From Oscillospiraceae bacterium (GTDB taxonomy: Bacteria > Bacillota > Clostridia > Oscillospirales > Ruminococcaceae), in contig JBJFHQ010000370.1 in the NCBI GenBank assembly GCA_051893755.1, positions 1 to 30,212 of the forward strand: a DNA stretch of 30,212 nucleotides, given 5' to 3'. The position numbers were made by a program, and so were the translations under genes. Numbering within the stretch: the first letter of the stretch is position 1; the number at the start of each line of letters is the position of its first letter. Below are positions 1 to 30,212 of this stretch, one piece after another. The notes under the pieces are model-generated. The model did no database searches. It was not told the origin of the DNA and saw only the letters and a list, made by a program, of their open reading frames with translations.

Positions 1-83
1 CTGTTCGATTTCGGCTGATGTCTTTTCGTTTTTGCTTTACGGTTACTATCAGCCCCGAACCATCATCGCTGATTGCAAATAGC

Positions 84-2159
84 TCAAATAGCCACATTGC
101 CTACCGCCTGTATCTGCACCGAGTTGTCTATCTCGTTGTAGCTCAGCACCGTGATGTTCGGCATGAACTGGTCAATAAGCTTCTTGAAATATATCCGCAC
201 TATCGGCGATGTTAGAACTATCGGCGACGGGATAATATCCCTTACACGCTCTATCTGCTCGTTTAAGGAGCCTATCAGCTTCTGTATCGACTGGGGATCC
301 ATCGCAAGATATGACCCCTGCTCCGACTTCTTCACCGACGAGATTATCTTATTTTCCGTCTCTGCGTCAAGGGTGAGCACTCTCACCTGACCTGCGTCCG
401 CAAAACGATGTGTTATCGTACGCTTGAGCGCCTGACGAACATATTCGTTGGTGATGTCCATATCGGCAAGATTTTTCTGATTATCCGACAGGGTCTCCAG
501 TATCACCTGCAGGTCTCTGATAGGTACGTTCTCACGAAGCAGCATAGCAAGCTCCTTCTGCAGATAAGCTACCGATACCACAGACGGCACCGTGTCGTCC
601 ACTATGGCAGGATTGCTCTCGTGAAGCTTGTCCAGCATTGTCTTCACGTCCTGACGGGACAGAAGCTCGTGTGCATGAGCCTTTATGACCTCCGACAGAT
701 GTGTTACTATGACCGATGTAGGGTCTACCATAGTATAGCCTGCAATTTCCGCAGCTATCTTGTTCTCCGCAGATACCCACTTTGCAGGTATCTGAAAGGC
801 AGGCTCCACCGTATCAATTCCGTCGACCTCCTTCGAGACGTTTCCGCTGTCTAAGGCAAGAAAGTGATCCATCAGTATCTCCGCCTCCGCCACAGCCTCG
901 CCGCGTATCTTGATGACGTACTGATTGGGATTGATATGCTGATTGTCTCTCATCCGGATAGACGGGAAGACCATTCCCATTTCCTGTGCGAACTGTTTCC
1001 GGAAGATAACGATACGTTCGATAAGCGTTCCTCCGGCGCTTTCGTCCGCCAGCGGGATAAGCGAGTACCCGAACTCCATTTCTATAGGCTCAACGTTTAA
1101 CAGCTTATAAACGTTGTTGATGTCCTTGTAATATTCCATTTCGGAAAGAGCTTCCTTGTTGTCCTCCATTTCCTGCCGCTGCTCTTCAATTTCCTTTTCC
1201 TCGGAGCTGAGGTTCCGCGAGAAAAACACTCCCAGGAATATAAGCGCGCCGCCTATTACCAGAAGCTGTATCTTCGGGAATCCGGGTATCACCATGAGCA
1301 CGATTATCACGATACCGCCGATGATCATCGCTCTCGGCTGTGCAGCGAACTGTCCCGAAACGTCGTCGTTGAGCGTTGACTGTGACGCCGCACGGGTAAC
1401 GATCATACCCATTGATACCGATATCAGCAGCGAGGGTATCTGCGAGCACAGACCGTCACCGACCGTTGATATGGAGTATGTACTGAGGACCTCGGTGAAG
1501 CTCATGCTCTCGAAGATGAGACCCATGATGATTCCGCCGATAAGGTTTACAAGCGTAGCTATAATGGAAAACGTAGCGTCTCCCTTTACGAACTTCGAGG
1601 CACCGTCCATAGAGCCGAAGAAGTCCGACTCACGCTGGATATTGTCTCTTCTGCGTTTAGCCTCGGCGTCGTCGATGATCCCCTGATTAAGGTCAGCGTC
1701 GATAGCCATCTGTTTTCCGGGCATTGCGTCCAGAGTAAATCTTGCAGTAACTTCCGCAACTCTCTCCGCGCCCTTGGTGATAACGACAAGCTGTACCACC
1801 ATTATCAGTATATATACTATGAATCCGACAAGAGCATTTCCCCGCATTACAAAGGAGCCGAACGCTTTGATGATGCTTCCCGCGTCACCCTTGTTGGACA
1901 GGATGAGCTTTGTGGAGGAAATATTCAGTGCCAGTCGGAATATAGTCGTAATAAGGAGCAGCGAGGGGAATATTGAAAATTCCAGCGGCTCCTTGATATT
2001 CATGGTTATGAGCAGGATAAGCACCGAAAGTGCTATATTCAGCGCAAACATGGCGTCGAGCAGCCATGTGGGAAGGGGAATGATAATCATGAAAACGGCA
2101 AGGATAACGAAAACCGTCACGAAGTTGCCGCTGATTATTTTTTTCAGATCAAATTTCAA
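84..2159 (-). CDS. flhA: Flagellar export gate protein FlhA
   Basis: 691 aa; N-terminal TM helices; conserved AERVAEVTARFTLDAMPGKQMAIDADL and FFGSMDGASKFVKGD motifs; TTG start; follows flhB. Confidence 0.98.
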   Translation of the reverse strand: MKFDLKKIISGNFVTVFVILAVFMIIIPLPTWLLDAMFALNIALSVLILLITMNIKEPLEFSIFPSLLLITTIFRLALNISSTKLILSNKGDAGSIIKAFGSFVMRGNALVGFIVYILIMVVQLVVITKGAERVAEVTARFTLDAMPGKQMAIDADLNQGIIDDAEAKRRRDNIQRESDFFGSMDGASKFVKGDATFSIIATLVNLIGGIIMGLIFESMSFTEVLSTYSISTVGDGLCSQIPSLLISVSMGMIVTRAASQSTLNDDVSGQFAAQPRAMIIGGIVIIVLMVIPGFPKIQLLVIGGALIFLGVFFSRNLSSEEKEIEEQRQEMEDNKEALSEMEYYKDINNVYKLLNVEPIEMEFGYSLIPLADESAGGTLIERIVIFRKQFAQEMGMVFPSIRMRDNQHINPNQYVIKIRGEAVAEAEILMDHFLALDSGNVSKEVDGIDTVEPAFQIPAKWVSAENKIAAEIAGYTMVDPTSVIVTHLSEVIKAHAHELLSRQDVKTMLDKLHESNPAIVDDTVPSVVSVAYLQKELAMLLRENVPIRDLQVILETLSDNQKNLADMDITNEYVRQALKRTITHRFADAGQVRVLTLDAETENKIISSVKKSEQGSYLAMDPQSIQKLIGSLNEQIERVRDIIPSPIVLTSPIVRIYFKKLIDQFMPNITVLSYNEIDNSVQIQAVGNVAI

Positions 2160-2188
2160 TCGGGTTTACAGCCTGCCTTTCTCAAAAT

Positions 2189-3298
2189 TCACTGTTTTTT
2201 ATTCTTTGCAACGGGAGGAGCCTTCTTCTGAAGATCATATACGAAGATAAGGACCTCCGCCACCTCATGGTAAAATTCAAATGGTATCTGCCTGTCCACC
2301 TCAGCCCTTTCGTAAAGAGCCCTTGCAAGGGGACGGTTTTCCACCAGTACAACTCCGTTATCCTCCGCCATCTTGATTATCCTGAGTGCGGAGCGGTCGG
2401 AGCCCTTAGCTGTGACTATGGGAGCTTCTCCCACGTCGGGGTCATATCTGAGAGCCACCGCATAATGAGTAGGGTTTCTTATAACAACATCGGCATCCTT
2501 CACGTTCTGCATCATAAGATTGTGAAGCTCCATCTGCTTCTGACGGCGCTTCCCCTTTATTTTGGGGTCTCCCTCGGTGTTCTTGTACTCGTCCTTGACC
2601 TCCTGCTTGGTCATCTTCATATCCTTCTCGAAGGACATTTTCTGAAAGAAAAAATCAAGCACAGCGATCGCCACGAATATCAGGCACACCTGCATTACTA
2701 TATTAAATATTGCGTCCGCCATATAGACGAACGATGCCTGCGGTTCAAGCTGAAAAAGTCTTGCAAACTCGGGCATACGGCTCTTGAACTCCAGAAAAAC
2801 CACCGTACCCACCGCGATAAGCTTCAGCAGAGATTTTCCCAGTTCAAACAGAGCCTTTCCGGAAAACATTCTTTTCAGTCCGTTCAAGGGATTGAGCTTG
2901 CTGAGCTTAGGCTTCATGCTTTCCTGTGAAAAGAGGAATTTCGTCTGTATACCGGTAGCAATGACCGTGACCAGGATACCGCATATCATGGCAGGACCTG
3001 CCGCTGCGGCAACTGTCTTTACGGCGCTGACGAAGATGGTCATTCCGGGCGAGCGTCCGTCGATAGTTCCGTCCTCGCCGAAGCCCTTTCCGCATATGCT
3101 CATCCAGTATTCGATATTTTCGGTTATCACCTTATAGCTGAGCTTTGCGCACAGCCGCATCACTGCGAAGCCTATCAGCAGGAATGCAACCGAGACAACG
3201 TCGTTGCTCTTGGCGACCTGACCTTTTTTTCTCGCTTCTTTGAGCCTTTTCGGGGTGGCTTTTTCGGTTTTTTCCTCGCCGTTTTCATTCTCTGCCAT
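2189..3298 (-). CDS. flhB: Flagellar export switch protein FlhB
   Basis: 369 aa; EKTEKATPKRLKEARKKGQV N-terminus, EYKNTEGDP, and NPTH autocleavage motif. Confidence 0.98.
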   Translation of the reverse strand: MAENENGEEKTEKATPKRLKEARKKGQVAKSNDVVSVAFLLIGFAVMRLCAKLSYKVITENIEYWMSICGKGFGEDGTIDGRSPGMTIFVSAVKTVAAAAGPAMICGILVTVIATGIQTKFLFSQESMKPKLSKLNPLNGLKRMFSGKALFELGKSLLKLIAVGTVVFLEFKSRMPEFARLFQLEPQASFVYMADAIFNIVMQVCLIFVAIAVLDFFFQKMSFEKDMKMTKQEVKDEYKNTEGDPKIKGKRRQKQMELHNLMMQNVKDADVVIRNPTHYAVALRYDPDVGEAPIVTAKGSDRSALRIIKMAEDNGVVLVENRPLARALYERAEVDRQIPFEFYHEVAEVLIFVYDLQKKAPPVAKNKKQ

Positions 3299-3332
3299 TT
3301 ACAACCACCACTCTTTCGCAAGGGAGAAGACT

Positions 3333-4115
3333 TTACACAAATATCTGCGGTATGATGTTAAGGGCGCTGTCAAGCATATCCGCCACGTATCTGTCGATAA
3401 AATCCGCCATAGGCGCAGCTATGATAAACAGCACGATAAATCCCACTGCAAGCATCAGCTGGATATTCAGCACCATTATCTGGATCTGCGGAACAGCCTT
3501 CATCAGCACGCCCACGCAGAAATGAAGTATCATTTCCGCCGCAATGACAGGCATTGCAAGCTTTAATGCCATTACCAGTATCTCGCTGAAAAAGCTGCAG
3601 ATTATCATTCCGAGGTCGGGATTGAGCTCTCCGCCCCCAAGGGGGATCATCTCAAAGGAGGTGATGAAAATTTCCACCACCGTAAGATGACAGTCGGTCA
3701 CAAAAAAGTACATATACAACATAAAGCTGATAAAGGAACCGAATATCGACATCTGAATCTTCGTGTCGGGGTCGAAAACCTTTGCCATGCCAAGACCTGT
3801 CTGTGAATCCATGACATCTCCGGAAAACTGCACCATAAGCATGAACATGTTCATCACAAAGCCGATAACTATCCCGATGAACATCTCACGTAAAATGGCG
3901 ACTATATACGCTCCCACGGTAACTCCGGTATCGACCTCGGTCACCCCCATGGTCAGCGTGATAATGTATGTTATGAGCAGCGACGCTCCTATCTTTGCCT
4001 GCGTGGGAAAGCTGTCCCGCGAAAGCAGGGGAGTGAACGCAAATACTCCGATAATGCGCGCAAAGATCAGTATTTTGACATCCAAGCTGCCTAAAAGAAG
4101 CTCCCAGAAATCCAT
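3333..4115 (-). CDS. fliR: Flagellar export protein FliR
   Basis: 260 aa hydrophobic; FARIIGVFAFTP, GDVMDSQTGLGMA, KAVPQIQI motifs; between fliQ and flhB. Confidence 0.96.
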   Translation of the reverse strand: MDFWELLLGSLDVKILIFARIIGVFAFTPLLSRDSFPTQAKIGASLLITYIITLTMGVTEVDTGVTVGAYIVAILREMFIGIVIGFVMNMFMLMVQFSGDVMDSQTGLGMAKVFDPDTKIQMSIFGSFISFMLYMYFFVTDCHLTVVEIFITSFEMIPLGGGELNPDLGMIICSFFSEILVMALKLAMPVIAAEMILHFCVGVLMKAVPQIQIMVLNIQLMLAVGFIVLFIIAAPMADFIDRYVADMLDSALNIIPQIFV

Positions 4116-4128
4116 TGCTTATCTCCCG

Positions 4129-4416
4129 TCAGCTTATGACGCCCGAATGACTGCTGACCTCGGCTATCATTTCCATTATATACTGCATGAACTCCATAAG
4201 GGTAGCGGTAAAAAACGAACCCAGCACAAACAGCAGAAGCGAGATAATGACCAGCTTCGGTACGAATGTGAGCGTCTGTTCGTGGACCTGAGTTGCCGCC
4301 TGTATCACGGCGATAACAAGTCCCACGATCATACTTATTATCAGAAGCGGACCTGCGATCTTAAATACGACCATCATCGCATTCCTGAATATCTGAAGAA
4401 TGGTATCCTCGGTCAA
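4129..4416 (-). CDS. fliQ: Flagellar export protein FliQ
   Basis: 95 aa; GLVIAVIQAATQVHEQTLTFVPK signature. Confidence 0.97.
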   Translation of the reverse strand: MTEDTILQIFRNAMMVVFKIAGPLLIISMIVGLVIAVIQAATQVHEQTLTFVPKLVIISLLLFVLGSFFTATLMEFMQYIMEMIAEVSSHSGVIS

Positions 4417-4429
4417 TCACTCCGCCTCC

Positions 4430-5344
4430 TTACATATTAAATCCCGTTACCAGCGAGCCGATAAGCAGCGACCAGCCGTCAACCAGCACGAACAGCATGA
4501 GCTTGAAGGGCATGGATATCGTCGCAGGCGGCAGCATCATCATACCCATCGACATAAGCACCGACGCTACGATAACATCTATCACAAGAAACGGCACATA
4601 CAGCATAAAGCCGATCTCAAAGCCCGTTTTAAGCTCGCTCATTATAAACGCAGGGACAACCGTCGTAAAGGGCACCTTTTCAAGGAATTCCTCCTCTGTT
4701 GCGGACTGAAGCTCCTCGGCGCTGTCGGTAAGATTTATGAAAAACGCCATGGAATCCTCCTCGGTATTTTTCAGCATCCATTCCTTAAGGGGCACCGACG
4801 ATCTCTGTACAGCCTCCACGGTAGTTATCTCGCCGTTTTTATAGGGCACATAAGCCACCTCGTTCATCTCGCTGAACACAGGCTGCATAATAAAAAGCGT
4901 CAGAAACAGCGCAAGACCCATAAGCACCTGACTTGGAGGCGTGGATTGAAGCGACATTGCGTTTCTGAGCAGTGAAAAGGATATTATCAGTCTGGTAAAG
5001 CAGGTCAGCATTATCAGCAGAGACGGCGCTATGGAAATTATCGTGATGAGCAGCACAAGGTCTATTGTATTTGTGTTGTTGTTCAGATCAAGATAATCCA
5101 GAATAGTCTGCGCGTCGGTGGTAGTTCCCGTATCTGCGGTGCTTTCGGGGATCTCATAGGGCGTTTCCACGTCAAGAGCATCGGAAACGGTCTGAGTCTG
5201 CTGCACTGCCTCGGTCTGAGCAGGAGCTTCGGTAACAGCACCGCTGCCGTCCATAGCAGCAGAAACGCCGAACGCACTTACAAGCACGGCTGCCGAGCAC
5301 ACTGCGGCTGCGCAGACAGACTTTATTATATTACGCAGCTTCAT
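4430..5344 (-). CDS. fliP: Flagellar export protein FliP with signal peptide and acidic N-terminal linker
   Basis: 304 aa; LTCFTRLIISFSLLRNAM, PAFIMSELKTGF, MGMMMLPP, PFKLMLFVLVDGW motifs; ATGA overlap with fliO stop. Confidence 0.97.
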   Translation of the reverse strand: MKLRNIIKSVCAAAVCSAAVLVSAFGVSAAMDGSGAVTEAPAQTEAVQQTQTVSDALDVETPYEIPESTADTGTTTDAQTILDYLDLNNNTNTIDLVLLITIISIAPSLLIMLTCFTRLIISFSLLRNAMSLQSTPPSQVLMGLALFLTLFIMQPVFSEMNEVAYVPYKNGEITTVEAVQRSSVPLKEWMLKNTEEDSMAFFINLTDSAEELQSATEEEFLEKVPFTTVVPAFIMSELKTGFEIGFMLYVPFLVIDVIVASVLMSMGMMMLPPATISMPFKLMLFVLVDGWSLLIGSLVTGFNM

Positions 5345-5718
5345 GTTCCCTTACCGTCCTTTTTGTTTCCTCCGAATTTTTCCTTTATATTCTCGGCAAG
5401 ATAATCGGTAAAGGTCTTGCCGCCGTTATCCGCGGAGCTTACCTCCGTGGTCATCGCGGCGATATCCTCGTCGCTCAGCTCGCACAGCACGGATATCTCA
5501 GTCCCCGTCACTCCAAGCAGCAGCTTTTTTTCTCCTGCCTGAACGGCGGCGATAAACTTATCCTGACCGATACCCGCGCAGTCAATTATCCTGATCCCCT
5601 TACCGTCCGACCCGCGGAAATTGAATTTCTTCATAAGTCCCTTGGTCAGGTACATGGTAATGAAGATCAGTCCTATTACCGCAGCAAGAGCCACGATAAC
5701 AGTGAAAAATTCAGTCAT
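5341..5718 (-). CDS. fliO: Flagellar protein FliO/FliZ
   Basis: One N-terminal TM helix, then IGQDKFIAAVQAGEKKLLLGVT; position between cheY and fliP; start moved to ATG 5718, which follows SD AGGAG. Confidence 0.88.
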   Translation of the reverse strand: MTEFFTVIVALAAVIGLIFITMYLTKGLMKKFNFRGSDGKGIRIIDCAGIGQDKFIAAVQAGEKKLLLGVTGTEISVLCELSDEDIAAMTTEVSSADNGGKTFTDYLAENIKEKFGGNKKDGKGT

Positions 5719-5746
5719 GAAAAATCTCCTATAAATAACGCACAAT

Positions 5747-5780
5747 GCACGGCTTGAGCAGATAATGCCCCCCGCCGTGC
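5747..5780. other. Intergenic stem-loop between cheY and fliO
   Basis: Inverted repeat GCACGGC (5747-5753) / GCCGTGC (5774-5780); no U-tract after it on the minus strand, so not a clear terminator. Confidence 0.45.
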
Positions 5781-5793
5781 CTATGTAATACGA

Positions 5794-6156
5794 TCAACCG
5801 ATGATCTTCTGAACTGTCTGAATGATCCTGTCGGGCTTGAAGGGCTTAACGATAAAGTCCAGAGCGCCCAGCTTGATAGCCTCAACTACCATAGCCTCCT
5901 GACCCATTGCAGAGCACATAACGATCTTTGCGCCGGGGTCAGCCTTTTTGATGTCTCTGAGCGCTTCGATACCCGTTTTATTCGGCATGGTGATATCCAT
6001 AATTACGAGGTCGGGCTTTTCCGAAGCATAGGTGTTGCAGGCGATCTCTCCGTCAGCGGCTTCGATGATGTTGGTATAGCCGTTCTTTGTAAGAGCGTCC
6101 TTGATCATCATCCTCATGAAAGCTGCGTCGTCAACAAGTAAAATCTTCTTATCCAT
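5794..6156 (-). CDS. cheY: Chemotaxis response regulator CheY
   Basis: 120 aa single receiver domain: ILLVDDAAFMR, DLVIMDITMP (phospho-Asp), CSAMGQ, KPF; follows fliY as in Firmicutes. Confidence 0.96.
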   Translation of the reverse strand: MDKKILLVDDAAFMRMMIKDALTKNGYTNIIEAADGEIACNTYASEKPDLVIMDITMPNKTGIEALRDIKKADPGAKIVMCSAMGQEAMVVEAIKLGALDFIVKPFKPDRIIQTVQKIIG

Positions 6157-6162
6157 GGTTAT

Positions 6163-7539
6163 TTACTCCTTACCTAAATTATCTAAAAATTTTGATCGGA
6201 TTATTTCGGTTATTCTGACCGCGAAATTGTCGTCGATAACCACAACGTCGCCCTTGGCGATAAGATGTCCGTTTACGATAACGTCAACGGGCGCGCCTGC
6301 CTGTCTTTCAAGCTCGATGATCGTTCCCTGTGTGAACTCAAGGATCTCCTTGATCTTCTTCTTGGTAGAGCCGATCTCGACGGTGATATTGAGCGGAACT
6401 CCCATAAGAAGCTGAAGATTATCGTTCTGCTCCTCAGTGAGGTCCTTGTTTTTATAATTTTCAAAGCTTTGCAGCTGAACTGCCTGAACATTAACGGGGT
6501 TATGCTGCGGAGGCACCTGCATTACGGGCTGACCGTAGCCATATGGAGCCTGTGCCGCATATCCGCCGTAGGGCATCCCGTTTATGGGCTGCATCTGAGG
6601 CTGCTGAGGGATATTCATGCCCGGGTTCTGCTGCATCTGCGGCATACCCTGCATTGCTGCGGGCTGTGGCTGCGGCTGGGACTGAGAGACATCAGTCTGT
6701 GACAGTACCGTTCCGCCGTTAAGCAGAGCGTTTATCTCCTCCTGGCTCATCATACCTCCCGAGGAGGGAGCTGGCTGAGGAGCCGGCTCAGGCTCTGCCA
6801 TAGATTTGGGAAGGCTCTCGGTACCGTTAAGCAGTGCGTTTATTTCCTCCTGGCTCATGGAGGAACCTGATGAAGCGCTCTGCTGCGAAGCAGGTTCGGG
6901 CTCGGGCTCCTGCGGAGAACCGTAGCTGGACATCATCTTTGAAGCCATTTCCTTAGCAAGATCAATGGTCAGAACGGAAATAAACTCAGAATTTATCACT
7001 CCGTCGATTGTAAGGTTGAACTTGACCTTGCAGACATATTCATCCGGATCTGCGGCATATACCGAGGCTGCAGAGTCATCATCGCTTTTCTGCACGAAGG
7101 CTTCGGGCGTTGAAATATCTATTGGTGTATCAATAAGCTCGGACAGTGCAGTCGCGGACGCTCCCATCATCTGGTTCATGACCTCGCAGACCGCCGAGAT
7201 ATTCATCTCATCGAATTCAAAATCGTCCGTGACCTCCAGCGGAAGTCCCATAAGCTGATCAAGAATAAGCTGCACGTCGTTCTGTTTAAGAACGAGGACA
7301 TTCTGTCCCTTTACGCCTAAGATATATTCGATCTTTACTCGTATTGAAGGTTCAAGCTCTGGATATGTAAGATCCCCCGCCTTTACGATGCTGACCGTAG
7401 GAGTAGTGATCCACACCTTGGCGCTGAGCATATTGGATACGGCGGTTGCGGCAGAGCCCATGGTGATATTCATTATCTCACCGATGGCATCTTTTTCAAT
7501 ATCGCCGAAGCCGTCGATTACAACGTTCTCATCACTCAT
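6163..7539 (-). CDS. fliY: Flagellar switch phosphatase FliY (CheC-like domain + FliN/SpoA domain)
   Basis: 458 aa; two CheC-type sites (DAIGEIMN, SAVCEVMN); C-terminal LLMGVPLNITVEIG...GDVVVIDDNFAVRIT FliN domain. Confidence 0.95.
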   Translation of the reverse strand: MSDENVVIDGFGDIEKDAIGEIMNITMGSAATAVSNMLSAKVWITTPTVSIVKAGDLTYPELEPSIRVKIEYILGVKGQNVLVLKQNDVQLILDQLMGLPLEVTDDFEFDEMNISAVCEVMNQMMGASATALSELIDTPIDISTPEAFVQKSDDDSAASVYAADPDEYVCKVKFNLTIDGVINSEFISVLTIDLAKEMASKMMSSYGSPQEPEPEPASQQSASSGSSMSQEEINALLNGTESLPKSMAEPEPAPQPAPSSGGMMSQEEINALLNGGTVLSQTDVSQSQPQPQPAAMQGMPQMQQNPGMNIPQQPQMQPINGMPYGGYAAQAPYGYGQPVMQVPPQHNPVNVQAVQLQSFENYKNKDLTEEQNDNLQLLMGVPLNITVEIGSTKKKIKEILEFTQGTIIELERQAGAPVDVIVNGHLIAKGDVVVIDDNFAVRITEIIRSKFLDNLGKE

Positions 7540-7543
7540 TTTT

Positions 7544-8548
7544 CTACCTCAATTCTTTATAAATATTATCAATTTTAATTGCCTTTCGGTTGTTGTATAC
7601 GCCAAGCTTTCCGTCAAACCAGCGGTGACCGCCGACCTTGACCGTAACATTTTCATCAATAGGCATATTAAGCGGAATAACGTCGTCGACCTGCAGCGTA
7701 AGTATATCGTAGAGATCCACGTCCGTTTCGCACAGAACTGCGTCGATCTGAAGTCCGGAATCCTTTATATTGTCAAGAATACTCTGTCTGCGCTCGTTTT
7801 CCCTGTTGGGGTCAAGCTTCTTGGTATTTCTCGCCCACTTGTCGCTGAACTTGCTCATGACCGATTCAAGGTTCATAGCGGGAATACATATTGACATTGT
7901 ATTCTTGACATCCTTGATCTCGATCTCGAACATTCCCAGCACGATGACCTCGTCAGGCGGGATAGACTGCATCACACGGGAATTGGTCTCCACATTGGTA
8001 AGTCCGGGGTCAAGGTCGATATACTGACCCCAGGGCTCCTTAAGAAGCTCCGCCATGGACGTCATAACGTTGGTCATAAGACCTACCTCAAGCTCGGTGA
8101 AATCACGGGTTATCTCGGTATACGCTCCCGAACCGCCCATAAGCCTGTCCATTATCGTAAAGGTAATGGGGTTGGAAAGCTGCATTATCACCGACATTTC
8201 GAGAACATCCTCATCGGAAACTCCCATATCTATAAGACCCATCATTACGTAATCGGGCAGCGCATTATTGAATTCGTAGTAATGCTGCTCCTCTATCTGG
8301 AGCACCTCCACCTTGCAGTAAATGCGCATAAGTCCCGTAAGATACGAAGAAAGGGTTCTCGCATAGTTTTCTAAAATACCTTCAATTATTTTAAGTTTTT
8401 CTTTTGTAAATTTCTTAGGCGTCTTGAAATCGTAGTTTTTAATTTTTTTCTCTGCCTCGTCTTCGATCTCCTCAAAGGCCTTTTCGCCCTGAGTGCTGAA
8501 GCTGTTCAGCAGTTCGTCGATCTGCTGCTGCGACAGAACATCCGCCAT
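7544..8548 (-). CDS. fliM: Flagellar motor switch protein FliM
   Basis: 334 aa; N-terminal VLSQQQIDELL CheY-binding motif, YDFKTPKKF, C-terminal SpoA domain. Confidence 0.97.
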   Translation of the reverse strand: MADVLSQQQIDELLNSFSTQGEKAFEEIEDEAEKKIKNYDFKTPKKFTKEKLKIIEGILENYARTLSSYLTGLMRIYCKVEVLQIEEQHYYEFNNALPDYVMMGLIDMGVSDEDVLEMSVIMQLSNPITFTIMDRLMGGSGAYTEITRDFTELEVGLMTNVMTSMAELLKEPWGQYIDLDPGLTNVETNSRVMQSIPPDEVIVLGMFEIEIKDVKNTMSICIPAMNLESVMSKFSDKWARNTKKLDPNRENERRQSILDNIKDSGLQIDAVLCETDVDLYDILTLQVDDVIPLNMPIDENVTVKVGGHRWFDGKLGVYNNRKAIKIDNIYKELR

Positions 8549-8584
8549 ATGCGTTCACCTTCATTTTTTCTTTTCTGTTTATGT

Positions 8585-9538
8585 TTATTCCTCGTCATCC
8601 TCGTTCTCTCTGAGTCCGGGGATATCGTGAGGAAGCGTACTCAGCACATCCTCCTTGGAAACGTAATCCCTGTCGGGGTCGCTTCTTGAAGGAGAAACGT
8701 TCTCTTCAGAGGGAGCCGCCGTCACCACATCTCCGCCTTCCGAATCGGAATAGCCTGCAAAGCTCGAACCGAATTCCAGTTCAAAAAGCTCTTCGATAAC
8801 GGCAGGATCTTCAAAATCCACATCATTTCTGACGAATACTATTTCAACTCTTCTGTTGATGCTGCGGTTTTCGGGAGTATCGTTAGCCACAACGGGACGA
8901 TATTTTCCGTAGCCTGCGGACTGGAACTTATCCGCGTCGCAGCAGTCCAGACTGAGCATATAGTTAATGACCGAATCGGCGCGTCCCGAAGAAAGTCTCC
9001 ATTCATTGACATCTGAGCCGAAGCTTTCGGCGGTATGACCGCTGACCTTAATTGACAGGATATGGTCGTCCACAGCTCTGATACCGTCGCAGATTATCTC
9101 AAGGACATACTGACCCTCTTCAAGAAGCTCGTCGGAATCGCCCGCAAAGAACACGCTGTCGCGGAACTTCATATAGACGCCCGTCTTAGCCATCTCCACA
9201 CTGACGCTTTCGTCAAGTCCTGCAGAGGAGACCGCCTCCTTAAGATACGTATAAAAATCCTCAAAGTCTATCTTTTCGGCATCCTGAGTCGATTCATCAT
9301 CGACGTAAACAGCCTCCTCGTCCTTATCGATCTTTTCCTCATTGGAGACCACCACATTGATGATATCGCCCTTACCGGTTGAAAAGGCCTGAGCGATAGC
9401 CTGCCATTTGTTTTCATCCATATTAGACATCGAATAAAGCAGAACGAAGAAGCACATGATAAGCGTTATCATATCACCATAGGTGTCCATCCAGTTAGGG
9501 CCGCTGTCTCCGCCTCCGCCGCTTTTTTTCCTTGCCAT
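8585..9538 (-). CDS. motB: Flagellar stator B subunit (MotB/MotS/PomB family)
   Basis: 317 aa; WMDTYGDMITLIMCFFVLLYSMS TM with conserved Asp; OmpA-like domain GHTA...WRLSSGRA...NRRVEI. Confidence 0.95.
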   Translation of the reverse strand: MARKKSGGGGDSGPNWMDTYGDMITLIMCFFVLLYSMSNMDENKWQAIAQAFSTGKGDIINVVVSNEEKIDKDEEAVYVDDESTQDAEKIDFEDFYTYLKEAVSSAGLDESVSVEMAKTGVYMKFRDSVFFAGDSDELLEEGQYVLEIICDGIRAVDDHILSIKVSGHTAESFGSDVNEWRLSSGRADSVINYMLSLDCCDADKFQSAGYGKYRPVVANDTPENRSINRRVEIVFVRNDVDFEDPAVIEELFELEFGSSFAGYSDSEGGDVVTAAPSEENVSPSRSDPDRDYVSKEDVLSTLPHDIPGLRENEDDEE

Positions 9539-9608
9539 ATATAACTCTCCTTCGGTCGGGACCCTATGATCCCGCGGGAGAAACGTCTGAAATATATTAG
9601 ATAATTAC

Positions 9609-9637
9609 ATTATAACATATTATTGCAGAAATTTCTA
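9609..9637 (-). promoter_or_regulatory. Putative sigmaA promoter internal to the operon, upstream of motB
   Basis: Minus strand TAGAAA (9632-9637), 17 nt, TATAAT (9609-9614), with extended -10 TGt and an AT-rich upstream tract. Confidence 0.65.
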
Positions 9638-9722
9638 CCCTTTTTCAAAATTATTTAGGATTTTTTTGCAAAAATTCATTCAACCCCCGCAAACGGCGCA
9701 GGTTCGTGCTTTCCATTCAAGC

Positions 9723-10511
9723 CTATTCCGATTTCTTAGCTTCCTTGGGCTTAGCATTGAGGGGAAGCATCATTCTGAGCTTTTCCTCAACGAATCTGGG
9801 GTTAGCTCCCGAAATAATTGCGAGGGTACCCTCCTCGATTATCTGTAAGCAAAGGACCTCGCTGTTATGTATATAGTTGAGCTGATTTCCGAGAGGCGTA
9901 AAAATAACGTGAGCAAGCAAGCTTCCGTAGAAGGTGGTTACCAGCGCTGTGGACATGGCAGGACCTAAGTTTGAAGCAGACGCAGGGTCGTTAGGGTCCA
10001 GTGTACTAAGCATACCGATAAGTCCGCAGAGGGTGCCGACCATTCCGAACGCAGGAGCAACGCCTGCCGCACGGCTAAAGATAGCACTGTTCTGATCGTG
10101 ACGGTCGCAGAGGAAGTCGATGGAATCGTCCAGCATGGACTTTACCTTTTCGGAGTCGTTTGCATCAACGATGAGCATAAGCGCCGATTTCATAAAGGTA
10201 TCGGTGCAGGCGTTTGCCTGTTCTTCAAGAGCAAGGATACCCTTCTGACGGGCAGTCTTACAATAGTCCACCATATCTGCGATATAGCTTTCAGGGTCGT
10301 ACTTAGGGCATTTGAACGCAATTCCCATAAGCTTGCCCACCTTTTTCAGAGTAGACAGCGGGAAGTTTGCGATAACCGCTCCGATAGTACCTCCCACAAC
10401 GATAGCGACCGACGCAGGGTCCCAGAAATCGCTGAGCTTACCTCCCGAAAGTATTCCGAAAACTGTAAGGCCGAACGCAATTACCCAGCCCACGATCAAG
10501 GTTATATTCAT
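9723..10511 (-). CDS. motA: Flagellar stator A subunit (MotA/MotP/PomA family)
   Basis: 262 aa; ARQKGILALE torque residues, PAFGMVGTLCGL, GPAMSTALVTTFYG, GANPRFVEEKL. Confidence 0.96.
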   Translation of the reverse strand: MNITLIVGWVIAFGLTVFGILSGGKLSDFWDPASVAIVVGGTIGAVIANFPLSTLKKVGKLMGIAFKCPKYDPESYIADMVDYCKTARQKGILALEEQANACTDTFMKSALMLIVDANDSEKVKSMLDDSIDFLCDRHDQNSAIFSRAAGVAPAFGMVGTLCGLIGMLSTLDPNDPASASNLGPAMSTALVTTFYGSLLAHVIFTPLGNQLNYIHNSEVLCLQIIEEGTLAIISGANPRFVEEKLRMMLPLNAKPKEAKKSE

Positions 10512-10547
10512 ATATTTTTCTCCTATCCGGCGACATGCCGCTTATTT

Positions 10548-10907
10548 TTAATCAAAGATACCGTTTCGGAAATTCTCCGATTTTGTCAGGATCTCGTCAA
10601 TTTTTTCTCTTACGGTATAGCTGTGGCTGTTCTGAGTGATAAGCACCGTATCGGGTACCTCCTCCGCCATTTCAAGAAAGCTGAGATTCACAAGGATAAC
10701 GCTGCCCTTAAGTCTCGTAAGCTTAGCAAACCTCGCCCACGAGCCCGAGCTGTGAGCCGATGCAAGTATCTGGTCTACGGTCTCCTGCACGGTAAAGCTG
10801 TGGCCATTCTGCATGGTCACCACCGTATCGGGAGCCTCCTCCGCTATTTCTATGAAATTCTCGTTCACAAGAATTTCCGATTTATTCAGTCTGTTGAGTC
10901 TTATCAT
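10548..10907 (-). CDS. flbD: FlbD/SwrD family protein with two tandem FlbD domains
   Basis: 119 aa; two copies of the LxRLxxSxILVN..F.E.AEE.PDTV...QN.HS.TV.E..D.I pattern; canonical slot between flgE and motA. Confidence 0.9.
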   Translation of the reverse strand: MIRLNRLNKSEILVNENFIEIAEEAPDTVVTMQNGHSFTVQETVDQILASAHSSGSWARFAKLTRLKGSVILVNLSFLEMAEEVPDTVLITQNSHSYTVREKIDEILTKSENFRNGIFD

Positions 10908-10932
10908 ACGCTCAGTTGTTCCCTTTCAGTTG

Positions 10933-11012
10933 ATATATACTCCTCAACGGCACGGAAAGCTCACCTTCCGAACCGTTGAGGAATATATATTCACAATGTG
11001 AATATATATCCC
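10933..11012 (-). other. Structured intergenic RNA element (two overlapping hairpins) between flgE and flbD
   Basis: 18-bp inverted repeat 10933-10950/10973-10990 (one G.U on the minus strand), overlapped by palindrome 10983-11009. Confidence 0.7.
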
Positions 11013-11032
11013 GATAGATAAAGCTTAAAAAA

Positions 11033-12445
11033 TTATCTCTTAAGGTTTACAAGCTCTTCAAGCATGGAGTCCGAAGTGGTGATGATACGGGCATTTGCCT
11101 GGAAGCCTCTCTGTGTTACGATCATATCGGAGAACTCGCTTGCAAGGTTTACGTTGGACATCTCCAGCTTGGAGGAAGCCACCTTTCCTGCGCCCGAGGA
11201 GCCGGGAGCCTTGATATTCGCCTTGCCCGAAGCGGAGGACTCGCCGAATGCAGTCTCACCCAGCTGTTCGAGACCCTCAACGTTATCGAAGGTAGCGATC
11301 TCGATTCTTGCGAGCTTTTTGATCTGGCTTGCGTAGGTAGCTGTGAGCACGCCGTCGGAGCCTACCGAGAAGCCCTCCAGATCGCTGTATGCCAGCGGGC
11401 GCAGCTTCATATCGGCATAGATCGTATTGCCTCTGTCGTCGGTAGACTCAAAGGTCTTGTTTGTGGAGTTGTAGGTGTATACCTGAGTGGAAGCGGTACC
11501 TGTAGGCTTTCCGTTCTCGTCCACCTCCTGGAGAGTATACTGATAGGTCTTGAGGACCTCGCCGTTTTCGTCCTTGGTGGTGGTAGCGGTGAAGGAATAG
11601 TAGTTGCCGTTCTCGTCCATATAATAGCCGGTATCGGGGTCAAACTCAACGCCCTGGGTATTTATGTACTTTCCGTTTACATTATAGATGATGTAATCGG
11701 CAGCGACCTCTGTGGGAGTATCGGTGGGAGCTGCGAGATCGTCGTCTGTTCTCACGGTATTTCCCGAGGTATCGCGGTCGTATGCTATCTGATTGGTGGT
11801 ATCGGTGGGGTCAACGCCTGTGAACAGAGTCTGGGTAGTACCTGCAGTAGCGTCGGTGGTCCTGTACTTTTCGGGAACGTCAACGAAGTCGATCTGAGTA
11901 TAATCCTTGAATGCGTCCCATACCAGATCGTTTACGTTGATGATATCCAGCTCACCTGCATTCTCTGCGGGGATCTTCGCATCCATGAGGATAGAGGAAT
12001 AATCTCCGTCGTTTACCGTTCCGAGAACGAAGCGGTTAAGCGTATTTACGAGATTTCCCTCGGAGTCAACGCCGAAGCCGCCGTATCTTGTATAGTTTAC
12101 GCTCTCGACATTTCCGAGACTGGAAACGGTTCCTGTGATAAAGAAGCCGTCGCCGCTTATTGCAAGGTCAAGAGTACGGTTAGTGGTCTGGAACGAGGAA
12201 GCCGACATATCCTTGTCGATAGAGCTCACCTCAACGCCGTAGCCCACTGCGGACTCGTTATTTCCCGCAAAGGTAGCGGAGCCGCCCGTTGCCGACTTCT
12301 TCGCCTGATAGTAGATATCGGAGAAGCTCGTTCTTGAAGCCTTAAAGCCGTATGTATTAACGTTTGCGATGTTGTTGCCTATTACGTCCATTCTGGTCTG
12401 ATGGGCTGTAAGTCCTGCAACGCCCGAATAGAGTGATCTTACCAT
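11033..12445 (-). CDS. flgE: Flagellar hook protein FlgE
   Basis: 470 aa; RMDVIGNNIANVNTYGFKASR, DLAISGDGFF, YTRYGGFGVD, LEMSNVNLASEFSDMIVTQRGFQANAR. Confidence 0.96.
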   Translation of the reverse strand: MVRSLYSGVAGLTAHQTRMDVIGNNIANVNTYGFKASRTSFSDIYYQAKKSATGGSATFAGNNESAVGYGVEVSSIDKDMSASSFQTTNRTLDLAISGDGFFITGTVSSLGNVESVNYTRYGGFGVDSEGNLVNTLNRFVLGTVNDGDYSSILMDAKIPAENAGELDIINVNDLVWDAFKDYTQIDFVDVPEKYRTTDATAGTTQTLFTGVDPTDTTNQIAYDRDTSGNTVRTDDDLAAPTDTPTEVAADYIIYNVNGKYINTQGVEFDPDTGYYMDENGNYYSFTATTTKDENGEVLKTYQYTLQEVDENGKPTGTASTQVYTYNSTNKTFESTDDRGNTIYADMKLRPLAYSDLEGFSVGSDGVLTATYASQIKKLARIEIATFDNVEGLEQLGETAFGESSASGKANIKAPGSSGAGKVASSKLEMSNVNLASEFSDMIVTQRGFQANARIITTSDSMLEELVNLKR

Positions 12446-12483
12446 TGGTTAAATCTCCTTCGCATTATTCGGCATTATGTATG

Positions 12484-12509
12484 TCCGCCCTTCTGTCGTT
12501 CGGGGCGGA
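12484..12509. other. GC-rich stem-loop upstream of flgE
   Basis: TCCGCCC (12484-12490) / GGGCGGA (12503-12509); no following U-tract on the minus strand. Confidence 0.45.
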
Positions 12510-12539
12510 GGATTTTCTCTTCCGAGTCCGAATCCCTGC

Positions 12540-12995
12540 CTACATAATCACCGTAGAATCAATGTTTGTAAAAATATTTCCGGTCATTTCATCGGTGTTT
12601 ACGGTCGTAATCACCTTATTGTTTTTCACGCTTACCAGAAACGCCGCCTGATCAATGAGTATCAGAGCATTGTCCGACCCCTTTTCCTCTGCCAGCGAAA
12701 CAGCCTTTCCCAGCCGTTCGAGCCTTCCGTCGGAATAGAGGTCAATCCTGCGCTCGTTGATCCGTTCAACGGCGTGCTTGGAAAAATCCACGCCCGACTG
12801 TTCCGATAAGTCCTCTGCGTTTACGTCCGTTATCCTGCCCGCAGCGTCAAGCTGTTTTTGCAGCTCTGCCGCAAATGGCGATCCTGCCGCGCCGCTGTTT
12901 TCCGTGTTATCGCTTCTGCCGGCGGATACATCGGAGGCGCCTGTAGGAATGACCGACGAAATATTCCTGAGCTGCAAATATTCGCTTATAAGCAT
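12540..12995 (-). CDS. Flagellar operon protein (TIGR02530-like)
   Basis: 151 aa; FSKHAVERINER...KGSDNALIL...FLVSVKNNKVITTV...GNIFTNIDSTVIM; canonical slot between flgD and flgE in Firmicutes. Confidence 0.9.
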   Translation of the reverse strand: MLISEYLQLRNISSVIPTGASDVSAGRSDNTENSGAAGSPFAAELQKQLDAAGRITDVNAEDLSEQSGVDFSKHAVERINERRIDLYSDGRLERLGKAVSLAEEKGSDNALILIDQAAFLVSVKNNKVITTVNTDEMTGNIFTNIDSTVIM

Positions 12996-13021
12996 TTACG
13001 CTCATTCCTTTCCGTTAGAAC

Positions 13022-14818
13022 TCAGAGCAGTGTATCGGAATTATAATACGCATGCTGAGCCCACGCATTGCTGTAGCTGTCAAGGATAGCCTGTTCCTCT
13101 GCGGTATACTCCTTAGCTGCGGCTCTGATGACCTTCTCAAAGATAGTAAGCTTGTCCGCGATATTGAAATTGGTGGAGAAATCGCAGATCTCGTCCAGAG
13201 TATAATTACCGGTCGTAGTATACCATGTAGAGCCGCTGCTGCTGATTATCTCAACGCGCTGCGAACCGTCAGCCCATGTTACTACCTCGCCCAGCTTGCC
13301 CTTGCCGCTGAAGCCGATATCTGTGAAACGCTTTCCGCTTACGGTGCAGCCGAGGACAGTGTCGGTATTGATGACCGAGTTGATATCTGTGTTGTGAATA
13401 AAACGGATATCGCACATTTTTGTACCCAGTTCATTAGCAAGTGCTGCTTCTGCAGGATACTTGTTCTGGAATGCTCTGTATTCGGTAGGCCACTGAGTAT
13501 AAGCGCTGTTGCTTCCCACAGTTACGCCGAGATCAACTCCGGGACCCTCATATATCTCGGTAAGACCGCGGTCGGGATTTTTAGATGAAGTCATGTAGCT
13601 TGTTATCTGTCCGCTCTCGGTGTCAGTGCCTGACGCTGCGATGCTGCTCAGGTCGATATCCTCTTCCTCAATAAGGAGCTCTTCATCGTCCTCATCGTCC
13701 GCGCTGCTCATTGCAGAAGAATCTCTGACAGTAAATCCCTTTTCGTCGGAATGATCGTTAACTCCCGAAAGCATTGAAGAAACGTCCTCGACCTCGGTGG
13801 TATAATATCCGTCGCTGCCAAGAACCGCGCTGCGCTGTGCTGCCTGTGCTCTTTCCATGGGAGAGAGATAACCGCCGAGCACCTCGGTGAAGCTTTCGTC
13901 CTCTTCTTCATCCTTAGCGCCTTCAAAGTAGTATTCCTCCGCCAGCTCTTCGTCGTTTTCGATAGCGTTGTAATACTGTGCAAGCTTTTCGTTTGCGTAA
14001 TCATTCAGTGCATTGTTGTAATCATAGCCGTCCTCTGCCAGGAACATCGAAGCCTGTGAATCAGCAACTGACGCATATGAAACTGCGCCGGAATTTGCCG
14101 CCGCTTCGGTCTGAGCCGAGGTATCGTCGGTCACGGTACTGCCTGCGCCGCCGTCTGCCGCGGTATTGTCAGTATTGCCCTCTGTAACAGTATTGTCAGT
14201 ATCTGTCTCATCGGAGTCGTCACTGCTTGTATCAGGGGATATATTTGAGATCTCGGAGAATGCATAGAGCCTGTTATTGATAACAGCATAGCCCTCACCG
14301 CCCTTGACGATGATATTGGTGATCTTGCCTGTATACTCGCCGAGTTCGCTGTCCTTGACAGTTCCGTTCATGCCGATGACCTTGCTGATGGTGTTATAGG
14401 TGTTGGTATCAACGATATCGGTGACCTTATCGGAATCGTACTTAGTTCCGTTGACAAGCAGCTGATATTTGCCGTCGCTGATGATAACGCTTTCAACCAC
14501 GCCTGTATCAAAGTTGCTTCCGTCGTTGACGGTAACAGCCTTTCCTACCAGCGAAGCCGCATAGGAAATCTGCGTCTGCTCTGTCATCTGGGAGATAGCT
14601 TCCATCATGGAATAGCTTGCCATCTGCTGGATAAACTCGGAATCGCTCATAGGATCGTTGAAATCCTGATTGGACATCTGAGCCACCATAAGCTTCAGAT
14701 AGCCGTCAAAATCGAGATAGCTTGCAGAATCGGCATCTGCATCGGTATCCACCTTTGTGGAATAATATTTCAGAGTGACCGCACCGTTGGCGGAATCAAT
14801 GGCTAAATTATCTTCCAT
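13022..14818 (-). CDS. flgD: Hook-capping protein FlgD with very large C-terminal extension
   Basis: 598 aa; N-terminal LDFDGYLKLMVAQMSNQDFNDPMSDSEFIQQMASYS FlgD signature; SD AAGGAGG; 16-nt overlap with fliK. Confidence 0.9.
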   Translation of the reverse strand: MEDNLAIDSANGAVTLKYYSTKVDTDADADSASYLDFDGYLKLMVAQMSNQDFNDPMSDSEFIQQMASYSMMEAISQMTEQTQISYAASLVGKAVTVNDGSNFDTGVVESVIISDGKYQLLVNGTKYDSDKVTDIVDTNTYNTISKVIGMNGTVKDSELGEYTGKITNIIVKGGEGYAVINNRLYAFSEISNISPDTSSDDSDETDTDNTVTEGNTDNTAADGGAGSTVTDDTSAQTEAAANSGAVSYASVADSQASMFLAEDGYDYNNALNDYANEKLAQYYNAIENDEELAEEYYFEGAKDEEEDESFTEVLGGYLSPMERAQAAQRSAVLGSDGYYTTEVEDVSSMLSGVNDHSDEKGFTVRDSSAMSSADDEDDEELLIEEEDIDLSSIAASGTDTESGQITSYMTSSKNPDRGLTEIYEGPGVDLGVTVGSNSAYTQWPTEYRAFQNKYPAEAALANELGTKMCDIRFIHNTDINSVINTDTVLGCTVSGKRFTDIGFSGKGKLGEVVTWADGSQRVEIISSSGSTWYTTTGNYTLDEICDFSTNFNIADKLTIFEKVIRAAAKEYTAEEQAILDSYSNAWAQHAYYNSDTLL

Positions 14819-16386
14819 AGTTTTGCCTCCTTTGCAATATAATCGGCATCTGTGCTCTGTGAAACACCGCCGACCGTCAATTCGTCCTCTTCCTCGCTGT
14901 CAAAGCGGGTGCCGTCTGTTCTGTGATGCTCGCCCATGCCCTGCTGTCTGAAATTAAAAGCATTCTGTCCGCCGCTCATATCAAACGCAAGGTTCTGTCC
15001 CGACTGAGCAGGCTCAACAACGTTTATGCTGCTGACCTCGGTTCCCTTATCGGAAAGCGCCTGTGCAAGCTGTGCGGACCTGTCGGCGATAAGCTCGTTC
15101 ACATCACGGTTCTGCGCCGCAAATGTCACGGAGACCGCACCGTCCGCAGCCTTTTCGATCTTCACGGTGATCTCGCCCAGCGTTTCGGGAGTGAGCCTTA
15201 TCACAAGCTCCTTGCTTTCGGTAAAGCCGTCTGCCTGTTCCTCAAGCTTTTCGATGATCTGCTCCATAGTCTTAAACTGTGTTTCCTCGGGGACGCTTTC
15301 GGTCATCTCGGGCAATTGTACCTCCGATGAGCGTGTGTTCTGTCCCAGCTGTGCCGCTGCAGCTTCATCGTTTATCTCGTCGGAGCCGCTGCCGATCTTC
15401 GGGAGCACCCTTTCGCTGTTTTCGATAACTGCGCCGTCCTCTTCGGAGATATCCGCCGATCTGACGTTCACCTTAGAAGCAAACGAGATAAAGGTAACAT
15501 TCTGGAAAATATCCTCGCCCATATCGGCTGTCTGCATTTCCGGGGGAGCTGCCTGTGAGCTTGTCTGTGCATTTTCGGGCTTGACCGTGACTATCTCCTC
15601 GGAAAATCCTGTAGTTTCCGCCGCATTTTCCGCTGCTGCCGAAACTGCTTCTGCCAGCTCCTGTGCGAGCTGTCCGATAGTTTCATCATCCGCAGCGCCG
15701 ATAAGCGCCGCAAGCTGAGTATCGAGCTGCTTTTCGCCCTCATTTTCGGGAGAGACATCCGCAAAGCTTACAAACGAGAATATCCCGCCTGCCGCAAGAG
15801 CAGAAAGTGTGGCATCATCGTACTTTGTGTCAGACTTTACCTTCATTCGGCTCATGTCGATGTTCTCAAAAAGTCCTGCCAGCACATCGCCCGATGACTT
15901 CTCGTCATTCTTCCCGCCGCCGAAAAGCGCCGTGGAAAGCTCTGCCGAAAAGCTTGATATCTGGGTGATATCCGAGCTTGTCAGACTGTCGAACAGCTGC
16001 TGCCAGATGTCGGTATAGTCCGTGTCCTCGCTGTCGGTGCCCTCTGTGAACAGGAAATCGAACAGGTCGGTATTACCGGACTTTTCGCTTTCAGCCGACT
16101 TCATTGCAGACTGTAAATATGAGCCCACAAGGTACTTAAGCGCCGTTTCCGTGCTTTCGGACATAATTTCCGCCGTTACGCTGTCCGAGGAAAGCGTTTC
16201 GGGAGAGAATACTTCCGCCGCAGAAATATCCGCCGAGCTGTCTGTGGGAGTGCTCATAAGTCCGCCCAGTATGCCTTTGAAGGAGCCGCCGTCCGATACA
16301 CCGGAAAAATCGGAGACCGCACTGCCTGTTCCCGCCGTCATAGCCGAAAGTGCACCGCCTAAGACTGCGATATTTGTCATATCCAC
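14803..16386 (-). CDS. fliK: Hook-length control protein FliK
   Basis: 527 aa acidic, low-complexity N-terminus; C-terminal ELVIRLTPETLGEITVKI...VSVTFAA FliK domain; GTG start after AAAGGAGG; between fliJ and flgD. Confidence 0.92.
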   Translation of the reverse strand: MDMTNIAVLGGALSAMTAGTGSAVSDFSGVSDGGSFKGILGGLMSTPTDSSADISAAEVFSPETLSSDSVTAEIMSESTETALKYLVGSYLQSAMKSAESEKSGNTDLFDFLFTEGTDSEDTDYTDIWQQLFDSLTSSDITQISSFSAELSTALFGGGKNDEKSSGDVLAGLFENIDMSRMKVKSDTKYDDATLSALAAGGIFSFVSFADVSPENEGEKQLDTQLAALIGAADDETIGQLAQELAEAVSAAAENAAETTGFSEEIVTVKPENAQTSSQAAPPEMQTADMGEDIFQNVTFISFASKVNVRSADISEEDGAVIENSERVLPKIGSGSDEINDEAAAAQLGQNTRSSEVQLPEMTESVPEETQFKTMEQIIEKLEEQADGFTESKELVIRLTPETLGEITVKIEKAADGAVSVTFAAQNRDVNELIADRSAQLAQALSDKGTEVSSINVVEPAQSGQNLAFDMSGGQNAFNFRQQGMGEHHRTDGTRFDSEEEDELTVGGVSQSTDADYIAKEAKLWKII

Positions 16387-16455
16387 TGCAAAAACCTCCT
16401 TTCATATAAATAGTATATATCAAAACGCCCCGCCGAAACGAAGCGGTCTGACCAT

Positions 16456-16902
16456 TTACTGAGCCTTTCTGAAGGAGCTCACGCTGACATATTCCTCGAT
16501 GAACTGCTCCTCGCTTTTGTTCACAGCGAAGCGATACTCCTCGAGCTGCTTGTCCTTGAGCCTTTCCAGCGAGTTCACGTCCTTGGACACTTCCACCACC
16601 ACGTTTGTCTGACCTGCTATCTTACCGTCCAGGGCGGATATCTCGTCCTCCTTGTCCTTGATCTGTCTTATAAGCGCGCTGTGGAAATTCTTGAACATGG
16701 TTATATCGTTTACCGTCATGCCTCTTGCGGCCTTTTCGGCATATTCCTCGCCGGAAAGACGCAGCTTTTCTTCAAGCTCCGCCTTTTCGTCCTCACGCTG
16801 CCGTTTTTCGGCGCGCAGCTGAGCAAGGTCGTTCTTTTCCTTGGAAAGCACCTGATCCTTATAGTCCAGCAGCTTTTCCAGCGTGAAATTAAAACGCTTC
16901 AA
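16456..16902 (-). CDS. fliJ: Flagellar export protein FliJ
   Basis: 148 aa; MKRFNFTLEKLLDYK start, coiled-coil, LERLKDKQ; directly after fliI. Confidence 0.93.
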   Translation of the reverse strand: MKRFNFTLEKLLDYKDQVLSKEKNDLAQLRAEKRQREDEKAELEEKLRLSGEEYAEKAARGMTVNDITMFKNFHSALIRQIKDKEDEISALDGKIAGQTNVVVEVSKDVNSLERLKDKQLEEYRFAVNKSEEQFIEEYVSVSSFRKAQ

Positions 16903-16927
16903 TACGAATACTTCCTTTCAATGATCG

Positions 16928-18235
16928 TCACTTTACAGCTTCTGTAAGCAATTTTACCGTATCCTCAAAGGAGAAAGCCTCGTCGGTAGACTGACAGAGA
17001 AATCCGTTTATCCTGTCTATCTTGCGGATAGCTTCGTCCAGCGCATGGTTCGTACCCTTTTTGTATGCGCCGATAGACACGAGGTCGTAGTTTGCATTGT
17101 ACGTCGCCATAAGATTGCGGAGCTTTGCCGCTGCTGCCTTATGCTCGGGAGCGGCTATCTCGGACATAAGACGGGAAACCGACTCCTGTATGGCAATAGC
17201 GGGGTAGTGATTCTGCGCCGCGACCTTTCTTGAAAGAATTATATGACCGTCAATGATACCTCTTACGGTATCGGAGATAGGCTCGTTTGTGTCATCGCCC
17301 TCCACGAGAACGGTATATATTCCCGTGATAGAGCCCTTTTCGAAGTTGCCCGCTCTTTCAAGGAGCTTGGGCATCTGGGTATAAATGGACGGAGTATAGC
17401 CTCTGGCTATGGGAGCCTCACCCACGGCAAGACCTATCTCACGCTGTGCCATGGCAAATCTCGTAAGAGAGTCCATCATCAGCAGTACATCCTTGCCCTG
17501 ATCCTTGAAATACTCCGCAATGGCGGTAGCTGCCATGGGACATTTATTTCTCATCATTGCGGGCTGGTCGGAGGTCGCCACCACCAGCACGGAACGTGCC
17601 ATGCCCTTTGGACCGAGGTCTCTTTCGATGAACTCCAGCACCTCACGTCCACGCTCTCCGACCAGTGCAATTACGTTGATATCTGCTTTTACCTCTCGTG
17701 CTATCATACCGAGGAGCGTAGATTTTCCCACGCCTGAGCCTGCGAAAATTCCCATACGCTGACCTCTGCCGATAGTAAGAAGTCCGTCTATCGCCTTAAC
17801 TCCGAAGGGAATGATATCCTTGATAGCAGGCCTTGTCAGCGGATTGACAGGCTCTCCCGCAATGGAGTACGACTCATGGGTCTCAATGGGACCCTTTCCG
17901 TCGATCGGCTCGCCCACGGCATTGATAACTCGTCCGATAAGCCCGCTGCCCACGCCGACCTTGAGCTTGTCGCCGGTATTGTCCACAATGGAACCGGGAC
18001 CGATGCCCTCAATGTCGGTATAAGGCATGAGCATTACCTTGCCGTGATTGAAGCCCACGACCTCGCCGAAGATAGCATCTCCGGAGCTGCCGTCCTTATA
18101 TATGCGGCATACGTCTCCGATATTGCACAGCGGACCGCTTGCCTCAATGGTCATTCCGACGATCTTTTCGATCTTTCCCTGATATCGGTAAAGATCGGCA
18201 CGTCTTATTTGATTACGTATCTCGGCAAAATCCAT
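16928..18235 (-). CDS. fliI: Flagellar export ATPase FliI
   Basis: Walker A GSGVGKS, ALVGERGREV, Walker B LLMMDSLTRFA; start moved to ATG 18235, which follows GGAG. Confidence 0.97.
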   Translation of the reverse strand: MDFAEIRNQIRRADLYRYQGKIEKIVGMTIEASGPLCNIGDVCRIYKDGSSGDAIFGEVVGFNHGKVMLMPYTDIEGIGPGSIVDNTGDKLKVGVGSGLIGRVINAVGEPIDGKGPIETHESYSIAGEPVNPLTRPAIKDIIPFGVKAIDGLLTIGRGQRMGIFAGSGVGKSTLLGMIAREVKADINVIALVGERGREVLEFIERDLGPKGMARSVLVVATSDQPAMMRNKCPMAATAIAEYFKDQGKDVLLMMDSLTRFAMAQREIGLAVGEAPIARGYTPSIYTQMPKLLERAGNFEKGSITGIYTVLVEGDDTNEPISDTVRGIIDGHIILSRKVAAQNHYPAIAIQESVSRLMSEIAAPEHKAAAAKLRNLMATYNANYDLVSIGAYKKGTNHALDEAIRKIDRINGFLCQSTDEAFSFEDTVKLLTEAVK

Positions 18236-18300
18236 AGTCTCACTCCGCAGCACCTTATGTATACTCACACAAATATATTACAAATAGTATTATGTTTTCG

Positions 18301-19149
18301 TTATCTGCCCGCGTTGCCCATGATTTCCCTGAGAAATTCAAGCTGAGTGGGAACGGAAGCGTCTATCATCTCGGAGCCGTTGTCCAGAATGACGGTGCCC
18401 TCGGGAGTTTCATCGGGAGGAAGATACTCGATATCAATATCGGGTATGCCCGCCGCAATGCTTTTCACATACTCCTTGTCAGTGCAGAACTCCTTGGAGA
18501 CCTCGCCCTGAAGCAGCGATATTTTCACATAATCCGAGTTTCGGAAATTCTTAGCCGCGCGGCCGATTATGCGTTCGACCACCTCATCGCCGCGGTGCAG
18601 CTTTTCCAGCACTATCTTTTCCACAGCGTCCATAACGGTCTTCCGGAGCTCCTCCTCGTTGGAGATGTAGTAAGCCTCCTTGTGGGAGTTTATCTCCTCT
18701 AAGAAATTGCCCGCCGCTTCAAGGTAGCTGCTGCATTTCTTCTCGGCAGCTTTCTGACCCTCGCCGAAGCCCTGCGCGAAGCCTTCCCTGCGGGCCTGTT
18801 CCTTTATAGCCTCACATTCCGCCTGCGCCTTTCGGAGCATCTCGGCTGCGGTATTTTTTGCGTTCTCCGACAGCAGCTGTGCATTCACATTAGCTGCGTC
18901 GAGAATTTTCGCCGCTTCATCATTGACAGAATCCCTGTGCGCGGAAAGTATCTCATTCACGCGCATATCGACCTCTTCATTGAATCTGCGCTTTTCCTCT
19001 TCAGCCCTTTTCTGCTCGTTGTAGCGGGCAAGCTCCTCGGGGGACATTTCCTCCTCGGGCTTATCATCAAGCTGTTCCGGGATTTTTTCTATGGCAAGCT
19101 CCACGGGATTGGAGTCGAAAACATATCCTGCCCTGTTTATTTTAAGCAA
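18301..19149 (-). CDS. fliH: Flagellar assembly protein FliH
   Basis: 282 aa; AxxxG repeats (ARREGFAQGFGEG), C-terminal GTVILDNGSEMIDASV; between fliG and fliI. Confidence 0.92.
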   Translation of the reverse strand: MLKINRAGYVFDSNPVELAIEKIPEQLDDKPEEEMSPEELARYNEQKRAEEEKRRFNEEVDMRVNEILSAHRDSVNDEAAKILDAANVNAQLLSENAKNTAAEMLRKAQAECEAIKEQARREGFAQGFGEGQKAAEKKCSSYLEAAGNFLEEINSHKEAYYISNEEELRKTVMDAVEKIVLEKLHRGDEVVERIIGRAAKNFRNSDYVKISLLQGEVSKEFCTDKEYVKSIAAGIPDIDIEYLPPDETPEGTVILDNGSEMIDASVPTQLEFLREIMGNAGR

Positions 19150-20152
19150 TTATCTCATCATCTCCGCCCTTGCTGATAACAAGCTCGCCCTCTTCCTCGA
19201 GGTGTCTGATTATGCCGACTATGCGCTGCTGAGCCTCTTCAACATCACGCATACGAATATTGTGCATATATTCGATCTCCTGCTGGATAGACTCCTGCAT
19301 ACGCTGAGGCATGTTCGCGTAAAGTGCCGCTGCCACCGTGGAATTGGAGCCCTTGATAGCGATAGCAAGATCCTTGGTCTCGCACTCTCTGATAAAGCGC
19401 TGTATCGCCATAGAATCCAGACCCACGATATCCTCGAATACGAACATCTTCTTTTTGATCTCGTCCACCAGCACAGGATCTCTGGAAGTGAGCTCGTCGA
19501 AGATAAACTTCTCGTTGGCTCTGTCCACCTTGTTGAGGACATCCGCCACGAAGTTTATGCCGCCGACCTCGGTGGTATCCATAGTAACTGCCGCAGAGAA
19601 CTTTCTCTCCAGCATGGACTCGATAGACCTGATAGTCTCGGGAGAGGTGGAATCCATTTTTGCCATTCTCTCGACAACATCGACGCGTTTTTCCTTAGGC
19701 AGCTCGGAGAGCACCTGTGATGCCTGCTCCGCCGTTGCATAGGAAAGGATAAGTGCGATAGTCTGGGGATACTCGTTCTGAACGATAGCCAGCAGATTCT
19801 TCGCATCGGATTTTCTGACGAACTCGAAGGACTTTGTTTTCATTCTGTTGGATATCTTTGCCATAAGACGTTCCGCGGTCTCCTTGCCGAAGGCCTTTTC
19901 GAGAACATCTCTTGCATAGTCCACGCCGCCGTCGGTCATGACCTTCTCGGTGAGACAGAGCTCGTAGAACTCATTTAGAATGGAGTCTACGGTATTGCTG
20001 TCGAAGAACGGCAGACTGGAGACCTCAAAGGTAAGCTTCTCGACCTCCTCGTCGCTGAGATGCTTGTACACATCAGCGGCATTATCCGTTCCGATAGCGG
20101 TTATGATAATAGCCGCCCGCTGCATGGAGGTCATTTCATTTATATCGCTCAT
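19142..20152 (-). CDS. fliG: Flagellar rotor protein FliG
   Basis: 336 aa; QRAAIIITAIG, EYPQTIALILS, GGINFVADVLN, MFVFEDI, IRMRDVEEAQQRI. Confidence 0.98.
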   Translation of the reverse strand: MSDINEMTSMQRAAIIITAIGTDNAADVYKHLSDEEVEKLTFEVSSLPFFDSNTVDSILNEFYELCLTEKVMTDGGVDYARDVLEKAFGKETAERLMAKISNRMKTKSFEFVRKSDAKNLLAIVQNEYPQTIALILSYATAEQASQVLSELPKEKRVDVVERMAKMDSTSPETIRSIESMLERKFSAAVTMDTTEVGGINFVADVLNKVDRANEKFIFDELTSRDPVLVDEIKKKMFVFEDIVGLDSMAIQRFIRECETKDLAIAIKGSNSTVAAALYANMPQRMQESIQQEIEYMHNIRMRDVEEAQQRIVGIIRHLEEEGELVISKGGDDEIIA

Positions 20153-21849
20153 TGTTGTACGGCACCTCCGTTTCCGTTATCGGCGCTGTTTGCCTGTGCA
20201 GCTATAGCCTCGTTTTCCTTTTTCCTGTCCTCGGGAGTTTCGTTCATCCAGTTTCTGATAAGCTGAGCCACGATCTCAGGCCGCTGACGGGCAAATGTAG
20301 CAATTTCTCTTCTGACCGCAAGCTCCTTGGAGTTTTCGTTGTCGCCCACCAGACTGGGTATGTCGATATTTTCTCCCGAAGCGCTGTTGATAGAGTAGAA
20401 GTTTTCCACAAGAGGCTCCTGTTCTGCGCCCACGTTGGCTGCAAGGAGCTGCTGCTCGAATTTTTCTCTCTTTTTCCTGGACTTGCCCGAAACTGCCACC
20501 AGAATGATAACAAGAATGATAAGCATTCCCAGCAGTATCGCGCCCAGTATGATAAGCTGATTTCTTGTAAGACCGAACAGATAGGTCTGCTCGTCCACAG
20601 CCTCGACGGTATCGCCGAACTTGGGAAGACTTGTAACAGTCACAACATCGTTTACCAGCTCGGGATTGATAGACGCCGCATTTCCTATAAGGGAAACAAG
20701 CTCCTGCTTGGTGGTATCGGGGAGATAGTCCGTGTAGATTATAGTCGAAACGGAGAGGCTGTCTATTGTGTAGCCTTCCTTTTCGATCTGTTCCTTATAT
20801 GTATTTACAAGGTAGATATTGTCCAGTGAGGATTCCGACCAGCTTCCATTCCCGTTGGTATCGCCGGTAGGATAGGTGTCGTCCGCATTGACCTCCACGC
20901 CGACTATACCGCCGTCCGCGGTAGCATAGCCTGTAGCATTTTCCGACTTGCCCTCCTGCAGCATACCTCTTCCGTCATCGGTGGAGGGAGTATATACCGT
21001 ATCCTCGGAGACCTTATCGTCGAAGTTGAGGACCGCATTCACCGCAACAGCGAAACCGTCGTCGTTATATGCGGGAGTAAGCAGTTCGATTATCTTGTCC
21101 TTTATCTGATTTTCAAGGCTTGCCTTGAAGCGGAGCTTTCTTGTTTCCAGAGCCACCACATCGCCGCCGTCCGCCTCTGCAACGAGGAGCACGCCGTTCT
21201 GGTCGATGATAGAGACGTTTTCCTCCTTCATATTTTCGCAGCCCTTGGTGATAAGGCGGGTGATACCGTTTATCTGCGCATTTGAAAGAGTCGCATCATT
21301 TTTGAGATAGACCGCCACCGAAGCCGACGGGTCGGAGCGGTTATCGGCGATAACGGTATTTCTCTTTTCGGGGATATACAGAGTGACCTCCGCCTTTTCC
21401 ACCGATGAAAGCGAGCCGATTATCGCAGAAAATCTGTCCTCAAGAGCGATCCTCTTGTACTCCTTGGTTTCCGACTCGGTAGAGAACATGCTCAGATGCT
21501 CGGTAAGAAATTCATAATTTCCGCTGCTCTTGGGATAGCCCTGCTGAGCGAGGGTCATAGCAAGAGTATTTTCCGTACCCTCGGGAACGGTGATAGTACC
21601 TCCCGAAAGGGTGCATTCATAGCCGGATTCCTCGATTATGGCAACGATCTCCGAAGCCTCGGAGGTATCCAGCCCCGTAAAGAGCACCACGTCGTCCTTG
21701 TGATTTGCCACAGCTATAACGATCGCAAGGATGACCAGAACAGCGACAAAAGAGGATATATATATTATTTTATTTTTCTTTTCCTGTTTTGCCCAGAACT
21801 TTTTCAGCGAATCAACAGCCTTGTTCGCTTGTTCCTTTGCATTAGCCAT
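20149..21849 (-). CDS. fliF: MS-ring protein FliF
   Basis: 566 aa; two TM helices, LFTGLDTSEASEI, PSASVAVYL, PEIVAQLIRNWM C-terminus; 4-nt overlap with fliG. Confidence 0.96.
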   Translation of the reverse strand: MANAKEQANKAVDSLKKFWAKQEKKNKIIYISSFVAVLVILAIVIAVANHKDDVVLFTGLDTSEASEIVAIIEESGYECTLSGGTITVPEGTENTLAMTLAQQGYPKSSGNYEFLTEHLSMFSTESETKEYKRIALEDRFSAIIGSLSSVEKAEVTLYIPEKRNTVIADNRSDPSASVAVYLKNDATLSNAQINGITRLITKGCENMKEENVSIIDQNGVLLVAEADGGDVVALETRKLRFKASLENQIKDKIIELLTPAYNDDGFAVAVNAVLNFDDKVSEDTVYTPSTDDGRGMLQEGKSENATGYATADGGIVGVEVNADDTYPTGDTNGNGSWSESSLDNIYLVNTYKEQIEKEGYTIDSLSVSTIIYTDYLPDTTKQELVSLIGNAASINPELVNDVVTVTSLPKFGDTVEAVDEQTYLFGLTRNQLIILGAILLGMLIILVIILVAVSGKSRKKREKFEQQLLAANVGAEQEPLVENFYSINSASGENIDIPSLVGDNENSKELAVRREIATFARQRPEIVAQLIRNWMNETPEDRKKENEAIAAQANSADNGNGGAVQQ

Positions 21850-21907
21850 TTTATATGTTTCCTTCCCTGAAAGCTTTTGTATTTACAATATCACGAGCCT
21901 GCAGCAG

Positions 21908-22213
21908 TTATATATTCATCTGCATAAGCTCCTGATAGCTCTGCTGTGCGGCGTCGCGTATAGCGATAAAGGTCTCGAGGGATACCTGCGCCTTAGTGAT
22001 ATTGTTATAAATAGTATGGAGATCGTCGATATCGCCCATAACGATATCGGCAGCATTCTGATTCAGAGTTTTCTGTGTACTCTGCACCTCATTGAAGACC
22101 TCAGAAAACACGTCGGTAAAGGACGGCGTTTTCTCCGCAGCAGCCGATCGAGGGGCATCCTGGGACATAGTATTCAGGGGAGTTATCGCCGAGCTTATAG
22201 GTACTATATACAT
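21908..22213 (-). CDS. fliE: Hook-basal body protein FliE
   Basis: 101 aa; KAQVSLETFIAIRDAAQQSYQELMQMNI C-terminal motif. Confidence 0.94.
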   Translation of the reverse strand: MYIVPISSAITPLNTMSQDAPRSAAAEKTPSFTDVFSEVFNEVQSTQKTLNQNAADIVMGDIDDLHTIYNNITKAQVSLETFIAIRDAAQQSYQELMQMNI

Positions 22214-22244
22214 TTTATATCTTCCTTTCCATTAACCGCAGATA

Positions 22245-22730
22245 TCATCTGCCTGTCAGAGACTGAGCCTTGTCCAGCATAGCCTTGACAGCCTCGATAG
22301 CGGTAGCATTTGCCTCATAGGAGCGCTGAGCCGCCAGAAGATCTATCTGTTCCTTGGTATTATCAACATTAGTCTGATAAATATAGCCGTTTTCATCCGC
22401 AAGGGGATTATCGGGGTCATACACGGGAGTAAAGGGAGTCTCATCGTCAACGACTTCGGCGACCTGAACGCCCGCATAGGTGTAGTTATTGCGGTTTTTC
22501 CTGTAATAAACGCCGTGTCTGTGAGTGGACTCGCGTTCCTGAGTATAGCGGTTCATCACATCGGAGAAGGTCATTTTTGTCTGAAAGGACACAAGCTGAC
22601 GGCAGTAAGGGTCTCCGTCGGCGGTATTATAGGAGTCCTGATTTGCGATATTCTGTGAGATAACGTCCATTCGCAGTCTTTCGGCAGAAAGCGCCGAAAA
22701 TCCGATGTCAAGAGAATTCAAAAAAGACAT
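22245..22730 (-). CDS. flgC: Basal-body rod protein FlgC
   Basis: 161 aa; SALSAERLRMDVISQNIAN, YDPDNPLADENGYI, AQRSYEAN. Confidence 0.97.
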   Translation of the reverse strand: MSFLNSLDIGFSALSAERLRMDVISQNIANQDSYNTADGDPYCRQLVSFQTKMTFSDVMNRYTQERESTHRHGVYYRKNRNNYTYAGVQVAEVVDDETPFTPVYDPDNPLADENGYIYQTNVDNTKEQIDLLAAQRSYEANATAIEAVKAMLDKAQSLTGR

Positions 22731-22746
22731 AATGAAGCTCCTTTAA

Positions 22747-23109
22747 TCATTTGCCGATAGCAGTTCTTATCATCTGATACTGACTGTTAAGGTAGTCGAT
22801 CATGGTACTGTACTGATACTGTGCGTCGAGCATGGCGTTAGATTCTTTTTCAATGTCAACATTATTTCCGTTAAGGATCTGGTTTGTGTTAGTCTCATAG
22901 GTCTCGGCAAGTCTGACCTTAAGTCTGTCGCCGCCTGTGATCTTAGCATGGATCGCGTTATCCAGCACAAGTCCGAAGGAAACAGTCTTAGCCTTATAAT
23001 CGGGAGTTTCCACATTAGCGATATTGTTGCTGATAACCTTCTGCTGATACCATGACGCGTCGAGACCCTGTTCGGTGATCTTAAAAGCCGCGCTGTCAAA
23101 CATTGACAT
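22747..23109 (-). CDS. flgB: Basal-body rod protein FlgB
   Basis: 120 aa; QKVISNNIANVETPDYKAK, NGNNVDIEKE; first gene of the flagellar operon; SD GAAAGGAAGG. Confidence 0.96.
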   Translation of the reverse strand: MSMFDSAAFKITEQGLDASWYQQKVISNNIANVETPDYKAKTVSFGLVLDNAIHAKITGGDRLKVRLAETYETNTNQILNGNNVDIEKESNAMLDAQYQYSTMIDYLNSQYQMIRTAIGK

Positions 23110-23203
23110 CAGATACGCCTTCCTTTCGTTATAGCCTTGGTTCGTTCACATTAATTTAACATTTAATTTATGGCACTATGCCATTTTCATAATATCTCTT
23201 CTA

Positions 23204-23232
23204 ATTATACTACATTTTCTCATAAATTACAA
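23204..23232 (-). promoter_or_regulatory. Putative sigmaA promoter of the flgB operon (proximal)
   Basis: Minus strand TTGTAA (23227-23232), 17 nt, TATAAT (23204-23209), in an AT-rich intergenic region. Confidence 0.72.
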
Positions 23233-23363
23233 GTATTTCTGCAAATATTTCCGAAAAATCAAAGTAAAAAAATACACAAAAAAAACGCAGTATTTTTTAT
23301 ATTTTGTATAGATTTTTCATGTTTTTTGTGCAAAATAGTTTCATTTTCGAACAAGTTTTGTAT

Positions 23364-23393
23364 ATTATATCAATAACCGACAAAATCCGTCAT
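23364..23393 (-). promoter_or_regulatory. Possible second (distal) sigmaA promoter for the flgB operon
   Basis: Extended -10 TGaTATAAT (TATAAT at 23364-23369); weak -35 ATGACG at 18-nt spacing; just downstream of the murG terminator. Confidence 0.45.
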
Positions 23394-23434
23394 AAAAACA
23401 AAGCCGTGCAAATATCTTCCGATACTCACACGGC
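23394..23434 (-). terminator. Rho-independent terminator of murG / cell-wall operon
   Basis: Minus strand GCCGTGTGAGTATC-GGAA-GATATTTGCACGGC (14 bp incl. 3 G.U, GNRA loop) followed by TTTGTTTTT, 13 nt after the murG stop. Confidence 0.85.
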
Positions 23435-23447
23435 GCATGCCATTATC

Positions 23448-24581
23448 TCATATTTTATCCCCGACAAGCTTTTCGACCTGTTCCCATATCCTGTCGGGGG
23501 TGTCCTTGATGTAGAGCTCTGCGGCTCTCTGCGCAAGAACGTCGGTCTTGCCGGGGTCATTGTAAAACTCCGAGACCTTTTCTATTATCTTGTCGTAATC
23601 GAGGTCCTTCTGCTCGATAACAATTGCCGCTCCCGCTTTTCCGAGGACCATCGCATTATGATACTGATGATTTCCCGCCACAACAGGGGACGGTATCAGT
23701 ATAGACGCTCTGCCCTCCGCTTCAAGCTCGGTTATGGCAGAGGCTCCGCTGCGGCAGATGATAAGGTCCGCAGCTGCCATGCACACGTCCATGTTGCGGA
23801 TATAGTCCTTTATCATAAGGCGGGGGCTGCTGATATCCACTCCGCGGGTCTCAAGATTTTTTATGAATGTATCCTTTCCCATGCGGCCGTAGCTGTGGAT
23901 ATGATTTATCTTAAGTCCATTTTTCTGCTCGTATTCGATAAGCCGCTCCGCCGTATCGTTGATAGCTCCCGCTCCCAGACTTCCGCCGTAGCTCAAAATG
24001 ACCATTCCGTCATCAAAGCCCAGCTCCTTTCTTGCAGCTTCGCGGCTCATTTTGCCTGTAAAGCCCTTTCTCACAGGAAGTCCCGTCACCGTGTGAGGGA
24101 TATCCTTGTCAAGATACTCCATTGCCTCCTCCACGGTAAGCATGACCATATCCACCTTTTTGGACAGTATCTTCGTCGTCACTCCGGGATATGCATTCTG
24201 CTCGTGGATAAGGGTAGGTATCTTCATTCTTGCCGCCTCAAACACGACAGGACCGCTCACATATCCGCCCGTACCGATAACAAGGTCAGGCTTGAAGTCG
24301 TTTATGATATGCTTTGCCCTCGGTCCCGACGAAGCAAGATATGCCGCCGCGCGGATATTCCTTCCGACATTTTTCAGCGTCAGCTTTCTCTGAAAGCCGC
24401 TTACCTTAATGGGAGTGAACCTGATACCCGCATCGGGGACGAGATTTGCCTCCATTCCCTTGGGAGTCCCCGCATACAGAAACTCGGCATCTGGCACATG
24501 GTCCTTAATTATCGAGGATATGGCAAGAGCAGGGTTGATATGTCCCGCAGTGCCTCCTCCCGCAAGCAAAACCTTAAGCAT
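23448..24581 (-). CDS. murG: Lipid II synthase MurG
   Basis: GGGTAGH, HEQNAYPG, GGSLGA, RSGASAITE motifs; start moved to ATG 24581, which follows GAAAGGAA. Confidence 0.97.
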   Translation of the reverse strand: MLKVLLAGGGTAGHINPALAISSIIKDHVPDAEFLYAGTPKGMEANLVPDAGIRFTPIKVSGFQRKLTLKNVGRNIRAAAYLASSGPRAKHIINDFKPDLVIGTGGYVSGPVVFEAARMKIPTLIHEQNAYPGVTTKILSKKVDMVMLTVEEAMEYLDKDIPHTVTGLPVRKGFTGKMSREAARKELGFDDGMVILSYGGSLGAGAINDTAERLIEYEQKNGLKINHIHSYGRMGKDTFIKNLETRGVDISSPRLMIKDYIRNMDVCMAAADLIICRSGASAITELEAEGRASILIPSPVVAGNHQYHNAMVLGKAGAAIVIEQKDLDYDKIIEKVSEFYNDPGKTDVLAQRAAELYIKDTPDRIWEQVEKLVGDKI

Positions 24582-24605
24582 GGCAATTTTTCCTTTCAAC
24601 AATTA

Positions 24606-25910
24606 TTATCGGGTGCTGACCTCTGCGTCCGAGGGAGCCTGTCTGTGCGCACTTCGGCGCTTTTTTCTGACCTCGCCCGATTCCGAGATAGTGTGTCTGG
24701 AAATATTCAGCAGTATCCCCATTTCGCACAGCTGCATGATAAGCGCCGTGCCGCCGTAGCTGAAAAAGGGCAGGGATATTCCCGTATTCGGTATGGCATT
24801 GCATACAACGGCAATGTTCAGAAACGCCTGTAGTCCTATCTGGATAGTTATTCCGCAGGCTATCAGCATGCCCGACTTATCCACCGCCTTGACCGCAATT
24901 GAAAAGCCTCTGAAAACAAACAGCACAAACAGGATTATCACCATGATAGCGCCGATATATCCCAGTTCCTCGCAGATAATGGCGAAAACGAAGTCATTCT
25001 TTGACTCGGGCAGATATAAAAACTTCTGTCTCGAATTGCCCAGTCCCAGTCCGAAAAGTCCGCCCGAGCCTATGGCAATAAGGGAGTTTCTCGTCTGATA
25101 GGTGTCGTCGGAATACTCCGAGTCAAAGGGGTCGGTAAAGCTGTGGATACGCTTTTCGATATAGCCCAGATCGCCCGATATGGACTTATACGCCATATAT
25201 ACCACGATAAGCACTACCGCGCATATTCCCGCAGCAATAAGATATTTCATGTCAACTCCGCCAATAAGCATGAGCGAGAAGCATATCACGCACATAATTA
25301 TTATCGCAGAGAAGTGTGGCTGCTGTGACAAAACAAGAGCATAAACTCCGAGGGCAAATACAAATGGTACGATGCCCACGGTAAATTTCTTCATTCGGGT
25401 GTAGTTTATGGATATCCAGTAGGCAAACAGCAGCACAAGGGCTATTTTCGCTATCTCCGAGGGCTGGAACTCCGTGCCGATCTTTATCCATCGGTATGCG
25501 CCGTTATGAGGGGACCTTATTCCGGGCACAAAGCAGAGTATCATAAGTGCCAGCGCACCGAAATACGCTCCCGTCACCACCCACTGCTTCTGGAAAAAGT
25601 GGTAATCCAGAAAGGACAGCCCGAACATTCCCACAAGACCTATCCCTGCCATCATGCACTGACGCTTGAAATAATAGTCTCCTTCCTCGCCCTCAGCTAT
25701 CGCCCATGCATAGCCTGCGGAAAACATCATGATTATGCCGAACACCAGCATGACCAGTATAATGACCACCATAGGCGCATCAACGCCCACCTGTCTGTCG
25801 TTCCTGGGACGGGACACTCCCGCCGTGAAAAACAGCTTGAATGTGGATTCCTTTTTAGGCTGTGCCTTTTTCTTCTGCGGATTATTTTCTTTTCTTACAT
25901 TTTCCGCCAA
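24606..25910 (-). CDS. ftsW: SEDS peptidoglycan polymerase FtsW/SpoVE
   Basis: 434 aa, about 10 TM helices; GAYRWI, FQPSEIAK, LPESKNDFVF (catalytic Asp present), PNTGISLPFFSYGG; TTG start after AAGGAGG. Confidence 0.93.
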   Translation of the reverse strand: MAENVRKENNPQKKKAQPKKESTFKLFFTAGVSRPRNDRQVGVDAPMVVIILVMLVFGIIMMFSAGYAWAIAEGEEGDYYFKRQCMMAGIGLVGMFGLSFLDYHFFQKQWVVTGAYFGALALMILCFVPGIRSPHNGAYRWIKIGTEFQPSEIAKIALVLLFAYWISINYTRMKKFTVGIVPFVFALGVYALVLSQQPHFSAIIIMCVICFSLMLIGGVDMKYLIAAGICAVVLIVVYMAYKSISGDLGYIEKRIHSFTDPFDSEYSDDTYQTRNSLIAIGSGGLFGLGLGNSRQKFLYLPESKNDFVFAIICEELGYIGAIMVIILFVLFVFRGFSIAVKAVDKSGMLIACGITIQIGLQAFLNIAVVCNAIPNTGISLPFFSYGGTALIMQLCEMGILLNISRHTISESGEVRKKRRSAHRQAPSDAEVSTR

Positions 25911-25928
25911 AGTATCTCCTCCTTCCGA

Positions 25929-26888
25929 TCATTTTACAGATATGTTAAGCAAAACCAACGCAGCAGCTGCGCAGATAAGCGAAAATATGAAATATCTGAG
26001 TATCACCGCCGCAGTGTTTTTTGCTCCGTATGACGTATTCCTGTTCCTGCGAAGTCCCAACAGACCGCATATCCCGTCGAAAAGCACAGGTATCAGCATT
26101 ATCAGCATATATACCGCTTTTCCCGAGGATACCGTCATAACTGCCGCTCCGAACCCCATCAGCATCGAGCCGCATCGTCCTCCGAGGATCTTCACCGAGG
26201 GATAATTCCACACCAGAAAGCCCATAGCACTGCCTGCCGAGGCTGCCGACAATATGCCAAATTCGCTCATGGACAGTCCCGCGAATACCGACATAGCGCC
26301 TATGGAAAACACCGCATATACCGATGCTGCCGCTCCCGCCTGCCTATCCGTTTCGGAAAAGCAGCCGCATATGACAGTCATCACTGCCGTCATTATCGGA
26401 TAATACGCCGCTCCAAGCTCGAGCTTTCCCGCAAAGGGGATATCTGTCGACGTATCTGTATCGCCTTTTATAAAGAGTATGATAAGAAACGCCGCCGATA
26501 ATATCAGCTGACCGAGGATAATATATTTTTCGGGTATACCACCTTTTTTTCCTCTGCTCCGGAGCAGGTCGCTGTAAAATCCAACTGCCGCCGCCGCGAG
26601 CATCATCAGCTGTCCGATAAAGTAAGGAAAGGCATTTTCCGAATGTGGTCCGAGGCTGTCCGAGAAAAATCTCATGGTGAGAAAGCCAGCCGCCGAGGAA
26701 ATGAATATCCCTGCGCAGAGCATCGCTCCGCCGCTTATGGGGAGCTTTTCTCCCGAGCTGTCCCTTTCCGCTCCGTCGGTGATGAAGCGCAGCTTTTTCA
26801 GCAGGGGAAGCAGATAGTTCCCTATGAGAAAGGTCACGCACAGCCCGATAAGCGCAGTCAGAACATTTATCCAGAGACCCTTATACAT
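25929..26888 (-). CDS. MraY-like (glycosyltransferase family 4) membrane protein with degenerate catalytic motifs
   Basis: 319 aa, multiple TM helices, mraY slot after murF; vestigial motifs LPISGG, VGFYSD, SETDRQAG, GFLVWNYPSVKILGGRCGS; own SD GGAG and 8-nt overlap with murF stop. Confidence 0.8.
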   Translation of the reverse strand: MYKGLWINVLTALIGLCVTFLIGNYLLPLLKKLRFITDGAERDSSGEKLPISGGAMLCAGIFISSAAGFLTMRFFSDSLGPHSENAFPYFIGQLMMLAAAAVGFYSDLLRSRGKKGGIPEKYIILGQLILSAAFLIILFIKGDTDTSTDIPFAGKLELGAAYYPIMTAVMTVICGCFSETDRQAGAAASVYAVFSIGAMSVFAGLSMSEFGILSAASAGSAMGFLVWNYPSVKILGGRCGSMLMGFGAAVMTVSSGKAVYMLIMLIPVLFDGICGLLGLRRNRNTSYGAKNTAAVILRYFIFSLICAAAALVLLNISVK

Positions 26889-29781
26889 TTTCTCCGTAAA
26901 GCTCCGTGATGACCGTTTCCAGCTTCATCGCCCTGCTGCCCTTGAACAGTATGACATCGCCCTCGTGAGTGTTCATCTTGAGGAAATCGGACAAAGCCGC
27001 CGTGCTGTCGGTATGCGCCGACTGAATACCTGACGCCTTTGCGCTTTCTGCGGCATATTTTGCAAATTTTCCGTAGCATACAAGCAGGTCTATCTGCTTT
27101 TCCGCCGCATATTTTCCAATCTCACGGTGGAGCCTCTCGGACATATCTCCGAGCTCCAGCATATCTCCGAATACGCAGATACGCTTTCCGTTCTCATCGG
27201 GCTTCTTAACGGAGCAGAGAACGTCTATCGCCGCTTTCATTGAAACGGGCGCTGCGTTGTAGCAGTCAACTATGATCTTCTGACCGTTTTTTTCTATAAT
27301 GTGCTGTCTGAGACCTGTCGGAGCATAGCTCTTCAGAGCATTTGCCGCATCAATGATCGAACACCCCGCCAGCTGAGCAGCTACTGCCGCAAGGAGAGCG
27401 TCGATTATATAATGCTTACCTGTGACGGGCAGCTCACAATGAGCGCAGATAAGTCCGCTGTGAGCAATATCGAATTCAACTCTGTTCTCGTCGGAAATTA
27501 TATTGACCGCCCGATAATCGGCATTGTGATTATCAATGCCGCAGGTTATCACCTTGTGACCGTTAACGCCGTTTCTGAGCGCATAAAGATAATGATCGTC
27601 ACCGTTTACTATAAGAGGAGCATCACTCTTTGCTCCGTCAAGTATCTCAAGCTTAGCCTTTAAAATACCCTGCTTTGAGCCCAGGTTTTCGATATGAGAG
27701 TAGCCGATATTGGTGATAACGCAGATATCGGGCTTTGCTGCCTTTGACAGCACGCTTATCTCGCCCGAGTGGGACATTCCCATTTCAATAACTGCCGCCT
27801 GTATTCCGGAATTGAGCCTGAACAGGGTAAAGGGCAGTCCTATATCATTATTGCGGTTGCCCTCGGTCTTCATGGTAACAAACTCCGAGGAGAGCGCACA
27901 GCTTAAAAATTCCTTTGAGGTAGTCTTTCCCACGCTGCCTGTCACTCCCACCACAACAGGGGAGAATTTCCGTCTGAAATGTCCTGCCAGCTCAAGGAGT
28001 GCCTTTCTGGTATCGGAAACCACGATGCAGGGCGTATTTTTGACGATGCGGCTGGTCACAGCGCATACCGCACCCAGCTCGTTGACCGCCTTTTCGGCGA
28101 AGGTGTTGCCGTCGAAGCTTTCGCCCTTGATGCCGAAAAACAGTGCGCCTTTTTTGATAGTCCGCGTATCGGAGCTTATCTCACCCGCGAAGACCACAGT
28201 ATTCGGTGAATAATTCATTCCGAAGGGCTTTCCGTTCACAGTCCTGCAGATCTCGTCGAGAGTGAGAGACTCCTTCTTCTGCGGAGCGCCCTTTGCAGCA
28301 GTGCCGAACGCTTTTTTCAGACATTCTGCCACAACTTCACGCTCGTCGAAATGGATATGCTTTCCGTCCGCCAGTATCTGATAATCCTCATGACCCTTAC
28401 CCGCAAGAACGAGGACATCGTTCTTTTTTGCTATTTTAATGCCGTGGAGGATAGCCTCCTTACGGTCTGCTATCCTGTCGTAGGATGTATTTTCGGAAAA
28501 GCCTGCAATTATATCGTCGATGATAGCCTCGGGGTCCTCGTTTCTTGGATTATCCGAGGTAACTATGATATGGTCCGCATATTTTTCCACAGCCTTTGCC
28601 ATAAGGGGACGCTTTGTCCTGTCGCGGTCCCCGCCGCAGCCGAACAGGCAGATAAGTCTGCCCTTGGTATTTTCCCTGACTCCGGGGAGCATTTTCTCCA
28701 ATGCGTCGGGGGAGTGAGCATAATCGCACACCACTGTAAAATCACGTCCCGTGGGGATTATCTCGCATCTTCCGCGGACTCCGCCGAATTTAGCCATTGC
28801 CGCCGCAGTATCCTTGACGGGCATGCCCAGCTTCAGGCAGACAGCAATTGCCGCCGCCGCATTGAGGACGTTGAATCCGCCCACCATATTCAGCGTTACG
28901 GGACATGCCGTGGTATTTTCCCCGCCCTGAACATATATCCAGAATTTCATGCCGTTTCCGCCGGGAGCAACGTTGTCCGCATACACGGAATAGCCCTTTC
29001 CGATACCGTAGGAATACTTCTCGCAGGAAATTTCGGAGAAAAGTCTGTCTCCGTAGGGGTCAGTTCTGTTGATAATGGCAATATCGCAGCTTTCGGTGAA
29101 AAGCCTTTTCTTTGCCTTATAGTAGTTTTCCATGGTCTTATGATAATCGAGATGATCCTGAGTAAGATTCGTAAACACGCCGATCTTAAATCTTGCAGGA
29201 CCTATCCTGTTCTGTTCCAGTGCAAAGGATGTGACCTCCATTACCACATAATCGCAGCCCGCCTTTGCCATGCGGTCGAATATCCCGAAAAGCTCAAAAA
29301 CTCTGGGAGTAGTGGGAGTAGAGTCGTCCCTGTCGATCATCTTCCCGCAGATAAAAGCCCCCGTAGTGCCGATAAGCCCCACCTTTTTATGACGATATTC
29401 AAGCATAGCGGTTATCATGGAGGTCATAGTAGTTTTTCCGTTAGTGCCCGTAACGCCGATAAGGGTCATTTTCTTTTCGGGGTGACCGAACCACGCAGCG
29501 CAGAGAGACCCGTAAAAACGTCTTGAATCGGAAACGATTATCTGTTTGTCACCGAGACCCACATCATGCTCTGCAACAACGCACACTGCGCCCATGGCGA
29601 TCATTTCCGCCGCAGCGTTATGACCGTCGAAATTTTCTCCCTTTACGCACACGAAGATCATATCGGGATCAAGCTTTCTCGTATCATCGGTGATACCTGT
29701 GATATCCGCCGACATATCGAGCCCCTTAGCGGAGTAAGGCATATATTTTCCCGCGTCATTTAAAAGCTGTTCTAATTTCAT
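26881..29781 (-). CDS. murEF: Bifunctional MurE-MurF fusion ligase
   Basis: 966 aa with two Mur ligase units: aa 1-490 MurE (GVTGTNGKTT, TQDHLDYH, DYAH, DNPR, GKGHE) and aa 506-966 MurF (GVTGSVGKTT, EMGMSH, DCYNAA, GDMLELG, KGSR); continuous frame. Confidence 0.96.
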   Translation of the reverse strand: MKLEQLLNDAGKYMPYSAKGLDMSADITGITDDTRKLDPDMIFVCVKGENFDGHNAAAEMIAMGAVCVVAEHDVGLGDKQIIVSDSRRFYGSLCAAWFGHPEKKMTLIGVTGTNGKTTMTSMITAMLEYRHKKVGLIGTTGAFICGKMIDRDDSTPTTPRVFELFGIFDRMAKAGCDYVVMEVTSFALEQNRIGPARFKIGVFTNLTQDHLDYHKTMENYYKAKKRLFTESCDIAIINRTDPYGDRLFSEISCEKYSYGIGKGYSVYADNVAPGGNGMKFWIYVQGGENTTACPVTLNMVGGFNVLNAAAAIAVCLKLGMPVKDTAAAMAKFGGVRGRCEIIPTGRDFTVVCDYAHSPDALEKMLPGVRENTKGRLICLFGCGGDRDRTKRPLMAKAVEKYADHIIVTSDNPRNEDPEAIIDDIIAGFSENTSYDRIADRKEAILHGIKIAKKNDVLVLAGKGHEDYQILADGKHIHFDEREVVAECLKKAFGTAAKGAPQKKESLTLDEICRTVNGKPFGMNYSPNTVVFAGEISSDTRTIKKGALFFGIKGESFDGNTFAEKAVNELGAVCAVTSRIVKNTPCIVVSDTRKALLELAGHFRRKFSPVVVGVTGSVGKTTSKEFLSCALSSEFVTMKTEGNRNNDIGLPFTLFRLNSGIQAAVIEMGMSHSGEISVLSKAAKPDICVITNIGYSHIENLGSKQGILKAKLEILDGAKSDAPLIVNGDDHYLYALRNGVNGHKVITCGIDNHNADYRAVNIISDENRVEFDIAHSGLICAHCELPVTGKHYIIDALLAAVAAQLAGCSIIDAANALKSYAPTGLRQHIIEKNGQKIIVDCYNAAPVSMKAAIDVLCSVKKPDENGKRICVFGDMLELGDMSERLHREIGKYAAEKQIDLLVCYGKFAKYAAESAKASGIQSAHTDSTAALSDFLKMNTHEGDVILFKGSRAMKLETVITELYGENV

Positions 29782-29841
29782 TTTCTGACACCTCGTTGAA
29801 TCCTTTTATTTATGAGCTGTTCTGTTTTTGGTAAAGTGCTT

Positions 29842-29937
29842 TTGGATTTTGACTTTTTGGTTACATACGAGCAATTGTTTGCTTACGGCTTAGTCCTTGT
29901 TGGATTCGGGCTTTGCGGTTACATAAGAGTAATTGTT
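29842..29937. repeat. Degenerate tandem direct repeat (2 x 38 nt, period 58)
   Basis: 29842-29879 vs 29900-29937: 31/38 identical, core GGTTACATAmGAGyAATTGTT 19/21. Confidence 0.75.
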
Positions 29938-29992
29938 CGTTTTCGGCGGAGCAGAGTTCCGCGCATTTAAGACGCTTCGCTGTTAAATGCAG

Positions 29993-30074
29993 CGCCGCCC
30001 GTGATTTGCTTAAAGTTCGTATATATTTATTGTGAGTTTTCTGCCTTCCGTGATTTTTTCGGTCACGGGCGGCG
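29993..30074. repeat. 12-bp perfect inverted repeat
   Basis: CGCCGCCCGTGA (29993-30004) / TCACGGGCGGCG (30063-30074). Confidence 0.75.
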
Positions 30075-30141
30075 TTTATAATCGTTCGTTGCTTCGGCTT
30101 CGGTGGGGAGCATCGCTGTTTTACGACCCGGTGGGGGTATT

Positions 30142-30205
30142 TCGCCGCGTGCGCGCGGCGACCAAAGGACTCCGCCCTTTGGAAACTCGCAGCCTTGAAA
30201 GGCTG
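30142..30205. repeat. Triple-hairpin REP-like element (may be truncated by the window end)
   Basis: TCGCCGCG-tgcg-CGCGGCGA, CCAAAGG-actccgc-CCTTTGG and CAGCCT-tgaa-AGGCTG, nearly back to back. Confidence 0.6.
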
Positions 30206-30212
30206 GCGAACT

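Follow-up and report, generated by a model that had tools for sequence, protein, structure and literature searches.

[quoted passage not shown] The protein comprises a complete FlgD core, a long acidic tether, and a conserved C-terminal domain (C-domain), and neither stops nor frameshifts interrupt it. This long FlgD is a real, selected, and clade-specific elaboration of the hook cap. The preliminary description of the DNA covered 13022-14236, which corresponds to aa 195-598 of the 598-aa ORF, and claimed that the added region continues the FlgD frame. This has been borne out: the same frame is open in 10 other genomes, in which the long flgD frames encode 505-623 aa and have no internal stops, and in about 50 database proteins. 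In public annotation, the long FlgDs appear as 'hypothetical protein' or 'FlgD N-terminal domain-containing protein'.

The core (aa 1-195) has the full set of FlgD parts, namely the PF03963 region, an FxxxL gate motif, a stalk helix, and two Tudor-like barrels. PF03963 matches aa 19-81 with 49.9 bits against a cut-off of 27, and the NCBIfam model PRK09618, a 138-aa Bacillus-type FlgD, is matched by aa 18-136 (model positions 8-136 of 138, E 1.5e-19). The N-terminal export region and stalk helix occupy 14552..14818 on the minus strand (aa 1-89; Pfam FlgD), and the AlphaFold2 (AF2) model places helices at aa 37-49 and 59-89. The sequence F-D-G-Y-L (14696..14710, minus strand, aa 37-41) is an FxxxL motif at the position of the gate recognition motif of Salmonella FlgD, which consists of residues 36-40, has the form FxxxPhi, and docks on FlhB (PMC8983047). 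Among 45 clade sequences L41 never varies, and conservation of F37 and Y40 is 90% or higher; F37-D-G-Y-L41 is a putative gate recognition motif by position and conservation.

The second half of the core (14234..14551, minus strand, aa 90-195) contains two tandem Tudor-like β-barrels at aa 94-136 and 151-194, with pLDDT of about 80. In the full-length AF2 model, which was built on 45 homologues, these are two five-strand barrels that form the Tudor-like domain after the stalk helix. In Foldseek, the full-length model matches tandem Tudor domains (E 1.7e-4) as well as 7bhq_B, the Salmonella FlgD cap in situ (E 1.3e-3). PF13861 is weak in the core, at 20.2 bits and below its cut-off of 26.9. Both the AF2 model and Foldseek indicate that the core already includes one tandem barrel duplication.

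The gene lies in a classical Firmicute fla operon consisting of flgB, flgC, fliF, fliG, fliH, fliI, fliJ, fliK, flgD, flg_new, flgE, flbD, motA, motB, and fliM, all on the minus strand. It is situated between fliK and flg_new/flgE, as is typical of a hook cap. The hook-length control gene fliK (14803..16386, minus strand; PF02120, 53.5 bits) is directly upstream, and the flgD start overlaps its stop by 16 nt. A strong Shine-Dalgarno sequence, AAGGAGG, is found 7 nt 5' of the flgD ATG. Directly downstream is the gene for the TIGR02530 'flg_new' flagellar operon protein (12540..12995, minus strand; 89.5 bits against a cut-off of 83.2; PF12611), and the 470-aa hook protein FlgE is encoded at 11033..12445 on the same strand (PF00460, PF22692, PF06429). 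The genome, which is 84.5% complete, contains one PF03963 match, so this is its sole flgD, and each of the 10 other carriers of the long form contains one match as well. Because there is a single PF03963 match per carrier and the FlgD core is complete, the ORF at 13022..14818 is the working hook cap and not a paralogue.

About 50 full-length proteins were seen to contain the C-domain, solely as the C-terminal part of FlgD. Among 5.8 billion proteins, a word-indexed search gave 29 homologues with lengths of 406-690 aa, and a PF03963 match had been precomputed for 24. An exhaustive phmmer search of 1.84 billion cluster representatives gave 34 clusters, all with E<1e-10 and none weaker, and the matched region was always C-terminal in FlgD-sized proteins or made up a short fragment. 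Within the family sample of 201 genomes, FlgD is present in 82 and the C-domain in 11, which belong to 8 genera and each encode it within a single open frame of 505-625 aa; the other 71 FlgD-bearing genomes have short FlgD frames of 124-343 aa. The class sample comprises 399 genomes, only three others of which are from the same family, and the C-domain is absent from about 395 genomes of other families. The carriers are named at source as Oscillospiraceae and Huintestinicola MAGs. In a maximum-likelihood tree of the FlgD core alone, which omits L026, fragments shorter than 140 aa, and two duplicates, the 11 long forms lie on one side of a 99/99 branch. This fits a single origin of the add-on followed by vertical co-inheritance with FlgD, as judged from the core sequences.

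A search for stand-alone homologues, proposed in the preliminary description, found no genuine one, and profile and single-sequence searches confined to short proteins yielded nothing but strong members of the family. Two short proteins were considered as stand-alone copies and rejected. P0032 (130 aa) sits behind a run of N on scaffold L001, and on L014-L016 P0057 (161 aa) is preceded by an N gap or by the start of the contig. The remaining short matches come from contigs of at most a few kb and were regarded as fragments. The sole exception is the metagenomic contig L017, which has an in-frame TAG between a 152-aa FlgD core and an intact tether and C-domain; its closest relative, P0048, is fused. 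The TAG may mean that a truncated FlgD is viable, or that the add-on may be made separately.

The C-domain (13025..13486, minus strand, aa 445-598) has a mixed α/β structure in the AF2 model (pLDDT 84.2, pTM 0.77), which is based on alignment A1 of 32 C-termini. The globular domain that the preliminary description had noted exists, with its three cysteines and helical end. Its boundary has to be moved: conservation and model confidence set the start at about aa 445, 22 residues before the 'KMCDIRF' of that description. An internal start at the invariant M468 is unlikely to be the domain boundary, as it is preceded by a confidently modelled helix and by the conserved residues R448, Y454, E457, and A461. 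The model consists of a helix at aa 455-464, a four-strand antiparallel meander at aa 497-534, short helices, and a long C-terminal helix. The helices that follow the meander span aa 541-597 and include the terminal ones at 559-568 and 573-597, and helix makes up about 40% of the domain.

Conservation of the C-domain is high. The mean column identity in A1 is 49%, with twenty invariant positions, eight of which are polar (N476, E511, T514, Q520, R521, E523, T535, and E561). A Gly-rich hairpin in A1 has the motif G-x-S-G-x-G-x-L-G-E-V-V-T-x-x-D-G-x-Q-R-V-E. Together, the eight invariant polar residues and this hairpin suggest that the domain has a specific site for binding or catalysis. The best-conserved block of the whole protein is aa 501-520, with a score of 0.84 compared to 0.79 for the top FlgD block. 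Between this genome and that of a second species of the genus (G158), dN/dS is 0.054 for the C-domain, 0.035 for the core of the C-domain, and 0.074 for the FlgD core. By these ratios, the C-domain is under purifying selection as strong as that on the FlgD core. C469, C491, and C545, all within the C-domain, are the only cysteines of the protein. C545 alone is largely kept (26 of 32 sequences); the others have T, I, L, or F in its place, which points to a buried position and not to a catalytic role.

These values also bear on the question of whether the added region is a functionless appendage or an annotation artefact, arising by read-through into junk or by the misjoining of two genes. The in-frame TAG after the core on L017 is the one feature consistent with such an origin. 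The fusion is, however, kept in 11 genomes of 8 genera and in about 50 proteins, the C-domain holds the best-conserved block at a dN/dS of 0.054, and the remaining 'split' cases are explained by gaps in scaffolds or by the ends of contigs. Junk or an annotation artefact is therefore extremely improbable.

The preliminary description could not assign the C-domain, and this still holds, as no known family or fold was matched in Pfam, NCBIfam, PDB, BFVD, or ESM Atlas. Even at E<=10, no Pfam family was matched by more than two of the 32 C-domains, and NCBIfam gave no match. A profile search of PDB sequences returned only chance nanobody matches with E of about 0.5. Foldseek of the C-domain model against the PDB gave a best E of 0.26, the BFVD fold search gave E>=0.085, and the ESM Atlas fold search gave TM<=0.36. 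The highest score of the ESM feature search, 0.77, lies within the range of noise. Neither sequence nor fold searches showed similarity to wall hydrolases, carbohydrate-binding modules, toxins, or adhesins. The C-domain thus represents a new clade-restricted protein family and, judging from the model, apparently a new fold.

Several candidate identities were considered individually, and none gained support. The T3S4 domain of FliK (PF02120) matches none of the 32 C-domains, while it does match the neighbouring FliK. A lysozyme-like lead came from the ESM features (GH46 and VgrG3-C clusters, 0.76-0.77); these scores are in the noise range and are accompanied by neither fold nor Pfam support. 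The TriTu immunity protein (PF24689; 7ZHM chain D) was taken as a chance match, as a weak Pfam match and a weak VIA match coincide and the profile search does not confirm them. The pattern G-x-G-x-x-G-x-V resembles the glycine loop of kinases, and the G-E...(10)...R spacing resembles the phosphate-binding cassette of cNMP-binding proteins; both resemblances were rejected, as the folds and the families concerned are absent from all searches.

The C-domain is also not a known FlgD Ig/FnIII module, which the preliminary description had named as an alternative identity. PF13860 is silent at E<=10 in all 32 C-domains, and the model is α/β and not an all-β sandwich. A related explanation is that the C-domain arose by an ancient internal duplication of the helix-plus-Tudor segment of FlgD and now forms a second, outer cap element that, for example, aids FlgE folding or stabilises the cap. 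The core already has one tandem barrel duplication, and hhalign sets the β-meander on the FlgD Tudor region of the clade's own cores (78 columns, 28% identity, E 0.053). The same register is obtained against 25 short FlgDs of other genera (hhalign E 0.14), but the targets are homologous and this agreement is not independent. Both hhalign results are non-significant, with a probability of 1% or less, and the Pfam FlgD and FlgD_tudor models match none of the 32 C-domains. In addition, the model is a flat four-strand meander on helices and not a five-strand barrel, and no FlgD or Tudor structure is among its fold matches. An origin by duplication of a cap module is accordingly rather unlikely.

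The core and the C-domain are joined by an acidic, mostly disordered tether of 249 aa (13487..14233, minus strand, aa 196-444), with pLDDT below 50 for most of its length. It contains 24.1% D+E, 3.2% K+R, and 21% S+T, and has a net charge of -52. The acidic linker of the preliminary description is therefore present, but it is longer than the roughly 215 aa claimed and is not purely low-complexity. AF2 predicts an amphipathic helix at aa 267-296 (13931..14020, minus strand), with block pLDDT up to 76, and a short second helix at aa 320-330. A heptad-like helix occupies the place equivalent to aa 267-296 in P0048, a form with a short linker. The DNA that encodes the tether has no tandem repeats of appreciable size.

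Among relatives, the tether is poorly alignable and shows low column conservation. It measures between about 60 and 300 aa and is always acidic (14-27% D+E and 2-10% K+R). Constant acidity together with an approximately five-fold variation in length is as expected of a spacer. The tether dN/dS of 0.177 in the same species pair is looser than that of the domains and not neutral. [quoted passage not shown] It differs from FliK in that the C-domain has no PF02120 match and a normal FliK is encoded next door.

The position of the C-domain behind the core determines its probable route. During flagellar assembly, the hook cap is displaced by FlgK. Early fT3SS substrates are recognised via N-terminal signals and threaded through the apparatus unfolded (PMC8983047). 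As the tether and C-domain follow the N-terminal FlgD export signals, they would have to be exported with FlgD. In the Salmonella cap, FlgD has an N-terminal stalk, and its C-terminal domains form outward distal petals (PMC8595650). Since the C-terminal side of FlgD faces outward in this cap, a C-terminal extension points away from the hook. By analogy with Salmonella, export of the C-domain and its display at the hook tip would follow from this topology.

[quoted passage not shown] In one clade of gut Oscillospiraceae, the single functional hook cap has gained a C-terminal add-on. According to this reading, five tethered C-domains would emerge last, refold outside the cell, and hang from the distal face of the pentameric cap during hook growth. 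They would leave with the cap when FlgK displaces it, and the C-domain would act extracellularly in that short window as a ligand-binding or remodelling module. Candidate targets would be an envelope layer (wall polymer, S-layer, or capsule) or nascent hook subunits.

FlgJ of β- and γ-proteobacteria consists of a rod cap domain, a linker, and a GH73 muramidase. Like FlgJ, the long FlgD is an exported flagellar cap protein with a second globular domain on a C-terminal linker, and the likeness is in layout only. Unlike FlgJ, it caps the hook and not the rod, and its C-domain shows no sequence or fold similarity to GH73 or lysozyme-like folds: the FlgJ-type GH73 family (PF01832) has no Pfam match in the 32 C-domains, and no lysozyme-like structure is among the fold matches. 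A more specific form of the preferred reading is that an enzyme or binding module of a new fold, carried on acidic tethers, opens or grips an envelope layer. It would be a Gram-positive hook-stage counterpart of the FlgJ muramidase and the first FlgD to deliver a second activity; this specific form is quite improbable.

Several points stand against the extracellular module. No search pointed to any catalytic, adhesive, or ligand-binding activity. The hook cap is transient and has five subunits only, which means a small dose of any tethered enzyme. In Gram-positive bacteria it is the rod and not the hook that crosses the wall, and thus a wall task for FlgD is not required by current models. In addition, 71 of the 82 flagellated relatives manage with a short FlgD, the mostly conserved and probably buried cysteine gives no hint of extracellular specialisation, and the L017 frame with its TAG between core and tether may indicate that the add-on is dispensable or separable.

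A different possibility is that the C-domain works before export, as a secretion-coupled regulator. The known exported regulator is FlgM, which reports 'hook complete'. In the case of the long FlgD, the folded C-domain would bind a regulator of flagellar or other genes in the cytoplasm and be removed once the export gate begins to secrete early substrates, so that FlgD would signal 'export apparatus active'. A precedent comes from Vibrio, where FlgD in the cytoplasm binds the kinase FlrB and FlrBC output is repressed (bioRxiv 10.64898/2026.06.17.732909). A stably folded C-domain (pLDDT 84) on a protein that is unfolded for export would be active before export, all cysteines of the protein lie in the C-domain, and cap function does not need the domain, as it is absent in 71 of 82 relatives. 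Against this, FlgM (PF04316) is present in all 11 carriers, which also excludes the C-domain as an FlgM replacement, and the searches gave no similarity to anti-sigma factors, kinase-binding modules, or DNA-binding modules. A cytoplasmic inhibitor has no obvious need of a long acidic spacer. The long FlgD would resemble FlgM and Vibrio FlgD in being an export substrate whose cytoplasmic level could carry regulatory information. It differs from them in the lack of homology and in the presence of FlgM in the same genomes, and a regulatory role here is conjecture. Overall, regulation is unlikely, if less so than duplication.

The preliminary description suggested that the cap carries a cargo domain, an effector, adhesin, or enzyme, which is displayed at the hook tip and then released. 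As assessed here, FlgD would serve as a type III vehicle, and the shed domain would work in the gut lumen in one of these roles or as a signal. All of the protein lies behind the FlgD export signals and the hook cap is shed once the hook is complete (PMC8595650), and the C-domain is strongly conserved in host-associated gut bacteria; both agree with this proposal. The C-domain is, however, never found on another carrier or alone, which is unusual for effector or adhesin modules. It shows no similarity to toxins, adhesins, or hydrolases, and the stoichiometry of a cap protein is low. The findings neither favour nor contradict a cargo that acts after release, and a cytoplasmic regulator or a duplicated cap module would explain them just as well. 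Release of a cargo domain is about as improbable as an origin by duplication, and the extracellular module that acts while still attached to the cap is preferred over it.

The long FlgD shares with the FlgD family (PF03963 and PF13861; 7BHQ/7EHA; PRK09618) the export and stalk region, the FxxxL motif, the Tudor-like barrels, the position between fliK and flgE, and the single copy. Compared to other FlgDs of the same bacterial family, which have 124-343 aa, it has about 400 additional residues that comprise the acidic tether and the C-domain, a domain that all other FlgDs lack. It also differs from the FlgDs that have an Ig-like/FnIII domain, as it lacks that domain.

FlgD is commonly seen as a minimal scaffold of transient presence. 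In one clade of gut Clostridia that are uncultured or little studied, it has grown to three times its size with a domain that exceeds the cap core in conservation and for which the billions of proteins searched contain no relative outside these FlgDs. Action of the C-domain at the hook tip would show that hook caps, like the rod (FlgJ) and filament (FliD) caps, can host additional functions. Action in the cytoplasm would make this the second independent example of FlgD serving as an export-coupled signal. In both cases the C-domain defines a new protein family, and its confident model can serve structural and genetic studies.

The C-domain of the long FlgD contains a methionine, Met468 (codon 468 of flgD; 13415-13417, minus strand), which lies in the motif G-T-x-M-x-D-I-R-F and is invariant in the aligned proteins (45 of 45). 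Met468 is probably a buried core residue, while internal initiation at this position may be an alternative reading. In a gapped scaffold, a gene caller took the same methionine as the start.

The database homologues P0014, P0015, and P0016, from ENA/Logan metagenomes, form a sub-group; they are 674-690 aa long and have a divergent N-terminus without a precomputed PF03963 match. They also have an extra extension of STEQAAAE-like repeats beyond the conserved domain, and thus the C-domain is sometimes non-terminal. The metagenomic contig L017 (ENA ERZ27236857 k141_431520), whose protein is a relative of the short-linker form, contains an in-frame TAG (L017:2821-2823; context ...SDDG*QTENTE...) directly after the FlgD core, with an intact tether and C-domain downstream. 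Possible explanations for this TAG are a nonsense mutation of recent origin, an error in sequencing, a gene that is naturally split, or read-through of the codon.

FliK (14803-16386, minus strand; 527 aa) is, judged by eye from its sequence, apparently acidic and Ser/Thr-rich, as is the FlgD tether. In FlbD (10548-10907, minus strand; 119 aa), Pfam PF06289 matches two stretches, which is consistent with the tandem duplication proposed in the preliminary description. In FlgE (11033-12445, minus strand; 470 aa), the D1 domain is separated from the C-terminal rod domain by a large insertion rich in Thr, Asp, Asn, and Tyr. Among relatives bearing the FlgD C-domain, FlgE ranges from 312 to 485 aa, and its size therefore does not follow the FlgD add-on, that is, the tether with the C-domain.

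Follow-up and report, generated by a model that had tools for sequence, protein, structure and literature searches.

A catalytically degenerate MraY retained under purifying selection in the dcw cluster of a genus of pig-gut Oscillospiraceae

A whole genus of pig-gut Oscillospiraceae carries, in the canonical mraY slot of the dcw cluster, a full-length MraY homologue which has lost catalytic residues and is nevertheless preserved as an open reading frame. This protein (P0001, hereafter the dead copy) is a pseudoenzyme derived from MraY. We consider it probable that the native dcw mraY died catalytically after a second, divergent MraY-type gene, here called par2, took over lipid I synthesis, and that the dead copy was kept as an accessory membrane protein. 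MraY is regarded as universally essential and serves as a major target of antibiotics, and its gene ranks among the most highly conserved in the dcw cluster.

The DNA analysed (the window) is a stretch of 30,212 nucleotides, contig JBJFHQ010000370.1 of assembly GCA_051893755.1, and belongs to a metagenome-assembled genome (G000) of 431 contigs and 2.59 Mb with a completeness of 84.5%. The dead mraY occupies positions 25929..26888 of the minus strand and encodes, from an ATG start, a protein of 319 amino acids with ten predicted transmembrane (TM) helices. It is preceded by a gene coding for a MurE-MurF fusion of 966 amino acids (MurEF; 26881..29781, minus strand) and followed by genes coding for the SEDS protein FtsW/SpoVE (24606..25910, minus strand) and, beyond ftsW, for MurG (23448..24602, minus strand). 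The start of the dead mraY overlaps the stop of murEF by 8 nt (ATGTATAA) and has a GGAG sequence 3 nt upstream, and a gap of 18 nt separates its end from ftsW/spoVE, which has a strong AAGGAGG Shine-Dalgarno sequence of its own. The intact 319-amino acid frame with its own Shine-Dalgarno sequence, described in an earlier note made from the DNA letters, was borne out, on a strand (minus) which that note had left unstated. The 8-nt coupling to murF reported there exists as an overlap, its partner being the 966-amino acid fusion rather than a plain murF. Among the sequencing runs on record, the stretch was found in pig-gut DNA metagenomes only, in small shares, and no RNA run holding it was found.

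The damage to the protein was located by comparison with the motifs of canonical MraY. Loop A survives as LPISGG in place of TPTMGG (residues 49-54; 26727..26744, minus strand), and GFxDD, the motif with the DD pair that follows TM3, has become GFYSD, the first Asp being now a Ser (residues 103-107; 26568..26582, minus strand). Remnants of loop C, GCFSETDRQAGA instead of NxVNLTDGxDGL (residues 175-186; 26331..26366, minus strand), and of loop D, WNYPSVKILGGRCGS instead of FNxxPAKVFMGDxGS (residues 227-241; 26166..26210, minus strand), are followed by a shortened loop E (residues 277-291; 26016..26060, minus strand), from which the PIHHHFE histidine loop has been deleted and which contains no His. 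Loop C, NxxNxTDGxDGL, forms the uridine/sugar site of MraY, and the Asp of MGD binds Mg. In the dead copy this Mg-binding Asp of MGDxGS is replaced by Arg238, the motif reading GGRCGS. All of these motif readings had been given correctly in the earlier note. Its broader statement that essentially every catalytic motif is destroyed holds for the first Asp of the DD pair, loop C, the MGD Asp and the His loop, but not for the second Asp of the pair, D107, which all the dead copies examined retain; throughout the genus it is the first Asp that has been substituted.

The pattern of conservation along the protein is uneven. Canonical MraY has 69 columns with a conservation of at least 90%, and the dead copy keeps 20 of them, mostly Gly and Pro positions together with D107, K114 and K233. 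Conservation has fallen most in loops A, C and E on the cytoplasmic side; it is close to the canonical level in TM1, at the end of TM2, in the TM6-TM7 region and in TM9a. The former catalytic segments (ex-motif segments) are unrelated between distant species of the genus.

Membership of the dead copy in the PNPT family is, judging from profile scores, real but weak. The family check proposed in the earlier note gave 43.1 bits on Pfam PF00953 (Glycos_transf_4), above the cut-off of 27, and 40.1 bits on TIGR00445 (MraY equivalog, EC 2.7.8.13), far below the cut-off of 192. A search of the P0001 sequence against PDB chains returned no match at E up to 1. An AF2 model built from a 32-row alignment had a pLDDT of 88.6 and a pTM of 0.90, with ten long helices and a periplasmic hairpin, and was of low confidence at residues 284-286 in loop E; because the alignment included canonical MraYs, the conclusion that the fold is retained leans partly on them. 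In a Foldseek search with this model, the significant matches were MraY (TM 0.74-0.81) and eukaryotic DPAGT1 only, with E down to 9e-11. Canonical MraY (TIGR00445; 4J72, 5JNQ, 8G01) and the dead copy are alike in ancestry, in the murF-ftsW slot and in the predicted 10-TM fold, and share the GG of loop A, the second Asp of the DD pair and many Gly and Pro positions. They differ in that the dead copy scores 40 bits against a cut-off of 192 and has lost the first DD Asp, NxxNxxDGxDG, the Mg-binding Asp and the HHH loop.

The dead copy is not a peculiarity of one assembly. An intact ORF of 317-330 amino acids is present between murEF and ftsW in all eight genomes of the genus (G000-G007), with TIGR00445 scores of 27-40 bits, and none of these genomes reaches the cut-off. 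Outside the genus, 33 relatives were sampled from other genera of the family and from 16 further families. Canonical MraY (212-309 bits) was found in 29 of them, in the corresponding position in every case where the dead-copy query gave a match too; the four below the TIGR00445 cut-off comprise three incomplete genomes without a match and one genome, G035, at 69 bits. In a maximum-likelihood tree the copies of the genus fall among the canonical MraYs of the family to which the genus belongs, at the end of a very long branch, and are therefore orthologues rather than intruders. The phylogeny thus indicates that the window ORF is the native dcw mraY of the lineage, inherited vertically. As all eight species are without the motifs, motif loss predates the radiation of the genus.

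The window genome contains only one other gene of the PNPT family, par2, which is incompletely assembled there and split over two contig ends. Its N-terminal part (108 amino acids; C411:5536-5859, locus L003) lies beside a lacI-like gene and its C-terminal part (163 amino acids; C114:2921-3397, locus L001) beside a pyruvate kinase gene, and an intact orthologue of 318 amino acids (P0012; L059:1813-2766) was found in the close relative G005 in the same lacI-gene-pyk arrangement. Mis-binning of the two contigs was considered and rejected on the strength of this lacI-par2-pyruvate kinase synteny and of an identity of 92-96% to G005, comparable to that of FtsW (93-94%) and MurG (96%). The par2 of the window genome retains the DD pair, NxTNCTDGVDGL, MGDAGS and a PLHDH loop, and P0012 retains GYLDD, NVTNCTDGVDGL, MGDAGS and the PLHDH loop; par2 with intact motifs is present in every genome of the genus. 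The best PDB matches of P0012 are the MraYs 5jnq and 4j72, over nearly its full length, and it scores 102 bits on TIGR00445 and 52 bits on WecA.

P0012 belongs to a large and well conserved clade with an invariant signature, LPKDQGR...KGKPRG, SINVTNCTDGVDGL, MGDAGSR and RTPLHDH. Members are named MraY in the sources, for example in Lachnoclostridium phytofermentans, and phospho-N-acetylmuramoyl-pentapeptide-transferase by NCBI/JGI; they reach only 64-113 bits on TIGR00445 (cut-off 192), and a branch of length 2.9 separates them from canonical MraY in the tree. The par2 clade resembles the dead copy in belonging to the PNPT superfamily, in its size of about 320 amino acids and in its presence in the same genomes, and is unlike it in having kept all catalytic motifs, in lying outside the dcw cluster and in being strongly constrained. 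The search for an intact paralogue, also proposed in the earlier note, thus led to a second MraY-type gene, not to a canonical paralogue but to a distinct and patchily distributed MraY clade. Weaker second TIGR00445 matches (60-94 bits), seen in other families of the order, were considered and rejected as par2, since the par2 query misses them at E up to 1e-20; they are other PNPT types.

The relation between par2 and canonical MraY was then surveyed in a class sample of 300 genomes of Clostridia, 280 of which have a canonical MraY above the TIGR00445 cut-off. Canonical MraY is absent in all 11 par2 carriers, against 9 of the 289 par2-negative genomes (Fisher's exact p = 5e-15, a value which overstates independence because the carriers come from only about five genera). 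Genus g71 and the genomes G465 and G467 likewise have par2 without canonical MraY, and in none of about seven genera does par2 share a genome with an intact canonical MraY. Four genomes with a completeness of 98-99% (G062, G301, G404 and G449) have par2 as their sole PF00953 gene and keep murE/F, murG and ftsW. As par2 is the sole PNPT gene of near-complete genomes, it would by elimination make lipid I, and gene content thus points to par2 as most likely the lipid I synthase of its carriers. That par2 occurs so patchily suggests that it has spread horizontally. In four other genomes of the class sample (G196, G309, G346 and G412) the best TIGR00445 match lay only at about E 1e-24 to 1e-32, and the par2 search found nothing at E up to 1e-40; these may be gaps in the assemblies or additional examples of a degenerate or displaced MraY.

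The dcw copy of par2 carriers outside the genus was found in two states. (i) In genus g71, which belongs to another family, it is half-dead: it scores 104-113 bits and keeps the DD pair and TDGSDGL, MGD has become SGK and the His loop is lost. A half-dead copy of 120-126 bits also occurs in the cultured Ruminococcus sp. Marseille-P6503 and in a related MAG. In Marseille-P6503 this MraY (locus L113, NZ_UWPB01000002.1, 2950-3972; 341 amino acids, 120 bits) has GES in place of MGD and HAH in place of HHH, and NCBI names it 'hypothetical protein'. (ii) In five par2 carriers the slot is deleted and murF abuts ftsW, namely in G062 (sister genus g36, 99% complete) and in four members of family f81. 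In the tree the g71 copy clusters with the canonical MraY of its own family, and its degeneration is for this reason independent of that in the window genus. Clean deletion in the sister genus and in another family implies that the gene is dispensable there.

Selection on the dead copy was estimated in four close species (G000, G003, G004 and G005). Its pooled dN/dS is 0.23 (bootstrap interval 0.18-0.29; range 0.21-0.29), against 0.08-0.14 for FtsW, 0.05-0.08 for MurG, 0.08-0.12 for MurEF and 0.05-0.09 for par2, and purifying selection is relaxed two- to four-fold relative to the neighbouring genes. By region, dN/dS is 0.21 in the TM helices, 0.23 in the cytoplasmic loops and 0.16 in the ex-motif segments; as the loops and the ex-motif segments are constrained too, selection is not limited to hydrophobicity, at least in the recent clade. 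Toward distant congeners the dead copy shows 30-37% identity and a dN of 0.68-0.84, against 54-79% and 0.17-0.34 for the neighbouring genes, and it evolves about three times faster than these.

In a neutral simulation, 5% of ORFs were still open at 0.1 substitutions per site, and from 0.25 upwards none of 2000 remained so. Among the close species dS amounts to about 0.5, and at greater distances it is saturated, yet all eight ORFs are open with no frameshifts. A dN/dS of 0.23 implies that the dead copy is not a decaying pseudogene and that selection maintains the ORF. The earlier note had held that a ratio near 1 with frameshifts would mean simple decay, and the value obtained, together with the eight open frames, favours a pseudoenzyme. 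Purifying selection acts here within a clade that already lacks the motifs, and the three marks of a pseudoenzyme, namely loss of catalytic residues, a retained fold and subsequent purifying selection, are all observed.

The main rival to the preferred reading sees in the dead copy a relic without a function of its own, in slow decay and heading for deletion. Its frame would stay open, and its product insertable and non-toxic, only because early stops or a misfolded membrane protein in the middle of an essential operon would harm the expression of ftsW and murG. The graded series of copies accords with such a course, being half-dead in g71 and Marseille-P6503 (104-126 bits), dead in the window genus (27-40 bits) and deleted in G062 and f81. 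The dead copy also has the fastest dN in the operon, its ex-motif sequences bear no relation to each other between species of the genus, and it overlaps murEF by 8 nt and lies close to ftsW. However, a ratio of 0.23 reflects selection on amino-acid identity beyond an open frame, and in the recent clade the cytoplasmic loops and the ex-motif segments are as constrained as the TM helices. Moreover, the dead state is older than the radiation of the genus, yet the ORF is full-length in all eight species, and clean in-frame deletion, evidently easy elsewhere, is absent in the window genus. With its soluble loops constrained and its ORF still present throughout the genus, the dead copy fits this reading less well, and slow decay seems to us an unlikely account.

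A different role for the protein would be that of a non-catalytic subunit which heterodimerises with par2 in place of the MraY homodimer and stabilises or regulates the active enzyme, in the manner of a prozyme. MraY is a dimer in its working form, with C55-P stabilising the interface (PMC9046198); in the dead copy, the conservation of TM1 and of several TM segments equals that found in canonical MraY; and catalytically dead paralogues are known to activate live ones, as with the trypanosome AdoMetDC prozyme (PMC5201418). Yet in at least five lineages par2 would be active with no dead partner at all, and the two proteins are distant (branch of 2.9) and not co-located, which makes this arrangement quite improbable. 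A complex prediction for P0001 with par2 gave a score of 0.00, which counts neither for nor against binding. The prozyme (PMC5201418) and pseudoenzymes generally (PMC5106787) resemble the dead copy in that the fold is kept, catalytic residues are lost and the protein is selected beside an active relative. Unlike dead duplicates of the prozyme type, the dead MraY would be the original orthologue displaced by an incoming type.

Another possibility, that the dead copy has rebuilt its active site and continues to synthesise lipid I or transfers some other phosphosugar, is hardly credible. The fold, D107, K114, K233 and the classic gene position between murF and ftsW are indeed retained, but the protein has lost one of the two Asp residues of the DD pair, the complete NxxNxxDGxDG loop, the Asp that binds Mg and the His loop. 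Each genome of the genus has an intact MraY-type gene, and the motif replacements vary between the species of the genus and therefore leave no alternative site under common constraint.

The preferred reading, displacement by par2 followed by retention in an accessory role, can be laid out as a succession of steps. The second MraY-type transferase would first have taken over lipid I synthesis, after which the dcw mraY would have been free to lose its catalytic residues. The dead copy would then have persisted as a 10-helix, MraY-shaped membrane protein, presumably co-transcribed and probably translationally coupled with murEF, ftsW and murG, and purifying selection would have retained it across the whole genus in what may now be a non-catalytic, accessory membrane role. 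The most plausible such role would be structural, in partnership with MurEF, MurG and FtsW of the lipid II machinery, or that of a subunit which binds polyprenyl phosphate. A structural or lipid-carrier-binding role is favoured because the TM scaffold, D107 and several Gly, Pro and Lys positions are kept while the UDP-sugar site is gone. As a subunit, the protein could, for instance, keep MurG and the MurE-MurF fusion close to FtsW, or bind undecaprenyl phosphate or lipid I.

We further propose, as a tentative generalisation which we hold to be somewhat less likely than its contrary, that a horizontally spreading MraY type has repeatedly displaced the dcw enzyme in Clostridia, and that in some lineages the displaced protein has become a selected, non-catalytic subunit of lipid II assembly. 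The earlier note had passed from loss of catalysis to a new non-catalytic role, naming as candidates a membrane scaffold, a lipid-carrier sensor, a heterodimeric regulator of a true MraY and a decoy for MraY inhibitors or phage lysis proteins. The pseudoenzyme part of this proposal stands; the new role is put in doubt by the clean deletion of the dcw copy in par2-bearing relatives, by its roughly threefold faster evolution and by ex-motif segments that differ between species.

A literature search on dead MraY, a second mraY, paralogues, the PNPT network and dcw gene loss in Clostridia found no description of such a case, within a limited coverage that does not prove absence. The mraY1 and mraY2 genes of Planctopirus are two non-essential copies and represent an unrelated case (PMC10632474).

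These observations bear on how the displacement of an essential gene proceeds, its stages (intact, half-dead, dead and deleted) being visible in related genomes. The position of par2 far below the curated cut-off affects how genomes are judged to be 'MraY-positive', and the par2 clade would widen the sequence space for MraY inhibitors and for MraY-blocking phage lysis proteins. If a structural role were true, the dead copy would be a natural separation-of-function allele for the non-catalytic roles of MraY; if the subunit reading were true, it would be the first pseudoenzyme from the membrane stage of peptidoglycan synthesis. The cultured isolate Ruminococcus sp. Marseille-P6503, with both genes, could serve as an experimental system.

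Finally, some features of gene layout accompany the dead mraY. A full-length MurE-MurF fusion is encoded in G000 and in four further genomes of the genus, those in which the region is fully assembled (loci L052, L054, L049 and L053). The murE and murF genes are separate in Marseille-P6503 and in the sister-genus genome G062, and murF is a separate gene in g71 (loci L087, L113 and L073). The distribution of the fusion is narrower than that of the dead MraY, for which the fusion is therefore not required. In the dcw segment of the window no murD lies between mraY and ftsW, and murG runs directly into flagellar genes coding for flgB/flgC-like rod proteins and fliF (22245-23109 and 20149-21849, minus strand).
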